A stretch of DNA of 64,000 bases, taken from NCBI GenBank assembly GCA_937863835.1, contig CALMHT010000180.1, forward strand, positions 5,395 through 69,394. The letters are read 5' to 3'. The notes below the pieces were generated by a model. That model was not told the origin of the DNA. It saw only the letters and a program-made list of their open reading frames with translations, and did not search any database. Below are positions 1 to 64,000 of this stretch, in pieces. The translations under genes and the position numbers were made by a program. This DNA comes from an uncultured Prevotella sp. GTDB lineage: Bacteria > Bacteroidota > Bacteroidia > Bacteroidales > Bacteroidaceae. Every line of letters begins with the position of its first letter. The stretch's first letter is position 1.

Positions 1-405
1 GTCGGCATAATTCATCTCGCTTTTCATATCTTTTATTTCATTGGTCGACCTGCGCAAGAGTACATTGATGCGCGCATTCAGTTCTCTAAAATCAAAAGGT
101 TTCACCATGTAGTCATCTGCCCCCGCATCAAAACCGTCCAGTTTGTCATCTGTCGTGCCGAGAGCTGTAAGCATCAGAATGGGCATAGACTGGTTAGCCT
201 CCCTTATCTTTTTGCATAGTTCGAAACCGTTCATCTTGGGGAGTATGACATCTGATATCACCAAGTCGAACGGGGAAGCGGAAAACAGTCTGAGTCCCAT
301 TTCACCATCGTATGCTAATGTGACCCTGTAACCACTCTCCTCCAGACCGCACTTTAGCAGTGAAGCCACTCTTTCTTCATCTTCTATGACTAATATGCTG
401 AACAT
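1..405 (-). CDS. OmpR/PhoB-family two-component response regulator (5' part only; runs off the window start)
   Basis: Manual translation from ATG at 405: MFSILVIEDEERVASLLKCGLEESGY...DLVISDVILPKMNGFELC...PILMLTALGTTDDKLDGFDAGADDYMVKPFDFRELNARINVLLRR. This is a receiver domain with the ED pair, phospho-Asp (DVILP), T and KPF motifs. It is absent from the ORF track because it is truncated. Confidence 0.93.
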   Translation of the reverse strand, partial: MFSILVIEDEERVASLLKCGLEESGYRVTLAYDGEMGLRLFSASPFDLVISDVILPKMNGFELCKKIREANQSMPILMLTALGTTDDKLDGFDAGADDYMVKPFDFRELNARINVLLRRSTNEIKDMKSEMNYAD

Positions 406-447
406 CTATTGTCTGTCTTTTGATTTATCAATCTAAATATTTGGCGA

Positions 448-455
448 CAAAGATA
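448..455 (-). promoter_or_regulatory. Bacteroidetes primary-sigma -7 element (TATCTTTG) for the response regulator
   Basis: CAAAGATA on + strand = TATCTTTG on - strand, about 43 nt upstream of the ATG; matches the TAnnTTTG consensus. Confidence 0.65.
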
Positions 456-587
456 ATGCATGTGGAGCGTAATACAAAATAAAATTCGTTTTTTTTCTCT
501 TATGTCGACGTACAGAATCGTACCGCAAAAAACGATGAAAAACGAACGTTATTTTCTTCTTTTGCTCTAATTCTAAATTATTTTTCA

Positions 588-595
588 TAAATTTG
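588..595 (+). promoter_or_regulatory. -7 promoter element (TAAATTTG) for the HAD-GH44 unit
   Basis: TAAATTTGC 30 nt upstream of the ATG at 625. Confidence 0.65.
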
Positions 596-624
596 CAAGC
601 CTAACCGACATTATATTCAACTAT

Positions 625-1437
625 ATGAAATACAAGATGATAGTGCTGGACCTCGACGGTACGCTGACCAATGACAAGAAGGAGATAACACCTAAGACTA
701 AGAATGCGCTGATGAAAGCTCAGGAAAAGGGTGTCAGGATTGTGCTGGCATCCGGTAGACCTACTTACGGTATTACTGCGCTAGCCGAGGAACTGGAACT
801 GGCCACACACGGTGGCTATATCCTTGCTTTCAACGGAGGTAAGGTGACCGACTGCGAGAACGGACAGGTGATGTTCGAACAGATACTGGACGAGTCTCTT
901 GTTCCTGAACTCTACAATTCTGCCATCGAGGCCGGAATGGAAATTCTTACTTATCAGGGAAATCGTATCGCTGCATCTGAAACGGAAAACAAATATGTGA
1001 AACATGAGGCTTTCATTAATAAAATGCCCCTTGTGAAATATGACGATTTCCTGAATCAGGTGGTTTATCCCATCAACAAATGTCTGATAGTGGGCGACCC
1101 GGCTCCTCTGCATCAACTGGAACTGAAACTGCTGGGACAGTTGGACGGTAAGATGGAACTTTATCGCTCTGCGGGCTTCTTTCTGGAATGTGTGCCACTG
1201 GGTATCGACAAGGCCCGTTCTCTAGACCGACTGATCAAGACAGTCGGCATCGGCAAAGAGGAGGTGATAGCGTGCGGTGACGGATACAACGACCAAAGTA
1301 TGATAGATTATGCCGGACTGGGCGTGGCAATGGCTAATGCTCCACTGAAGATACAAGATACCGCCGACTATATTACGTATTCTAACGAAGAGGACGGGGT
1401 AGCGCATGTGGTGGATAAATTTATACTTAATAATTAG
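625..1437 (+). CDS. Cof-type HAD-IIB family hydrolase (sugar phosphatase-like)
   Basis: Motif I DLDGTL, motif II ASGR, motif III K (GIDKA), motif IV GDGYND...GVAMANA. Confidence 0.93.
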   Translation: MKYKMIVLDLDGTLTNDKKEITPKTKNALMKAQEKGVRIVLASGRPTYGITALAEELELATHGGYILAFNGGKVTDCENGQVMFEQILDESLVPELYNSAIEAGMEILTYQGNRIAASETENKYVKHEAFINKMPLVKYDDFLNQVVYPINKCLIVGDPAPLHQLELKLLGQLDGKMELYRSAGFFLECVPLGIDKARSLDRLIKTVGIGKEEVIACGDGYNDQSMIDYAGLGVAMANAPLKIQDTADYITYSNEEDGVAHVVDKFILNN

Positions 1438-1446
1438 GATGAAACA

Positions 1447-3243
1447 ATGAAACACCTTTACTATCTTAAATCTATTTTACTGCTTCTGGCGATGCTCGGT
1501 GTATATGCGAGCAGCAGTGCTCAAAATGCGGTCATCACGGTCGATGCATCTCAAGGTAAAAAGAAAATATCACCGCTCATATATGGTAAAAATGAAAGTC
1601 TGGACAAGACGGCACAGTTTTACAAAGATGCAGGTCTGCGTTTTGCGCGTATCGGTGGCGGTAATAACATGTCGGCATACAACTGGAAAAAGAAGATGAC
1701 TGTGCATCCTGACTGGTATAATAATGTATATGATGAAGACTGGGACAAATATGCTCAGATCGTAAACAATGACTTTACGGATTTGCAGGCTATGTTTGCA
1801 TTCCAGTTGCTCGGAAGGGTAGCTAACAGTAAAGATCACAACTTCAATGATTGGGGTTATAATCGTTCGGCTTGGTGGTGGGGCGTTAATGAAAACCTCG
1901 CCGGTGGAGGAACGGTTAATCCCGATAATGTGGAGGGCGTAAAGGCACTGAAAGACGGCGACATCACTTTGTTCTCCAAAGAATGGCCGGCAGATTCTGC
2001 GCTGGCTATTCTGAATCATTGGTTCGACAAAGACGGACTGGCGCTGGATAAGAGTAAATTCATGTATTGGGATATGGACAATGAACCTGAGATATGGTGC
2101 GGTACACACGACTGGGCTATGCCGACGCAGATTGCTGCTTCTGCTTTTATGGACAGATTCTTTGAATATGCCAAGAAGGCAAAAGCAATCTTTCCTGATA
2201 TTAAAATATGCGGACCGGTAGCGGCTAATGAGTGGCAATGGTACAAATATGCCAGTGAGGACATCCGTGTGGACGGCAAATACTACTGTTGGCTGGAATA
2301 CTTTATCAAGCGATGCGCCGAAGAGGAAAAATCATCAGGTATCAGAGTCCTCGATGAGGTGGATATACATAGTTATCCCGACATCAAGAACGGTGATGCG
2401 GAAGCATTACAACTGCATCGGTTGTATTATGATACAAGTTATGAACATCCCTGTTCAAATGGTTTGCATACGATTAACGGCGGATATGATACCAGTCTGA
2501 ATAAAGAATATATCTTCAAACGTATCAGTGACTGGATAGATAAATATTATGGTGCTAACAGTGGTATTGATATCGGATTGGGTGAATGGACACCAAATAC
2601 TACAGCAACCAATTCGAGTGCTACGGCTGTGGTCTATGCGTCACATCTGGGAACATTTGCCAATCATGGTGTAAACACATTCACTTCCTGGTCGTGGCAG
2701 ACGGGTATGTGGGAAACGCTTCATCTCTTCAGCCGCTATGCAAAGGATTATAGTATATCCAGTACATCGTCGATAGAGAATACCGTCTCCGCTTATAGTA
2801 GCATAAACAATGCAGCCGACTCGATGACCGTGATTATTGTCAATCGTGATATGAGTGCTGCGCGTAATGTGACGGTGAATCTCAATAATTTCGGAGTAGG
2901 AAATGGTAATTACACTACTTTGCAACTTGCGTCGCTTCCTTCGACAGAAACATTTGTATCGCATACCAATAATGCACTGAAAACGAGTACAGTGACTGTA
3001 ACCTCTAATTCCTTTACTTTAACAGTACCTTCACTGTCAGTGACAGCCGTTATATTAAAATCAGCGACAACAGATATCAGTGCAGCGAGTATGATGGATA
3101 ATCAGGAATCGGTGGTGGCTGTATATAATCAGTCCGGACAGAAAGTATCGACTGATATGTCTACGCTCGGGAATGGTGTTTATATGATTTTATTTAACAA
3201 CGGTAAGGGCTTATCCTGTAAGAAAGTGATGATACAGAAGTAA
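1447..3243 (+). CDS. Secreted glycoside hydrolase, GH44-like (endoglucanase/xyloglucanase), with T9SS type-A C-terminal sorting domain
   Basis: Signal peptide (MKHLYYLKSILLLLAMLGVYASSSA). GH44-like motifs ISPLIYG.N, RIGGGNNMSAYNW and MDNEPEIWCGTH (acid/base Glu), with LGEW as candidate nucleophile. C-terminus VYNQSGQKV...LGNGVYMI...KKVMIQK is a typical T9SS CTD. Confidence 0.8.
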   Translation: MKHLYYLKSILLLLAMLGVYASSSAQNAVITVDASQGKKKISPLIYGKNESLDKTAQFYKDAGLRFARIGGGNNMSAYNWKKKMTVHPDWYNNVYDEDWDKYAQIVNNDFTDLQAMFAFQLLGRVANSKDHNFNDWGYNRSAWWWGVNENLAGGGTVNPDNVEGVKALKDGDITLFSKEWPADSALAILNHWFDKDGLALDKSKFMYWDMDNEPEIWCGTHDWAMPTQIAASAFMDRFFEYAKKAKAIFPDIKICGPVAANEWQWYKYASEDIRVDGKYYCWLEYFIKRCAEEEKSSGIRVLDEVDIHSYPDIKNGDAEALQLHRLYYDTSYEHPCSNGLHTINGGYDTSLNKEYIFKRISDWIDKYYGANSGIDIGLGEWTPNTTATNSSATAVVYASHLGTFANHGVNTFTSWSWQTGMWETLHLFSRYAKDYSISSTSSIENTVSAYSSINNAADSMTVIIVNRDMSAARNVTVNLNNFGVGNGNYTTLQLASLPSTETFVSHTNNALKTSTVTVTSNSFTLTVPSLSVTAVILKSATTDISAASMMDNQESVVAVYNQSGQKVSTDMSTLGNGVYMILFNNGKGLSCKKVMIQK

Positions 3244-3357
3244 ACAGAGCATCATATTTGTACATTAAAAGATATGTTTCAACAATTAATTTGTTAAAAT
3301 AGTACGTGAAATAGAACATTTTTATGTATAAAAGTGATATATATTGATATTTTTTCA

Positions 3358-3365
3358 TATATTTG
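3358..3365 (+). promoter_or_regulatory. -7 promoter element (TATATTTG) for the metallophosphoesterase
   Basis: TATATTTGC 38 nt upstream of the ATG at 3403. Confidence 0.6.
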
Positions 3366-3402
3366 CGAAAATAAATGAAATTATTAATATAATATTACGA
3401 TT

Positions 3403-4734
3403 ATGAAAAGATGTATTTTGAAGAACAAAACATTCAAGACACTATTGCTATTATGTTCTGCGTTGTTTTTGTGTACACCCATTCTGAGTTGTTCTCACGA
3501 TGAATCGGTTGGTTCCGACCCGGAGTCGGCAAAACCGTTATGGAATGCAGGAAATGAACGCAATAAGATTGTGACAGTAAGTGATCTCCATCTGGGAATA
3601 GATGACGATTTTGCCGAAACAGTGAAAAACCGTACACTCTTTGTGGATTTTCTGAAACGCTTGCATAATACGACGGATGTGCGGGAACTGGTCATCATCG
3701 GTGATTTTCTTGATGCATGGTATTTGCCTGTTTATTATCCTAGTTACACTGACGAAAATAAATTTTATAAAGGTGTGGTGGCTAATAATAAGGATGTGTT
3801 TGAAGAACTCAATCATGTAGTAAAAAGTGGTATCAAACTGGTCTATGTGCCCGGTAATCACGATTTGACGTTGGAAGAGGGTATACTGAAAGAGGCTGTT
3901 CCGGGTATCGTACAGGTTAGTGACGCACAGGGATTAGGTACTTATTACACTGGCAACCGAAAAGAAATAGCTATTGAGCACAGTCATCGCTATGATGTGT
4001 TTTCTGCCCCGGACCACGTTTCCAATAAAGAGTTGTGTGGCAACGACAACACGATTCTGCCAGCCGGATACTTTTATGCACGGTATGCAGCTACATGGGT
4101 GGAAGAGGGATATCCGTCGGTAAAGAAGGCTTATCCTGTGGTGGCTCCCGTCCCCGATTCAACTGATATAGACCAGTATGGTGCTTATAAATACTATGCG
4201 CTTATAGCGACAGTTTCACAGCGTTTCACGCCCAAAGAGGATTTGAACGAAAAGATATTCAAGATGCATATTGCGGGATTTGACCATGATTACACTTATC
4301 TGGATTTCTATCCTCAGAAGCAATCGGATGGTACCATTTCAGGTCTGCTGTATAAGAATATCCAACGGACATGGGCTACACGGCAGACACAGAATCATGT
4401 CATGGTAGCTAATGAATTCATACCTGCCGTATTGGGAACGCTCGATTGGAAATACTATTATAATCAGGCTAAGGTGCAGTACCTGGAGAATAATAAGGAA
4501 AATGTGGACATCGTCGTATTCGGTCATACGCATGTGCCTAAATATTGTATTACCAAAACAGGAAAATATTATATCAATGACGGTACATGGGTGGACAACA
4601 ACTCGGATGATCCAGGAGTGACGGGCACATTCGTCGTAATCACCGCGGGTGATAAAGACGCTATCAGTCTCTATCAATATGAGGAGAACGGTGCGTTAAA
4701 GGATATCGGTTCATCTATCATCTACAAGGAATAA
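3403..4734 (+). CDS. Lipoprotein metallophosphoesterase (calcineurin-like superfamily, LpxH-like motif set)
   Basis: Motifs SDLHLG, GDFLD, PGNHD, EHSH and FGHTH; lipobox ILSC near residue 30 followed by acidic residues. Confidence 0.82.
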   Translation: MKRCILKNKTFKTLLLLCSALFLCTPILSCSHDESVGSDPESAKPLWNAGNERNKIVTVSDLHLGIDDDFAETVKNRTLFVDFLKRLHNTTDVRELVIIGDFLDAWYLPVYYPSYTDENKFYKGVVANNKDVFEELNHVVKSGIKLVYVPGNHDLTLEEGILKEAVPGIVQVSDAQGLGTYYTGNRKEIAIEHSHRYDVFSAPDHVSNKELCGNDNTILPAGYFYARYAATWVEEGYPSVKKAYPVVAPVPDSTDIDQYGAYKYYALIATVSQRFTPKEDLNEKIFKMHIAGFDHDYTYLDFYPQKQSDGTISGLLYKNIQRTWATRQTQNHVMVANEFIPAVLGTLDWKYYYNQAKVQYLENNKENVDIVVFGHTHVPKYCITKTGKYYINDGTWVDNNSDDPGVTGTFVVITAGDKDAISLYQYEENGALKDIGSSIIYKE

Positions 4735-4764
4735 GATAAACGTAGATATATAATTATACAAAAA

Positions 4765-4799
4765 AATAAAGGCGAACTCTCAACAAGTCCGCCTTTATT
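4765..4799 (-). terminator. Intrinsic terminator after rpiB (probably bidirectional)
   Basis: AATAAAGGCG-N15-CGCCTTTATT inverted repeat with extra inner pairing, flanked by an A-run (U-tract on - strand), between convergent genes. Confidence 0.8.
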
Positions 4800-4808
4800 A
4801 TGTTTGTA

Positions 4809-5252
4809 TTATTTCTGAACAGGAATCTTATCTATCCTTCTTTGATGACGTCCGCCTTCAAAGTCGGTAGAAAAATATTCGTCCATGATCTTTTCAGCCA
4901 TAGCATTATCTATAAAACGTCCTGGCATAACGAGTACATTGGCATTGTTGTGCTGACGGATAAGATGAGCTATCTCCGGAATCCAACATAATCCGGCACG
5001 GATAGACTGATGCTTGTTGAGCGTCATACTGATTCCTTCACCACTACCGCATATCGCAATACCGGGATATACTTCGCCGGATTCTATTCCTTCTGCCAGC
5101 GCATGACCGAAGTCGGAATAATCGCAACTGTCGGTGGTGTAAGTGCCGTAATCCTTGTATTCATAGCCATGGGCCTCGCAGTACTGTTTGACATACTGTT
5201 TCAGTTCAAATCCTGCGTGGTCGCTGGCTAATCCTATCGTCTTGATTTCCAT
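4809..5252 (-). CDS. rpiB: Ribose-5-phosphate isomerase B
   Basis: ASDHAG, ICGSGEG, HNNANVL and GGRHQRRI motifs. Confidence 0.96.
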   Translation of the reverse strand: MEIKTIGLASDHAGFELKQYVKQYCEAHGYEYKDYGTYTTDSCDYSDFGHALAEGIESGEVYPGIAICGSGEGISMTLNKHQSIRAGLCWIPEIAHLIRQHNNANVLVMPGRFIDNAMAEKIMDEYFSTDFEGGRHQRRIDKIPVQK

Positions 5253-5253
5253 A

Positions 5254-7272
5254 TTATTCAGCTAGTAGGTCTTTTACCTGCTTGTAAACGTTCTCGGCTG
5301 TGTAACCGAGTTTCTCATCAAGCACTTTGTAAGGTGCAGAGAAACCGAAACTCTCCATGCCGAATACTTTACCGTTGGCTCCTACCAGTCCTTCGAGTGT
5401 TACAGGAAGACCTGCTGTCATACCGAATATCTTGCTTCCTTTCGGCAGGATGCTCTGCTGATATTCTTTGCTCTGACTGCGGAACAGTCCTTCACTCGGT
5501 ACACTGACGATGCGAACCTTGATACCATCCTTGCGGAGCAGTTCTGTACCGGCTACCAGTGTGGCAACTTCTGAACCGTCGGCGAGAAGAATAACGTCAA
5601 ATTTCTCATCGCTGCCTGCTACGATATAAGCTCCCTTGGCTGCCTGCTCGTAATCTGTACCGGCAGGTAGTTTGGTGATGTTCTGACGAGAGAAGATAAG
5701 AGCCGTAGGAGTTTCTGTGTTCTCCATGGCCAGTTTCCAGCATACAGTAGTTTCATCGGCATCTGCCGGGCGGAATACGCGAACGCTGTCTTTGCCTGCA
5801 TGGTTCTTCAGTTTCTCCATCAGACGAATCTGTGCTTCCTGTTCTACCGGTTCGTGGGTTGGTCCGTCTTCACCTACGCGGAATGCGTCGTGTGTCCAGA
5901 TAAACTTGATAGGAACCTGCATCAGGGCTGCCATACGTACGGCTGGTTTCATATAGTCGGAGAATACGAAGAATGTACCACATGCCGGAATGACACCTCC
6001 GTGGAGATACATACCGATACACATACATGCCATCGTCAACTCGCTGACACCTGCCTGGAAGAATGCTCCTGAATAGTCGTCCTTTACAAGAGACTTGGTA
6101 TATTTCAGGAATCCGTCTGTCTTATCACTGTTGGAAAGGTCGGCTGATGCGCAAACCATATTTGGAACCTGCTGTGCAAGTGCACCCAGACATGCTGCTG
6201 ATGCTGCACGTGTAGCAGAGTTTTCTTTCTGTGCCACAACACTCCAGTCTACCTTTGGCGCTTTACCTGAGAACCACTCTTTCAGCTGAGCTGCTTTCTC
6301 GGGATTGGCTTTGGCCCAGGCTGCTTCTACAGCATGACGTTCGGCAACAATCTTTTCGAGTTCTTTTTCGCGGTTGGCATATAATGCTTTTACCTCGTCG
6401 AAGATCTTGAATGGATCTGTTGGGTCGCCGCCCAGATTCTTGATGGTGTTCTGGTATGCTTCGCCTCCCAGAGGTGCACCGTGTGTCTTGATACTGTGCT
6501 CGTAACTGCTTCCGTCTTCTTTCAGAGCGCCTTTTCCCATGACTGTCTTACCGATGATGAGGGTAGGGCGTTCTTTCTCTCCTTGTGCTTTCTTCAAAGC
6601 CTCGCGAATCTGATCTGGATCGTTACCGTTGATTTTCATCACGTTCCATCCCCATGCCTTATATTTGGCCTCTGTGTCTTCGTTCATGACGACACCGCAC
6701 TCTGTAGAGAGCTGGATATCGTTGGAATCGTAGAACATGATGAGGTTGTTCAATCCCAGTGTGCCTGCCAGACGACCTGTACCCTGAGAGATTTCCTCTT
6801 CTATACCACCATCTGATATGTATGCGTAAATCTTATGCTGCATTACTTCCTTGCCAAGACGTGCCTGAAGGAATTTTTCTGCTACGGCTGCACCGGCAGC
6901 AAATGTATGTCCTTGTCCTAAAGGACCGGATGTGTTCTCTATACCACGTGTGAGGTCGCGTTCAGGGTGTCCCGGAGTAGGTGAGCCCCACTGGCGCAAC
7001 TGCTGCAGTTCGTCGAGTGTGAATTTTCCTGCAAGACACAGTACTGAATAAAGCATTGGTGACATGTGACCCGGATCGAGATAGAAACGGTCGCGGCCTT
7101 CCCATTCAGGATTCTTGGGATCGTATACCAAAAATTCAGAGAAAAGTACGTTTACGAAATCTGCTCCACCCATAGCACCACCTGGGTGTCCTGATTTAGC
7201 TTTTTCTACCATCGAAGCAGCTAGAATACGGATGTTGTCCGCTGCTTGGTTCATTAATTTCTTGTCATTCAT
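5254..7272 (-). CDS. tkt: Transketolase
   Basis: KSGHPGG, TPGHPE, GPLGQG, SDGG...E TPP-binding motif and GEDGPTHEPVE. Confidence 0.97.
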   Translation of the reverse strand: MNDKKLMNQAADNIRILAASMVEKAKSGHPGGAMGGADFVNVLFSEFLVYDPKNPEWEGRDRFYLDPGHMSPMLYSVLCLAGKFTLDELQQLRQWGSPTPGHPERDLTRGIENTSGPLGQGHTFAAGAAVAEKFLQARLGKEVMQHKIYAYISDGGIEEEISQGTGRLAGTLGLNNLIMFYDSNDIQLSTECGVVMNEDTEAKYKAWGWNVMKINGNDPDQIREALKKAQGEKERPTLIIGKTVMGKGALKEDGSSYEHSIKTHGAPLGGEAYQNTIKNLGGDPTDPFKIFDEVKALYANREKELEKIVAERHAVEAAWAKANPEKAAQLKEWFSGKAPKVDWSVVAQKENSATRAASAACLGALAQQVPNMVCASADLSNSDKTDGFLKYTKSLVKDDYSGAFFQAGVSELTMACMCIGMYLHGGVIPACGTFFVFSDYMKPAVRMAALMQVPIKFIWTHDAFRVGEDGPTHEPVEQEAQIRLMEKLKNHAGKDSVRVFRPADADETTVCWKLAMENTETPTALIFSRQNITKLPAGTDYEQAAKGAYIVAGSDEKFDVILLADGSEVATLVAGTELLRKDGIKVRIVSVPSEGLFRSQSKEYQQSILPKGSKIFGMTAGLPVTLEGLVGANGKVFGMESFGFSAPYKVLDEKLGYTAENVYKQVKDLLAE

Positions 7273-7309
7273 TGTTCTTATAATTATTTGATTTAAACAT
7301 TTCTCTTTG

Positions 7310-7317
7310 CAAAGTTA
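7310..7317 (-). promoter_or_regulatory. Internal -7 element (TAACTTTG) for tkt-rpiB, abutting the GH51 stop codon
   Basis: CAAAGTTA on + strand, 38 nt upstream of the tkt ATG. Confidence 0.6.
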
Positions 7318-8862
7318 CTACTTTAATTCCAATACAACAACTGATTTAGCGGGGATTTTGACTTTAAGTCCGCTTTTTGAAACCTTTGCACCATTAAATA
7401 TTACTGGTTTGACAGTTTCTGGGGTAGTGAAATCATTATAGTCTTTGATATCCTTGCATGTCAGGATTCGGCCACTTACTGTTTTGGCTGTGGCGCCGTC
7501 TATATTGAATGATATCTCCTGTGCTTTGTCAAGACTGACATTGACCAGTGATACGACTATGGTGTTGGAATTCTTTTCACGTGCTGCCGATGCGCTGATC
7601 ATCGGTATCATCCGATTGTCGCGTACCTGCATACTGTCGCACTTGAGGTCCATCGGCAGGAATGTGGCATCCTGGAATTTCTTGTACATCTCAAATACAT
7701 GATAGGTAGGGGTGAGTACGATACCTTTATCGTTGGTGAGTATCATCGATTGCAAGACGTTGACTACCTGAGCGATGTTGGCCATGCGTATGCGGTCGGT
7801 ATGACGGTGGAACACATTCAGTGTCAAGGCTGCCACCATTGCGTCGCGCATGGAGTTCTGCTGGTAGAGGTGCCCCTTGATTGTTCCGGGTTCTTCATCC
7901 CACCATGTTCCCCATTCGTCAACGAGGAGACCGATCTGTTTCTTCGGGTCTTTCTCGTCCATGATGGTAGAGTGCTTCTTGATGACGTCTTCGATCTCAA
8001 GGCATTTGCCCATGGTCCAATAATAGTCGTCGCCGTCAAACTTGGTTGCGGAACCTTTGCTGCCGTTCCATCCCGTAACGGTGTAGTAATGCAGTGACAA
8101 ACCGTTCATGCGGTGACCTACATTATTCATCAGTGTCTTGGTCCAGTTGTAATCGTAATCGCTGGCTCCGCTGGCAATCTTATACAGTTGGTTGCCATCG
8201 TAATTTCTGCAATATGTGGAGTATCTGCGGTACAGGTCGCCGTAATATTCAGGGCGCATGCTTCCGCCGCATCCCCAACTTTCGTTACCTACACCCAGAA
8301 ACTTTACTTTCCATGCTTTGTCGCGTCCGTTCTGGCGACGCAGTTTTGCCATCGGCGTGTTACCGTCGCTGGTCATGTATTCAACCCATTTGGCCAGTTC
8401 TTCTACTGTTCCGCTACCTACATTACCACTGATATATGGTTCACAGCCCAGCATCTCGCATAGGTTGAGAAATTCGTGCGTACCGAAACTGTTATCTTCG
8501 ATTGTTCCGCCCCAGTTGTTGTTCTGCATCGTAGGACGTTTGTCTTTTGGTCCTATACCGTCTGTCCAGTGGTATTCATCGGCGAAGCATCCGCCCGGCC
8601 ATCTTAAAACTGGTACCTGAAGGTTCTTCAAAGCTTCGAAGACATCTTTACGGTAACCGTTGATGTTCGGAATCTTTGAATTTTCGCCCACCCATAGACC
8701 ACCGTAGATACATGAACCCAGATGCTCTGCAAACTGACCATAAATTTCTTTGTAAATTACTTGTTTTCCCTGATTGGCATGTATTGTACCTGTCGTATTT
8801 TCTGCCATCGTTGTTGTGGCAAGAGCAACAGCAAATGCCAAAGTAGTGAACAGTCTTTTCAT
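7318..8862 (-). CDS. abfA: Alpha-L-arabinofuranosidase, GH51, with signal peptide
   Basis: YGQFAEHLG, LRWPGGCFAD, GNESWGCGG (acid/base Glu), DEWGTW (nucleophile), MANIAQVVNVLQ; N-terminal signal peptide. Confidence 0.95.
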   Translation of the reverse strand: MKRLFTTLAFAVALATTTMAENTTGTIHANQGKQVIYKEIYGQFAEHLGSCIYGGLWVGENSKIPNINGYRKDVFEALKNLQVPVLRWPGGCFADEYHWTDGIGPKDKRPTMQNNNWGGTIEDNSFGTHEFLNLCEMLGCEPYISGNVGSGTVEELAKWVEYMTSDGNTPMAKLRRQNGRDKAWKVKFLGVGNESWGCGGSMRPEYYGDLYRRYSTYCRNYDGNQLYKIASGASDYDYNWTKTLMNNVGHRMNGLSLHYYTVTGWNGSKGSATKFDGDDYYWTMGKCLEIEDVIKKHSTIMDEKDPKKQIGLLVDEWGTWWDEEPGTIKGHLYQQNSMRDAMVAALTLNVFHRHTDRIRMANIAQVVNVLQSMILTNDKGIVLTPTYHVFEMYKKFQDATFLPMDLKCDSMQVRDNRMIPMISASAAREKNSNTIVVSLVNVSLDKAQEISFNIDGATAKTVSGRILTCKDIKDYNDFTTPETVKPVIFNGAKVSKSGLKVKIPAKSVVVLELK

Positions 8863-8952
8863 TCGTCTATATATTTATTGATAATACGTATAAAGAGGGC
8901 CTTTCCCCTCATTCTTATTGAAAATAATAAAATAAAAGGATTGTTATTGATG

Positions 8953-8993
8953 AAAGAAGCGGGTCTGTTATAGGAGTAATAGGCCCGCTTCTT
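8953..8993 (-). terminator. Hairpin between araB and GH51 (terminator, attenuator or stabilising stem)
   Basis: AAGAAGCGGGTCT-N14-AGGCCCGCTTCTT inverted repeat with a weak U-tract. Confidence 0.6.
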
Positions 8994-9008
8994 GAAGAGT
9001 GTGTTAAT

Positions 9009-10604
9009 TTATTTCTTATACTTGACAGCGGCCTTTTCTATTTCCAGTCCTGTCATGTAGTTTTCAATATAAGCATCGAATCCTGTCACATCTTCTGCAG
9101 TAGGTTTAACCTCTACACCTGTGTTGCCGGCAAATACTTTCTTGTCGAGGAAGTCGGCTAATGACTGGTCTTTGTCTTTATTGACAAGATAGGATGCCAG
9201 CAATGCGATACCCCATGCTCCGCCTTCACCTGCTGTCTCCATGACAGAGATAGGTGAGTTGATGGCAGCGGCAAGTATTCTTTGTCCTACGCCCTTGGTC
9301 TTAAAGAGTCCGCCGTGACCGGTGATCTTGTCCACTTTGATATTCTCTTTCTTGAAGAGAATGTCGTTGCCTATCTTCAATACACCTACAGATGCATAGA
9401 GATTGGCGCGCATAAAGTTGGCCAGGTTGAATTTGTCGTTGGCTGAACGTACGAACATCGGTCTGCCTTCAGCAAGACCTGTTACAGGTTCTCCTGAAAT
9501 ATAGTTGTATGCGATAAGTCCTCCACAGTCGGCATCTCCTTCAAGCGCATGGTTGTAGAGTTTACCGAATACTTCGTTCATATCTACAGGTACACCAAGC
9601 AGTTGCTGATATTCCTTAAACAGATTTATCCAGGCATTCAGGTCGGATGTACAGTTGTTGCAATGTACCATAGCTACCGGACTGCCGCAAGGTGTCGTTA
9701 CCATGTCGATGACTTCATAAGGCTGTGACAATGCTTTTTCAAGCACGATCATAGAGAACGATGAAGTGCCGGCGGATACATTACCTGTACGTTGTCTGAC
9801 GGCATTGGTGGCTGCCATACCTGTACCGGCATCTCCTTCAGGAGGACAAACAGGTATTCCTGCTTTCAGATGTCCTGACGGGTCTATCTTCTTGGCACCT
9901 TCTTCTGTCAGTGTTCCGGCATTTTCTCCTGCTAGTAATACTTTAGGGAAAATATCGAGGAGTTTCCATCCGAAGCCTTTCGGGGCAATCAGTTTATCAA
10001 ACTTTCCAACCATTTCGGCATCGTAGTCGTTGGTTGTGGAGTCGATAGGAATCATACCTGATGCATCGCCGATACCAAGCACTTTTTCGCCTGTAATCTG
10101 CCAATGGATATATCCGGCAAGTGTGGTCTGGAATTTAATATCCTTTACATGTTCCTCATTGTTGAGGATAGCCTGATATAAGTGGGATATGCTCCAACGG
10201 AGAGGCACATTGAAATGGAAAAGCTCAGACAATTCGGCTGCTGCTTTGCCTGTATTGGTATTTCTCCATGTCCTGAAAGGAACGAGTATTTCTTCTTTGT
10301 CATTGAATGCCATATAACCGTGCATCATGGCACTGATACCTATAGCAGCAAGTGTTTCGAGTTCTATACCGTATTGTTCTTTTATATTAGAACGGAGATC
10401 GGCATAACAGTCCTGCAAACCATTCCATATAGCATCGATGCTATAGGTCCAAAGACCGTCTACGAGTTGGTTTTCCCACTCGTGACTGCCTTGGGCGATC
10501 GGCTTATTCTCCTGGTCTACCAGTACGGCTTTGATTCTTGTAGAACCAAATTCGATACCGAGGATGGATTTACCCGATTCTATTGTTTGTTTTGCGTTCA
10601 TCAT
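9009..10604 (-). CDS. araB: L-ribulokinase (FGGY carbohydrate kinase, Bacteroides AraB type)
   Basis: [12 protein letters not shown] phosphate-1 motif, [14 protein letters not shown] and GHGGLFK; located between araA and GH51. Confidence 0.88.
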
Positions 10605-10609
10605 AAATC

Positions 10610-12151
10610 TTAGCGTAATGCTTTATTTAACATGTAGTAAACTTCGTTGAAGCGTAATTCCTTACGGAAGTCTTCATAGTCTGTCTTCTTATTGATGATA
10701 CAGCATTCGATGTCTGCGATCTCAGCATAGTCGCGCCAATATTCGTCTGTCAGATCATAAGAGAAGCAACTGTGGTGTGTACCTCCTGCGTTAATCCAGC
10801 ATCCTACACCAACTTCGAATGTAGGTTCAGGAATCCATAGGTTGGATGCTACCGGCAGTTTAGGTAATGGTTTGCTCTTGATGCAGTTTACATCATTGGC
10901 GATGAGACGGAAACGGTTGCCCATATCTACAACAGTAGCTGCGATACCGTGACCTTGTTTGGATGTGAATACCAAACGGGCTGTCTGACTCTTGCGGATA
11001 CCGATACCTAGGAAGTGAACTTCAAGACGTGGCTTTTCTTCTGCGATGTCTGGGTTGATTTCCAACATGTGTGCTTCAAGGATGGATGTGTTGTCACCGT
11101 CAAAGTTTAAGGTGTAATCTTCCAGGAATGAACTTCCACCAGGAAGCCCCTGTGTCATAAACCATGTGGTTCTGTATAAAGCGGCTGATTTCCAGTCACC
11201 TTCTGCACCGAATCCGTAACCGTCGTGCATCAGACGCTGAGAAGCAAGTCCAGGAATCTGATCGAATCCCTTGCCTGTCTCTTCTACGTTTGCGTCGCCA
11301 AGGTCATCGAAATTGGTTGTGAATGCTTTGGCACCCTTGTCCTTTAACAATGTGCGGAGTGTGATTTCAGCTTTGGCTGAATTCCATATTTTCTTATAAG
11401 CTTCTGTACTCTTGTCTTCGAGTGCTTTGTCGTGTGCATAGTCTTTGAAGTAAACCTGAACGAGATCATCAACTTCTGCGTCCTTTACTTGGTTGAAGTA
11501 AACCATGACTTCGCTGAACGGCATATAATCTACGTGATAACCCATCACTTGTTCAGCAGCTACTTTATCACCGTCTGTAACGGCTACATTGTTCATCTGG
11601 TCGCCGAAACGCAAGATGAGCATATCCTGTGAGTCTGCCCATGCTGCACAAACGCGTGACCATACAGCGATATGATCCTGTGTCTTTGCATCATCCCAAT
11701 ATCCTACAACAGTCTTACGAGGTTTGCGAAGACGAGACAGAATATGACCATATTCGCGGTCTCCGTGAGCACTCTGGTTCAGGTTCATGAAGTCCATATC
11801 CATGGTATCCCAAGGAATCTGTTTGTTATACTGTGTGTGTAGGTGGAGCAGAGGTTTGCGGAGAATCTGCAATCCGTGAATCCACATTTTGGCTGGTGAG
11901 AATGTATGCATCCAAGTAATGACACCAATACATTTCTTATCATTGTTGGCTGCAGACATAATGTCAGCTACTTCATTAGAACTGTTGGCTGTACCTTTAT
12001 ATACAACTTTTATAGGAAGGCGACCAGACTTGTTCAGTCCGTCTACCATTTCTTTTGAGTGTCCGTCTACTTGCACTACTGCGTCACCTCCGTAAAGGAG
12101 CTGTGCTCCTGTTACGAACCATACTTCGAAATTATCAAATGCTTTTACCAT
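10610..12151 (-). CDS. araA: L-arabinose isomerase
   Basis: [51 protein letters not shown] and GGTHH. Confidence 0.97.
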
Positions 12152-12182
12152 TTTATTATGTTGTTTAGATTAATATATTGTT

Positions 12183-12884
12183 TTATTTTTTCTTTTGTCC
12201 GTAATATGCGTTAGGTCCGTGCTTACGACTGAAATGTTTCTCTATAAGCAGGGGATTCATTGTCGTATCGGGATTCACTGAGAATGAAATGAATGCCATC
12301 TTGGCTACTTGTTCCATGACGACGGCATTGTATACTGCATTATCCGCATCTTTGCCCCATGAAAATGGACCATGGTTCTTAACCAATACGCCTGGTGTGT
12401 GAACGGGATTGATGTTGCCGTCCTTGATTCGTTTAACGATGACATTTCCTGTTTCCAACTCGTATTCACCTTTCACCTCGGCTTCTGTCATATCAGCTGT
12501 ACAGGGTATCTCATCATGGAAATAATCTGCATGGGTAGTGCCGATGTTTGGAATATCTTTGCCAGCCTGAGCCCAAGCTGTAGCGTATGTAGAGTGGGTG
12601 TGAACAATTCCACCTATCTCAGGGAATGCTCTATATAATACAAGGTGGGTGGGGGTGTCGGATGACGGGTTGAGATCGCCTTCTACAGTCTTACCTGTTT
12701 TAAGGTCTACGACAACCATATCTGATGCCTTCATGGTATCATAGCTGACACCGGATGGCTTGATGACGACTAATCCCTTTTCACGGTCGATACCGGACAC
12801 ATTTCCCCATGTGAATATGACCAGATTGTGCTTAACCAAATCAAGATTGGCCTTAAAAACTTTTTCTTTTAATTCTTCTAACAT
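12183..12884 (-). CDS. araD: L-ribulose-5-phosphate 4-epimerase
   Basis: [32 protein letters not shown] and NHGPF class II aldolase motifs. Confidence 0.97.
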
Positions 12885-12889
12885 TTCTT

Positions 12890-13567
12890 TTAGAGTTTAA
12901 AATTTGGATCTTCACTGAAAGACTCTTCATTGAATCGATACAAAGCTGCACCTCTCTTTGAAGATTTCTTGTCTATCTTATCTGTCTTTTCTACAAAATC
13001 CATATCTTTAATACGTTTGCGGAAGTTGCGCTTGTCAACTTCTTCTCCACCGATTGCTTCATATACATTCTGCAACTGTGTAAGAGTAAAAAGTTCTGGT
13101 AGTAAGTTGAAACTGATGGGTTCAGTAGACAGACGCTTGCGCATCATCCTTAACGCCTTTGCAACCATCTTGTTGTGGTCGGAATACAGTTTAGGCAGTT
13201 CGTCTATATTAACCCATTCCAGTCCATATTGTTCCCTCAGATGTTCATCATAGTCTTTGACATTGATAAGAGCCCAATATGCTACTGATATAACTCGGTC
13301 TCCCGGGTCACGGTTTACTTCACCATAAGCACCACCTTGTTTCATATAGATGCCTGTCATACCTGTCAGGTCGTGAAGAACTCTGTTTGCTGCGTCGTTT
13401 AGACTTTCATTGTCACCTACGAAACCACCGTAAAGTGACCATTCTCCTCGGCCCGGGTCCATCTTACGCCTGCCGATAAGTATGCGTAAGTGGCCCTCCT
13501 CGAATCCGAAGACGATACAGTCGACGGAAACAAAGACCTTGGAATATTCGTTATAGTATGCTACCAT
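12890..13567 (-). CDS. araR: NrtR-family (Nudix + winged helix) transcriptional regulator AraR
   Basis: SVDCIVFG, degenerate Nudix box WSLYGGFV...[16 protein letters not shown]-terminal FTLTQLQ..YE...DKRNFRKRI...RGAALYRF; embedded in the ara operon. Confidence 0.9.
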
Positions 13568-13587
13568 TTTTTATATATTTGTTCTTT

Positions 13588-15333
13588 TTACCAGAAGTAG
13601 TAATAGAATGCTGCGCAAAGTGCTACTACGCCCAGTGTTGCAACAATATCCCAGACATTGAAGCTTTCTTTAATCTGTTTCTTGTAGTCGCCTGTGAATG
13701 TAATTGCCTCAACTTGTTCTTTGCTTGGTGCTGCTGTGAAGAATGATACGACAATCATCAATATGACAATGGCAACAAGTAACCAACACTCGAAGATGAG
13801 CCAGTTGGTCTGCCAGAACCATGCAGTACTACTCCAGAAGGCACCGTTCATAACGGTCTCACCTGAGTTGGTGATTACATTCGTTAATAGTCTTACCATA
13901 CCAATAACGAAACCTCCAATCAGTCCCCATTCACCTGCCTTAGGTGTAATCTTCTTGGAGAAAATACCTAACGTGAATACTGCCACCATGGCTGGGGCAA
14001 GTAACGACTGTATACCCTGCAGATAACTATATAAGTTACCCATATTCATCATAACAGGAAGCCATAGCAAACCGAGAATAACAACAACGACAGTAGCTAC
14101 ACGTCCGACAAGTACATAGTGAGCTTCACTCTTTCCTTGTTTCATTGGTTTGTAGAAGTCTTCTGTGAAGAGGGTCGCACAACTGTTGAAGAACGCGGCA
14201 AGAGATGTAACCAGTGCGCAAACGAAACCAATTGTGACAAATCCCTTTACACCTACAGGAAGAATGTTCTTGACCATCATGGCAAAGGCACCGTCTGTGT
14301 CGTGCTGATTAGTGATATCCATTGTGATTCCACTGTGTGGGTCGCTGGAAAGGGCAATAGCAATCATACCAGGGATAAGGAACATGAATACAGGAAGAAG
14401 TTTGAAATAGCCTGCTGCGATGGTACCACGGCGGGCACGTTTCATAACAGTTGCATTGTCTTCACCGCGTGTCTGTCCAAGTACACGTTGAACAATGTGC
14501 TGGTCTGTACACCAGTACCAGAAACCGATAATCGAAGCTCCAAGGAATACAACAAATCCAGGATACTGATGGTACATAGGATCGCCTTCTTCCCAGTGGA
14601 ACATGTGTGTCGTTCCGTATCCGTTATGAAGTTGTGAACAGTAGTTCATCATATGTGACCATCCTTCTGTTATGCTTCCTTGACCAAGGGCCGAAAGTCC
14701 CAAGAAGAGGACAAGGAACGAGCCTATAATAAGAATAGGTGTCTGTATGGCCGACATCGTCATAACTCCCTTCATTCCTCCGAAGACAGTGAAAATAGCT
14801 GTAATGGCAATAAGTCCTAATGCTCCCCACCAGAATGGCAGACCAAGCAGATATTCAAAGAATATACCTCCAGTAAATGCTGTAACACTTACCTTGGTAA
14901 GGATATATGCAATCAGCGTGATGATACTTAACCAAGAACCTGTCTTCTTTGTGTATCGGTATTTCAGAAAATCAGGCATTGTGATGATTTTACCCATCTT
15001 ATTGTTCAGAAGTTGATAGAACGGAACAAAAATCCAACCTAAAAGCAGAATCATCCATCCTTGCATCTCCCAGTGAGCCATACCGACACCGTCTTTGGCA
15101 CCTGTACCAGCAAGACCGACGAGATGTTCTGAACCGATGTTTGCTGCAAAGATAGCAGCACCGATTATATACCATGGTTCACCTTTACCGAACAAGTAGT
15201 CCTGACTGTCGGCGCCTTTCATTTTTTCTTTGTCTTTTTTCAACGTACGCCAAACATACCAGACAATAAGTACGAAGCCGACTGCTAGAATAGTCCAGTC
15301 GAGCCACACGAATTCATGTGCATTCCAATTCAT
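13588..15333 (-). CDS. araP: Sodium:solute symporter (SSS family), probable L-arabinose transporter
   Basis: AANIGSEHLVGLAG, WYWCTDQHIVQR and many TM helices; operon context. Confidence 0.85.
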   Translation of the reverse strand: MNWNAHEFVWLDWTILAVGFVLIVWYVWRTLKKDKEKMKGADSQDYLFGKGEPWYIIGAAIFAANIGSEHLVGLAGTGAKDGVGMAHWEMQGWMILLLGWIFVPFYQLLNNKMGKIITMPDFLKYRYTKKTGSWLSIITLIAYILTKVSVTAFTGGIFFEYLLGLPFWWGALGLIAITAIFTVFGGMKGVMTMSAIQTPILIIGSFLVLFLGLSALGQGSITEGWSHMMNYCSQLHNGYGTTHMFHWEEGDPMYHQYPGFVVFLGASIIGFWYWCTDQHIVQRVLGQTRGEDNATVMKRARRGTIAAGYFKLLPVFMFLIPGMIAIALSSDPHSGITMDITNQHDTDGAFAMMVKNILPVGVKGFVTIGFVCALVTSLAAFFNSCATLFTEDFYKPMKQGKSEAHYVLVGRVATVVVVILGLLWLPVMMNMGNLYSYLQGIQSLLAPAMVAVFTLGIFSKKITPKAGEWGLIGGFVIGMVRLLTNVITNSGETVMNGAFWSSTAWFWQTNWLIFECWLLVAIVILMIVVSFFTAAPSKEQVEAITFTGDYKKQIKESFNVWDIVATLGVVALCAAFYYYFW

Positions 15334-15363
15334 TTTGTTAATAGTTTTATTTGATTATGATTT

Positions 15364-16554
15364 TTATTTCTTTACGCTGAACTTGTATACCAAATGACTG
15401 TAGTATTTTTCTCCTGGTTTCAAGTATGGATTAGATATTTCCCAACCTTTGGTCTTCGCCGCGTATTTGGTTGGAGAATCAGGATATTTCTGACTTTCGA
15501 AGCATACACTGACATGTTTAGGATATTTGATACCATGCTTGCAACTTATTCCAGTACCCTGAAAGTTTCCTGTATAGACTTGTATTCCAGGTTCGTTGGT
15601 ATAAACCTCAAGCAGTATGCCTGATTTAGGAGAATATAGACTTGCACATACCTGTGTGTCGTCACCTTTACCATTCTTAAATGTATTCAGACACCAGTTG
15701 TGGTCATAACCGGTCGCATTTCTAATTTGATCGAAAGTAGGGTCGTATGCTTCACCGATTACTTTTGGTTCACGGAAGTCCATAGGAGTATTAGCTACAC
15801 TTTTGATTTCTCCTGTTGGAATATAAAATCTGTTACTAGGAGTAAAGTTATCAGCATTGATATACATAACCTGATCAAAACCCTCTTTTGATGGATCACC
15901 GTTTAAGTTGAAGTATGAGTGATTAGTCATGTTGATGACTGTCTCTTTGTCTGTCGTTGCTTTAAATATAATATCAAGTGTGTTGTCGCTTTTCACGGTA
16001 TAGGTGGCTGTAGCCTTTACAGTGCCAGGGAAACCGTTTTCGCCGTCTTTAGCTGTTATTGCAAATACGATCGAAGAATCAGTTTTGGACTTTACATCAT
16101 ATACTTTGTTCAACCAACCTGTATTGCCGCCTCCGTGAAGACAGTTCATTGCATCATTAGCTCTCAACTTGTATTCTTTTCCTGCCACTGTTATTTTGGC
16201 ATCTTTAATTCTATTTGCATAACGGCCTACTGATGAACCGTAATCAGACGGCGTTCTTGCTGTGTCAGTATACTGAGCTATATTATCGTAGCCGAGCACA
16301 ACGTCAGTTGACTTGTGGTTTTTGTCGGGAACAGACAATGATACGACACGTCCACCGTAGTTGGTAAGACATACTTCCATACCATTTTTATTGGCAATGG
16401 TATACAACTGAGTTTTTTTACCACTAATTGTCGACACAAATTTAGCTGGATTCAATCCCGATACAGTTAATTTTGTAGTCTTGCTTCCTGCACATGCAGT
16501 TAATGCTGTTAACGCCATACCTGCGACCAGAAATACGTTCTTCATTGTTTTCAT
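15364..16554 (-). CDS. araM: Aldose 1-epimerase (mutarotase) with lipoprotein signal; arabinose epimerase AraM
   Basis: GRYANRI, LHGG, NMTNHSYFNL, YDHNW and CFESQ; lipobox LTAC at Cys21; first gene of the ara operon. Confidence 0.88.
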   Translation of the reverse strand: MKTMKNVFLVAGMALTALTACAGSKTTKLTVSGLNPAKFVSTISGKKTQLYTIANKNGMEVCLTNYGGRVVSLSVPDKNHKSTDVVLGYDNIAQYTDTARTPSDYGSSVGRYANRIKDAKITVAGKEYKLRANDAMNCLHGGGNTGWLNKVYDVKSKTDSSIVFAITAKDGENGFPGTVKATATYTVKSDNTLDIIFKATTDKETVINMTNHSYFNLNGDPSKEGFDQVMYINADNFTPSNRFYIPTGEIKSVANTPMDFREPKVIGEAYDPTFDQIRNATGYDHNWCLNTFKNGKGDDTQVCASLYSPKSGILLEVYTNEPGIQVYTGNFQGTGISCKHGIKYPKHVSVCFESQKYPDSPTKYAAKTKGWEISNPYLKPGEKYYSHLVYKFSVKK

Positions 16555-16593
16555 ATTGATCTTTTTAGGTTTTAATTATGTTACATATTAAAT

Positions 16594-16613
16594 TGGGTGT
16601 AAAATTACAATTT
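16594..16613 (-). promoter_or_regulatory. AraR operator-like site 1, overlapping a variant -7 element (TAATTTTA)
   Basis: The minus strand reads AAATTGTAATTTTACACCCA, a GT-N-ACAC NrtR-type site whose right half (TTTTACACCCA) matches the B. thetaiotaomicron AraR operator as I recall it. Confidence 0.6.
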
Positions 16614-16654
16614 AATTTCATTGGTTGTATCAAAAAAACAAATTATTTTTGTCG

Positions 16655-16677
16655 AAAAGTGTCTTTTTTACACTTTT
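16655..16677. promoter_or_regulatory. AraR operator-like site 2 (perfect palindrome)
   Basis: AAAAGTGT-CTTTTTT-ACACTTTT, about 100 nt upstream of araM; fits the AraR/NrtR GTGT-N7-ACAC pattern. Confidence 0.75.
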
Positions 16678-16717
16678 TAGCAAGAAACTTATGTAAAACG
16701 TTCATTTTATGGCAAAA

Positions 16718-16754
16718 AATAAGGTTGCACCTTCTGTTTTGATGCAACCTTATT
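16718..16754 (-). terminator. Intrinsic terminator after galK
   Basis: AATAAGGTTGCA-N13-TGCAACCTTATT; the A-run at 16714-16717 gives a U-tract on the - strand. Confidence 0.8.
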
Positions 16755-16776
16755 AGAAATATAAATCAATAGTAGA

Positions 16777-17937
16777 TTATTCAATTTTACGCGAACCATC
16801 ACTGATAACGACATCATAAACTTTTGGCGCATGACCAAATTTTGCAGCATATTTTTGTTTTGCATCTGCAATAAACTTGTCATATAAGCTATCTTTCACT
16901 AAATTGATAGTACAACCGCCAAAGCCACCGCCCATGATTCGGCTACCGGTAACTCCGTTTTCTTTTGCTATGTCATTCAGATAATCTAGTTCTGCACAAG
17001 AAACTTCGTATTCTTTACTCAGTCCGAAGTGTGTCTCGTACATTTTCTTTCCTACTGTTTCGTAATCTCCTGCGTTAAGTGCATCACATACTGCAAGAAC
17101 ACGGTCTTTTTCTCCAAGAACGTATTTAGCCCTCAATGCGTCTTCTTCACTTACATCACCTTTAACAGCTTCGAGCATGTCCCAGTCGGCATCGCGAAGT
17201 GTTTCAATCTTCTTGTCTGTAAACTTCTTCTGCATTGCTGCCACAACATTTTCGCAACTCTTACGACGGTCGTTGTATGCAGATGATGCCAATTCGTGTT
17301 TAACAACAGAATCGACTAATACAAGTTTATATCCTTGTGGATTGAATGGGAAGTATTCAAATTCACGACTTCTGCAATCCAAACGCATCAGTTTACCTGC
17401 TTGTCCAAACACACTGGCAAACTGGTCCATAATGCCACAATTTACACCACAGTAGTTGTGCTCTGTTGCTTGTCCTGCCAGAACCATGTCCCATTTAGAG
17501 ACCTTATTGTCACCAAATTGGTCGTTGAGTGCAAAGGCAAAACAACTTTCCAATGCAGCGGACGAAGACATTCCGGCACCGAGCGGAACATCACCAGCAA
17601 ATGCTGTATTGAATCCTTTAACGTCAACGCCCAACTTCTTCATTTCCTGGATGATACCATAGATGTAGCGAGCCCAACTGGCTTTAGGACCTTTTTCGTC
17701 ATTGATATCAAATTCTACACGGTCTTTGAGATCGATAGAGTAGGCCTGTACCTTATTTGATCCGTTAGGACGGATCTCACACATGATTCCTTTATCTACT
17801 GCTCCGGGGAAAACGAATCCTCCATTATAATCTGTGTGTTCACCAATCAGATTAATACGACCCGGAGAGGCGTAAATGCTTCCGGTCTGACCATCAAAAT
17901 GTTTGATGAAACGACTTCTTACATATTCTATATCCAT
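16777..17937 (-). CDS. galK: Galactokinase
   Basis: PGRINLIGEHTDY, PLGAGMSSSAA, CGIMDQF and GSRIMGGGFGGC GHMP motifs. Confidence 0.97.
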   Translation of the reverse strand: MDIEYVRSRFIKHFDGQTGSIYASPGRINLIGEHTDYNGGFVFPGAVDKGIMCEIRPNGSNKVQAYSIDLKDRVEFDINDEKGPKASWARYIYGIIQEMKKLGVDVKGFNTAFAGDVPLGAGMSSSAALESCFAFALNDQFGDNKVSKWDMVLAGQATEHNYCGVNCGIMDQFASVFGQAGKLMRLDCRSREFEYFPFNPQGYKLVLVDSVVKHELASSAYNDRRKSCENVVAAMQKKFTDKKIETLRDADWDMLEAVKGDVSEEDALRAKYVLGEKDRVLAVCDALNAGDYETVGKKMYETHFGLSKEYEVSCAELDYLNDIAKENGVTGSRIMGGGFGGCTINLVKDSLYDKFIADAKQKYAAKFGHAPKVYDVVISDGSRKIE

Positions 17938-17974
17938 AATTGTTTAGTATTTAAGTTTTGTAATAAATATAATC

Positions 17975-19216
17975 CTATTTCTTACTTAATCCGATTTTAC
18001 TACCAAAGTTGCAGAACCAAATGATATATGCATAGTATATAAACATAATACACATTGCAATAATAACACCTGTCTTATCAACAATCCAACCCATCATAGG
18101 CATCAGTATTGCAGCACCGATAACACCAGTATTGATAACACCGGTTGCAGCCTTTGTATGAGGTCCTAATTCCTGTAATCCGAGATTAAAAATTAAAGGC
18201 CACATGACTGAATGGAATAAACCGGCTGCAATCATACACCAGATACCTAACATACTGCTCTGGAATACAAGTGACAGAAGGATGCACAATGCACCGAGAC
18301 ATAGACAAGAGGTCAACAATTTACGCGGCTCAAATTTTGTTAGAATACCAGCACCCACGAAACGACCTACCATCATACCGCCCCAATAGAATGCCAAATA
18401 TGATGTCGCCATCTGTGCCAGCGCAGCTGAATCCATGCCAGGATTTAGTAATTGGAAACGATACGGTAACATTGATGGTACACCAATTTCCACACCCATG
18501 TACATAAAGATACCAAGAGCGCCGAGCCATACGTGTGTGTACTTGAATACGCTACTCTTGTATTGGATATGTTCACCGGAATCTTCAGCCTGTTTTGCTT
18601 CGTCTATTCTTGGTAATTTGAGGAATACCAATACCAAGCAAATGATAACAGTAAATATACCAAGACCAAGGAATGGACCTGGTACGTACTCAGGTGCCGG
18701 TGATTTTCCATTGATGATAACGTATGTAATAAATAAAGGTGCAACAGTAGTCGCTACTGAATTAAGTGCTTGACTTAATGTCATTCTAAATGCGCCTTTT
18801 TCTGGTGCTCCAAGTACCATGACATAAGGGTTCGCTACATTCTGAAGCATCACGACACCCATTGCTACGAGACACATTGAACCAAGGAATATTACATAAA
18901 CGTTAGCATTGGCCGCAATTGCCGCATTGATACCGATCGAATTGATAACGAAACCGATACCAGATATAGCAAGACCTAAGATAAGCGTATTCTTATAACC
19001 AATTTTACTCATCAGGAATGCGAATGGTATTGACAATAAATAAGCTCCGTAGAAGGCTGAATTCACATACTGCCCTTGTTGAGCTGAGAGATGAAATGCT
19101 TCAGAACAGAAGGAAATCATCGAATTGTTCATTGTCGTAATGAATCCGATAAGGAAACAAACAATGAACACAACAATTAACGCGAACATATAGTTCGGTT
19201 TTTGATTTTGAGTCAT
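17975..19216 (-). CDS. MFS sugar transporter, FucP/GluP family (probable galactose permease)
   Basis: About 12 TM helices; ANPYV..LG....GA.R..L.QA.NS..T, GALGIFMY.G.E and SVMWP.IF family motifs; lies between galM and galK. Confidence 0.85.
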   Translation of the reverse strand: MTQNQKPNYMFALIVVFIVCFLIGFITTMNNSMISFCSEAFHLSAQQGQYVNSAFYGAYLLSIPFAFLMSKIGYKNTLILGLAISGIGFVINSIGINAAIAANANVYVIFLGSMCLVAMGVVMLQNVANPYVMVLGAPEKGAFRMTLSQALNSVATTVAPLFITYVIINGKSPAPEYVPGPFLGLGIFTVIICLVLVFLKLPRIDEAKQAEDSGEHIQYKSSVFKYTHVWLGALGIFMYMGVEIGVPSMLPYRFQLLNPGMDSAALAQMATSYLAFYWGGMMVGRFVGAGILTKFEPRKLLTSCLCLGALCILLSLVFQSSMLGIWCMIAAGLFHSVMWPLIFNLGLQELGPHTKAATGVINTGVIGAAILMPMMGWIVDKTGVIIAMCIMFIYYAYIIWFCNFGSKIGLSKK

Positions 19217-19263
19217 AGTTATTTAAAATTATTAGTTATTGATAATATTCAGTTATGGTTTAG

Positions 19264-20352
19264 CTATTTCTTTACTCCAAATTTATAAATCGTTTTTTGC
19301 TTATATTGTTCGCCTGGATTCAGCACGACTGATGGGAAATATGGACGATTTGGACTATCTGGGAAATGCTGGCATTCGAAACAAACGGCGCTGCGTCGTG
19401 GGAATGTCGCCCCGTGTTGTCCTTTGTATCCATCTGCCCAGTTGTCAGTATACATCTGCACACCTGGTTCTGTTGTGTAAACTTCCATTGTTCTTCCGCT
19501 ATTGGGTTCTGTCAACCGAACGGCAAAACTCAGTTCGCCTTCTTCTTTCTTATTCAGTACAAAGCAATGATCGTATCCCGCACCATTCTTAATCTGTTCG
19601 TTATCGGCATCTATTTCTTTACCTATTGATTTTGGTTTACGGAAATCAAAAGGTGTGTCCTTTACAAAACGAATCTCACCCGTAGGGATGGATGTCTCGT
19701 CGATAGGAATATAAAAATCAGAATTAATTTCGCAAACTAAATTATCAATAGTCGGAGTTGGGTTTGCGATACCAGCCAGACTGAAAAATCCGTGATGAGT
19801 AAGGTTCATTATTGTCTTCTTGTTGGTACAAGCAAGATATTCTATAATCAATTCGTTCGCATCTGTAAAAGTATATTCAACTGTTATTCTCAATTCGCCT
19901 GTAAATCCTTCTTCTCCATAAGGGGAAACATAATGAAGTGCGAGGGAACGTGGTCCCATCTTTTTAGCATCCCATACTCTTGTGTGATATCCCTTAGGTC
20001 CTCCATGTAAAGCGTTAGGACCGTTATTAATTGCCAACTGATATTCTTTTCCGTTTAAAACAAACTGGCCTTTACATATTCTATTTCCAAAACGGCCTAT
20101 TAGAGTTGACAAATAAGGCTCCGGACTGTTGATAACATCTTTGATATTATCATGGCCTTGTATAACATTGGCAATTTTGCCGTCTTTATCGGGAACCATT
20201 ATGGCTACTACGGCACCACCATAATTTGTAATTGCTACTTCAAATCCTTTTCTGTTCTTAAGAATGTAAAGGTCTGTATTTTTTCCATTAATGGTGGTCT
20301 GAAAATCTTCTCTTTTCAGACCACAAAGGTTTTCTGTTTCTTTTGTGCTCAT
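19264..20352 (-). CDS. galM: Galactose mutarotase (aldose 1-epimerase), cytoplasmic
   Basis: GRFGNRI, LHGG, NLTHHGFF, GYDHCF and CFECQHFPDSPN; no signal peptide. Confidence 0.93.
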   Translation of the reverse strand: MSTKETENLCGLKREDFQTTINGKNTDLYILKNRKGFEVAITNYGGAVVAIMVPDKDGKIANVIQGHDNIKDVINSPEPYLSTLIGRFGNRICKGQFVLNGKEYQLAINNGPNALHGGPKGYHTRVWDAKKMGPRSLALHYVSPYGEEGFTGELRITVEYTFTDANELIIEYLACTNKKTIMNLTHHGFFSLAGIANPTPTIDNLVCEINSDFYIPIDETSIPTGEIRFVKDTPFDFRKPKSIGKEIDADNEQIKNGAGYDHCFVLNKKEEGELSFAVRLTEPNSGRTMEVYTTEPGVQMYTDNWADGYKGQHGATFPRRSAVCFECQHFPDSPNRPYFPSVVLNPGEQYKQKTIYKFGVKK

Positions 20353-20459
20353 AATATCTTAATTTTTTAAGTTAGTAACTTACGTGCAAAGTAAGAAAAA
20401 AAAAATGATATTAGCAAAAGAAACTATTAAAAATAAATTATGGGGAGTGTTAAAAACAA

Positions 20460-21776
20460 CTAAATCATATTTGATAGGAAATCAGATACAATATAACTGC
20501 TACCTCCTACAAAAATAAAGTCATCCTTGTCAGCTGCCGACATAGCCGCATTATATGCTTCTTTCACATTAGGATAGGCTTTTCCTTGTAGGTTGTAATT
20601 CTGTGCAAGATTAATCAGTATATGCTCGTCAAGAGCCCTTTTTACATTTGCTTTTGTAAAATAATACATAGCATTTTTAGGAAGCAGTTCCATGACGCCC
20701 TTGATGTCTTTGTCGTTTACCATTCCGAACACAATATGCATTTTGTCGCAACTGACATCATGGAGTTGTTTGCTGATATATAGCCATCCTCCAACATTAT
20801 GTCCTGTGTCACATATTACTTTAGGGTTGTTTTGTATGACTTGCCATCTGCCCATCAGACCGGTAAGCTCACAGACATTATTAAATCCTGTCTTAATGTC
20901 TTTACAACGTAGATCTACAGGCATCTCTTTATTACATCCGCATATAAATCCGCCATTGGCTAGCCTTTTTAATGCGCAGAATATAGTATTGGCGTTCTTC
21001 TCTTGGCATAATCCTCCTAATTCTCCTTCGACAGCTCCAATGCTTCGGGTATTGTAAATTCTACCTCCTTCTTTCGTCGATTCTGAAGATAATATTTCTT
21101 TGTCTTCTTCGGCGAAAAAGATAGGGGAATGCATCTCTTCTGCTTTTGATTCGAAAACCGGACGTGTCTCTTTTGTTGTTTCTCCAATAACAACCGGTAT
21201 ACCTTTTTTTATAATACCGGCTTTTTCTCCTGCTATTTTTGCGAGAGTATTACCAAGAAATTGCGTATGGTCGTAACTAATATTTGTTATGACTGATAGG
21301 ACAGGGGTTATTATATTAGTACAATCGAGTCTGCCTCCTAGTCCAACTTCTATTACAGCAATATCGACATTCATATCAGCAAAGTATTTAAATGCCAAAG
21401 CTGTTGTGATTTCAAAGAACGAAGGATGGAGCGGTTCAAAAAAAGCTCTTTCGTTTTCTACAAAATCAATTACGTATTTTTCACTGATAGTTTTACCATT
21501 AACCCTTATACGCTCTCGAAAGTCAACAAGGTGTGGGGAGGTATATAGACCGACTTTGTATCCTGCGACTTGTAGAATCGATGCTAACGTATGTGAAACA
21601 GAACCTTTGCCATTCGTACCTGCTATATGTATTGTCTTATAGTTATGATGTGGATTACCGAAATGATTGTCTAACACATGTGTATTACTTAGTCCTTCTT
21701 TATATGCACCGGCACCCACTTTTTCGAACATTGGTGCACTGTTGTAAAGGTATTCTATCGTTTCTTTATAGTTCAT
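20460..21776 (-). CDS. folC: Bifunctional folylpolyglutamate synthase/dihydrofolate synthase
   Basis: HIAGTNGKGS, YTSPHL..FRERI, EVGLGGRLD.TN, EKAGI.K and DTGHN. Confidence 0.96.
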   Translation of the reverse strand: MNYKETIEYLYNSAPMFEKVGAGAYKEGLSNTHVLDNHFGNPHHNYKTIHIAGTNGKGSVSHTLASILQVAGYKVGLYTSPHLVDFRERIRVNGKTISEKYVIDFVENERAFFEPLHPSFFEITTALAFKYFADMNVDIAVIEVGLGGRLDCTNIITPVLSVITNISYDHTQFLGNTLAKIAGEKAGIIKKGIPVVIGETTKETRPVFESKAEEMHSPIFFAEEDKEILSSESTKEGGRIYNTRSIGAVEGELGGLCQEKNANTIFCALKRLANGGFICGCNKEMPVDLRCKDIKTGFNNVCELTGLMGRWQVIQNNPKVICDTGHNVGGWLYISKQLHDVSCDKMHIVFGMVNDKDIKGVMELLPKNAMYYFTKANVKRALDEHILINLAQNYNLQGKAYPNVKEAYNAAMSAADKDDFIFVGGSSYIVSDFLSNMI

Positions 21777-21793
21777 GGCAAATTTATTAAATG

Positions 21794-21824
21794 TTTGAGC
21801 CGCACATATTTAGTGCGGCTCAAA
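21794..21824 (-). terminator. Hairpin after dnaJ, before folC
   Basis: TTTGAGCCGCAC-ATATTTA-GTGCGGCTCAAA, a perfect 12-bp stem. Confidence 0.7.
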
Positions 21825-21830
21825 TAATAT

Positions 21831-22997
21831 TTAATTAAAATAATTCTTGAATCTTTGGAATATACTGCGTTTTGTGTCTAAGTCGCCCTTGAAATTGTCG
21901 CTATATCTCATTTGCTCAATGGAATCTCTTTCATTTTTGCTAAGTGTCTTGGGTACATAAACACTGATGTTTACTATGATATCTCCCACACCATTCCCGT
22001 AACCACGTACAGCTGGAAGTCCTTTTCCTCTTAATCTCATCGTCTTGCCTGGTTGTGTTCCTGCATCAATCTTCATTTTTAGTTTTGTACCACTAATAGT
22101 TGGTATTTCAACAGAACCTCCAAGTGCGGCTGTCGGGAAGTCGAGCAATAGGTTGTATATTAAATCTTGTCCGTCACGAACAAACATGTCGTTTTCCTCT
22201 TCTTCAATATAAACCTGAATATTTCCCGCTATCCCGTTGTGTTTGCCAGCATTACCTTTGTTTGGTACGTTAACGACCATTCCTTCTGAAACACCGGCCG
22301 GAATGTTGATTTCTACAACTTCTTCACCTTTTACAATTCCTTCACCTCCACAAACACGACATTTGTTCTTTATTATTTTACCTTCACCCCCACATGTAGG
22401 ACAGACACCTTGCGTTTGCATCATACCGAATATGCTTTGTGTGGTATGTGTAATAACTCCACTACCGTGGCATGTGGGACATGTATCAGAACCGCTACCT
22501 GCTTCAGCTCCTGTACCGTGGCAATGAGAACAAATAACATCTTTCTTAACTTTGAATTTTTTAGTTACTCCGGTCGCAACCTCTTCAAGGCTAAGTTTTA
22601 CTTTAAGTCTTAAGTCACTGCCTCTAAATTGCTGTGGGCGTGCCTGCCGGCTGCCTCCACCTCCAAATCCTCCAAATCCACTGTGACCACCGAAAATATC
22701 TCCGAACATCGAGAAAATATCGTCCATATTCATACTGCCACCGAAACCACCGAAACCGCCGGTTCCACCACCGCCAGGAGCATTAAATCCAAATTGGTCG
22801 TATTGCTGACGTTTTTGTGCGTCATGCAGTACATCATAAGCCTCAGCAGCCTCTTTGAATTTCTCTTCTGCAGATTTGTCACCTGGATTCTTATCTGGGT
22901 GATATTTAATAGCAATTTTTCTATATGCTTTTTTTATTTCGTCCTCAGATGCATTCTTGTCAACACCAAGAACTTCATAATAGTCTCTTTTAGCCAT
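21831..22997 (-). CDS. dnaJ: Chaperone DnaJ
   Basis: J-domain with HPD, G/F-rich linker, four CxxCxGxG zinc-finger repeats and a C-terminal domain. Confidence 0.98.
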
Positions 22998-23008
22998 TTT
23001 GTTTTATC

Positions 23009-23626
23009 TTATTGTCCAACAGCCACTTTCGCGTGACGTATTACTTTATCATTAAGAGTATAACCAGTCTGTACACAGTCTAGTACTTTTCCTTTCTTCT
23101 CATCGCCCATACCGGGAACCATTGCTATTGCTTCATGATAGTCTGTGTTGAAGTCTTTGTCTTCAGTTTCTATTTTCTTCAGTCCAAGACCTTCAAGTAT
23201 TTTGCCAAACTTCTGATATATCAGATCCATTCCTTCTTTCAGGACCTTTGGATCATCAGTTTTATCTGCATTTGCAAGTGCACGCTCCATATCATCAAGG
23301 ATTGGGAGCACCGCAGAAATTGTCTTCTCAGAACCATTAAGTATCAACTCTGTCTTTTCTTTCAGAGTTCGTTTACGATAATTGTCAAACTCTGCAACAG
23401 ATCTCAAATACTTATCTTTAAGTTCTTCAATTTGAGAATTTGCTTCTTCTAGAGGATCTTTTGTGTCTTCTTTTTTAGTTTCAGTAGATTCGGCATCAGT
23501 TTCTTCTGCTTCATCAACATTTTCTTCTTTATCTTTTTCGTTGCATTCAACGTCTTCCGAATTTAATTTTTCATCTTCCTTGACGTTTTCCATGTCATTT
23601 ATTTCTTCTTTATTGTCCATAGCCAT
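23009..23626 (-). CDS. grpE: Nucleotide exchange factor GrpE
   Basis: AEFDNYRKR, LPILDD.ERA, F....HEA and GY.LNDKVIR.AKV.V. Confidence 0.96.
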   Translation of the reverse strand: MAMDNKEEINDMENVKEDEKLNSEDVECNEKDKEENVDEAEETDAESTETKKEDTKDPLEEANSQIEELKDKYLRSVAEFDNYRKRTLKEKTELILNGSEKTISAVLPILDDMERALANADKTDDPKVLKEGMDLIYQKFGKILEGLGLKKIETEDKDFNTDYHEAIAMVPGMGDEKKGKVLDCVQTGYTLNDKVIRHAKVAVGQ

Positions 23627-23677
23627 TTTGAATATTTTGCTAACTATTAATAATGTTCAATTTTCTATTAAAAATAT

Positions 23678-23694
23678 AGCAAAAAGCTTGCCAA
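23678..23694 (-). promoter_or_regulatory. Sigma54-type -24/-12 promoter motif for grpE-dnaJ
   Basis: Minus strand TTGGCAAGCTTTTTGCT: GG-N10-GC with exact spacing, about 52 nt upstream of grpE. Confidence 0.6.
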
Positions 23695-23697
23695 ACT

Positions 23698-25314
<1,617 letters not shown>

Positions 25315-25419
25315 TTACTCTAATTACCTAATTATTAATATTTTGAGTGCAAATTTACAATAATTTTTTCACATGACCAAAATATTAAGTCTTGTATTGT
25401 ATTTATATTTTTGTAAGGA

Positions 25420-25569
25420 TCACTTGAAATAGTAGTAAAGAGCAATAAGTAATCCGATAGTGATAACCGAAATGATGGTTCGGAATAGACATCCTGCCAC
25501 TTTTTTTACTATTAGAACAGCTATTATTAATAAAATGATAGCTGATATATATCCATAAATTGTACTCAT
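25420..25569 (-). CDS. Small (49 aa) two-TM membrane protein
   Basis: Manual translation: MSTIYGYISAIILLIIAVLIVKKVAGCLFRTIISVITIGLLIALYYYFK*. It starts 12 nt after the RluA stop with an AT-rich leader and fills an otherwise empty gap; below the ORF-track length cutoff. Confidence 0.7.
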   Translation of the reverse strand: MSTIYGYISAIILLIIAVLIVKKVAGCLFRTIISVITIGLLIALYYYFK

Positions 25570-25581
25570 AATTATTTATTA

Positions 25582-26481
25582 TTATTTGAAAATACTACGG
25601 AATTGTGTAGGTATAGGAGTCTCAAACTCCATTGGCTCGCCTGTGACAGGGTGAGTAAAACATAGTAAGTATGCATGTAAGCATAATCTATGTAAAGGAT
25701 CGTCACCGTTGCCATATTTAGGATCACCGCAAACAGGATGCCCAAGATCCTGTGTATGAACTCTGATTTGATTCTTACGTCCTGTTTCAAGCCTGAACTC
25801 TACTAATGAATGTTCAGTTGTTCTATTAAGAACATGATAGTGGGTAATAGCGTATTTACCACCATTATCGACAAGTGATGAGTATGTAATGTAGGCTTTG
25901 TTGTCTTTAAGCCAATTAGATATTGTTCCTTCATCGTTTTCCATTTCACCGCTTACTACTGCTACATATCTGCGGTCATATACAATATGATGCCAGTCAT
26001 GTTCAAGAATCTGTTCGGTTTCAATATCCTTGGCATATATCATAAGTCCACTCGTATCTCTGTCAAGACGGTGCACAACGTGTGCCGTACATCGCTGTTT
26101 GTTCTTTTTGAAGTAATCATCAAGTATCGATTTTACATTTAGTGATGAATGCCCTGCAGCCATAGACAAAACACCAATGTTTTTTTCAATAACGACCAAC
26201 CATTTGTCTTCATATACAATTTTTACATAGCGACTTTTGAAAGGGTTGTTACGTTTTGTTTTGCTAACTGTTACTTTCATACCAGGCATAAGTTTAAAGT
26301 CAAATTGGGAAACTGTATTGCCGTTCACTTTTATGCCTCTTCCTGAAAGGGTGGACTTTATTTTTGTTTTACTTTCTTTTTTTACATTCTCAATTAGAAA
26401 ATCAAGTAGTTGACATTCTTTCGTGACTGTATAGTAGTCGTATTTATCAGCGTTGTTCTTATATAAATTTCTCATAATCAT
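25582..26481 (-). CDS. RluA/RluD-family 23S rRNA pseudouridine synthase
   Basis: N-terminal S4-like region, VHRLDRDTSG catalytic motif, LETGRKNQIRVH, GDPKYG and LCLHA. Confidence 0.94.
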   Translation of the reverse strand: MIMRNLYKNNADKYDYYTVTKECQLLDFLIENVKKESKTKIKSTLSGRGIKVNGNTVSQFDFKLMPGMKVTVSKTKRNNPFKSRYVKIVYEDKWLVVIEKNIGVLSMAAGHSSLNVKSILDDYFKKNKQRCTAHVVHRLDRDTSGLMIYAKDIETEQILEHDWHHIVYDRRYVAVVSGEMENDEGTISNWLKDNKAYITYSSLVDNGGKYAITHYHVLNRTTEHSLVEFRLETGRKNQIRVHTQDLGHPVCGDPKYGNGDDPLHRLCLHAYLLCFTHPVTGEPMEFETPIPTQFRSIFK

Positions 26482-26483
26482 TT

Positions 26484-27395
26484 TTAATTTAATAGTATAC
26501 CTATGACGACAGTCAGTCCATATATAAAAATATTTCTTGCTGTTTGTCCTAATATTATATTCAAGGCTTTGCCTCTTTTAAATTTCATCATCTTATTGTA
26601 TGTCAGTAGATGTAGAAAAAGATATATGAAAGGTAAGATAAAAGCCCATATCTGTCCGTATCTCCAATATGTTAAACCAATAATACATGCTATCAAACCA
26701 ATACTCATATATAGATATCCAGACAGTCTCAGTCCTAGTCTTACAACCAAAGTATTCTTTCCTGCTTTTTTGTCATTTTCACAATCTCTGAAATTATTTA
26801 CTATCAGTAACGTATCTATTACGATTCCAGATGCAATTGATGCAACGAAGCATTCCAGTGTGACAGTGTGTAGTTGAACATAATATGAAATACAGACAGG
26901 AATCATACCAAAGAAAACGATAACCAGTAAATCGCCCAAACCCATGTATGAAAGATGGGTGGTATACAGGAAACAGAATATGACACAGATTAATCCTACA
27001 AGAATCATCTCGAATCCACCAAAGATGACAAGTGGCAGTCCTATTATACATGCTGCAACGGTTGTCAATGCTATTCCTTTTTTCATTGCGTCAATGCTAA
27101 TCCATCCCTGTGCACATGCACGTCTTGGTCCCAGTCTGGTTTCATCATCATTACCATTAATACAATCGAAGAAATCATTTATGAAATTGGCGTCAATCTG
27201 CATGGTAAATGCAAAAAGAAGACAAAGGATGGCTGCTGTAATACTAAATACGTTATACGTATATAGTTTGCTGTCAACGAAAGCGAGAACCACACCGATC
27301 ATGACCGGAACTGCAGCACCCGTGAGAGTCTTTGGTCGTGCTGCAAGCATCCAGGCTTTCATGGAATTCTGTTTGATTGAAGTTTTTCCTTCCAT
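26484..27395 (-). CDS. menA: 1,4-dihydroxy-2-naphthoate octaprenyltransferase
   Basis: WMLAARPKTL, NDFFD...G.D, NNFRD...D..AGKNTLVVRLG; UbiA-family TM pattern. Confidence 0.94.
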   Translation of the reverse strand: MEGKTSIKQNSMKAWMLAARPKTLTGAAVPVMIGVVLAFVDSKLYTYNVFSITAAILCLLFAFTMQIDANFINDFFDCINGNDDETRLGPRRACAQGWISIDAMKKGIALTTVAACIIGLPLVIFGGFEMILVGLICVIFCFLYTTHLSYMGLGDLLVIVFFGMIPVCISYYVQLHTVTLECFVASIASGIVIDTLLIVNNFRDCENDKKAGKNTLVVRLGLRLSGYLYMSIGLIACIIGLTYWRYGQIWAFILPFIYLFLHLLTYNKMMKFKRGKALNIILGQTARNIFIYGLTVVIGILLN

Positions 27396-27453
27396 AAAAT
27401 AAACTTTTAGCTTGCAAAATTAAACATAAAATGCTACATTTGCAAAAATTATT

Positions 27454-28101
27454 ATGAATAATTGTATGATAGAGAGCAACGTAAGTCTTGATTTGATGGA
27501 ATTCATTGAGAAAAATATACTTCCTAAGTATATTGATTTTGATCGGGCACATAATTTGAAACATGTTCAACAGGTAATCAAAAATTCTCTCATACTGGCA
27601 AAAACTGTCGGAGCAGATCTAGATATGGTGTATACAATTGCTGCATATCATGATTTGGGTCTAAATGGTCCACGCGCTATTCATCATATAACAGGTGGTA
27701 AAATACTGCAATCTGATGTTCGACTTAAACGTTGGTTTAGTCCTGAAAAACTAAGATTGATGAAAGAGGCTATAGAAGATCACAGAGCTTCCGCTTCCAG
27801 AGCCCCTCGCAGCATATATGGGAAAATCGTAGCTGAAGCTGATAGGGACTTAGATTCAGATCATGTTTTCCGAAGAGCTGTTCAGTTTGGATTGGAAAAG
27901 TATCCGGAAAAGAATAAAGAGGAACAGTGGTTGCGTTTTCTTGATCACATGAAAGAGAAATATTCGAATGAAGGATATATACACTTATGGATACAAGGTT
28001 CTCCAAATGCTTTAAAATTAAAAGAAGTACGGGATATAATCAGTCAGCCCGCACTCCTTTATACATATTTTGACCGTATTTACGAAGAAGAAAAGATCTA
28101 A
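27454..28101 (+). CDS. HD-domain metal-dependent phosphohydrolase
   Basis: H(NLKH), YHDLG, EDHR and EADR motifs. Confidence 0.88.
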   Translation: MNNCMIESNVSLDLMEFIEKNILPKYIDFDRAHNLKHVQQVIKNSLILAKTVGADLDMVYTIAAYHDLGLNGPRAIHHITGGKILQSDVRLKRWFSPEKLRLMKEAIEDHRASASRAPRSIYGKIVAEADRDLDSDHVFRRAVQFGLEKYPEKNKEEQWLRFLDHMKEKYSNEGYIHLWIQGSPNALKLKEVRDIISQPALLYTYFDRIYEEEKI

Positions 28102-29240
28102 TATGCGTGTTCGTCTTTTATGTCATTATCATCTATCTTCTTTTTATCGATTGACCTCCACGCGATGATGATATAGGCCAAAACAAATGGTATGAATATT
28201 GATACATAAGCCATAGTTCGCAATGTAAATTCACTACTACAACTATTTGACAGTGTCAGAGAACTTTGTATGTCTGCATTTGACGGATAATAGGCCGTAT
28301 TGTTGTAACCTACGCATAGTAGTAATGCCAGAACTGTAAGGACGACACCTATGCCTACGGGCCAAATTCCTGATATGTAATTACTCTTAAACAGCGTTTT
28401 GCAAGTTCCGTACAGAACCAACACTACACCTATTAGTAATATGATAGTTAACCACCACATTTGTATGAAGTTATCAAGATACTTCATCGGTTCCATATAT
28501 ATTGTTCCTGTCGCAGAATTTAATGCATATCCATCCTTGAATAATGTTCTTATGATAAAGGCGAGGAATGTGATTAGGAATATTACGAAATCAAGTCTCA
28601 GTCGTTTGCGTGAATTATCTCTTATTTCATTATCTGCAATGTTGTTAATAAAATATAGACTGCCTAATATTCGTGAAAGATACAATACAGCCAGACCGAA
28701 AATCAAATTCCAAGGATCTAACAGTGCATCAAGACCATTGCTGGCATTTGCCCATTTGCTTATGATGGGTTGTAATCCATTCGTTAGATTACCTTTGTCG
28801 ATAATAAAGTTTGAACCATCGAAAAATGTTGCTACTGCGCCTCCCAACAATAGGGGACCGACAATTCCGTTAATTACAAGGAACGTCTGGAAGGTACGTG
28901 CACCAAGTATGTTCCCAATTCTATTTTGAAATTCATAACTGACGGCTTGCAGTACAAAGGTAAATAAAATAATCATCCACAACCAATAGGCTCCGCCAAA
29001 ACTTGTAGAATAGAATAGGGGGAAGGATGCGAAGAATGCACCACCGAAAGTTACTAATGTGGTAAAAGTAAATTCCCATTTACGCCCTGTAGAGTTGATC
29101 AACATCCTTCTCTTTTCTTCTGTATGTCCAATTGTCATAAGAAGAGAGTTTCCTCCTTGTACGAAAAGTAGAAAAACTAGCAGCGCTCCTAGTAAGGAGA
29201 CAATAAACCACCAATATTGTTGCAATAATATGTAAGTCAT
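28098..29240 (-). CDS. cydB: Cytochrome bd ubiquinol/menaquinol oxidase subunit II
   Basis: Multi-TM protein, KWE..FT.LV.FGGAFFASFP..Y motif; directly downstream of cydA. Confidence 0.95.
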   Translation of the reverse strand: MTYILLQQYWWFIVSLLGALLVFLLFVQGGNSLLMTIGHTEEKRRMLINSTGRKWEFTFTTLVTFGGAFFASFPLFYSTSFGGAYWLWMIILFTFVLQAVSYEFQNRIGNILGARTFQTFLVINGIVGPLLLGGAVATFFDGSNFIIDKGNLTNGLQPIISKWANASNGLDALLDPWNLIFGLAVLYLSRILGSLYFINNIADNEIRDNSRKRLRLDFVIFLITFLAFIIRTLFKDGYALNSATGTIYMEPMKYLDNFIQMWWLTIILLIGVVLVLYGTCKTLFKSNYISGIWPVGIGVVLTVLALLLCVGYNNTAYYPSNADIQSSLTLSNSCSSEFTLRTMAYVSIFIPFVLAYIIIAWRSIDKKKIDDNDIKDEHAY

Positions 29241-29253
29241 AATCTAATTCGTT

Positions 29254-30828
29254 TTAATTGTTTATATTATCATTATCCAAATGTTCTGGACCTTTCTTGA
29301 TTGCCTTGCACAATATGCTGATTTCTACGGTCAGCAAGGTCGTAAACAATATAAGAAATAAGAAGAATGTCGTAATGACCGAACTTGTCTGAAGATCGGA
29401 TATAGCAGCGCATGTCGGTAACATGTCCTGAATAGTCCAAGGCTGTCTTCCAAATTCGGCTACCAACCATCCAGATTCACTTACAATATATCCAAGTGGA
29501 AGAGAGAACAAAGCTATAATCTGCAACCATCTCATTTTAGTAATGTCCTTACGATATACGATAAACAATACAAATGCGAACAGGATAATGAAATAGGTTC
29601 CAAGACCTACCATAATTCTGAATGCGTAGAAACAGACAGGAATATATGGAACGAGTTCAGCTTTATCCCTAATATATCCATATCCAAAGTATGGCATATT
29701 ATCCTTTAATAGTTTTTTTGTTGCCAACTCCGATTTTTTGTCTTTTTCAATTTTAGCTTTTCTGTAATTTGCCAATGCCTTTATTGCAATCTGTCCTTTT
29801 GAAATTTTTTCGTCAAAAGAGAGTGCTTTTTGTCCGTTAGACAAACAATAGCCACCTTTTATTAAGTCATTGACACCAGGAACGTATCCGTTAAAATCAT
29901 GAGTCGCTAGAAACGACAACATATTTGGAACGGCAATGCGCATATTGGCTTCATCCATATTTTCATAGTCCGGTTGTGAAAAAGGATTCACACAGGCAAT
30001 AACGGTAAGACTCTTTCCGTTGCCACCATTGTACAGAGCCTCCATTGCGGCTAATTTCATGGGTTGCGTCTGTGCTACCATATATGCACTCTTGTCTCCA
30101 GTATGTATAGCTAGTAATGATGAAACCAATCCTACAATAGCTGCAATTTTAATACTTGCCATTGCCATTTTCTGTTCCCTGTGCCTAAGCAGATACCAAC
30201 AACTTACTGCCAGTACGAATACAGCACCAATCACCCATGTAGAGATTACTGTGTGGCAAAATTTGTCAACTGCTACAGGTGACAGGGCAACATCTGCGAA
30301 ACTGACCATTTCATTTCTTACAGTGTCAGGATTAAATTCTTGTCCCACAGGATATTGCATCCATGAATTGGCAACCAAAATCCACCATGCTGATATAGTA
30401 GCACCAGCACCAGTCAACCATGTCGAAGCAAGATGAAATCCTTTTGAAACTTTTTTCCATCCGAAGAACATGACTGCAACGAATGTTGATTCCATAAAGA
30501 ATGCGATAATACCTTCAATAGCCAATGGCGCGCCAAAGATATCACCAACAAACCACGAGTAGTTACTCCAATTCGTTCCGAATTCAAATTCAAGAATAAT
30601 ACCTGTGGCAACCCCCATAGCAAAATTGATACCAAACAATTTTTGCCAGAATACGGCCGTTCTTTTCCAAAACTCATCTTTTGTACGGTAATAACAGGTT
30701 TCCATGATGCCCATAATTAGAGCCAGCCCTAATGTCAGTGGTACAAACAGCCAATGGTAGATGGCTGTAAGAGCAAATTGTGCTCTCGACCAATCGATAG
30801 TTGAAATGTCAATGTCTAATAGAATCAT
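29254..30828 (-). CDS. cydA: Cytochrome bd oxidase subunit I
   Basis: R.QFA.T..YHW.FVP.TLGL, EFEFGTNW, FMES.F, QYPVG, HTV, QPMKLAAME, FRIMVG and E.GRQPW. Confidence 0.97.
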   Translation of the reverse strand: MILLDIDISTIDWSRAQFALTAIYHWLFVPLTLGLALIMGIMETCYYRTKDEFWKRTAVFWQKLFGINFAMGVATGIILEFEFGTNWSNYSWFVGDIFGAPLAIEGIIAFFMESTFVAVMFFGWKKVSKGFHLASTWLTGAGATISAWWILVANSWMQYPVGQEFNPDTVRNEMVSFADVALSPVAVDKFCHTVISTWVIGAVFVLAVSCWYLLRHREQKMAMASIKIAAIVGLVSSLLAIHTGDKSAYMVAQTQPMKLAAMEALYNGGNGKSLTVIACVNPFSQPDYENMDEANMRIAVPNMLSFLATHDFNGYVPGVNDLIKGGYCLSNGQKALSFDEKISKGQIAIKALANYRKAKIEKDKKSELATKKLLKDNMPYFGYGYIRDKAELVPYIPVCFYAFRIMVGLGTYFIILFAFVLFIVYRKDITKMRWLQIIALFSLPLGYIVSESGWLVAEFGRQPWTIQDMLPTCAAISDLQTSSVITTFFLFLILFTTLLTVEISILCKAIKKGPEHLDNDNINN

Positions 30829-30839
30829 ATTCGTGTTTT

Positions 30840-31064
30840 TTAAGGTTTTATTCTGTTTGTTATCTGAGTGGATACATAATTTGCACGTTGAGACTCAGGG
30901 ACTTTTGATTTTAGAAAATCAGGGAAGAAGAATATTTTTAATACTACAAATATTATGAAAAGTTTGATAAGTATAATGAGCCATAAAGTTTTACCCCATC
31001 TCAGATGTGAAAAACCATCATAATATAAATCCCATATACGGTATAATAAATTCGACTTTTTCAT
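30840..31064 (-). CDS. Small single-TM protein preceding cydA (DUF4492-like)
   Basis: MKKSNLLYRIWDLYYDGFSHLRWGKTLWLIILIKLFIIFVVLKIFFFPDFL. The start at 31064 is chosen because the -7 element (31108-31115) lies inside the longer ORF-track version. Confidence 0.8.
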   Translation of the reverse strand: MKKSNLLYRIWDLYYDGFSHLRWGKTLWLIILIKLFIIFVVLKIFFFPDFLKSKVPESQRANYVSTQITNRIKP

Positions 31065-31107
31065 AATACGGCATTTATTCGTTCCTATTAATAAACGAGT
31101 TATGTTG

Positions 31108-31115
31108 CAAATATA
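31108..31115 (-). promoter_or_regulatory. -7 element (TATATTTG) for DUF4492-cydAB
   Basis: CAAATATA on + strand, 44 nt upstream of the ATG at 31064. Confidence 0.6.
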
Positions 31116-31155
31116 CATTATATTTGCAACATAACATCAAATTAATGACATTTTT

Positions 31156-32619
31156 TTATTTTAATTTTGCCAGCTGTTTGTTTAGTTCTATTGTTTGCAA
31201 ATACTTTTCACCAAACCGATTGGTAAAAACAATCTCTATTTTCTTAGCTTCTATTGATGGTTTTAATCTGAAAAGATGCGCAGTGTGGCATCCATATTTT
31301 TTATTCCGCATAATTTTCAGATAGTCTGCATCTTCATCCAAAAATTGGTCCATGTCTCCTTTGGAAATACCGTCTTCGTACCATTCCATCTTACATTTTT
31401 CATCATAGTCCCATGCATTGACTACAATGTATTCTTTTTGTGTAAGGAATTCACCTTGTTTATATATTCTAAATTGATATGATATAGGGTCCTTCGTACT
31501 TTTGTAATGCCATTTAATATCTGTTCCGTTAACATCTACGATAAGATATCCATTAGGAGCACCATCCCTGTTAACGTCTCCAAACCACCATGCGCCACAT
31601 GCTGCACCTATGTTGTGTTGGTATAGGTTTTCACTAGGCTCTTCATTTTCGTAATAATGAGTATGACCACAGAAATAATGTACTTTATAATCTTTGAATA
31701 TGCTTTGCAATTCTGCGGCATTACGGGTGTTGCCTGATTTGTCCCATTTGTTAAAGGCAGCTGCGTGCATGTTCAGGAAAACAGTCGTTCCTGTCGGTAC
31801 GAAGCTCAAGTCTTTTTTCAACCATGATATTTCGGCAGGAGTAAGTCTTTCTATATATTTCCCTTTGCCTAGATAGTCTATATTCTTGATTGTTATAATA
31901 TGTATTTTCCCTATGTTATATGAGTAATCGGTAGGTCCGAAAAAATGATGATAATACATATCTGAATATAAGGAAGAACCTTTCTTTGAGTTGCCAAGGT
32001 CTGGATATTTGGCGTAAAAGTCGTGGTTACCTATACAGTTGAATATTGTCATGCCCATATTCTCAATAGACTTTTTGTATTTCATCCACATATTAACGTT
32101 TTCAAAAACGAGATCTCCTAGCGTGTTACCTACAACTTCATCATCTTTGTTGAGCTTTTCTATTTCTTTTTTCAGATCTACTACTGTTTCGGTATTCCAT
32201 CTGTTGAAATCATGTTCACTTAGCATCTGAGGATCAGATATAGCTATATAGAAGAACTTGTCAGTTATCTTTTTCCTCAGATTGAGTCTGAAATCGCATA
32301 TTTTATTTTTTGCCTTTTGTTTTGTTATTATTTTCAGAGGCATGTAGAATCCTTCGGCAATACCATTTTTCTGTGGCAGTTCATAATCGGCAGGAGTGGA
32401 GATGGAAATGAACTTACTTATCATTGTGTCTGCTGTTATGCGATAATATCCCTTTTTATTCGTTTTTACAAAGTTTACACCATCATTGATGACAACTTCA
32501 GGAATACCAATGCCACTTTTATCGCAAACTTTACCCGTTACCGTAACGTTAAATTTCTGTGCCATCGTAACGGTTACCGATGAACAGAATAGAAGAATAG
32601 TTAATATTGAATATTTCAT
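31156..32619 (-). CDS. Exported calcineurin-like phosphoesterase with N-terminal beta-sandwich and C-terminal extension
   Basis: Signal peptide; SDPQ, LGDLV, IGNHD, MHAA and GHTH motifs; GAACGAWW...NRDGAPNGY C-terminal signature. Confidence 0.87.
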   Translation of the reverse strand: MKYSILTILLFCSSVTVTMAQKFNVTVTGKVCDKSGIGIPEVVINDGVNFVKTNKKGYYRITADTMISKFISISTPADYELPQKNGIAEGFYMPLKIITKQKAKNKICDFRLNLRKKITDKFFYIAISDPQMLSEHDFNRWNTETVVDLKKEIEKLNKDDEVVGNTLGDLVFENVNMWMKYKKSIENMGMTIFNCIGNHDFYAKYPDLGNSKKGSSLYSDMYYHHFFGPTDYSYNIGKIHIITIKNIDYLGKGKYIERLTPAEISWLKKDLSFVPTGTTVFLNMHAAAFNKWDKSGNTRNAAELQSIFKDYKVHYFCGHTHYYENEEPSENLYQHNIGAACGAWWFGDVNRDGAPNGYLIVDVNGTDIKWHYKSTKDPISYQFRIYKQGEFLTQKEYIVVNAWDYDEKCKMEWYEDGISKGDMDQFLDEDADYLKIMRNKKYGCHTAHLFRLKPSIEAKKIEIVFTNRFGEKYLQTIELNKQLAKLK

Positions 32620-32630
32620 CTTTTATGAAA

Positions 32631-34937
32631 TCAATTAAAGAAATTCCAAGAAACGCCAAAACGAAGTATCTGTCCGTTGAGAGGGTAGTGTGGGGCATAG
32701 AAATAATCTTTGCCACCGGCCACGTGACTCATCATGAGGAAAAAACGGGTGTGTTTGAGATGCATATTGGCGTAAACATTAATGATTGGGCAATTACCTA
32801 TCTCCACTTGATTATTTCCTGTCTGGATACAATATTGTCCTAAGGCCGCACTGTAGTCCGGGGCATAATACTTTGTAAAGAATCTCACGTCTCCTCCTAA
32901 GTCAACTTTTAAGACATGAGCTATCATGAATCTTAAGTACAAGTTCGAGTAAATATTAAGGTCAGGTACAGGCAGAATATTACCATTTGTACTCTTTTGA
33001 TATGTTATTTGGTTTTCCCAATTTAGAGGACCTAGCGTGAAATCCTGGTTGAGCTGGGCTGTGATTAGACTTATGTTCTCTGAACTTTGATTTACAGACA
33101 CTGTATTCATAGTACGACTTGAAGAAGTTGCTGTATATGCCATTGAAAAATAAGTGTAATTCTGTAGATTATCAACAGCTACTCGAAGACGTGTACGAGT
33201 ACGTTTAAGTGAAAAGTCGCCCTCAATATGTGTTCGTAATTCTTTGTCGAGACCATCGTTATCCCACCAAAAATGTTTTGATTGGTAGTGTCGATAAAAG
33301 AATGTTGGGTTTAAACGATAGAAAAACGCCTTCGCAGCGAGTTGAACTGTGTCATTGAATAGATGGAAATTAACATCAGCGCGACCGTCCAGTTTCAGTT
33401 GTCCTGCATCTTCACCTACCAGCCAAGTTTCGGCCATCAGATTATAGTGCAGCATCGAACCTTGAGTCTTGTTCAGTTGTGCGCCAACACTAATATTGTG
33501 TTCGCTCCAAGATTGTCTACCGATACCGGTTGAATCCGGCATAGAAAAATTGCGGTATTCGTGAGTCCCAAAAATTTTAAGACCAGCTTTCGCATATTTA
33601 TTAAAGCCCTCCAATAAAGCTATAGCGAAAGTGTTCTTGATATTATAATATTTAGTTTTATCGTAAATGGAATCCCCAGCTAGCACCCCATCCGTGAAAT
33701 AGGTATTGGTATAATAATTTGTTGGAGACTGATATGCTTCATATATACGGCTATGATAATTAAAATCCAGCGTATGTATAAAACTAGTCACGGGGACATA
33801 TTCGTTTTTCAGCCACGCTGTATCCTCCGCCGATTTTTTTGCTGCAGCAATCAGGCTATCTGCCTCAGCTTTGCTCTTAACAGTAATACGTTCCTCTTTA
33901 TGAATAGAGTCAATAGGTTCGTTTCCTGCTATTTTTGCATTGTCAGGTCTTCCTCCGAAGGTTTTAGGCATGTCTTTGTCATCCATGTCCTTTATGTCCT
34001 TTTTGTGCTTTTTAGCTTCTTTTTCTTTTTCTTTAAGAGCATCATTCTCTTTTTTTGATGCCATCCCGAATTTCTTTGCCTTAATTTCATCTTCGGTCAT
34101 CTTAACCTTACGGTTAAATCCTATATTATATCGATGTGTCAGGAATATATGATGATTGTCGTTGCGATTCCAGTTTTCGGAAAGAATAGTGGGAATCTCA
34201 TCAGAACTGAATTTCTCAGAAAAACTTTCAGGATGTGTGATGTAATTATCATCTGTTATACCACCATTTTCTGCCACTTTTTCATGATTGGTAGAAAAAA
34301 GAAAGTGCATATCATATCTGTCACCGAGGTAAGAGGCGTACAGAGATGCATTAAAATGGCTAGTACTCTGATTTGAATAATAACCTCTGCCGTAAATATA
34401 GTCGAATTTAAAACCCAAACCTAATCTTTTATTCGCATTTACGGCAAAAAGAGCCTTTAAATGATCTTCTCCGTTTGTTTTATTGCCGCATTCATCATAA
34501 GAAATATTAGTAATAGGCGACAAAGTATTTGTAAACTGAAATTTGTCTATTGGAGTGAGAAAGAAATCGTATGGATCAGTAAAAATAAACTGACTGGCAA
34601 GAGGACGATCAATGAAAATGCGATTGATACGAGGTGATCCAAGATTACCTAATGTATTATACTCTCCACGCATACCTGTCGTGAAGATTGAATTCATATA
34701 CATGTTAGGCATCGTGTCAGGTAAGGCTTCTATACGATCACCAAATCTACTGTCTATAGTCCATACTTTTAATCCGATAGGAATTTCCTTATCAGAACCT
34801 AGTGAATCCTTTTTATTGTTTCTGCCATTTTCGTTACGGGTTGATATATTACCATTCGTATCCATCTGATTGTATGATTGTCCATATACTATGGCAGACA
34901 TGAGGGCACACATAAGTGTGAATATGATTTTCTTCAT
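32631..34937 (-). CDS. Putative outer-membrane beta-barrel (Bacteroidetes putative porin family)
   Basis: Signal peptide, amphipathic beta strands, C-terminal ILRFGVSWNFFN (BAM beta-signal-like); contains a Lys/Glu/Asp-rich insertion. Confidence 0.78.
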   Translation of the reverse strand: MKKIIFTLMCALMSAIVYGQSYNQMDTNGNISTRNENGRNNKKDSLGSDKEIPIGLKVWTIDSRFGDRIEALPDTMPNMYMNSIFTTGMRGEYNTLGNLGSPRINRIFIDRPLASQFIFTDPYDFFLTPIDKFQFTNTLSPITNISYDECGNKTNGEDHLKALFAVNANKRLGLGFKFDYIYGRGYYSNQSTSHFNASLYASYLGDRYDMHFLFSTNHEKVAENGGITDDNYITHPESFSEKFSSDEIPTILSENWNRNDNHHIFLTHRYNIGFNRKVKMTEDEIKAKKFGMASKKENDALKEKEKEAKKHKKDIKDMDDKDMPKTFGGRPDNAKIAGNEPIDSIHKEERITVKSKAEADSLIAAAKKSAEDTAWLKNEYVPVTSFIHTLDFNYHSRIYEAYQSPTNYYTNTYFTDGVLAGDSIYDKTKYYNIKNTFAIALLEGFNKYAKAGLKIFGTHEYRNFSMPDSTGIGRQSWSEHNISVGAQLNKTQGSMLHYNLMAETWLVGEDAGQLKLDGRADVNFHLFNDTVQLAAKAFFYRLNPTFFYRHYQSKHFWWDNDGLDKELRTHIEGDFSLKRTRTRLRVAVDNLQNYTYFSMAYTATSSSRTMNTVSVNQSSENISLITAQLNQDFTLGPLNWENQITYQKSTNGNILPVPDLNIYSNLYLRFMIAHVLKVDLGGDVRFFTKYYAPDYSAALGQYCIQTGNNQVEIGNCPIINVYANMHLKHTRFFLMMSHVAGGKDYFYAPHYPLNGQILRFGVSWNFFN

Positions 34938-34944
34938 CTAAATA

Positions 34945-35190
34945 TTAACGATTGATCATTCTTATTATAGATTCTGCTATTTTTATAGTCATGGCAATTA
35001 ATATAATTATAGTGCCAGCAAACTTGTCACTATAGAAATACATTAATAGTCCTATAATTGCACCAATCATGAATATAATGTTCAGTATATTCCTGATTTT
35101 CAAGTTCTGTGCAGGTTGCTTTTCCCTTTTATGAATTGACTTCTTCCCAATGGTTTCGTCTACAATCTTGTCTACCTCTTCTTTTTCCAT
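34945..35190 (-). CDS. Small two-TM hypothetical membrane protein
   Basis: 81 aa, two hydrophobic helices, co-oriented in the operon with tight spacing. Confidence 0.7.
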   Translation of the reverse strand: MEKEEVDKIVDETIGKKSIHKREKQPAQNLKIRNILNIIFMIGAIIGLLMYFYSDKFAGTIIILIAMTIKIAESIIRMINR

Positions 35191-35198
35191 TATTTAAA

Positions 35199-35831
35199 TT
35201 AATTTTCTGTCAGTACCTCTTTTATTGTATTGAACAGATAATTTTTTCTGTCAATAGTCTTTCTACGGAATTTACCTGTATTTCTTAATAATTTAGTCCT
35301 GTTTTTGTTAACTGCATATTTATCAGTAATCCAGTCTTCTGCAAAATAATGCCCACCTCCACGGTCAACTTCGTAATCATAAGACAACTTGTTAATCGTG
35401 AGTTTTACACAACCGTTTTCACATTGTGCTATGATCTGATAATTAAATTGTGTTCGGTCCAGCATCAAGGCCTTGTCTGAAAAAACTAGCCATTCCGAGT
35501 ATCTTGCTGATATGATACCATTAGCAGGGTCATGGTAAGCTACATTACTTTTACCGCTGAATTGACCTTCTTCTGTTGTCATATCTTGTAGAAAAGAATC
35601 CACTTTCTCATATATTTGGTCTTTAGATTTTCCCGGAATCTGAATCGTTGTAGAGAAACAGACCTTTCCGTCAATAACAGGTATGGCACCTTCATCTATA
35701 TATTTTTGATCCGGATTTATTTTGATTTGAGCGCCTTTTTTTATTTCCGACTTTGGACGTTCCCAAACATTCTGAGCCATACCTATAAGAGGTAAGCATG
35801 CTAAAGCGACTATCAATATTTTTTTCATCAT
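35199..35831 (-). CDS. Exported protein, DUF4468-like (TBP-like fold)
   Basis: Signal peptide; Y..GAIPVIDGKV.F, KDQIYE and FRRKTIDRK resemble Bacteroidales DUF4468 proteins. Confidence 0.65.
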   Translation of the reverse strand: MMKKILIVALACLPLIGMAQNVWERPKSEIKKGAQIKINPDQKYIDEGAIPVIDGKVCFSTTIQIPGKSKDQIYEKVDSFLQDMTTEEGQFSGKSNVAYHDPANGIISARYSEWLVFSDKALMLDRTQFNYQIIAQCENGCVKLTINKLSYDYEVDRGGGHYFAEDWITDKYAVNKNRTKLLRNTGKFRRKTIDRKNYLFNTIKEVLTEN

Positions 35832-35913
35832 ATATATAGTTTAATATTCTTACGATTGGCAAAAATACAAAAATAATATTTATAAAGTGGCGTTTTAATG
35901 TTTTTTTTGATTA

Positions 35914-37953
35914 CTATTTTAGTTCCAGTTCCTTTTGTAATCTTATTATTTCATCGCGATATTGTGCCGCCTGGATAAAATCAAGTTCTTTTGCAGCCTG
36001 TTTCATAAGTATAGTCGTGTCTGCTATGCTCTTTTCCAGTTGAACCCTTGTCATCCTCTTTACTATCGGATCAGCAGCGAACGCCATACTGTCATCCGGA
36101 CCAGAATAAGCCATTTGTGCCATATCGTTTTTCTTAACATCACCAGTGTTATCCGGAATCGTCAGACTACTGCTCTTAATATCCTTAACTATCTGTGTCG
36201 GCGTAATATGATGCTCATTATTATACTTCATCTGTTTCATTCGTCGTCTGTTGGTTTCATCGATTGTCAACTGCATACTGTTGGTGATTTTATCAGCGTA
36301 CATAATTACCTTACCGTTTACATTTCTTGCGGCACGACCGGCAGTTTGTGTCAATGAACGGTGACTGCGCAAGAATCCCTCTTTGTCGGCATCGATTATA
36401 GCAACGAGAGAAACCTCTGGTAAATCCAGTCCTTCGCGTAGAAGATTTACACCGACCAAAACATCGTATTCGCCGGCACGGAGCCCATTAAGAATCTTTA
36501 CTCTTTCCAGTGTATCCACATCACTATGGATATAGTTGGTCTTAATATTGTGGTTAAGAAGATATTCAGTCAGTTCTTCAGCCATACGTTTTGTAAGTGT
36601 CGTAACAAGAACCCGTTCGCCTCTATGACTTCTTGTTAATATTTCATCGAGTAAATCATCTATTTGGTTTTCGGAAGGACGAACTTCTATAATCGGGTCG
36701 AGTAGTCCCGTAGGACGTATGATTTGTTCCACCACAACACCTTCCGACTGTGCCAATTCATAATCAGCCGGAGTGGCGGAAACATAGATGACTTGGTTTG
36801 TCATAGATTCAAATTCTTCAAATTTTAATGGGCGGTTATCAAATGCGGCCGGTAGACGGAATCCGAATTCCACCAGATTCGTTTTGCGTGCTCTGTCTCC
36901 TCCATACATGGCATTAATCTGCGGGACACTGACATGACTCTCGTCAATAACCATCAGAAAGTCTTTTGGGAAAAAATCGAGAAGGCAATATGGACGTTGT
37001 CCTGCTTCACGACCGTCAAAATATCTTGAATAGTTTTCAATACCCGAACAATGTCCAAGTTCTTTAATCATTTCCATATCATATTCCACGCGTTCCTTTA
37101 TTCTTTGTGCCTTTATCGTATCACCGATACTCTCAAAGAATTCCACTTGTTTCATCATGTCATCCTGTATGTGTCTGATTGCATCTTCCGTTTGTTCCTT
37201 CGAAGTTACGAACAAGTTTGCAGGATAAATCTGGTAATCTTCAAAGGATGCCATTTTGTGATAGTCTACCGCATCAACTTCCGTGATTTCATCAATTTCG
37301 TCATCCCAAAAAGATACCCTTAAAACATAATCACTATATGCCATAAAAATATCTACCGTATCACCTTTTACACGGAAATTGCCACGGTTCAGTTCAATGT
37401 CATTCCGTACATACAGCGCATTTACAAGTCTGCGGAGTAATTCGTTGCGGTCTAATTTCATACCTCTTTTAATCACGATAACGCTGTCTTGCATGGCTGA
37501 AGGACCACCCATACCATATATACATGATACAGATGATACAACGATAACATCTTTTCGACCGGAAAGCAATGCAGATACAGCACTGAGGCGCAGTTTGTCT
37601 ATCTCGTCGTTGATAGCCAGGTCTTTTTCAATATAAGTGTCAGTGGTTGGCAGATACGCTTCGGGTTGATAATAATCATAGTAAGAAACATAATATTCTA
37701 CAGAGTTTTCAGGGAAGAACCCCTTCATCTCATCATATAATTGGGCTGCAAGAGTCTTATTATGACTAAGTATTAATGTCGGCTTGTTAACATTAGCAAT
37801 CACATTTGCCACTGTAAATGTCTTACCTGATCCGGTTACACCTAAGAGAACTTGTGATTTGTCTCCTCGTTCCAATCCGTCAGTCAACTGTTCAATAGCT
37901 TCCGGTTGGTCTCCGGTCGGTTTGTATTTAGATGTTAATTTGAAATTACCCAT
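35914..37953 (-). CDS. uvrB: Excinuclease ABC subunit B
   Basis: GVTGSGKT, YYDYYQPEAY beta-hairpin, IDESH, LREGLDLPEV, GRAARN and a C-terminal UVR domain. Confidence 0.98.
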   Translation of the reverse strand: MGNFKLTSKYKPTGDQPEAIEQLTDGLERGDKSQVLLGVTGSGKTFTVANVIANVNKPTLILSHNKTLAAQLYDEMKGFFPENSVEYYVSYYDYYQPEAYLPTTDTYIEKDLAINDEIDKLRLSAVSALLSGRKDVIVVSSVSCIYGMGGPSAMQDSVIVIKRGMKLDRNELLRRLVNALYVRNDIELNRGNFRVKGDTVDIFMAYSDYVLRVSFWDDEIDEITEVDAVDYHKMASFEDYQIYPANLFVTSKEQTEDAIRHIQDDMMKQVEFFESIGDTIKAQRIKERVEYDMEMIKELGHCSGIENYSRYFDGREAGQRPYCLLDFFPKDFLMVIDESHVSVPQINAMYGGDRARKTNLVEFGFRLPAAFDNRPLKFEEFESMTNQVIYVSATPADYELAQSEGVVVEQIIRPTGLLDPIIEVRPSENQIDDLLDEILTRSHRGERVLVTTLTKRMAEELTEYLLNHNIKTNYIHSDVDTLERVKILNGLRAGEYDVLVGVNLLREGLDLPEVSLVAIIDADKEGFLRSHRSLTQTAGRAARNVNGKVIMYADKITNSMQLTIDETNRRRMKQMKYNNEHHITPTQIVKDIKSSSLTIPDNTGDVKKNDMAQMAYSGPDDSMAFAADPIVKRMTRVQLEKSIADTTILMKQAAKELDFIQAAQYRDEIIRLQKELELK

Positions 37954-38096
37954 ATATGAAAGTTTGATAGGGATGGCAAAATTACGTAAATTCTAGACAA
38001 TAAACGTAATAATGAGCAATTTTTTGCTAAAAATCATTATCAATACTTTGTATTTAAAGGAATTATGATTACTTTTGCATGCAAATTTTTAGAAAT

Positions 38097-38919
38097 GAAA
38101 AGAAATATATTAATCTTATCAGCCATAACAATCTTGCTGAGCAGTTGTGCCAGTGAGTTTAATGCTGTATACAAATCACAAGATTACGACTATAAATACG
38201 AGTATGCAAAAGAAAGTTTTGCAACAGGACACTTTACTAGAGCTATTACTCTGTTACAGGAGTTAGTGACTATAGAAAAGGGAACAGACAATGCTCAGGA
38301 ATGTTTGTATATGTTGGGTATGGCAGAATATTGCAGTCACGATTATGTTACTTCTTCCGAATATTTTAAGAAGTATGTGTCCAGTTATCCTAAAGGAATA
38401 TATGCCGAACAGGCTTCTTATTATAATGCTGAAGCGCTATATCGTAGTACACCAGAAGCGCGTCTGGACCAGACAGGCACTTATAGTGCAATTACAGCTT
38501 ATCAGGACTTTCTTGATGTATTTCCAGACAGCAAATATAGGAAACTTGCTCAGAGTCGCATGTTTGAATTGCAGGATAAATTAATCGAGAAGGAATATTT
38601 AACAGCTAAGTTGTATTATAATCTGGGTTCGTATTTTGGTAATTGTAACAATGGAGGCAGTAATTATGAAGCCAGTATTATAACAGCTCAGAATGCCGTT
38701 AAGGATTATCCATACACGAAAAAACGTGAGCAGTTCATTTTGTTGATAATGAAAGGCAAATTCGGATTGGCACAGCAAAGTATAGAAGAAAAGAAACTGG
38801 AACGTTTCCGTGATGCGGAAGATGAATGTTATGGTTTTCTTAATGAATTTCCCGACAGTAAAGATAAGGCATTGGCAGAAAAGTATATAGCAGAATGCAA
38901 GAAAATAACAAAGGATTAA
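38097..38919 (+). CDS. bamD: Outer membrane protein assembly lipoprotein BamD
   Basis: Lipobox LLSSC and TPR repeats, LDQ..T..AI..YQ.F...FPDS.Y. The start is set at MKRN (38097) because a TACTTTTG -7 element lies at about 38070-38077. Confidence 0.88.
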
Positions 38920-38939
38920 AATTATAATTATAATTAGAT

Positions 38940-39263
38940 ATGGATTACAAAAAATCAAAAGCCCCCGTAAATACGGTAACACGTAATATTATGGATTTGT
39001 GTACTGAGACAGGTAATATTTATGAAAGTGTAGCTATTATCTCTAAACGTTCAAATCAGATTTCACAGGAGATAAAACAGGATTTGAGTAAGAAACTGGC
39101 AGAATTTGCTTCGTATAATGATAGTCTTGAAGAAGTTTTCGAAAACCGTGAGCAAATAGAAATTTCACGTTATTATGAGAAATTGCCAAAGTCTACATTG
39201 ATTGCGACACAAGAATTTGTTGACGGAAATATCTATTGGCGTGATCCTTCCAAGGAGGCATAG
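38940..39263 (+). CDS. rpoZ: DNA-directed RNA polymerase subunit omega (Bacteroidetes type)
   Basis: TGNIYE.V.II.KR..QI and ENREQIEISRYYE.LPK.TL.A signature; conserved bamD-rpoZ order. Confidence 0.88.
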   Translation: MDYKKSKAPVNTVTRNIMDLCTETGNIYESVAIISKRSNQISQEIKQDLSKKLAEFASYNDSLEEVFENREQIEISRYYEKLPKSTLIATQEFVDGNIYWRDPSKEA

Positions 39264-39265
39264 TT

Positions 39266-39721
39266 ATGCTACAGCGTAAACAGACAATATATCTTTTTAT
39301 TGCCATTGTAGTTACCGTTATTGCTCTTGTTTTTCCTTTGGGATTTTATGAACAAGAAGGATTGGTAACTGGCAATATGTATAACTTGTGGATAATTACG
39401 GCACAGGGCATGCATGATATGGTAGTATGGCCATTGTTTGCTATACAACTGGTTACATTACCTTTGGCGGTTATATCTATTTTTGCATATCGGAATCGAA
39501 TATTTCAGTCAAGACTGTGTTCGCTGAATATATTATTATTGGTGGGATGGTATATCGTGTTTGTGGTTTATACTTTTGTGTTTAATGGTAGATACAATTC
39601 TGTATTCCACTATAGTTTGATAGACCTACTTCCATTGCTGTCGATTATATTATATTTTATTGCACGTAAGGGTATCATGGCTGATGAAAAATTAGTAAGA
39701 GACGCTGATAGAATAAGGTAG
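39266..39721 (+). CDS. DUF4293-family membrane protein
   Basis: MLQRKQT.YL start, four TM helices, C-terminal I..DEKLVR.ADRIR. Confidence 0.82.
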   Translation: MLQRKQTIYLFIAIVVTVIALVFPLGFYEQEGLVTGNMYNLWIITAQGMHDMVVWPLFAIQLVTLPLAVISIFAYRNRIFQSRLCSLNILLLVGWYIVFVVYTFVFNGRYNSVFHYSLIDLLPLLSIILYFIARKGIMADEKLVRDADRIR

Positions 39722-39753
39722 AATTATTAATTAAGATAATGATAATAAAAATA

Positions 39754-39796
39754 AAAAAGAGGATGTGTCTATATTTGTTGGGCACATCCTCTTTTT
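39754..39796. terminator. Bidirectional intrinsic terminator between DUF4293 and clpC
   Basis: AAAAAGAGGATGTG-N15-CACATCCTCTTTTT between convergent genes. Confidence 0.88.
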
Positions 39797-39797
39797 G

Positions 39798-42329
39798 TTA
39801 TTGGATATTGAATGTCAAGGCCTCTTTATGAGGATCCTTTCCAATACTTATTGTTTGACCTTGTTTTATATTCTCATCAAGGATCTTTTCACATACGCCA
39901 TCTTCAATGTAATTCTGTATGGCACGTTTTAAGGGTCTTGCTCCGAATTGCACATCATAACCTTTTGTCGCCACAAATTCTTTTGCTTTGTCTGTAATGG
40001 AAATGTGGTATCCAAGATCGTTTACACGTTTAAACAGACTATGCAGTTCGAGATCTATAATCTTCTTTATAGCTTCTATATCCAATTGGTCAAATGTGAT
40101 GATTTCATCCAGACGGTTTAGAAATTCAGGTGAGAATGTCTTAGAAAGACTCTTCTGGATAATATCCCGTGCATATTCCTTATCCTTTTCGTCCAAGTTG
40201 GAACCTAGTTTCCCTGCATTGAATCCAACACCATGTGAGAATTCTTTCAACTGTTTTGTTCCTGCATTACTTGTCATAATAATAACCGTGTTGCGGAAAT
40301 CCACAAGTCTTCCGTTACCATCTGTCAAACGACCTTCGTCAAGCAGTTGCAGCAGCATATTGAAAACATTGCCATGAGCTTTCTCGATTTCGTCTAGTAG
40401 TACGATTGAATAAGGATGACGTCTCACACGTTCTGTCAATTGTCCACCTTCACCATAACCGACATATCCCGGAGGAGAACCGATAAGTCTTGAAACATTA
40501 AAACTTTCCGAATATTCACTCATATCAATTCTAATCAGGGCATTCGGAGAACCGAACATAAGTTCGGCCAATTTCTTTGCCATATAAGTTTTACCGACAC
40601 CTGTCGGACCTAAAAACATAAAGGCACCGATAGGGTGGTTGGGATCTTTCAGTCCGACGCGGTTGCGCTGTATAGCCTTTACCATTTTGTCTATAGCTTG
40701 ATCTTGCGCAATTACTTGAGATTTTAGTACCGACGACATCGTCTTTAGCCTTATACCTTCCGCTTCGGCGATACGTTGGACAGGAACACCTGTCATCATA
40801 GAAACGACATCAGCAACTTCAGCATCAGTTATTATCTGCCGTTCTTCTCCATCGCCTTTGCTCCATTTGTTATTGAGGTCCTCGAGTTCTTTTTCCAATT
40901 CTGTTTGCCGGTCGCGGTATCCGGCAGCCAGTTCGAAGTTTTGACCACGTACCGCATTCTGCTTCTTTTCCTTAATAAACTTGATTTCTTTCTCTTTCTC
41001 TGTAATTTCAGGAGGTACATTGACATTATTGAGATGTACCCTCGAACCTACTTCGTCGAGAGCATCTATCGCTTTGTCAGGAAAGAATCTGTCAGTGACA
41101 TATCTTCCTGTCAATTTGACACAAGCCAGAAGAGCCTCATCATTATATCTTACATGATGATGTTCCTCATACCTCTCCTTAATGTTTTCAAGAATCTGTA
41201 AAGTTTCAGTTTCTGTGGTAGCTTCAACAATAACTTTTTGGAATCTTCTTTCAAGAGCGCCGTCTTTTTCTATACTGTTTCGGTATTCGTCAAGAGTCGT
41301 CGCACCTATACATTGTATTGTACCACGTGCTAATGCCGGTTTTAGGATATTGGCGGCGTCCATTGAACCAGGAGCGCTTCCAGCACCCACAAGGGTGTGA
41401 ATCTCATCTATGAATATGATTATATCAGGGTTCTGTTCGATTTCATTAATCAAAGCCCTGATACGCTCTTCAAACTGTCCACGGTATTTGGTGCCGGCAA
41501 CAACAGACGTCATATCCAGACTGACAATTCTTTTATTAAATAAAATAGGTGACGTGTGACGTTTTGCAATAAGTTCAGCGAGTCCTTCCACAATAGCGCT
41601 TTTTCCGACACCCGGTTCGCCTATTAAAATAGGGTTATTTTTTTTACGTCTTCCCAGGATCTCAACGACACGTTGAATTTCTTTTTTGCGTCCGACAACC
41701 GGGTCCAACTTACCTTCTTCAGCCGCCTTCGTAATATCCGTACCGAAATTATCCAGCACGGGTGTCTTACTGGCAGGTTTTCGGGCTGATGTACCCACCT
41801 GTTGACTGTTGTCACGTGGTCTTAGCATAGGGTCGTCATCTTCATCTTCTTCCTCCTCATCATCAGGAAGTCCTATGCCGTCATGAGGCGCACTCTTTTG
41901 TTGAAGAATGCTGACTACATCATTGTAATTGATGTTATTGAATTCTAAAACTTCTTTTGCTCCATTGTTAACAGAGTCGTGAAGTATAGCTAAAAGTAGA
42001 TGCTGCACGTCTACCATAGACGTATTTTGCAAACGAGCCTCCAATACAGCTAGTTTGAGAATATTACTGGCACTCTCGTTCAGAACCAATTCATTCGTAT
42101 TAATTGGCTCAAAAGCCTCTTCCTCCCGTACTTTCTCTTCCAGTTCTTCTCTAACCGATTTTGTATTTAGACCGAATCTATTGAAAATATCCAATAACGG
42201 AATATCTTTTTCTCTCAAAATAGCTAGTAATAGGTGTTCAGGACCTACAGAACGACTTGCCAGACGAGCGGCCTCTTCTCTGCTAAAAGCAAGTACTTGA
42301 GAGACTTTTGGTGAAAACTGACTTGTCAT
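39798..42329 (-). CDS. clpC: ATP-dependent Clp protease ATP-binding subunit ClpC
   Basis: Clp N-domain repeats, [16 protein letters not shown] motif FELAAGYRD and second AAA+ domain GPTGVGKT. Confidence 0.95.
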
Positions 42330-42391
42330 AATCTTACCTTTCTTTATTATTTAAATATTTTATTCATTCCATGCACCACATTAGTACGATG

Positions 42392-42399
42392 CAAATATA
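42392..42399 (-). promoter_or_regulatory. -7 element (TATATTTG) for clpC
   Basis: CAAATATA on + strand, about 63 nt upstream of clpC. Confidence 0.55.
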
Positions 42400-42412
42400 C
42401 AATAATTGATTA

Positions 42413-42428
42413 ACAAATCCCGTGCCAA
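42413..42428 (-). promoter_or_regulatory. Sigma54-like -24/-12 motif upstream of clpC
   Basis: Minus strand TTGGCACGGGATTTGT: perfect -24 box TGGCACG, and -12 TTGT instead of TTGC at the correct spacing. Confidence 0.55.
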
Positions 42429-42616
42429 CGTAATTTTTTTTAATTTTTCTCTCTTTTTTCACAAAATGTTTCTGTATGTCAATAAAATGTATTACCTTAG
42501 CGTACTTTTTGGACAGAAAATGCGTTAGAACGCAAATAAATGCCCTTAAACGCGATTTTTCATTTTCTAATGATAGTTGCAGACAACCATTAAAAAACAA
42601 AAACAAATATAATCCA

Positions 42617-45241
42617 ATGGATAATACAGTAGATCAAGACAGAATTATGAAGATTAACATCGAGGAAGAGATGAAATCGTCATATATCGACTATTCTATG
42701 TCGGTAATTGTGGCCCGTGCACTTCCTGATGTCAGAGATGGTTTTAAACCTGTTCACCGCCGTATCTTATATGGTATGTTGGGAATAGGAAATACAAGTG
42801 ACAAGGCATATAAGAAATGTGCGCGCGTCGTCGGTGAGGTTTTGGGTAAGTACCATCCCCACGGTGATAGTTCCGTGTATGGAGCTTTGGTGCGTTTGGC
42901 ACAAAACTGGAATATGCGTTACACGTTAGTAGACGGACAGGGTAACTTCGGTTCAGTTGACGGTGATGGTGCAGCTGCCATGCGTTATACAGAATGTCGT
43001 CTTTCCAAAATGGGCGAGCATATCATGGACGACCTTGAAAAGGATACGGTCGATATGGCAAACAACTTCGACGATTCGCTTACTGAGCCGACAGTCATGC
43101 CTACCAAGATTCCTAATCTTTTGGTTAACGGAGGCAATGGTATTGCTGTAGGTATGGCGACAAATATCCCTACGCATAATCTGAAAGAAGTGATCAATGG
43201 TTGTTGCGCATATATTGATAATCCTGATATTGATACGGATGGATTGATGCAGTATATCAAAGCTCCTGATTTCCCAACGGGTGCATATATATATGGTATA
43301 CAAGGTGTAAAAGACGCTTATGAAACTGGTCGTGGCAGAATTATTCTTCGTGCTAAAGCTGAAATAGAACCTGGAGAAAGTCATGACACGATTATCGTAA
43401 CAGAGATACCGTATGGTGTAAACAAGGCAGAACTTGTCAAATACATCGCTGATTTATCTAATGAAAAGAAGATAGAAGGAATCACATACGTCAATGATGA
43501 GAGTGGTCGTCAGGGTATGCGAATCCGTATTGATGTACGACGTGATGCGAATGCGAATGTCGTACTTAATAAACTGTTTAAGATGACAGCTCTACAGAGC
43601 TCATTCTCTGTCAACTGCATCGCTTTGGTACATGGACGTCCGAAGTTGCTTTCTCTGAAAGAATGTGTGAAGCATTTTGTTGACCATCGTCATGATGTAA
43701 CTATCCGCCGTACTCAATTCGATTTGAAAAAGGCTCAAGACCGTGCACATATATTGGAGGCGTTAATTGTAGCTTGTGATAATATTGATGAAGTTGTACA
43801 CCTTATTCGTGCATCCAAGACACCATCTGATGCTATTGAGGCATTAAAGAATCGTTTTGAATTTGACGATGTGCAGGCAAGAGCAATCGTAGACATGCGT
43901 CTGTCACAGTTGACAGGCCTTCGTATGGATCAATTGCATCAGGAATTTGAAGAATTGGAAAAACAAATTGCATATTTGCAATCAATTCTGGACGATCCTG
44001 AACTGTGTAAGAAGGTTATGAAAGACGAACTTACAGAAGTTTCCGAAAAATATGGTGACGAACGTCGCACTGAGATTAAATATTCAAGTGAAGAATTCAA
44101 CCCCGAAGACTTCTATCCGAACGATCCTGTTGTTATTACAATCAGTCACCTTGGTTATATCAAGCGTACACCACTGTCTGAATTCCGCGAGCAAAGTAGA
44201 GGTGGAGTAGGAAGTAAGGGCGCACATACCAGGGATGAAGATTTCACCGAATATATTTATCCGGCTACAATGCACCAGACCATGCTGTTCTTTACAAAGA
44301 AGGGTAGATGTTATTGGATGAAGTGTTATGAGATACCTGAAGGAGCGAAAAACTCTAAGGGACGTGCTATACAGAATATGCTTAACATCGAAGCTGATGA
44401 CAGTGTAAATGCATTCCTCCGTATCGGCAGATTCAATGATGAAGAGTTCCTTAACAGCCATTATGTCATATTTGCCACAAAGCAAGGCGTAATCAAGAAG
44501 ACATCTTTGAAAGACTATAGTCGTCCACGTACCAATGGCGTTATTGCCATTAATATTCGTGAAGATGATGAGGTAGTAGGTGTACGTCTGACAAATGGTC
44601 ATAATGAGATTATTTTAGCCAATCGTAACGGTCGTGCTGTCAGATTCGATGAGAGTTTGGTTCGTTGCATGGGACGTGTATCAACCGGTGTCCGCGGTAT
44701 GATGTTGGATGCAGGTGATGATGAATTAGTTGGAATGGTCATTGTTAATGATACAGAGAAGGAAACGATCATGGTAGTCAGTGAAAACGGTTACGGCAAG
44801 CGTTCGCAGATAGAAGATTATCGCAAGACCAACCGTGGCGCAAAGGGAGTAAAGACACTTTCTATCACAGAGAAGACAGGACGTCTCGTTGCCATTAAGA
44901 TTGTTACCGATGAGAACGATTTAATGATAATCAATAAGAGTGGAATTCTTATACGTCTTAAGGTTGCCGATGTCAGAATAATGGGTAGAGCTACTCAAGG
45001 AGTACGTCTTATCAATCTCACTAAGAAGAATGATGTCATTGCCAGCGTATGTAAAGTGATGAGTTCCGAACTGGAAGAAATGGTTGAAGAACAGAGTCGT
45101 AAAGATTTTGCGCAGAGCAATGAAGCTATAACAGCCGACAATACAGGAATTATTGATGATGACACTGTTGAAGGCATGGATTCTGAAGATACAGACGATG
45201 CTCCGCTTGTAGATTTTGATGATGACAATAAAGAAGATTAA
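42617..45241 (+). CDS. gyrA: DNA gyrase subunit A
   Basis: RALPDVRDG.KPVHRR, HPHGDS, AAAMRYTE (catalytic Tyr), GyrA-box-like QSRGGVG, beta-pinwheel repeats and acidic tail. True start taken as MDNTVDQD at 42617. Confidence 0.97.
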   Translation: MDNTVDQDRIMKINIEEEMKSSYIDYSMSVIVARALPDVRDGFKPVHRRILYGMLGIGNTSDKAYKKCARVVGEVLGKYHPHGDSSVYGALVRLAQNWNMRYTLVDGQGNFGSVDGDGAAAMRYTECRLSKMGEHIMDDLEKDTVDMANNFDDSLTEPTVMPTKIPNLLVNGGNGIAVGMATNIPTHNLKEVINGCCAYIDNPDIDTDGLMQYIKAPDFPTGAYIYGIQGVKDAYETGRGRIILRAKAEIEPGESHDTIIVTEIPYGVNKAELVKYIADLSNEKKIEGITYVNDESGRQGMRIRIDVRRDANANVVLNKLFKMTALQSSFSVNCIALVHGRPKLLSLKECVKHFVDHRHDVTIRRTQFDLKKAQDRAHILEALIVACDNIDEVVHLIRASKTPSDAIEALKNRFEFDDVQARAIVDMRLSQLTGLRMDQLHQEFEELEKQIAYLQSILDDPELCKKVMKDELTEVSEKYGDERRTEIKYSSEEFNPEDFYPNDPVVITISHLGYIKRTPLSEFREQSRGGVGSKGAHTRDEDFTEYIYPATMHQTMLFFTKKGRCYWMKCYEIPEGAKNSKGRAIQNMLNIEADDSVNAFLRIGRFNDEEFLNSHYVIFATKQGVIKKTSLKDYSRPRTNGVIAINIREDDEVVGVRLTNGHNEIILANRNGRAVRFDESLVRCMGRVSTGVRGMMLDAGDDELVGMVIVNDTEKETIMVVSENGYGKRSQIEDYRKTNRGAKGVKTLSITEKTGRLVAIKIVTDENDLMIINKSGILIRLKVADVRIMGRATQGVRLINLTKKNDVIASVCKVMSSELEEMVEEQSRKDFAQSNEAITADNTGIIDDDTVEGMDSEDTDDAPLVDFDDDNKED

Positions 45242-45264
45242 ACGTTAAACCAAATAAAATCATT

Positions 45265-46515
45265 ATGAAAAAAATTATGATTCTAGCACTGATGGTCGCA
45301 TCAACATCATGTGCGTTTGCTCAAGATCCTGTTAAGGATATGAATAAGGCTAAAACATTCGAAGATGCACAGGCTATTCTTAAGTCTAATATTGGTAGCA
45401 TGTCTGATGAACAGAAGGCTAAAGCTTACAACACACTTGTTGACAAGTCGATGGAAAAAGTTCAGAAGGAGCAGGCAACAATGAGTGCTAACCAAGTTGC
45501 AGAACAGTTGAAAACAGGAAAGGTAGAACCTTATGACACATTAGGTTTCTATAATGCTGTTATGAATTCGTTCAAGTCAGCCATCGAATGTGACAAATAT
45601 GATCAGAAACCTAACGAAAAGGGAAAGATTAAACCTAAATTCCGCAGTTCTAATCAGACTCGCCTATTCCCGATACGTGTCAACCTTATCAATGGTGGAC
45701 AGGCTTCTGCTCAGAAGAACAAGAACAAAGAAGCAGGAGAACAGTATGCGATGTATGTAGACAGTTATACATTACCTCTGTTTGATGGTGTAGACAAGAG
45801 CAAGGGTGACCAATATTTAGGAGAAGTAGCTCGTGTAGCTGCTATCTATGCTTGTCAGGATTCAGACTATGCTAAAGCTAACAGATATATTGATGTAGCT
45901 TTAAAGGACACAGCATCAGCAAAAAGTGCCATGGATCTGAAACTGTATATTATGCAGACACAGTTGAAGACGAAAGCAGACTCTTTGAATTATGTTAAAG
46001 AGCTTGAAGGTATTTATGCTAAAGATACAAAAAATGAAAGAATCTTTGGTCTTCTCGGAGGCATGTACAGTTCATTAGGAATGAATGACAAGTTTAATAC
46101 ATGTATCAATGAAAGATTGGCAGCAGATCCTAAGGACAAGATGGCTCTTGAACTGAGAGGTCAGACCAATATGAATGCAAAGAAATGGGATGCAGCCATA
46201 GCTGACTACAAAAAGGCCGTTGAAGTAGACCCTGAAAATGTTATCGTATTGACTTATTTAGGCTATACCATTAACAGTAAAGCGAATGAGATGAACGATA
46301 AGTTGGCCAATAAGAACGGTATGTTATCAGCAGAAAATATGGCAAAGGTAAAGGCTTTATTCCAGGAATCTATGGGTTATCTGGAGAAAGCTCGTGATCT
46401 GGACCCTAACCGTGAGAAAGCCAATTGGTCATATCCTCTCTTCGGATGCTATTATATCGTATATGGTGCTAACAATCCTAAGACAAAGGAAATAGAAGCT
46501 CTTACAAAACAATAA
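45265..46515 (+). CDS. Exported TPR-repeat protein
   Basis: Signal peptide (CAFA-QD); helical TPR repeats such as WDAAIADYKKAVEVDPEN. Confidence 0.85.
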   Translation: MKKIMILALMVASTSCAFAQDPVKDMNKAKTFEDAQAILKSNIGSMSDEQKAKAYNTLVDKSMEKVQKEQATMSANQVAEQLKTGKVEPYDTLGFYNAVMNSFKSAIECDKYDQKPNEKGKIKPKFRSSNQTRLFPIRVNLINGGQASAQKNKNKEAGEQYAMYVDSYTLPLFDGVDKSKGDQYLGEVARVAAIYACQDSDYAKANRYIDVALKDTASAKSAMDLKLYIMQTQLKTKADSLNYVKELEGIYAKDTKNERIFGLLGGMYSSLGMNDKFNTCINERLAADPKDKMALELRGQTNMNAKKWDAAIADYKKAVEVDPENVIVLTYLGYTINSKANEMNDKLANKNGMLSAENMAKVKALFQESMGYLEKARDLDPNREKANWSYPLFGCYYIVYGANNPKTKEIEALTKQ

Positions 46516-46537
46516 TTATAATATAATTAATTGAATC

Positions 46538-46577
46538 AAGTGCCTGAATGATTCTCATAAGAGTCGTTCAGGCACTT
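46538..46577 (+). terminator. Long hairpin between the two TPR genes
   Basis: AAGTGCCTGAATGATTCT-CATA-AGAGTCGTTCAGGCACTT: 18-bp stem with two G.U pairs followed by TCT. Confidence 0.7.
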
Positions 46578-46592
46578 TCTAACAAAAGATAT

Positions 46593-47774
46593 ATGCGTCT
46601 CATATTATTTATCATAGCCTTTTCTTTCTCAGTGTGCATCAATGCGCAGAAAAAAGAAATATCTCAGGCACAGACTTATATTAAAAGTGGTAAAGACTTC
46701 GATAAGGCTGAGCAGCTTATGCAGACATTGCTGCAGAAGCAGGATAATCGTAATAATATGAAGATATATATCACATTGTTCGAATCTGTACGCAAGCAAT
46801 ATGAGCAAAACAATGAGAATTTGTTTCTGAGACAAAAGGCTGATACTGCCTCCTTATTTACTAATTGCTATAAGATGTTCTGTATAGTGGAAAGTATGGA
46901 TACTCTTGATGCAAAACCGGATAAAAAGGGTCGAGTTAGTCCTAAATACAGGAAACGTAATGCTGAATATTTGGACCCATATCGTCTTAATTTATTTTAT
47001 GGTGGAGCCTATTATATACGACACCAGCAGTACCGTACAGCTTTCGACTTCTTTAAAAAGTATATAGATTGCGCTACAAGTCCTTTCTTTACCGGCTACA
47101 ATTATCTGGAGAAGGACAAACATATACCTGAAGCCGCTTATTGGACGACATTCTGCGGGTATAAGATGAATGATGCTGATCGTACTTTGCAGTATAAGGA
47201 TCTTGCCTTAAAAGATTCCACCGTTTTAAGTTTTACACTGCAATATATGGCAGAAGCATATCTTATGAAGAAGGATACGACGAATTATCTTTCAACACTG
47301 AAAGTAGGATTCGGTTTTAATCCGCAGTTCCAATTTTTCTTTCCGAGATTAATAGATTATTATACGACCACAAACCAGTTGGACAGTGCAATGGCCATTA
47401 CAGACAAGGCTCTAGCCGTGAATGACAGTAATATTGTTTTCCGTTTTGCAAAGAGTTCTATTTTGTTGAATGAAGGTAAATATAAAGAATCAATAGACCT
47501 TAGCGACAGTATAATAGCAAAAGATGACAGTCTGGCTGATGCCTATTTTAATGCAGGGACAGCCTACCTCAACATGGCTCTCACATTAGAAGAATCCTCC
47601 CGTCCACGCAAGAAAGATATAAATAACGCATACAAGAAAGCCCGTACATATATAGAACGTTACAGACTTCTGGCGCCAGATGAGAAAGACAAATGGGCAC
47701 CGGCTTTATATCGTATCTATCTTAAGCTCAATATGGGGAAGCAGTTTGATGAAATCGACAAACTAATGCATTAA
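46593..47774 (+). CDS. Exported TPR-repeat protein, paralog of the upstream gene
   Basis: Signal peptide MRLILFIIAFSFSVCINA; TPR repeats. Start set at 46593, after the hairpin. Confidence 0.82.
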   Translation: MRLILFIIAFSFSVCINAQKKEISQAQTYIKSGKDFDKAEQLMQTLLQKQDNRNNMKIYITLFESVRKQYEQNNENLFLRQKADTASLFTNCYKMFCIVESMDTLDAKPDKKGRVSPKYRKRNAEYLDPYRLNLFYGGAYYIRHQQYRTAFDFFKKYIDCATSPFFTGYNYLEKDKHIPEAAYWTTFCGYKMNDADRTLQYKDLALKDSTVLSFTLQYMAEAYLMKKDTTNYLSTLKVGFGFNPQFQFFFPRLIDYYTTTNQLDSAMAITDKALAVNDSNIVFRFAKSSILLNEGKYKESIDLSDSIIAKDDSLADAYFNAGTAYLNMALTLEESSRPRKKDINNAYKKARTYIERYRLLAPDEKDKWAPALYRIYLKLNMGKQFDEIDKLMH

Positions 47775-48714
47775 ATTCCTTCTTTGTTATTTGTATGACA
47801 GTACCATGTCGTGGAGTAAAGAAACCTTTTGTTTCGGTATTGGCTACGAATTGAAAATGCAGTAAATCCTCTGTTTTACAGAATTGATAATGATGATTGC
47901 GATAACAGTCGTACATCATGCACCACCCGCCTTTTATTAGGGGAAATAGTCCCACGCCTTCCACATCTTCTTTTGTCTGTTCAAAAGTACCGGGAAGTAA
48001 AGTCCAGCTGGCCGAGTCGTGAATGTCTGTGAATGTATATTGTCTGATACCTTTTTTCTTGGCACCTTCTGTCTTAAAAAACAGATGATATGTACCGTTC
48101 TTGTCAATAGCGATATCTGTGTCTATACTTGCCTGGTTATAATCAAACAGAACCTGCGGCTGTCCTTCCAAATCAGAAAAGTCTTTGTTCGCGTATGCCC
48201 AATACACACGGTCATAAGGAATCGTGCCATCATTGGTCAATAAAGAGAAGTAAACCATATATTTACCTGCTTTTTTGTCATAGATTGTCTGCGGAGCCCA
48301 TACGCGAGTGACATTGGCAAAATTTGATCCTGAAAATCGGGTAGGGAAGTTGACCGTATGATGTTCCCAATTGATTAAATCTTTGGAACGCATCATCACG
48401 ATACCTCTATTGGAATCCCAACCCAATGTACATCTCATATCTGTGTTTACCATATAGAACCAGTCGTCTTCTCCGCGCAATATATGAGGGTCTCTTACAC
48501 CTCTGGATATAGCAATAGAGTCGGAAGCGATAACTGGTTTACCATCATTCAGGGGTGTATAAGTGAATCCGTCGGTACTTGTAGCGTAACATATCTGTTC
48601 CTTTTCGGGAGAATTACCTGTAAAGTACACGAATAGATAATACTTCATTTTTGGTTTACCGCAAACTGTTATTGCGATTAGCAGCATTGTAATAATTAAA
48701 GCGTTTCTTTTCAT
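47728..48714 (-). CDS. GH43-like five-bladed beta-propeller glycosidase (arabinosidase/xylosidase-like), exported
   Basis: Signal peptide; YLF.YF.G, GVRDP.I.R (general base Asp), RSKDL..W, WAPQ, SIDT.I and VEG; C-terminal PRHGTVI. Confidence 0.85.
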   Translation of the reverse strand: MKRNALIITMLLIAITVCGKPKMKYYLFVYFTGNSPEKEQICYATSTDGFTYTPLNDGKPVIASDSIAISRGVRDPHILRGEDDWFYMVNTDMRCTLGWDSNRGIVMMRSKDLINWEHHTVNFPTRFSGSNFANVTRVWAPQTIYDKKAGKYMVYFSLLTNDGTIPYDRVYWAYANKDFSDLEGQPQVLFDYNQASIDTDIAIDKNGTYHLFFKTEGAKKKGIRQYTFTDIHDSASWTLLPGTFEQTKEDVEGVGLFPLIKGGWCMMYDCYRNHHYQFCKTEDLLHFQFVANTETKGFFTPRHGTVIQITKKEFNALVCRFHQTASPY

Positions 48715-48825
48715 TTCAGTTAGTAGTTTTGTGGCGCAAAGTTAATATAAAAAATCGACTTATTTCGAAATTCATATCATATTAAAGAATTTAAACAAAT
48801 AATTTTGGTTTTAAAAATATCATCA

Positions 48826-48833
48826 TATATTTG
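48826..48833 (+). promoter_or_regulatory. -7 element (TATATTTG), with TTTG -33 at 48804-48807, driving a short ORF or RNA
   Basis: Both elements are visible with an 18-nt spacer, divergent from the GH43 promoter (CAAAGTTA at about 48737-48744). Confidence 0.55.
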
Positions 48834-48857
48834 CAATGTTTTGATAAATTTATAATT

Positions 48858-48935
48858 ATGGAAAATATCAAGAAATTATTTGCACTGATTAGATTGTCAA
48901 GAAACAGTCAGAGATTTTACACAACGCTTCTGTAA
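48858..48935 (+). CDS. Candidate 25-aa small ORF (MENIKKLFALIRLSRNSQRFYTTLL), or a truncated gene remnant
   Basis: ATG preceded by AT-rich TATAATT and an upstream promoter; the stop TAA coincides with the first repeat arm. Confidence 0.35.
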   Translation: MENIKKLFALIRLSRNSQRFYTTLL

Positions 48936-49001
48936 ACACATTACAGCGGTGCGGTAACAATGTTACACAAGGCGTGTAATCTCTTTACAGCGGTGCTGTA
49001 A
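48919..49001. repeat. Array of four 22-bp-periodic palindromic units TTACA-N7-TGTAA separated by 5 nt
   Basis: Units: 48919 ACACAACGCTTCTGTAA, 48941 TTACAGCGGTGCGGTAA, 48963 TTACACAAGGCGTGTAA, 48985 TTACAGCGGTGCTGTAA. Confidence 0.85.
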
Positions 49002-49132
49002 TTGTATTCTAACGGTTTTTGTTGACTACTTGGCTGCTTATTTACAAAGTCGGTTTATTCGGTTTATCATTATTTTCATGCGAGTTGATACACGCTTCTT
49101 GTTATTGACCATAAACGCCGACCTTTGAAAAA

Positions 49133-49167
49133 GAATCCCGAAAGTTATTGTTTAACTTTCGGGATTC
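49133..49167 (-). terminator. Intrinsic terminator after the QueD-like gene
   Basis: GAATCCCGAAAGTTA-TTGTT-TAACTTTCGGGATTC perfect 15-bp stem, with a U-tract on the - strand. Confidence 0.88.
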
Positions 49168-49184
49168 AAATGATTATATTTCAC

Positions 49185-49751
49185 TTACTTCTTTTTATAT
49201 CCGCATTTCGGACAAACACCATTTTCGTCTAATGCCACACCGCAGAGAGGACATCTGTCGACTGTTCCGCTTGGATTAAATTCAGCCGATGCAATATTCA
49301 CACCGCTCACAAAAGTAATCTTGGCGATTTTCAGTTTGTCTTTCAATAAATCATATACTATCTTAATCATTCCCTCGACAGTCATCGTTTCTTTTGTGAC
49401 CACGAGACGGCAGTCGGGATAAGCAGTGCAGAGTTCTGTCTTGAAAGCCTCGCCTTTCATCTTATTCTGTGGATGACCGTTCTTGATGCCTTGTTTTTCG
49501 TATACATCGAGGATAGCCGGGAGCAGAGGATCGTCCTCGCGGAGAATGAGTGCATGATCAAAATTCTTGATAACGCTCCATGCCACTTTCTGAATCTCAT
49601 TGCATGGATAAACCATATTTACGCCCTTTTCTACAGTGTCTTCTACTTCGATTGTCAATTTACCAGTGTGACCGTGAAGATACTGAGCTTCACCTTGGAA
49701 GCGATAGAAACGGTGTGCGTACTGGATGTCAAATGTTGTGATACTTCTCAT
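49185..49751 (-). CDS. QueD/PTPS-family (T-fold) paralog lacking the catalytic Cys, with a C-terminal CxxC-x9-CxxC metal ribbon
   Basis: Zn ligands H13 (YAHRF) and H26/H28 (LHGH); FDHALIL; TVE pterin-binding Glu; C-terminus CPLCGVALDENGVCPKCGYKK. Confidence 0.8.
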   Translation of the reverse strand: MRSITTFDIQYAHRFYRFQGEAQYLHGHTGKLTIEVEDTVEKGVNMVYPCNEIQKVAWSVIKNFDHALILREDDPLLPAILDVYEKQGIKNGHPQNKMKGEAFKTELCTAYPDCRLVVTKETMTVEGMIKIVYDLLKDKLKIAKITFVSGVNIASAEFNPSGTVDRCPLCGVALDENGVCPKCGYKKK

Positions 49752-49792
49752 AATTGTAATTTTTTATTGATTAATAATCTTGTTTACTGTTG

Positions 49793-49858
49793 CAAAGATA
49801 ATATATTTATTGATAGATTCCAACAGATAAAAGTTATCGTCTCATTGATAAAATCTAT
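49793..49858 (-). promoter_or_regulatory. Promoter of the QueD-like gene: -7 TATCTTTG (49793-49800), -33-like GTTG (49821-49824) and OxyR/LysR-like operator (49823-49858)
   Basis: + strand ACAG-ATAAAAG-TTAT-N6-ATTG-ATAAAAT-CTAT resembles ATAG-N7-CTAT-N7-ATAG-N7-CTAT; a third partial copy lies at 49809-49823. Confidence 0.55.
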
Positions 49859-49890
49859 ATTGCTGCAGTGCTTGCTATATCAAGCATTTC

Positions 49891-50784
49891 TTATTTGTCA
49901 GGTTCAGTAAAAGAAAATATCTTATCGAGAATATCCCTCTTTCGTGTGCATTGTCCGAATTCAGCACCTTTATCTTCATCCGTATCGTTGATTTCGCATA
50001 TACCTATATAGTGAAACAATCGGTTAAATGTTCTATAACCATAGGCATCAACTTCGTAATATAAGAGATCAGGAAATGCTTTGAAATACTTTTCGGCATA
50101 AAAATCCATATTATGCCATTCTTCACCATAATGATGTAGTAACCACAGAGAATACAATCTGCCTATATTTGCTACTTCCTCACCTTCGAACGAATCAAAA
50201 TAGGCTACATTGAAATTCATAAACATAAAATACATCAATGTATGGAATATGGTATTACCATCATTCAGTAATTTTTTTCCTTTAGAAGTCAACGACATCT
50301 TGCCTGTACGAATCTTGATAAAACCGCATGATTTCAGAGCTATGTGCAATACCCGAACCACCTCCACCCTTTGTTCTGTCTTCTGTTTGTAATAATTAGA
50401 ATTCCAATCTTCCAATCCCATTCCGTATAATTCACTGACCAATTTAGGTGGGATATAACCTTGTGGCGTGAGCTTCAGCTCTTTTCCATCCAGCAATCGC
50501 ATAAGATAGAGAGCCTGTTTCATAAATGGAATCTCTTCTATTTCTTCATCCTTCAACGTTTTCAGTTGAATAGGGCACCCTTCTTCAAATGGCCTGTCGA
50601 GAAGATAATGCATTTGAACGGGCGAGAAGCCATGAAACCTTTCTTGTGGCTTAATATTCTGTTCTTCTGTCCTTTTTTGAAGAAACATATTCAAATCGCT
50701 CAAACTCGGTGATTGCCCGTGCTTTACCAGCTCATCAATGTAAGCCTGCAACTGCTTTGTTATTTCTTTAGAGACTTCGTTCAT
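49891..50784 (-). CDS. Hypothetical protein with winged-helix-like motifs
   Basis: 297-aa open frame. KLTPQGYIPPKLVSELY and LKSCGFIKIRTGKMSLTSKGKKLL resemble wHTH recognition-helix/wing segments. Start set at MNEVSKE. Confidence 0.6.
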   Translation of the reverse strand: MNEVSKEITKQLQAYIDELVKHGQSPSLSDLNMFLQKRTEEQNIKPQERFHGFSPVQMHYLLDRPFEEGCPIQLKTLKDEEIEEIPFMKQALYLMRLLDGKELKLTPQGYIPPKLVSELYGMGLEDWNSNYYKQKTEQRVEVVRVLHIALKSCGFIKIRTGKMSLTSKGKKLLNDGNTIFHTLMYFMFMNFNVAYFDSFEGEEVANIGRLYSLWLLHHYGEEWHNMDFYAEKYFKAFPDLLYYEVDAYGYRTFNRLFHYIGICEINDTDEDKGAEFGQCTRKRDILDKIFSFTEPDK

Positions 50785-51054
50785 GTGGCTATTTTTATTA
50801 GTTTTAATTTTCTCATTAATTGCTATTCCATAGTAAATTAAAGACTTGAGAATAGACATCAGGATATGTGATTTTGATTCTGCAAGTCAAATCCAAAGGT
50901 GTTTTCTTACATACATAATATTGCAATATTAAAGATAATGATGCAAATATACTTCTTTTTTGATATAATAACGATATGGTGGCAAAAAAAATTCCCTGCT
51001 TCTCGCTCGATTTTATTTTTTCTTCATATCTTTACCCCCAAAATATATCAGATT

Positions 51055-51981
51055 ATGAGTTTGCAACAATTGGAATACCTCATCGCAGTGGACCGCTTCC
51101 GCCATTTCGGCAAGGCAGCCGACTACTGCAACGTGACTCAACCAACACTGAGCGCCATGATTCAGAAGTTGGAAGAAGAACTAGGCGTGAAACTGCTTGA
51201 CCGCACTGTGCATCCCCTGGAACCCACCAAAATCGGACTATTGGTTCTGGAACAGGCACGGAAGGCATTGTACAGTGCCCGACATATCAAGGATATCGTA
51301 TACGAACAGAAAAACTCGTTCGAAGGTACGTTCAATCTAGGCATCATCCCCACCATTGCCCCGTATCTCATACCCCGTTTTTTCCCCCAACTGGCCAACA
51401 ATCACCCCGAAATGGATATCAGGATTACAGATATGAAGACGGAGGATATTAAGGAGGCTATCCGTACAGGCGATATTGATGCCGGTATCGTGGCAGACCT
51501 GGACGATATGGATAATTTTGAAAAGACGGATTTATACTATGAGGAACTCTTCGTATATGTATCCCCCGAAGACAAACTTATCAGTTATGACAAGATCAAG
51601 GACAAGGATCTGAACGGAGAATTTCTCTGGCTTTTAGGCGAAGGTCACTGCATGAGTCAACAGTTGCAGAAGTTCTGCAATCTCAAGCATGCAGCAAGAA
51701 GTGAACGAGCTTATCGCTTAGGTAGTCTGGAGACTTTTATGCGCATGGTGGAAGGCGGCAGAGGCGTGACCTTCATCCCCGAACTTGCCGTGAAGCAACT
51801 GACTGAAGATAAGCGCAAACTAGTGCGTTCGTTTGCCATCCCAACTCCCACACGACATACCATCATCATCACTCGCAGAAACTTCATCCGTAAGTCTATC
51901 CTTAAGTTGATTACGGAAAGCATTCTGAAATCAATTCCGGCTGATATGATGAAGTTGAAACCGCATCAGCAAAAAGTATAA
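51055..51981 (+). CDS. oxyR: Hydrogen peroxide-inducible genes activator OxyR (LysR family)
   Basis: LQQLEYLIAV..F.HF..AA..C.VTQPTLS HTH; GIIPTIAPYL; redox pair GHC-x8-C (GHCMSQQLQKFC); 308 aa from the ATG at 51055. Confidence 0.93.
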   Translation: MSLQQLEYLIAVDRFRHFGKAADYCNVTQPTLSAMIQKLEEELGVKLLDRTVHPLEPTKIGLLVLEQARKALYSARHIKDIVYEQKNSFEGTFNLGIIPTIAPYLIPRFFPQLANNHPEMDIRITDMKTEDIKEAIRTGDIDAGIVADLDDMDNFEKTDLYYEELFVYVSPEDKLISYDKIKDKDLNGEFLWLLGEGHCMSQQLQKFCNLKHAARSERAYRLGSLETFMRMVEGGRGVTFIPELAVKQLTEDKRKLVRSFAIPTPTRHTIIITRRNFIRKSILKLITESILKSIPADMMKLKPHQQKV

Positions 51982-52081
51982 TCTTGTAAAGGTAATAATA
52001 ACTGATAAGTATTTTGCCAGCTAATCATGCTCTGAAATGAATAAAAATATCTATCTTTGCCATAAATTATAGAAATACATT

Positions 52082-53062
52082 ATGAAACGAAAAGTTATAG
52101 TTTTGCTTTTTTTCTTTATACTACCAGTAGCATTGGTAGCAAAAGTGTCTACATACCCTATTAAGGTGAATGCACTCAACCAGCAGACTTTTCCTAAAAG
52201 TGTACCGGCAGGCAACTATAGCGGTATCGTGCATATCAGCGATAATCTGTATGGCATCGTCAATGATAAATCGCCCGTAGACGGATATTATGTATTCAAA
52301 ATAGACATTGATTCGGTACAAGGGAAAATTAATAATGTAGAATTTGTACGATTTGTCGTAAGTGGAATGTCTAACAGAGATGAAGAGGGAATAGCATTCA
52401 GAACTTCTGACAGCACAATTTATATCAGTGGCGAAAGTGATAATGTTATACTTCAATATGCATTGGATGGCAGACCGACAGGGCGTAGTCTGGCAATACC
52501 TCAGATTTACAAGACGATTGCACCTAATTCCGGTTTTGAGTCGCTTACGTACAATGATTCGACCCATACTTTTTGGATTGCCAATGAATGTCCTCTTTCT
52601 ATTGACGGACAACCTGCCAGTCCTACTAACAAGGTACAAAATTTAATTCGGATACAGTCTTTCAATGATTCTCTGCAGCCCGGTCAACATATCATATATC
52701 GTATGGATGTTCCCGAAGCCAAATCATCCGCTGCGAATTATGCGATGGGTGTAAGTGAAATGCTCGCTCTTGATGATGGAAGTCTTCTCGTCCTGGAAAG
52801 AGAGTTTTATGTACCGTCATCCAAATTAGGTTCGTTCGTAAACTGTAAGTTATATCAGATTAAACCGGGAACAGAGGGTAAAAATCTCGTTTGTCAATTC
52901 AAGACATCCTTGTCGCTTTTCAATTATAAAATAGCAAATTACGAAGGAATGTGCCTGGGACCGAAATTGAAAAACGGGAAACAAACAATCATTATGGTTT
53001 CCGATTCTCAAAACCAGTATGCGGGAGTTCTTCATGATTGGTTTAAAGTACTTACGTTTTAG
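52082..53062 (+). CDS. Exported esterase-like/phytase-like beta-propeller protein
   Basis: Signal peptide; repeated D.EGI, NSGFESL, GVSE.LAL, LV.ER, NYEGM..GP and SDSQN motifs. -7 element TATCTTTG at about 52052. Confidence 0.8.
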   Translation: MKRKVIVLLFFFILPVALVAKVSTYPIKVNALNQQTFPKSVPAGNYSGIVHISDNLYGIVNDKSPVDGYYVFKIDIDSVQGKINNVEFVRFVVSGMSNRDEEGIAFRTSDSTIYISGESDNVILQYALDGRPTGRSLAIPQIYKTIAPNSGFESLTYNDSTHTFWIANECPLSIDGQPASPTNKVQNLIRIQSFNDSLQPGQHIIYRMDVPEAKSSAANYAMGVSEMLALDDGSLLVLEREFYVPSSKLGSFVNCKLYQIKPGTEGKNLVCQFKTSLSLFNYKIANYEGMCLGPKLKNGKQTIIMVSDSQNQYAGVLHDWFKVLTF

Positions 53063-53866
53063 TTATATACGAAACCGTATGTAAGCCCGGTCATCAAATG
53101 ATTTGTTACCTAGCATCCATCCTTTCGTAGCTTTAAAATGGAGGTAGCACAAAGGGTCTTGCTGTAAAATGTCAGTTAGTGCCTTTTCACTTTCATCTAG
53201 GGATGACTTTAATATCGGATAGCCGTCTGAAGCCAATACGATTTCGTCGTTTTCGTTTACATGTAGAATCTTAATCTTTTCCATGGGTACCGAAAAGCCG
53301 TCAATCACAGCATAATCAATGTTTTGTCGTTGTGTCGCAGTTATCAGATCATCATATATATAGTCTCTTCCTGTGTCGTGTTTCCGCAATTCGGTTATTG
53401 TCACACCTTCAGCTATGGATTTCCGTATGAAATCACTACGTTTAGACGCATTCTCTGTTTCTGTAGGTTTGGGATTATCGTAAAGTTGGCCATTGATAAG
53501 ACATTGACAATCGCCAACCATCCATATCTCTTTCCTTGTTTTACTATAACAGATAGCACTCGCTGTGGTACGCTGGTGAGGATATTGCTTCATCTCTGGG
53601 ATGATGCCTTTGTCTTGATATGCCTTCATGATCCTGTCTGTAGCTATAGAACAGAATGTTTGAACGTCACAGTCTTTTTTCAGGTGCTCGATGACTTCTG
53701 AGATATTCTGCATACAGTATTGACCGTTGCTCATATTTTGACAGAAACGAGTGGATGTCTTACTCGTACTTCCGTCTATTACCGCTATGAAATTTTCGGT
53801 CGTTACGATCCCGTCTTCGCATTTCTGCTGACTGATCTTTCCTGTTATTTGCTGCTCGATTATCAT
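53063..53866 (-). CDS. PP2C/PPM-like metal-dependent phosphatase-fold protein
   Basis: CEDG, AVIDGST, VGDC, LASDG and FDDR correspond to PPM motifs 1, 2, 5, 8 and 11. Confidence 0.7.
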   Translation of the reverse strand: MIIEQQITGKISQQKCEDGIVTTENFIAVIDGSTSKTSTRFCQNMSNGQYCMQNISEVIEHLKKDCDVQTFCSIATDRIMKAYQDKGIIPEMKQYPHQRTTASAICYSKTRKEIWMVGDCQCLINGQLYDNPKPTETENASKRSDFIRKSIAEGVTITELRKHDTGRDYIYDDLITATQRQNIDYAVIDGFSVPMEKIKILHVNENDEIVLASDGYPILKSSLDESEKALTDILQQDPLCYLHFKATKGWMLGNKSFDDRAYIRFRI

Positions 53867-55733
53867 TGTTCATGTTGTTTCTTGAGTCGAATGTATTTGA
53901 CCTGCCATTTCCGCTATATAACAAAGGGATGATGTCTGTACGTCCTATCTTACGCAGTTCGTTTTCGATATTGCGCCGTTCTTCAGGTTTATACCAGAAA
54001 AAGAACTGTCGCTGTGCCAATTTTTCACGTGGAGTCTTGGCGCTGAACACGGGTTCCAGTGTATATGGGTCGAAACCTGTATACCATGTTTCTGTACTGA
54101 CTGTCATCGGAGTAGGGGTAAAGTCCTGTACCTGTTCCAAATGAAAATCAAGACGTTTGGTAATCGCAGCGAGTTCCGCCATATCTGCTTCTTTACACCC
54201 CGGGTGACTGCTGATGAAATAGGGAATCAGTTGTTCCCTGAGATTCTCTTCTTTATTGATCTTGTCAAAGACTTGTTTGAATTCCTCAAACTGTTTAAAA
54301 CTTGGTTTGCGCATCAGGTGTAATACCTTGTCGCTGGTATGTTCAGGGGCTACTTTAAGTCGTCCGCTTACATGCTTGCAAATCAGTTCTTTAGTATATT
54401 TACGCGCAGCTTCGTTGGCATGCTCGTCTTTACTTTTGTACAACAGTAGATCGTAACGCACACCACTACCGATAAAACTCTTCTTGATGCCCGGTATCGC
54501 ATCCACGGTATGGTATATGTCGAGTAGACGGGTATGATCGGTATCTAGATTCGGACAGATCTGCGGATTGATACAACTGGGGCGTTTACATTTCTCGCAT
54601 ATATTCTTATTGTGGCCAGCCATACCGTACATATTGGCGGACGGTCCACCCAAATCGGAGAGATAACCTTTAAAGTCGGGAAGTTCCATCACTTTCTTCA
54701 CCTCGTTTACAATACTTTCCTTACTGCGGCAAGAGATAAATTTACCTTGGTGTGCACTGATGGTGCAAAATGCGCATCCACCGAAACATCCTCTGTGAAT
54801 GTTGACAGAGAATTTAATCATATCATAAGCCGGAATACGTTTGCCTTTATATTTGGGATGGGGCAGACGCGTATAAGGATATTCGAAAGAAGTGTCCAGT
54901 TCTTCGGTTGTCAATGGAGGATAAGGAGGGTTTACTACAGCAAACAGTCCATCTACTTCCTGTATAAGTCTTTGGGCATGCATCTTATTCGACTCTTCCT
55001 CTATATGTCTGAAGTTTTCCGCTTCAGCCTTTTTGTCATGGAGACATTCTTCGTGAGAATGGAGAACGATATCATTGTCATTGATACCTTCGGGTATATC
55101 TTCTTTCTTTGACAGATATACCGTCTGGGGAATATCTCTTATATCCTTCACTGCAACACCTGACGATAATTTTTCACAGAGTTGAACAATCGGTTTTTCA
55201 CCCATACCGTATATAATCATATCAGCTTTAGAATCGCACAATATGCAGCGCATGAGTTTGTCTTGCCAATAATCGTAATGAGTAAGCCGACGCATCGACG
55301 CCTCTATACCTCCAAGAATAATAGGCACATCCGGATATAGATTCCTGAGTATATTGGAATAGACTATAGTAGGATATTCAGGACGACAGTCATGCCGCCC
55401 GTCCGGACTATAAGCGTCTTCTGAGCGTAACCGCCTGTTGGCGGTATATTTGTTGACCATAGAATCCATACATCCCGGAGCGATGCCAAAAAAGAGTCGT
55501 GGCCGACCAAGTTTTTTAAAGTCTCTGAAATCGCCATGCCAGTCAGGTTGTGGAACGATTGCTACTTTATAACCTTGAGCCTCTAATGTACGACCAATTA
55601 CGGCAGCTCCGAATGATGGGTGGTCTACGTATGCGTCAGCAGAGAAGAGGATGATGTCCAATTCCGACCATCCTCTCAACTCCACTTCCTTTTTTGTTGT
55701 TGGTAACCAATCTGTCAGTCTGTATTCTTTCAT
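53760..55733 (-). CDS. YgiQ-family (UPF0313) radical SAM protein
   Basis: DAYVDHPSFG, GIEAS.RR..HYDYW, RGCFGGCAFC (CxxxCxxC), DLGGPSANMY, LKVAPEH, YFISSHPG and QVQDFTPTP. Confidence 0.94.
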   Translation of the reverse strand: MKEYRLTDWLPTTKKEVELRGWSELDIILFSADAYVDHPSFGAAVIGRTLEAQGYKVAIVPQPDWHGDFRDFKKLGRPRLFFGIAPGCMDSMVNKYTANRRLRSEDAYSPDGRHDCRPEYPTIVYSNILRNLYPDVPIILGGIEASMRRLTHYDYWQDKLMRCILCDSKADMIIYGMGEKPIVQLCEKLSSGVAVKDIRDIPQTVYLSKKEDIPEGINDNDIVLHSHEECLHDKKAEAENFRHIEEESNKMHAQRLIQEVDGLFAVVNPPYPPLTTEELDTSFEYPYTRLPHPKYKGKRIPAYDMIKFSVNIHRGCFGGCAFCTISAHQGKFISCRSKESIVNEVKKVMELPDFKGYLSDLGGPSANMYGMAGHNKNICEKCKRPSCINPQICPNLDTDHTRLLDIYHTVDAIPGIKKSFIGSGVRYDLLLYKSKDEHANEAARKYTKELICKHVSGRLKVAPEHTSDKVLHLMRKPSFKQFEEFKQVFDKINKEENLREQLIPYFISSHPGCKEADMAELAAITKRLDFHLEQVQDFTPTPMTVSTETWYTGFDPYTLEPVFSAKTPREKLAQRQFFFWYKPEERRNIENELRKIGRTDIIPLLYSGNGRSNTFDSRNNMNNDNRAANNRKDQSAEMRRRDRNDRKFHSGNRRKYE

Positions 55734-55737
55734 CTAA

Positions 55738-56088
55738 TTAATTGAACGGAGTACCTTGTACGGCTCTGATTGTACAATCAATGCCACTGCACTCCTGTTT
55801 GTTTTTCCAATTAATGAACAGCAATACCAACTGTTGAAGTCCGTATGCTTTCATATTTGAATTGTAAATAACATCAAGACATAAGTCAAGAAGTTCCTTG
55901 TGTTTCCCCGCCTCTGATTCGAGAAGCGCGCGAATATTAAGTCTCAGTTTGTCCAAGACCTGTTCGTCTACATATCCATTACTGTCTATGAGTCCCTTAA
56001 ACAGATCAAATCTTTCGATAGTACGAAGATGTTCGTCTTTCACTGTGATGCTTCTGGTTCCAGAAACGTTTGCTTGAATTTTGTACAT
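55738..56088 (-). CDS. Conserved Bacteroidales hypothetical protein
   Basis: 116 aa, tightly coupled in the operon (4-nt and 21-nt gaps); MYKIQAN.SGTRSI start is typical of a Bacteroidales conserved family. Confidence 0.7.
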   Translation of the reverse strand: MYKIQANVSGTRSITVKDEHLRTIERFDLFKGLIDSNGYVDEQVLDKLRLNIRALLESEAGKHKELLDLCLDVIYNSNMKAYGLQQLVLLFINWKNKQECSGIDCTIRAVQGTPFN

Positions 56089-56109
56089 AATTTTAGGTAT
56101 TAAAGGTTT

Positions 56110-58710
56110 TTATTTTAAAAGGTACTTTATTATTCCCTTCATAATTGTTTTTCTTACTGTCTCATCCTTTATACATTCGAATGGGAATCCCATGGTGAAG
56201 CAACTGTAATCATTGCCTTTGTATGCGACACCGGCTGGTAATGTATCAGAATATTGCATCGCACAAAATGCCGGGGATATCGGATTTATTATATCGGATG
56301 ATGTGGATGCGTAATGTTCTTCGTTTATTTCTTTGTATATAGTGAATGTATTATCCAATCCTCTCACAGTATCATTTCTGTTGACCAGTTCTGTGGAATC
56401 ACAACTTATTTTCAATACATTTGCTATAAAAGATTTGTCTTTATCCGAATTCATGTCCGATCCCACGTATGAACCGCTTACAAATAACCTGCCGCCTCTT
56501 GATGTATAATCCTGAAGCTTAGCCTGCATGGATGATTTGAACGTCTTGTAATATTCCAGGCTGTGTCTGTCATCCTTTTCCTGTCCAAGAATCATATCAA
56601 GTAAGGCATATTTGTTTAATGCGACAAGACCTGATTCAACAGCTAGACTCGAACAACTGACAATATTATAGTCTGTCATACTTGCAATAGCTTCCGCATG
56701 AGTTTTTACATAATCAAACGTATTTCCGACGATAAATTTACCGGTCAGTTCATCACTGCTATATCCAAGTCCGTCGGATTTACCTATCATACTTGTGTCA
56801 AAGTTGGTTTGTCTGCCGCAATAACCGACGGTCGTCCCATCACTTACACCTGGATCAGAATCCATATCAAATCCCTGTCTGATACTGTCATTGAGGATAG
56901 CCGGGGATGAAAGACGATGAAAACCGTTTATTATCATGATCGTCTTGGTAGCCAGAGGATTATAATAGGCAGAAAGAACTTCTGTCGCAAAACTTTCGCC
57001 GCCTTTATTGACTGCACTTACCTTAAAATGATAGAGCAAACCAGGTTCCAGTTTCATTTCATAATCATGATCACCTTTGATATAAGTACCATTATCAAAA
57101 TCAGAACTGCCTGCCGCGATATATAACAGATAACCGGTAGGTCTTGATGTCGGTTCTTCAGGATCGGTCACTTCATTCCATGATAATTTGATCTTATTAT
57201 CCTTTTTGAATTCTATTCTGAAATTATCAGGAGCAAGAGGCGTGATATTATATTTCTCATCATGCTCACTGGCGATAAATTTAGTTATAGTCTTATATAT
57301 CGATCGAGCCATATAGAAACGGAAATTAGGATCCTGTCCCATGATCATATCAGGAAAATTCTGATGCGACATCGTTTCCAGAATAGCAGACGGAACTTCA
57401 GGTATACGTGTTTCTGAATAATTCTTGTCGTATACCTCTCGTTTTATCCACCTTTTATACTTGTGCGTCAGGTCGTTCTGTACATTGTTCAACAGCATAT
57501 CAGCAAAATCTTTCGACATCATTCTTGATACACCGGAATTTAATACGCCGTCATTAAACTCAGTTGTACAGATAGCCAGTGAACCGATCATCGATTTCAT
57601 GTCCGTTCTGTATCCTGCGTCACTATGTATGGCAAGCGACAGTTCAAAAGGCACCTTTTTACCTTCTATCGAAGGCATATACACCGAACCGCCTCCCAGA
57701 TAATTGGTCATATAAGAACGTGTATTGATATCATCACCATAATCATCGGTACCTTTCTTCGAACTATATACCTGATATGGCATACCTGCCCATTGAGCAT
57801 AATAGCGGGCACCTTCCAGACAGCGGGGCAGTCCGCTGGTTTGTCCACCGCGTTGAATATTCCCCATACCGCCACCGAATCTTACAGCATCAGCCGTAAC
57901 GATGCCACGGTCATCACTATGGTTTGTCAGTACTACACAGTTGTATTGACTACATCCCTTATCAAATTCGAATGTACCGATATACACCCATGTACCGCCA
58001 CCCATCTGTTGGTTGACATTGATATTGGTCGACTGTCCTTTGTGATATACGATATATTGAGCATCGTCTATGCTCTCGGGTATGGTCTGATAACTGACAT
58101 ATACGGCATATCTGCCACTTTCAGGGAAAGAAGGCTGATAGATGATTTTACTACAGTTTGTTTTGCTATGGGTCGTTTTGTTCATTCTTGCCGTACCGGC
58201 TTCGAATGGATTTTCATTGTCAGCATAAGCACTGTCATGTTTTGCGAATCCCTTGTATTCAGTAGTCAACCATTCTTTATTGTTATAGGTAATCTCTGAA
58301 TATTGGCGACTGTCTTTGTCGTCATTGTCAACAATAATTTCATTCTTTTGCCAGTCACGTTCGCGGGGTGTGAAAACGACAGCCCCCGCTTTTTCCAACA
58401 TCGGAATGAGGTATGGAACAACTATCGTCTGTGTAAACAAATCTTCGTTTGTACAAAACAGATTTGGGCGTTGCCATAACCATCTGTTTTGGGATATATT
58501 ATAATACCTTCCATGAGAAGCCCATATAGAAATATGTCTGTTCTGTAAACCTCTGTTTATCTTGTATGGCAGAGAAACGTTCTTTACCCAGGGCGCACCA
58601 TCATAATCAACATCACCCCATTGATTTTTTATCTCAGGACTGTCCTGAGCAAACACATTGGATACAATGGCTGATAATAATATGATTATGATGTATAATG
58701 TCCTTTTCAT
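56110..58710 (-). CDS. Exported multidomain protein: N-acetylmuramoyl-L-alanine amidase-like domain interrupted by a golvesin/xanthan-lyase CBD-like module, plus FN3 (commonly annotated as xanthan lyase)
   Basis: Signal peptide; amidase_3-like Zn ligands SHG...NEDL, AIHSDA and ILE; insert YAVYVSY...GGTWVYIGTF...VTADAVRFGGGMG; FN3 APDNF...LSW...YHFKVSAVNKGGES. Confidence 0.72.
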   Translation of the reverse strand: MKRTLYIIIILLSAIVSNVFAQDSPEIKNQWGDVDYDGAPWVKNVSLPYKINRGLQNRHISIWASHGRYYNISQNRWLWQRPNLFCTNEDLFTQTIVVPYLIPMLEKAGAVVFTPRERDWQKNEIIVDNDDKDSRQYSEITYNNKEWLTTEYKGFAKHDSAYADNENPFEAGTARMNKTTHSKTNCSKIIYQPSFPESGRYAVYVSYQTIPESIDDAQYIVYHKGQSTNINVNQQMGGGTWVYIGTFEFDKGCSQYNCVVLTNHSDDRGIVTADAVRFGGGMGNIQRGGQTSGLPRCLEGARYYAQWAGMPYQVYSSKKGTDDYGDDINTRSYMTNYLGGGSVYMPSIEGKKVPFELSLAIHSDAGYRTDMKSMIGSLAICTTEFNDGVLNSGVSRMMSKDFADMLLNNVQNDLTHKYKRWIKREVYDKNYSETRIPEVPSAILETMSHQNFPDMIMGQDPNFRFYMARSIYKTITKFIASEHDEKYNITPLAPDNFRIEFKKDNKIKLSWNEVTDPEEPTSRPTGYLLYIAAGSSDFDNGTYIKGDHDYEMKLEPGLLYHFKVSAVNKGGESFATEVLSAYYNPLATKTIMIINGFHRLSSPAILNDSIRQGFDMDSDPGVSDGTTVGYCGRQTNFDTSMIGKSDGLGYSSDELTGKFIVGNTFDYVKTHAEAIASMTDYNIVSCSSLAVESGLVALNKYALLDMILGQEKDDRHSLEYYKTFKSSMQAKLQDYTSRGGRLFVSGSYVGSDMNSDKDKSFIANVLKISCDSTELVNRNDTVRGLDNTFTIYKEINEEHYASTSSDIINPISPAFCAMQYSDTLPAGVAYKGNDYSCFTMGFPFECIKDETVRKTIMKGIIKYLLK

Positions 58711-58715
58711 ACTCT

Positions 58716-59270
58716 TTATATTTCACCGATACTGAATTTTTCGGGGTACTTGCCCGAGAAATCCTTGAAATAAAGTTTGATATCGCGCATATCCTTGTCT
58801 ATGTCACCTGTAGGCATTATACTCTTTGTGCAGGTTATCATTTTCTTATCATAATCTACACCATATAATATAATGGGAATCTTTGCTTTTAATGCAATAT
58901 AATAGAATCCTTTTTTCCATTCCGTATTCATAGAGCGTGTGCCTTCCGGGGTGATACAAAGATGAAAACTCTTGCTTTGTTCAGCCGTAGCCGCAAGATT
59001 ATCCGTCATACTCGTATGCTTCGACCGCCATACAGGTATGCCACCCAGTTTTTTAAACACAACACCCAAAGGCCAGAAAAACCATTCTTTCTTCATCAAG
59101 AAATTACATTGGAATCCTTCTGCACCTGAATACAGCAACCCCAATATGAGATCCCAATTGGAAGTATGCGGGGCCAAACATAAAATAAATTTGTCGGGGT
59201 GGGTTAAAGTTACATCCTTTTTCCACCCCCAAAGTCTATATAATATCCAGCGACATAGTTTTTTTATCAT
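58716..59270 (-). CDS. 1-acyl-sn-glycerol-3-phosphate acyltransferase family protein (PlsC-like)
   Basis: PHTSNWD (HxxxxD) and TPEGTRS motifs. Confidence 0.9.
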   Translation of the reverse strand: MIKKLCRWILYRLWGWKKDVTLTHPDKFILCLAPHTSNWDLILGLLYSGAEGFQCNFLMKKEWFFWPLGVVFKKLGGIPVWRSKHTSMTDNLAATAEQSKSFHLCITPEGTRSMNTEWKKGFYYIALKAKIPIILYGVDYDKKMITCTKSIMPTGDIDKDMRDIKLYFKDFSGKYPEKFSIGEI

Positions 59271-59280
59271 ATACCAAATC

Positions 59281-59553
59281 CTATACTAGATTATTAATTT
59301 GATCAATTAACTCATCTATATGCTTATTAAAATCACTTATCAGACGTTTGAAATAGACCTTTTGTTCTATTCCAGGTTCAACATGAGAAATCCGACGTAC
59401 AAAATCACTGTGAATCTGTAAAATACTGGTTAGTAAAGCGTCTACATTCTCTTTCGGCGGATTGTTTCCGTAAAGCGACGCAGCAACACATTCTGCAAAT
59501 AAATCACTGCAGATGTAATTGATAGTCTTCTTGAGATCTTTCTTGTTAGTCAT
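59281..59553 (-). CDS. Conserved hypothetical protein (90 aa), first gene of the minus-strand operon
   Basis: MTNKKDLKKTINYIC..LFAECVA typical of a Bacteroidales small protein; -7 element (CAAAGATA) at about 59587-59594. Confidence 0.72.
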   Translation of the reverse strand: MTNKKDLKKTINYICSDLFAECVAASLYGNNPPKENVDALLTSILQIHSDFVRRISHVEPGIEQKVYFKRLISDFNKHIDELIDQINNLV

Positions 59554-59749
59554 ATTAAATTACTCCTTTCATAGATTTTATATAGCAAAGATAACAAAAA
59601 ACTTGAATATGCAAGAATATTAATGGGAAAAAAGATTTAATTTTTGCTTTTTGCCCTTTTTCTTTATGTTTTATCATGGAAAAATAGTAAATTTGCAACT
59701 TAGAATTGAACATTAATTCATTATTCATATATTATTAACTTAAAAAATT

Positions 59750-61390
59750 ATGGAAAAAAGCGCATTGCAAAAGGCAAGATCTGCTTATCAGCCAAAGTTG
59801 CCTAAGGCTCTTCAAGGTGCAGTAAAGGTAAAAGAAGGTGCTCCTACACAAAGTGTGGACAACCAAGATGAAATCAAAAAATTATTCCCGAATACTTATG
59901 GGATGCCGTTGGTGGAATTTGTTCCGGGTAACGAAGCTAATCAGAAAGCTATGAACGTAGGTGTGATCCTCAGTGGTGGTCAGGCTCCTGGCGGTCATAA
60001 TGTGATCAGTGGACTGTTTGATGAAATTAAAAAACTAAATTCTAAAAACAGACTGTTCGGATTCCTGATGGGACCTGGTGGTCTTGTTGATCATAAATAT
60101 ATTGAAATAACAGAGGATTTTCTGTCTGATTACCGTAATACCGGCGGATTCGATATTATCGGTTCAGGTCGTACCAAACTGGAAAAGGAAGATCAATTTG
60201 AAAAGGGATTGAAGATTATTCGTGAATTGGATATCAAAGCTATTGTTATAATAGGTGGTGATGACTCTAACACGAATGCCTGCGTATTGGCAGAATATTA
60301 TGCTGCAAAGAAATATGGTGTACAGGTAATCGGTTGTCCTAAGACTATCGACGGTGACCTCAAAAATGATCAGATCGAGACTTCTTTCGGTTTTGATACA
60401 GCAACCAAAACATATTCAGAACTCATCGGTAATATCGAGCGCGACTGCAACTCAGCCCGTAAATATTGGCATTTTATTAAGGTGATGGGCCGTTCAGCAA
60501 GTCATATTGCTCTTGAGTGCGCATTGCAGTGTCAGCCAAACATCTGTCTCGTTTCAGAAGAGGTTGAAGCCAAGGATATGACCCTTAATCAAATTGTTGA
60601 GCAGGTTTGCAGTGCTATCGCATATCGTGCCAGCAAAGGATGGAATTTCGGTACAGTCATCATACCAGAGGGACTGATCGAGTTCGTACCTGCTATCGGA
60701 CGACTGATACAGGAACTGAATGACTTGCTCGCTGCCCATGGTAAGGATTACAAAGACCTAGACAAAGATGCTCAGCGCGAATATATCATCGCTCACTTGA
60801 GCGCTGCCAATAAGGAAACATTCGAGACATTGCCAGAGGGTGTCGCACGTCAATTGTCATTAGACCGTGACCCTCACGGAAACGTACAGGTTTCACTGAT
60901 TGAAACAGAAAAACTTATCTCTGATATGTGTGAAGCTAAACTTGCAGATTGGGCTAAAGAAGGTAAGTATGTAGGTAAATTTGCCGCTCAACATCATTTC
61001 TTCGGCTACGAAGGACGTTGCGCTGCTCCATCCAACTTTGATGCTGACTATTGTTATGCATTGGGAACAAGTGCTGCACAACTGATCGCTAATGACAAAA
61101 CAGGTTATATGGCTATTGTTAAGAATACGACAGCGCCAGCTGACCAATGGATTGCCGGAGGTGTGCCAATCACTATGATGATGAACATGGAGAAACGTAA
61201 TGGTGAAATGAAGCCTGTAATACGTAAAGCGCTTGTGGAACTTGATGGTAAACCATTCAAGGCCTTTGCCGCAAAACGTGACGAATGGGCTAAAAACACC
61301 TGCTTTGTTTATCCTGGTCCAATTCAGTATTGGGGTCCGACAGAAGTCTGCGACCAACCGACCAGGACTCTTGCTATTGAGCAGAAATAA
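59750..61390 (+). CDS. pfp: Pyrophosphate-dependent phosphofructokinase (long clade)
   Basis: SGGQAPGGHN, GGDDS (Asp specifying PPi), PKTIDGD, MGRSASH and GYEGR; -7 element TAAATTTG at about 59688. Confidence 0.96.
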   Translation: MEKSALQKARSAYQPKLPKALQGAVKVKEGAPTQSVDNQDEIKKLFPNTYGMPLVEFVPGNEANQKAMNVGVILSGGQAPGGHNVISGLFDEIKKLNSKNRLFGFLMGPGGLVDHKYIEITEDFLSDYRNTGGFDIIGSGRTKLEKEDQFEKGLKIIRELDIKAIVIIGGDDSNTNACVLAEYYAAKKYGVQVIGCPKTIDGDLKNDQIETSFGFDTATKTYSELIGNIERDCNSARKYWHFIKVMGRSASHIALECALQCQPNICLVSEEVEAKDMTLNQIVEQVCSAIAYRASKGWNFGTVIIPEGLIEFVPAIGRLIQELNDLLAAHGKDYKDLDKDAQREYIIAHLSAANKETFETLPEGVARQLSLDRDPHGNVQVSLIETEKLISDMCEAKLADWAKEGKYVGKFAAQHHFFGYEGRCAAPSNFDADYCYALGTSAAQLIANDKTGYMAIVKNTTAPADQWIAGGVPITMMMNMEKRNGEMKPVIRKALVELDGKPFKAFAAKRDEWAKNTCFVYPGPIQYWGPTEVCDQPTRTLAIEQK

Positions 61391-61396
61391 TTAATG

Positions 61397-61428
61397 ATGA
61401 GGGTATGCCATATTTGACATGCCCTCAT
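61397..61428 (+). terminator. Hairpin after pfp
   Basis: ATGAGGGTATGCCA-TATT-TGACATGCCCTCAT imperfect stem right after the stop codon. Confidence 0.6.
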
Positions 61429-61442
61429 TAATAATAAATCTA

Positions 61443-62348
61443 ATGACCGGAACTACCAAACGAACAAATACTAAACGCCGTTCTACTACGTATCATCGCA
61501 GTGGGTACAGATCTCCTGTTCGTCATAAACGTCCCGGATTTATTCTTCGACTGTTGCAGCATCTTCCTACATGGACATGGTGGTTGGGAGGAGGACTGAT
61601 TGTTTTAGGTTACATTTGGGCTTTCTATTTCTTTTTTGTCGGACCTACAGGATTTCGTTGGCGGGCCTTATATGGCGATGTGGATTATCCTGAAGGATAT
61701 GAAATCCATGGTATAGATATCAGTCATTATCAGGGCACAATCGATTGGGAGAAACTGAAAGATGCCATGATTGATAGATGTCCGATACGGTTTGTCGTCA
61801 TAAAAGCTACAGAAGGAACCAGTTCTCTGGATGATAATTTCAATGATAATTTCTATCAAGCTAAAGAGTACGGTTTTATACGCGGAGCATACCATTTCTG
61901 GAGTACCAAATCATCCGCACGTAATCAGGCAGCTTATTTTCTCAAACAAGTTCATCTGGAAGAAGGTGATTTACCTCCTGTATTGGATATTGAACATAAA
62001 TCTAAGACACAAACCAATGAAGAATTTAAGGAGAGTGTCCTTACATGGCTGCATATTGTTGAGGATAAGTACCATGTAAAACCAATCATATATACATATT
62101 ATAAGTTTAAGACCACTTATCTGAACGATGCTGTCTTTGATCAGTATCCATATTGGATAGCGCACTATTATGTTCAGAAGGTCGAGTATAATGGAGAATG
62201 GAAATTCTGGCAGCATACCGATTGCGGTAAACTGCCTGGTATTAGGGGATATGTCGATTTTAATATATATAATGGGTCATATTATGATTTACGCAAACTT
62301 ACGATAGGCAGTCATGAGCAGATAGGTGAAGATGCCTATAAAAATTAA
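61443..62348 (+). CDS. GH25 lysozyme/muramidase with basic N-terminus and TM anchor
   Basis: GIDISHYQG, KATEG, GAYHF, PPVLDIE (DxE), WQHT and VD.N; Arg/Lys-rich N-terminus followed by a hydrophobic helix. Confidence 0.92.
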   Translation: MTGTTKRTNTKRRSTTYHRSGYRSPVRHKRPGFILRLLQHLPTWTWWLGGGLIVLGYIWAFYFFFVGPTGFRWRALYGDVDYPEGYEIHGIDISHYQGTIDWEKLKDAMIDRCPIRFVVIKATEGTSSLDDNFNDNFYQAKEYGFIRGAYHFWSTKSSARNQAAYFLKQVHLEEGDLPPVLDIEHKSKTQTNEEFKESVLTWLHIVEDKYHVKPIIYTYYKFKTTYLNDAVFDQYPYWIAHYYVQKVEYNGEWKFWQHTDCGKLPGIRGYVDFNIYNGSYYDLRKLTIGSHEQIGEDAYKN

Positions 62349-62369
62349 AACTATTATATTGATATACTT

Positions 62370-64000
62370 ATGAGAAAACAAACTAAAAAACAAACAATTT
62401 TGTCTGCGTTATTCTTTTGTGCTCTTACCATAAATGCACAATTGCCCTATCAGAACATTCATTTGTCACCAGAGGAAAGGGCAACTGATTTATGCGGCAG
62501 ACTGACGTTGGATGAAAAAGCCACGTTGATGTGCAATGCATCTCCGTCGATAGCACGCCTGGGAATACCTTCTTTTGAATGGTGGAGCGAGGGACTGCAT
62601 GGAGTTGGCAGAAACGGTTACGCCACGGTCTTTCCTGCAACGATTGGAATGGCCGCATCTTTTGACGATGATTTGCTGTATAGAATTTATGAAGCCGTAA
62701 GCGACGAAGCGAGAGTAAAGAATACTTTAGCCAGAAAAACAGGCGTATTGAGACGTTATCAGGGATTGTCTTTCTGGACTCCGAATATTAATATTTTCCG
62801 TGACCCGAGATGGGGCAGAGGTCAAGAGACTTATGGTGAAGATCCATATCTCACTACTCGTATGGGACTAGCCGTTGTTAGAGGTCTGCAGGGTCCCGAG
62901 GGTCACAGATATACTAAATTATTGGCTTGCGCCAAACATTTTGCCGTACATAGTGGACCGGAATGGAACAGGCATTCTTTTAATATAGAGAATTTGCCTG
63001 AAAGGGATTTATGGGAAACTTATCTTCCCGCGTTCAAATCATTGGTGGAAGACGGTCATGTGAAAGAGGTGATGTGCGCATATCAACGTATTGACGGCGA
63101 GCCTTGTTGTGGCAACAACAGGTATCTTCAACAGATTCTCCGTAACGAGTGGCATTTTAAAGGTCTTGTGACAAGTGACTGCGGTGCTGTAAGTGATTTT
63201 TGGGAAAAAGGTCGCCATGGAGTATCCGCCAATGCTGTATCGGCATCTGTCAAAGCTGTAAGAAGTGGTACGGATACCGAATGTGGAGGGAATTATCTCA
63301 AATTGCCTGAAGCAGTGAAGAACGGTGATATATCCGAGAAAGAAATAGACGTGAGTCTGAAAAGGTTGTTAAAGGCCCGTTTTGAACTAGGTGATTTTGA
63401 TCCTGATTCACTCAACGAGTGGACTAAGATTCCGGAGTCGGTCATAGCAAGTAAAGAACACAAACAACTGGCTTTGCAGATGGCACGTGAAGAGATGGTG
63501 TTATTACAAAACAGGAATAATATCCTGCCTTTGAATAAAAATATGAAAATCGTCGTGATGGGTGCCAATGCCACAGATTCTACAATGATGTGGGGCAATT
63601 ATAGCGGTTACCCGACGGAGACGGTTACGATTCTGGATGGCATAAAGAATAAGACGGTGAATGTGAAATATATCGACGGCTGCGGTCTTACTCGGAATGA
63701 GGGCGAAACGAGTCTTTATAATGAAGTGGAAACGGCGAATGGACAGCGTGGACTTACAGCTGAATATTTCAACAACACATATTTGGATGGTGCTCCGGTA
63801 GCACAAATGCAATTCAGAGAACCTGTTCATCAGGACAATGGCGGTGCCACTGTATTTGCACCAGGCGTGACCCTGAATAATTTCTCTGCCAGATACACTG
63901 GTGTCTTTGTTCCTCAAAAAACAGAATCTGTCACATTCCGCGTTTCCGGTGACGATGGTTATCGTCTGATTGTTAACGGTGATACCTTGGCCAATCTGTG
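62370..64000 (+). CDS. GH3 beta-xylosidase/beta-glucosidase with PA14 insertion (5' part; runs off the window end)
   Basis: Manual translation MRKQTKKQTILSALFFCALTINAQLPYQN...LTLDEK...WWSEGLHG...TVFPATIG...WTPNINIFRDPRWGRGQETYGEDP...KHFAVHSG...VMCAY...TSDCGA (nucleophile Asp), then GLTAEYFNN PA14-like segment. Confidence 0.94.
   Translation, partial: MRKQTKKQTILSALFFCALTINAQLPYQNIHLSPEERATDLCGRLTLDEKATLMCNASPSIARLGIPSFEWWSEGLHGVGRNGYATVFPATIGMAASFDDDLLYRIYEAVSDEARVKNTLARKTGVLRRYQGLSFWTPNINIFRDPRWGRGQETYGEDPYLTTRMGLAVVRGLQGPEGHRYTKLLACAKHFAVHSGPEWNRHSFNIENLPERDLWETYLPAFKSLVEDGHVKEVMCAYQRIDGEPCCGNNRYLQQILRNEWHFKGLVTSDCGAVSDFWEKGRHGVSANAVSASVKAVRSGTDTECGGNYLKLPEAVKNGDISEKEIDVSLKRLLKARFELGDFDPDSLNEWTKIPESVIASKEHKQLALQMAREEMVLLQNRNNILPLNKNMKIVVMGANATDSTMMWGNYSGYPTETVTILDGIKNKTVNVKYIDGCGLTRNEGETSLYNEVETANGQRGLTAEYFNNTYLDGAPVAQMQFREPVHQDNGGATVFAPGVTLNNFSARYTGVFVPQKTESVTFRVSGDDGYRLIVNGDTLANL

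Follow-up and report, generated by a model that had tools for sequence, protein, structure and literature searches.

A gene on the minus strand of the window (the whole 64,000-nucleotide stretch of Prevotella DNA analysed here), at positions 49185..49751, raises the question of whether a protein with the QueD/PTPS fold and a four-cysteine tail is an enzyme of queuosine or folate synthesis or serves a different function. The original prediction described it as a Cys-less paralog that is likely to have a new T-fold function. We explored this possibility by examining the active site of the protein, the pterin pathways of its hosts and the genes and operators beside it and its relatives. The family proved to be a PTPS-fold subfamily of its own, in which the active site has been remodelled. 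It is independent of the pterin pathway and is consistently wired to PerR-like, OxyR or rubrerythrin loci.

Fold, active site and tail of the protein

The ORF reads as a protein of 188 aa, with its stop codon at 49185-49187. The protein matches the Pfam PTPS profile (PF01242) with 48.6 bits against a cut-off of 22.4, which places it in the superfamily, whereas its 47.4 bits against the QueD equivalog TIGR03367 are about half of the 89.25-bit cut-off and do not qualify it as QueD. Its AF2 model (mean pLDDT 84.5) is a T-fold with an insertion of about 45 residues between helices 1 and 2, at 67-119, and a C-terminal extension formed by residues 158-188. All 33 Foldseek matches with E <= 0.001 were PTPS or QueD chains; 3jyg (WS1659, E 9.5e-10) ranked first and 7v0f (QueD2) second, followed by QueD chains. 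The T-fold domain (residues 1-157; 49281..49751, minus strand) was delimited by invariant columns, by the AF2 secondary structure and by alignments to QueD and PTPS chains. It contains H13/H26/H28, Glu21, Cys50, Asp65-His66 and Thr124-x-Glu126.

The three histidines of the H...HGH metal site (H13, H26 and H28), which had been expected to be kept, are invariant in 29 sequences of the family. The residues around the HGH are G20-E21-A22-Q23-Y24-L25-H26-G27-H28. Alignment to the Pseudomonas and E. coli QueD proteins places Ala22, at -4, in the position of the cysteine of the QueD Cx3HGH motif, which bears out the predicted change of the catalytic cysteine to alanine; this column holds alanine in more than 90% of the family and glutamate in the relative P0169. 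Gln23, at -3, aligns with the PTPS-III glutamate of Plasmodium PTPS (FKGFRETLHGH), and the glutamate of the window protein is indeed found at -5 rather than -3, as Glu21, which is invariant among the 29 relatives. The description of the protein as Cys-less holds at the catalytic position and fails for the protein overall, since Cys50 is likewise invariant in the 29 relatives. The Asp65-His66 dyad is retained, and so is T124-x-E126 with the glutamate of the predicted TxE motif. At the site of the QueD sequence IIDFAELK the window protein reads VYPCNEIQK, with PC in place of DF as had been noticed before. Strand 3 (residues 142-149 in the AF2 model) ends in T146-F147-V148-S149-G150 with neither Glu nor Gln, in agreement with the reported absence of the C-terminal (W)ET glutamate; the position of this anchoring glutamate was mapped through alignment and secondary structure rather than from a solved structure. 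The strand ends in T-F-V/T-S-G throughout the family, and F147, S149 and G150 are invariant in the 29 sequences. Because they are invariant across 29 relatives, these motif features are not the product of chance.

A carboxylate in place of the catalytic cysteine is also seen in PTPS-III (Plasmodium 2a0s; bacterial FolB bypass), and it is a Cys-to-Glu change that separates PTPS-III from PTPS-I and PTPS-II (PMC5041015). The invariant Glu21 could thus belong to a PTPS-III-like enzyme that converts H2NTP to 6-hydroxymethyl-7,8-dihydropterin, bypassing FolB and rebuilding folate after oxidative loss. We regard this as highly improbable. PTPS-III carries its glutamate at -3 (ExxHGH), where the alignment to Plasmodium PTPS gives glutamine in the window protein, and the pterin-anchoring glutamate is absent. 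Moreover, FolB is present in the window genome rather than replaced, and many hosts (14 of 40, see below) are without GTP cyclohydrolase I.

The C-terminal Cys4 knuckle module (residues 167-188; 49188..49253, minus strand) was read from the sequence as RCPLCG-x8-CPKCGYKKK. Its cysteines are arranged as C168-P-L-C171-x9-C181-P-K-C184 with both CPxCG knuckles present, which corresponds to the predicted CxxC-x9-CxxC tail. Among 80 relatives the tail hardly varies in sequence or length, in contrast to the linker that precedes it. Its Pfam scores are all sub-threshold, with E 0.41 for RUBY_RBDX and E 0.07-0.17 for zinc-ribbon models. Two relatives, P0135 (58% identical) and P0169 (about 45% identical), are tail-less. 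A sister form, P0143 (about 57% identical), has no C-terminal Cys4 tail and bears an N-terminal extension with a RUBY_RBDX domain (38.8 bits against a cut-off of 26.5). Since the scores of the tail lie below the cut-offs and there are relatives without the Cys4 module, a redox role of the tail would be by analogy only.

The tail could instead be a purely structural zinc ribbon on a non-redox, Zn-dependent lyase or hydrolase by which an oxidised metabolite would be removed or repaired; damaged purines, folate fragments and sugar phosphates are examples of such a metabolite. A Zn(His)3 site of the PTPS type plus an Asp-His dyad provides acid-base machinery, zinc-ribbon and rubredoxin models fit the tail about equally poorly, and the tail-less relatives share the regulatory context described below; a peroxide-regulon context would fit such an enzyme equally. 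On the other hand, the rubrerythrin-type rubredoxin domain that P0143 has in place of the tail points to electron transfer, and the data name no candidate substrate. We hold this alternative to be unlikely on balance, while giving it more weight than any other rival considered here.

The family and the pterin pathways of its hosts

The family comprises 3192 clusters at 90% identity with E <= 0.001, some of them with more than 1000 member sequences, and its members are plentiful in metagenomes of the gut and rumen. Clustering at 50% unites the tailed form in a single cluster, with P0135, P0169 and P0143 as the few outliers. When 1.8 billion representatives were searched, nearly all that was found were fragments or frameshifted copies of one 50% cluster, along with just three informative relatives, P0135, P0143 and P0169. 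Longer 'fusion' proteins were all dismissed as chimeric or frameshifted gene calls. Among species-representative genomes, at least 385 loci encode relatives, and the best 80 of these were analysed. The proteins from these 80 loci are 82-89% identical and come from at least 7 phyla, isolates included, with Bacteroidota (35), Bacillota (31), Fibrobacterota, Lentisphaerota, Spirochaetota, Verrucomicrobiota and Desulfovibrionaceae represented.

The degree of conservation was gauged against EF-Tu by comparing the window genome with four hosts of other phyla (Akkermansia, Gemmiger, Treponema and Fibrobacter). EF-Tu is 61-71% identical in these genome pairs, and the QueD-like protein is 83-85% identical in the same four. 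Recent horizontal transfer was considered as the source of this high identity and rejected: the DNA identity of the gene is 69-77% and the similarity ends at the ORF ends, pS is saturated at 0.80-0.94 with pN at 0.06-0.11, and the GC3 of the copies is host-like, ranging from 0.22 to 0.92 and tracking the GC of the flanks (r = 0.84). In the tree the phyla cluster far more than expected by chance, with 10 phylum label changes against 33 in shuffles, yet there are several cross-phylum placements, and the window copy groups weakly with Lentisphaerota and Akkermansia. In view of these divergence, GC3 and tree data, the family has long been resident in its hosts, with occasional transfer, and purifying selection on it is unusually strong.

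Such conservation, higher than that of EF-Tu, would be explained if the protein acted without catalysis by binding a conserved macromolecule (the ribosome, tRNA or DNA) through a basic Cys4 tail. Both the identity across phyla at saturated synonymous sites and the basic GYKKK tail are in keeping with such a role. We nevertheless consider it most unlikely, since all active-site metal and dyad residues are invariant, tail-less relatives exist, and no conserved link to translation or repair genes was found in the 80 loci.

The window genome is 99.7% complete. It has QueC, FolE, FolB, TGT, QueF and two copies of QueA, and a profile search with PF01242 returned one gene only, the QueD-like gene itself. 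For QueE there was no match in the genome to TIGR04508, a model that in control genomes detects other QueE types as well, and neither the QueE nor the QueD of a genome of the same genus gave a tblastn match. In that same-genus genome queE-queD is an operon whose flanks are syntenic with an internal part of contig C47 of the window genome, so queE-queD is truly missing rather than lost in an assembly gap. A census of radical-SAM proteins in the genome yielded MiaB, RimO, MtaB, HemW-like, PflA, MnmL and RlmN, none of them QueE-like, and one unassigned 259-aa protein near queA, which is not QueE-like either. The original prediction had proposed a check for a separate canonical queD and folB in the genome: folB is present and a separate queD is not, the QueD-like gene being the sole PF01242 gene. 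It had also held that a new function would be refuted if the gene were the sole queD homolog of a genome whose que pathway is complete. The window genome does not present that case, because QueE and the canonical queE-queD operon are missing from it.

Comparison with other genomes separates the long form further from the known enzymes. It occurs in 6 of 81 genomes of the same GTDB family, and four of these six also hold a canonical QueD (about 100 bits), which indicates that the long form is a paralog and not a replacement. Among 40 host genomes, 17 were without FolE and 14 of these without FolE2 as well; one of the 14 is that of the isolate Gemmiger formicilis An812. No canonical QueD was found in the 14 FolE/FolE2-negative genomes, in which the PF01242 matches were the long form and one extra 57-bit paralog. 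Incompleteness of metagenome-assembled genomes may explain some of the 14, and fourteen such artefacts are unlikely. With 14 of 40 hosts lacking FolE, FolE2 and canonical QueD, the conserved substrate cannot be H2NTP. Since the characterised COG0720 enzymes all use H2NTP or its monophosphate (PMC5041015), the conserved function must differ from theirs. The claim that the protein is none of QueD, PTPS-II or PTPS-III is upheld by the catalytic motifs, by the TIGR03367 score and by the carriers that have a canonical QueD besides, and the hosts devoid of GTP cyclohydrolase I types and canonical QueD lend support to a new T-fold function. The further suggestion of a pterin- or purine-binding protein is doubtful, because the anchoring glutamate is absent and many hosts make no pterin.

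These results bear on the reading that the protein is a stress-proof QueD or QueD2 isozyme, which would still supply queuosine synthesis with 6-carboxytetrahydropterin made from H2NTP and in which Glu21 would stand in for an oxidation-prone catalytic cysteine. QueD2 of A. baumannii makes CPH4 for queuosine and has a catalytic cysteine in a Cx4HGH motif (PMC9894224), and for this reason Glu21, five residues before the HGH, lies at the site of that cysteine; QueD2 is also the second-best fold match. The window protein shares with E. coli QueD (PTPS-I; 4ntk) the fold, the His triad, the Asp-His dyad and the T-x-E that opens helix 2, and it is the sole PF01242 protein of a genome that keeps queC, queF, tgt and queA. 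It differs from QueD in the alanine at the Cx3HGH cysteine, in the loss of the anchoring strand-3 glutamate, in a TIGR03367 score of only about half the cut-off, in having no queC/queE/folE cluster around it, and in its presence in genomes without GTP cyclohydrolase I, so that QueD-like co-occurrence with QueE/QueC and GTP cyclohydrolase I is not seen. In the window genome CPH4 would have no onward route because QueE is absent. Together with the 14 hosts without FolE, FolE2 and canonical QueD and the four related genomes in which a canonical QueD is present as well, these differences leave such an isozyme very little probability.

Regulatory context of the gene

The gene has its own promoter and its own strong terminator, as expected from the prediction of a monocistronic gene with a strong terminator. 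The intrinsic terminator (49133..49167, minus strand) has a 15-pair stem with 6 G-C pairs followed by TTTTT and starts 18 nt past the stop codon. The Bacteroidetes-type -7 promoter box TATCTTTG (TAnnTTTG; 49793..49800, minus strand) was located by alignment of 11 promoter regions, in which T-A-n-n-TTTG is conserved and the T at position 1 is nearly invariant. TAnnTTTG is the consensus known from Bacteroides promoters. None of queC, queE and folE lies within the window, which agrees with the prediction of no such neighbours; elsewhere in the genome they are on other contigs or missing.

Upstream of the promoter box lies a candidate OxyR-type operator, ATAGATTTTATCAAT-GAGACG-ATAACTTTTATCTGT (49823..49858, minus strand), the second half of which overlaps the -33 region. 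The OxyR half-site has one mismatch and taken alone is not significant in the window. The operator aligns column by column with the exact ATAG-N7-CTAT boxes of 10 related loci, and the window and these 10 promoters share the layout ATAGAT-N5-TCTAT, a 6-nt spacer, AT(A/T)G-N7-CTGT/CAGT and then TAnnTTTG. It is this promoter alignment, together with an oxyR gene 1.3 kb upstream of the QueD-like gene, that gives the window operator its weight. This oxyR (LysR family; 51055..51981, plus strand) is the probable regulator and points away from the gene. It matches the OxyR model NF008361 with 220.6 bits (E 2.8e-65), below the curated cut-off of 329 bits, in an alignment that starts at ORF residue 53. 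A 322-aa ORF between the two genes (49891..50859, minus strand) has no Pfam or NCBIfam match and is absent beside the gene in the 80 related loci. A search for oxyR in three same-genus genomes gave nothing useful at the DNA level and no match at E <= 1e-30 at the protein level. When the whole genome was scanned for other OxyR targets using a weight matrix from the 11 aligned operators, four weak matches were obtained, none of them at a classical target.

The neighbors of the related genes were surveyed within 1.5 kb at the best 80 of the at least 385 loci. A Fur-family gene is found near 43 of the 80, nearly always directly upstream on the same strand with gaps of 9-212 nt. Rubrerythrin (PF02915 with RUBY_RBDX) is found near 12, mostly directly upstream on the same strand, and OxyR near seven, six of them divergent and one downstream. 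Taken together, 56 of the 80 loci have a gene of one or more of these three kinds nearby. In a further genome, G040, oxyR is divergent from a thioredoxin gene and the QueD-like gene comes next after the latter. In every contig read except one, the gene of P0135, which lacks the tail, overlaps a PerR-like gene at the stop codon of the latter. The Fur-family neighbors belong to three unrelated sequence types. All six of the non-Bacteroidota neighbors that were tested match PerR models best, with scores below every curated cut-off, and the best match of the Bacteroidota type is Irr.

The 220 nt upstream of the gene were also scanned for operators at 79 loci. The exact OxyR half-operator ATAG-N7-CTAT is present at 10 of them and lies between -105 and -138 in each case; the background frequency is 0.44% per region scanned. 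A B. subtilis-type Per box TTATAATNATTATAA with no more than two mismatches is present at six, against a background of 0.19%. Both boxes are enriched about 30-40 fold, and all loci with either box are without an adjacent Fur-family gene. A regulator gene of the peroxide type or its operator thus stands beside the gene, as would be expected of a member of a peroxide regulon.

Because the Bacteroidota-type neighbor matches Irr best, an iron, heme or other metal signal may be involved. The protein could accordingly belong to metal homeostasis, as a buffer, a chaperone or a metal-limitation paralog under Fur-, Zur- or Irr-type sensors rather than under peroxide control. A Fur-family gene is the commonest neighbor, two metal sites are predicted within 188 aa, and QueD2 is Zur-regulated in other bacteria (PMC9894224). 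Against this, OxyR genes, OxyR boxes and rubrerythrin neighbors are not signals of metal limitation, and an added Cys4 site is the opposite of zinc sparing. Metal homeostasis is therefore improbable in our view. Zur models gave weak scores or none with the Fur-family neighbors, lower than those of the other models, and a Zur-controlled or low-zinc paralog in particular was judged unlikely on this ground.

Proposed function and comparison with known systems

We propose that the product of the gene is an effector of the response to peroxide or oxygen stress rather than an enzyme of queuosine or folate synthesis, and that it is probably a redox-linked metalloenzyme; our confidence in this proposal is evenly balanced. 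The regulatory context suggests that the gene is induced by peroxide or oxygen and that its product is protective. In the window the gene would most likely be switched on by OxyR through the ATAG-N7-CTAT-type operator that overlaps the -33 region. In most other hosts it follows, as the only gene, a PerR-like repressor of the Fur family that is dedicated to it, or it stands behind rubrerythrin. The active site keeps the three-His metal site and the Asp-His dyad, with a glutamate in the place of the QueD2 cysteine and the pterin-anchoring glutamate lost. An oxidant or an oxidised small molecule may be the target of the His3 metal, Fe or Zn, and electrons may enter through the Cys4 module as through a rubredoxin, or the module may at the least bind a metal. 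In the sister branch, an N-terminal rubredoxin domain of the rubrerythrin type takes the place of the Cys4 tail. That the His3 metal site carries out a redox-linked reaction and is supplied by way of the Cys4 module is speculative. We also entertain, as a bolder and rather unlikely version, a new T-fold class of oxidant-detoxifying enzyme in obligate anaerobes, in which a His3-Fe site would reduce peroxide, superoxide or O2 via a rubredoxin-like Fe(Cys)4 under the control of PerR or OxyR. If true, it would be a T-fold counterpart of rubrerythrin and desulfoferrodoxin that is more conserved than EF-Tu across phyla.

The automatic annotation of family members as '6-carboxytetrahydropterin synthase' is almost certainly wrong, and the family shows that the PTPS scaffold can leave pterin chemistry altogether. 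Its consistent position behind PerR-like repressors, OxyR operators or rubrerythrin makes it a concrete candidate, open to testing, for a component still missing from the account of how obligate anaerobes tolerate oxygen, a question that bears on gut colonisation and on the growing of oxygen-sensitive commensals. We found no paper that describes the family or links a PTPS/QueD paralog with PerR, OxyR or rubrerythrin. A 'PTPS-V' group of COG0720 has been named with its function called unclear (PMC5041015), and the family may be the same group.

Structurally, the family is a compact subfamily of the 'long' PTPS/QueD T-fold lineage, in which WS1659 (3jyg) and QueD2 are its nearest structures. WS1659 of Wolinella succinogenes, an uncharacterised 'long' PTPS-fold protein, is also the best sequence match in the PDB (E 3e-4). 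Both proteins have 188 aa and a long insertion after the DH motif with a 'DDPL(F/L)P' signature. At 19% identity, WS1659 differs from the window protein in having a cysteine four residues before the HGH (CRHLHGH) and no C-terminal Cys4. QueD2 has in common with the window protein the T-fold core, the insertion between helices 1 and 2 and the C-terminal extension, and its metal site takes several metals including Fe(II) (PMC9894224). Where QueD2 has its catalytic cysteine and a conserved Cys18/His five residues earlier, the window protein has Glu21 and Phe18. The lost anchoring glutamate, the Cys4 tail and the link to OxyR or PerR further distinguish the window protein from QueD2.

A likeness of another kind is found in the oxidant-reducing enzymes of anaerobes. 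Rubrerythrins and superoxide reductases are controlled by PerR or OxyR in these organisms, and in their various types a small Cys4 module is attached to either end of a catalytic metal domain or is missing. The tailed, tail-less and P0143 forms of the family resemble the pairs of rubrerythrin and reverse rubrerythrin and of 2Fe- and 1Fe-superoxide reductase in this architecture, which is not a matter of homology. In the window protein the predicted catalytic domain is a T-fold that holds a His3 site, and it differs in this from both a di-iron four-helix bundle and an Fe(His)4Cys beta-barrel. The likeness to rubrerythrin extends from the rubrerythrin-type module of P0143 to the 12 of 80 loci at which rubrerythrin itself is the direct neighbor.

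Queuosine genes and a further PF01242 paralog

The genome from which the window derives (GCA_937863835.1) retains queC (contig C4, 14045-14653), queF (C172, 13405-13638), tgt (C5, 12615-13691) and two queA paralogs (C49, 31846-32970; C90, 7124-8305), but both queD and queE are absent from it. In a same-genus genome, queE and queD form one operon (stretch L021, 7040-7904). This pattern suggests either that the organism salvages a 7-deazaguanine precursor or that the pathway is decaying.

An additional PF01242 paralog, a 174-aa ORF scoring 57 bits, was observed in a Lachnospira MAG (G103, contig C84, 16271-16597) whose genome lacks both FolE and FolE2. This paralog was found to be neither a canonical QueD nor the Cys4-tailed form.

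Radical-SAM proteins

Approximately 3 kb from the queA on C49 lies a gene for a 259-aa radical-SAM protein with a CTFDCIYC motif (35951-36418, plus strand), which gave only weak matches to the viperin and tungsten-maturase models. The window itself encodes a YgiQ-family radical-SAM protein (53760-55733, minus strand; PF08497 at 443 bits, plus DUF3362).

Genes beside the QueD-like gene

In the window, oxyR (51055-51981, plus strand) is separated from the QueD-like gene by ORF322, a 322-aa ORF (49891-50859, minus strand) without a match in Pfam or NCBIfam. A hairpin (49867-49888) lies 3' of the ORF322 stop codon, and ORF322 was not seen beside the QueD-like gene in the 80 related loci, read within 1.5 kb. 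No OxyR ortholog was found at E ≤ 1e-30 in three 99%-complete same-genus genomes; oxyR, ORF322 and the QueD-like gene may together make up a lineage-specific block.

In one Bacteroidaceae genome (G015), a SufT/DUF59-type Fe-S assembly gene (stretch L025, 4479-4799; TIGR02945, 142.6 bits) is divergent from the QueD-like gene. Some hosts combine three genes in a single locus, namely those for a PerR-like protein, rubrerythrin and the QueD-like protein. The order is Fur, rubrerythrin and QueD-like gene, all on one strand, in stretches L079 and L111; the Fur-family gene is divergent in L048 and L051, and rubrerythrin lies downstream in L105 and L106.

Follow-up and report, generated by a model that had tools for sequence, protein, structure and literature searches.

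A candidate OxyR-controlled gene for QueD-zr, a QueD-fold protein with a Cys4 ribbon, in an uncultured Prevotella

Introduction

The enzymes known to support survival of obligate gut anaerobes in O2 or H2O2 are rubrerythrin, AhpCF, catalase, SOD/SOR and Dps. The classical OxyR consensus is ATAGnTnnnAnCTAT-N7-ATAGnTnnnAnCTAT. Promoters of Bacteroidetes are of the -33/-7 type, and the oxyR-dps locus of Bacteroides fragilis provides an OxyR-regulon promoter with a divergent oxyR.

The locus described here lies in a stretch of 64,000 nucleotides of an uncultured Prevotella sp. (contig CALMHT010000180.1; hereafter the window). It resembles described OxyR regulons (oxyR-oxyS of Escherichia coli, oxyR-dps of B. 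fragilis, OxyR-sod of Porphyromonas gingivalis, PMC2430334) in having a LysR-type sensor with the Cys199/Cys208 pair, and a regulator that in related loci is divergent from its putative target, with one operator between them. The described operators have four ATAG/CTAT-like elements, 10 bp apart, next to the upstream element of the promoter; the predicted operator here has the same layout with a degenerate promoter-proximal half. The locus differs from those regulons in its predicted target, which is not a peroxidase, catalase, Dps or SOD but an uncharacterised T-fold protein, QueD-zr. A further difference is that an insertion separates the two genes and that ahpC, dps and sod were not found in the genome.

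Three described proteins are close to QueD-zr in one respect or another. QueD2 of Acinetobacter baumannii (7v0f; PMC9894224) is likewise a paralog with the PTPS fold that is longer than QueD and is controlled by a metalloregulator that responds to stress (Foldseek E 1e-4). Its regulator is Zur, and it functions as a 6-carboxy-tetrahydropterin synthase (PMC9894224). Unlike QueD2, QueD-zr has an Ala where PTPS-I (QueD) requires the Cys of CxxxHGH, has gained a ribbon of four Cys, and is associated with OxyR, PerR-like regulators and rubrerythrin. The best match to QueD-zr in both sequence and fold (E 2.9e-4 and 1.8e-6) is WS1659 of Wolinella succinogenes (3jyg, uncharacterised). The two proteins are of similar length and have in common the insertion motif DH..I...DDPL(F/L)P, but they are only about 18% identical. 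In WS1659 the Cys ahead of HGH is still present (CRHLHGH), and nothing in it matches the C-terminal ribbon. Rubrerythrin is co-located with QueD-zr and co-transcribed with it in one locus. Each of them has a short CxxC-x9-12-CxxC knuckle pair at its end, although their folds are unrelated: rubrerythrin is a four-helix di-iron protein with a C-terminal rubredoxin-like Fe(Cys)4 domain, QueD-zr a T-fold protein.

Promoter and predicted operator of the QueD-zr gene

The QueD-zr gene (49185..49751, minus strand) has its ATG at 49751, downstream of a predicted OxyR-type operator, ATAGATTTTATCAAT-GAGACG-ATAACTTTTATCTGTTG (49821..49858, minus strand), and of a -7 box of the TAnnTTTG type, TATCTTTG (49793..49800, minus strand). 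The coding strand reads, from 49858 to 49821, ATAG-ATTTTAT-CAAT-GAGACG-ATAA-CTTTTAT-CTGT-TG. The same segment can be described as ATAGATTTTATCAAT-N17-CTGTTG, which reaches into the -33 element CTGTTG (49821..49826, minus strand). The end of the operator nearest the promoter overlaps this element, which is invariant in eight of eight aligned promoters and whose distance to the -7 box is constant. The -7 box is part of a column block (tAtcTTTGc) conserved in the same alignment. An intrinsic terminator, with a 15-bp stem followed by a T run, lies beyond the gene (49133..49167, minus strand).

Two ATAG-N7-CTAT-like half-sites at the -33 box had been claimed in a preliminary description of the locus. 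The bases quoted there are present at 49823-49858 of the plus strand: ACAG-ATAAAAG-TTAT (49823-49837) and ATTG-ATAAAAT-CTAT (49844-49858), 6 nt apart. The spacer given as 6 rather than 7 does contain 6 nt, but this figure reflects the choice of register. All orthologous promoters aligned have the spacing ATAG-N7-C(T/A)AT-N17-CTGTTG without variation, and the window matches it exactly. A third partial copy does exist (49809-49821) but is common only to the closest locus, L014. The distal half-site (ATAG-N7-CAAT) agrees with the elements of the consensus at 7 of 8 positions, and the proximal one (ATAA-N7-CTGT) is degenerate. Since this degenerate half-site overlaps the -33 element, part of its conservation may be due to the promoter and not to the operator.

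An OxyR motif could not be derived from ahpC, dps or sod of this genome, as none of them was found. The sod and ahpC loci adjoining oxyR in same-genus genomes served as the replacement source. The bare motif is uninformative alone, so position matrices built from orthologous promoters were used instead. The consensus of 16 foreign sites, ATAGATnnnnTCTATnnnnnnATAGnTnTTnTCTGTT, is a good fit to the classical OxyR consensus. With matrices built solely from sites of other genomes, the window site scores 32.0-32.3 bits; the next-best match in the whole genome (3.34 Mb, 6.7 million positions) scores 14.3 or 12.1 bits. The pattern ATAGATN4TCWATN17CTGTTG, with at most one mismatch, occurs once in the window and in none of 100 shuffles. 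Across the genome, the bare core ATAG-N7-CTAT shows no enrichment (71 observed versus about 85 expected, mostly within genes), and significance therefore rests on the full architecture and its conservation.

Conservation of the box in orthologous promoters, a check named in the preliminary description, was observed. The operator architecture aligns without gaps and in register with all seven other genomes in which an OxyR with C199/C208 is directly divergent from the ortholog; the remaining intergenic sequence of these eight operator-bearing promoters is not conserved. The box recurs 67-100 nt 5' of the ATG in about eight further Bacteroidales QueD-zr loci, which are outside the training set of the matrix.

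The box could be read otherwise, as a conserved promoter-upstream element or the site of another regulator, with oxyR adjacent through hitch-hiking in a mobile block. Such a reading would suit the overlap of the promoter-proximal half with the -33 element, the lack of enrichment of the bare core, and the fact that OxyR was not found in two of the five box-bearing genomes checked, both MAGs of unknown completeness. It is made very improbable by three observations. The same box also precedes an unrelated gene, sod, wherever sod is divergent from oxyR (same-genus genomes G012 and G018). The box follows the OxyR consensus in its four elements, one helical turn apart, if with degeneracy in the proximal half. 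No box scoring above 5 bits was found in any locus with a Fur-family gene directly upstream on the same coding strand. The sod gene is an experimentally shown OxyR target in P. gingivalis (PMC2430334). The ahpC-oxyR spacer of the same-genus genome G009 has no clear box. OxyR is present in 3/5 box-bearing and 1-2/5 Fur-linked genomes checked; this small sample, with unknown MAG completeness, was not used as evidence.

OxyR and the insertion

The oxyR gene (51055..51981, plus strand) encodes a 308-aa LysR-type peroxide sensor, identified from Pfam and NCBIfam matches and from the positions of its Cys residues. The HTH_1 domain (PF00126) matches at 1.8e-18 and the LysR_substrate domain (PF03466) at 6.4e-33. 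The redox pair C199 and C208 (C-x8-C) is located in GEGHCMSQQLQKFC and is kept in all seven OxyRs that adjoin orthologs of QueD-zr. The best NCBIfam match is OxyR (NF008361), ahead of all others among 52 LysR models by 60 bits; its score of 221 bits is below the equivalog cut-off of 329 bits of this proteobacterial model. Identity to the OxyR of L014 is 78% in the best segment or 76% over 317 aa (tblastn), and 55-60% to OxyRs of the same genus. The start codon, at 51055, is 1304 nt from that of QueD-zr. A true OxyR, divergent at 1.3 kb, had thus been correctly recognized from the sequence. The absence of a comparable box at oxyR itself also held: no site above 12 bits adjoins oxyR.

The intervening gene, previously taken for a later insertion, lies in a 1.19-kb segment (49859..51049) that splits the divergent pair. 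Blastn against L014 gives only two homology blocks, 49184-49858 and 51050-51981. Homology begins exactly at the ATAG box and resumes at 51050, 5 nt upstream of the oxyR start codon. The segment contains a hairpin (49867-49888) and a gene for a hypothetical protein of 297 or 322 aa (49891-50784 or 50859, minus strand). This protein has no Pfam, PHROG or NCBIfam match. Its gene was not found in 24 same-genus relatives, which, with the exact boundaries of homology, bears out the insertion; the sole other match among 40 genomes is weak, partial and in another family. The protein belongs to a hypothetical-protein family of 129 members, of which all named ones are from Prevotella. The flanks of the unit are not syntenic between the window and L014: oxyR, the box and QueD-zr make up a compact unit of two genes whose surroundings are non-syntenic in different Bacteroidales.

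The joint explanation that best fits these data, and that is held to be probable, is that the predicted OxyR operator drives QueD-zr and that the locus is a Bacteroidales oxyR/QueD-zr unit split here by an insertion. The 38 bp at 49821-49858 (minus strand) would combine an OxyR operator with the -33 element of the promoter of QueD-zr. H2O2 would oxidise Cys199 and Cys208 of the neighbouring OxyR. An OxyR tetramer bound to ATAG-N7-CAAT-N6-ATAA-N7-CTGT would then contact RNA polymerase, so that peroxide would induce, and OxyR activate rather than repress, QueD-zr. The latter would be transcribed as a single gene up to the terminator at 49133-49167. The insertion would have pushed oxyR away from the shared operator and left the operator-promoter-gene unit intact; oxyR has probably lost its autoregulatory site in this way. 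Predicted control of QueD-zr by OxyR is well supported in silico, and every sequence-based check proposed in the preliminary description came out in its favour.

Genes adjoining QueD-zr in related loci

The census of neighbours covers the 80 most similar loci out of those of >587 genomes, so the sampling is not random. In 7/80 loci, the ortholog has as its direct divergent neighbour a gene for a full-length OxyR in which the C-x8-C pair is present: one from Bacteroidaceae, one from Phocaeicola plebeius, two from Mediterranea, one from Alloprevotella and two assigned to Bacteroidales. The adjacency of oxyR, for which a synteny comparison had been proposed, is therefore not unique to this genome. 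A Fur-family gene is found upstream in about 38/80 loci and rubrerythrin in 8/80; OxyR, a Fur-family regulator or rubrerythrin adjoins QueD-zr in about 50/80. In G010, G022, G026 and other loci, the Fur-family gene is directly upstream on the same strand. In one locus, a Fur gene is divergent from an rbr-QueD-zr pair whose genes are 29 nt apart. An operator of the TGCAAAT-A-ATTTGCA type is found in most of the 15 Bacteroidales promoters listed for Fur-linked loci. In the window, no Fur-family gene is directly upstream of QueD-zr; the best Fur-like match of the genome (E 0.071) is on another contig.

The frequency of Fur-family genes upstream would also fit a zinc-homeostasis paralog like QueD2, known in Zur regulons (PMC9894224). 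The Fur neighbours would then be Zur and the window box incidental. The Cys-less Fur partner of a Bacteroidales locus is compatible with this, as it matches Irr, Fur and PerR alike (about 45 bits each). However, PerR models gave the best matches, with Zur far lower or absent, for all four sampled Fur partners that contain Cys; these come from Bacillota, Desulfovibrionaceae, Verrucomicrobia and an rbr locus of Bacteroidales. OxyR and rubrerythrin are neighbours without a link to zinc, and an added Cys4 metal site is unexpected in a zinc-sparing paralog. A role in zinc homeostasis is thus given little credence. The neighbouring Fur-family regulators and rubrerythrin provide independent support for the peroxide-stress reading.

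The QueD-zr protein and its possible function

QueD-zr is a 188-aa protein of the PTPS/QueD fold (T-fold) with a C-terminal ribbon, CPLCG-x9-CPKCG, as judged from Pfam, Foldseek and invariant residues. It matches PF01242 (E 1e-12; 48.6 bits, cut-off 22.4) and scores 47 bits against TIGR03367, below the cut-off of 89. Foldseek matches are 3jyg, QueD and QueD2, with a probability of 1.0 to QueD/PTPS. The AlphaFold2 model is only moderate (pLDDT 66; <50 for residues 17-22 and 91-115); it supports the predicted fold, but neither the geometry of the active site nor the metal of the ribbon. Weak matches of the ribbon are to the zinc ribbons of Nop10, bL32 and RpoM (E 0.28 or weaker); none supports a rubredoxin.

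Residues H13, H26, H28, D65-H66, E126, C50 and the Cys4 ribbon are invariant in the family, and C114 is nearly so. The protein had been called Cys-less. This does not apply: the catalytic Cys of PTPS is absent, yet C50 and C114 are present besides the four Cys of the ribbon. The residues before HGH are invariant (GEAQYLHGH), with Ala at -4, Gln at -3 and Gly at -6. Signatures of PTPS subfamilies are CxxxHGH (QueD), CxxxxxHGH (PTPS-II) and ExxHGH (PTPS-III) (PMC5041015); QueD-zr fits none of the three and does not look like canonical QueD. It is 83-92% identical across >587 genomes of at least three phyla. Carriers are isolates of Bacteroidota, Bacillota and Spirochaetota, and MAGs assigned to Verrucomicrobiota, Lentisphaeria and Desulfovibrionaceae. 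Cultivable carriers include Phocaeicola plebeius, of the OxyR type, Bacteroides xylanisolvens XB1A and Hoylesella loescheii, both with a Cys-less Fur, and Enterocloster bolteae, of the PerR type.

With OxyR or PerR control retained, the function of QueD-zr might still be ordinary: a stress-proof back-up QueD/PTPS serving queuosine (preQ0) or folate/pterin synthesis while the normal Cys-/Zn-dependent enzyme is oxidised. QueD-zr is the sole PF01242 member of this 99.7% complete genome, where QueC is present and FolE provides the usual substrate. QueD-zr retains the His triad, the DH motif and the Glu that binds the ring, and QueD2 (PMC9894224; Foldseek match 7v0f) is a precedent for a regulator-controlled spare QueD. 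Neither QueE nor canonical QueD was found in the genome by tblastn with a same-genus QueD-QueE pair as query, however, which leaves the preQ0 pathway of this genome incomplete. With FolB present, an aldolase bypass is unneeded. GEAQYLHGH fits no PTPS signature, G010 and G022 have a canonical QueD in addition, and 83-92% identity between phyla is unlike an ordinary QueD. No que or fol gene adjoins QueD-zr in the 80 loci. A back-up role is accordingly judged improbable, if less so than the two alternatives above.

Detoxification or repair of oxidised pterins or purines, or Fe binding, had been put forward in the preliminary description as possible roles. As a working guess, QueD-zr could be a T-fold enzyme that depends on a metal and whose substrate, derived from guanine or a pterin, is required or suffers damage during peroxide stress. 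A more specific proposal, tentative and given somewhat less than an even chance, is a new peroxide-defence enzyme of anaerobes. As a metal-dependent T-fold protein with a Cys4 ribbon, it would either make a reduced-pterin antioxidant from dihydroneopterin triphosphate or repair or remove an oxidised compound of the guanine or pterin type. Horizontal transfer would have carried it through many phyla of gut and rumen anaerobes, with each lineage rewiring it to its own peroxide sensor: OxyR, a PerR-like Fur, or an AraC-type regulator with rubrerythrin.

Significance

The literature search found no publication linking QueD-zr/PTPS/COG0720 proteins to peroxide stress, and papers on oxygen stress in Treponema denticola and Prevotella melaninogenica do not mention QueD-zr. 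The conserved OxyR-type operator and the OxyR, PerR-like and rubrerythrin neighbours in other anaerobes suggest that QueD-zr is probably an undescribed peroxide-stress gene. AhpC, Dps/ferritin and SOD were not found in this genome, and neither was a second strong box, which leaves QueD-zr as the sole evident target of OxyR here. This makes it a strong candidate, open to direct testing, for a component missing from the known peroxide response of anaerobes. The locus also provides a clean model of the predicted OxyR operator in Prevotella and other Bacteroidales, with ATAGAT-N4-TCTAT-N6-ATAGnT-N3-TCTGTT joined to the -33 element.

Genes and promoter of the locus

The QueD-zr gene (49185-49751, minus strand) encodes a 188-aa protein with a PTPS/QueD domain (PF01242, E = 1e-12) and a C-terminal CPLCG-x9-CPKCG ribbon, and is followed by a terminator with a 15-bp stem (49133-49167). 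Just past this terminator, an array of TTACA-N7-TGTAA-like units (…ctgtaaacacattacagcggtgcggtaacaatgttacacaaggcgtgtaatctctttacagcggtgctgtaattg…) is found at 48900-49000. The oxyR gene (51055-51981, plus strand) encodes a LysR-type regulator for which OxyR is the best model (score 221 bits, a lead of 60 over the second-best, and below the proteobacterial cut-off). It has cysteines at exactly positions 199 and 208, which confirms the true OxyR with a C-x8-C pair reported nearby in the preliminary description. A hypothetical gene (49891-50784 or 50859, minus strand), whose product has no match in Pfam, NCBIfam or PHROGs, lies between the two.

The coding strand upstream of QueD-zr reads ...ATAGATTTTATCAATGAGACGATAACTTTTATCTGTTGGAATCTATCAATAAATATATTATCTTTGCAAC...ATG. 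The promoter consists of CTGTTG (-33) and TATCTTTG (-7), which we take to be of the Bacteroidetes type. The two half-site pairs noticed earlier are present, directly 5' of CTGTTG and reaching into it.

Conservation of the probable operator in related loci

More than 587 genomes encode the QueD-zr protein; the comparison covers the best 80 loci. In 7 of these best 80, the ortholog has a full-length OxyR as its immediate divergent neighbour (intergenic distance 149-411 nt), and the C-x8-C pair is kept in 7/7. These loci are L014 (Bacteroidaceae; OxyR 76-78% identical to that of the window by tblastn), L026, L030, L041 (Alloprevotella), L047 (Phocaeicola plebeius), L055 and L086 (both Mediterranea). 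The promoters of the window and of these 7 loci align without gaps when CTGTTG is used as anchor; conserved positions read ATAGAT.tt.TCtAT.....tAT...ttTTtTCTGTTG and, after about 20 nt, tAtcTTTGc, and outside the box and promoter columns the spacers are unrelated. About 8 additional loci (L082, L071, L065, L050, L051, L040, L042, L033), none of which belongs to the matrix training set, carry the box 67-100 nt 5' of the QueD-zr ATG, with a better second half (e.g. ATAGATATAATCTAT-AATCCG-ATAGACATTTTCAGTTT) and no oxyR within 4 kb of QueD-zr. Both the synteny with oxyR and the box conservation, proposed as checks in the preliminary description, are thus found. The box scores above 5 bits in none of the loci with a same-strand Fur gene directly upstream of QueD-zr.

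One of the additional loci, L033 (uncultured Prevotella sp.), has two QueD-zr copies in opposite orientation (1922-2482 and 4865-5425, within 3.5 kb), at least one of which has an OxyR-type box at the usual distance.

In same-genus genomes devoid of QueD-zr, the box is found in front of a sod gene divergent from oxyR (G012, ATAGATTTTTTCAATGAAGTTATAGTTTTTATCTGTTGC...TATCTTTGCA; G018, ATAGATAATGTCTAT...). In Porphyromonas gingivalis, sod is an OxyR target according to EMSA and ChIP (PMC2430334). On contig C45 of G014 (L100, ~520-560, minus strand), a near-perfect full OxyR box, ATAGATTTTATCTAT-TTACAT-ATAGATTTTATCTGTT, lies ~150 nt 5' of oxyR; the facing gene is cut off by the contig start.

Specificity of the box

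The bare ATAG-N7-CTAT motif is not enriched in the window genome (71 copies, mostly intragenic, vs ~85 expected). The extended motif ATAGATN4TCWATN17CTGTTG, with at most one mismatch allowed, has a single match in the window and none in 100 shuffles. Two position matrices were built without the window sequence, from other genomes alone. The matrix from 7 foreign genomes gives 32.0 bits to the window site and 14.3 to the genome runner-up (3.34 Mb); with 16 foreign sites as input, the values are 32.3 and 12.1 bits (6.67 million positions), leaving QueD-zr as the sole gene with a strong OxyR box in this genome. The consensus of the 16 sites, ATAGATnnnnTCTATnnnnnnATAGnTnTTnTCTGTT, matches the classical OxyR motif. 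That the box is something other than an OxyR site is very improbable. Box conservation, oxyR-divergent orthologs and uniqueness in the genome support OxyR control of QueD-zr as first proposed: judged from sequence, the box is quite probably a true OxyR operator and QueD-zr an OxyR target.

A two-gene unit with an insertion

Only two blocks of the window are matched by L014, the closest related locus, in blastn: 49184-49858 (80% identical), whose boundary is precisely the box's first base, and 51050-51981 (74% identical), which spans oxyR. The genes flanking the L014 pair match other contigs of the window genome; oxyR, operator and QueD-zr therefore form a compact unit found in differing genomic contexts. 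The 1.19 kb skipped by these blocks (49859-51049) are inserted between operator and oxyR, in line with the earlier view of the intervening gene as a later insertion. The family of this gene comprises 129 hypothetical proteins, all named members being from Prevotella. A search of 24 same-genus relatives did not find the gene, and 40 genomes give one other match only, weak and partial, in another family. The window OxyR is just 55-60% identical to the OxyRs of the same genus, which fits acquisition of the oxyR/QueD-zr pair as a unit. As the preliminary description had it, no box is left beside oxyR (matrix scan of the genome), so autoregulation of oxyR has probably been uncoupled.

The QueD-zr protein and its genomic context

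Full-length QueD-zr proteins form a single cluster at 50% identity and are 83-92% identical to that of the window, with freely varying third codon positions. Carriers include Bacteroidota, Bacillota and Spirochaetota isolates, as well as MAGs classified as Verrucomicrobiota, Lentisphaeria and Desulfovibrionaceae. Among the invariant residues are H13, H26 and H28 (Zn triad), D65-H66, T124/E126, C50 and the four ribbon Cys. The published PTPS subfamily signatures are CxxxHGH, CxxxxxHGH and ExxHGH (PMC5041015); the QueD-zr segment, GEAQYLHGH, matches none of them. The AlphaFold2 model (moderate, pLDDT 66) structurally matches WS1659 (3jyg), QueD and QueD2, and the ribbon is weakly like the zinc ribbons of Nop10, bL32 and RpoM. 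QueD-zr is very unlikely to be a zinc paralog. No literature was found on this protein or its tie to peroxide stress.

QueD-zr is the only PTPS-family gene of the window genome (99.7% complete), which also encodes an orphan QueC between pgk and radA (C4:14063-14650, locus L118; 175.6 bits, above cut-off). Neither QueE nor canonical QueD was found anywhere in this genome, which leaves the preQ0 pathway incomplete; FolE and FolB are both present, and the same-genus genomes G010 and G022 hold canonical QueD alongside QueD-zr. A role as ordinary QueD or FolB bypass is therefore unlikely in this genome. The main rival on function, a stress-proof QueD isozyme, would suit the orphan QueC and is improbable, as no QueE was found.

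AhpC (just two distant peroxiredoxins, ~40 bits), Dps/ferritin (PF00210) and SOD were not found in the window genome, and two rubrerythrins were, one beside a Fur-like gene on contig C67 (peroxide-defence loci: C95:6472-6870, C24:9510-9884, C73:10943-11296, C67:14760-15572). The classical OxyR target set is unusually small for a genome retaining oxyR.

Regulators and neighbours across the family

Compared with 24 sampled genomes of the same genus (a small sample, without statistics), the window alone has both OxyR and QueD-zr. G010 and G022 carry a Fur-linked QueD-zr, and no OxyR was found there; G002, G006, G009, G012, G014, G018 and G023 have an OxyR at 55-60% identity, and no QueD-zr was found in them.

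A Fur-family gene lies upstream of QueD-zr in ~38 of the best 80 loci, almost always on the same strand and directly upstream. The four Cys-bearing Fur partners sampled (Bacillota, Desulfovibrionaceae, Verrucomicrobia and a Bacteroidales rubrerythrin locus) match PerR models best, with scores below cut-offs. The Irr, Fur and PerR models tie at ~45 bits on the Cys-less partner, which is frequent in Prevotella, Bacteroides and Alistipes. A 7-1-7 palindrome (TGCAAAT-A-ATTTGCA or TGCGAAT-T-ATTTGCA type), often in tandem, spans the -33/-7 promoter of the Cys-less Fur gene and can be made out in most of the 15 Bacteroidales Fur-gene promoters listed (L015, L016, L017, L021, L034, L036, L046, L049, L052, L059, L061, L064, L070 and L089 among the loci). 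It is likely the auto-operator of a Fur subfamily without structural CxxC pairs.

Rubrerythrin (rbr) neighbours QueD-zr in 8 of the best 80 loci; in one, a Fur gene is divergent from the rbr-QueD-zr pair, whose genes are 29 nt apart. An AraC-type regulator is divergent from rbr-QueD-zr in four Prevotella-type loci (L054, L066, L068, L079), a possible third mode of QueD-zr regulation; this regulator has cupin and HTH domains and ~295 aa (L054, 2116-3009; L066, 2099-2974). An element (…atttaccatttgttttctgaaattgacgc…) is conserved upstream of rbr in these AraC-linked loci. The Fur, OxyR and rubrerythrin counts place QueD-zr beside a peroxide-type sensor or rubrerythrin in ~50 of the best 80 loci.
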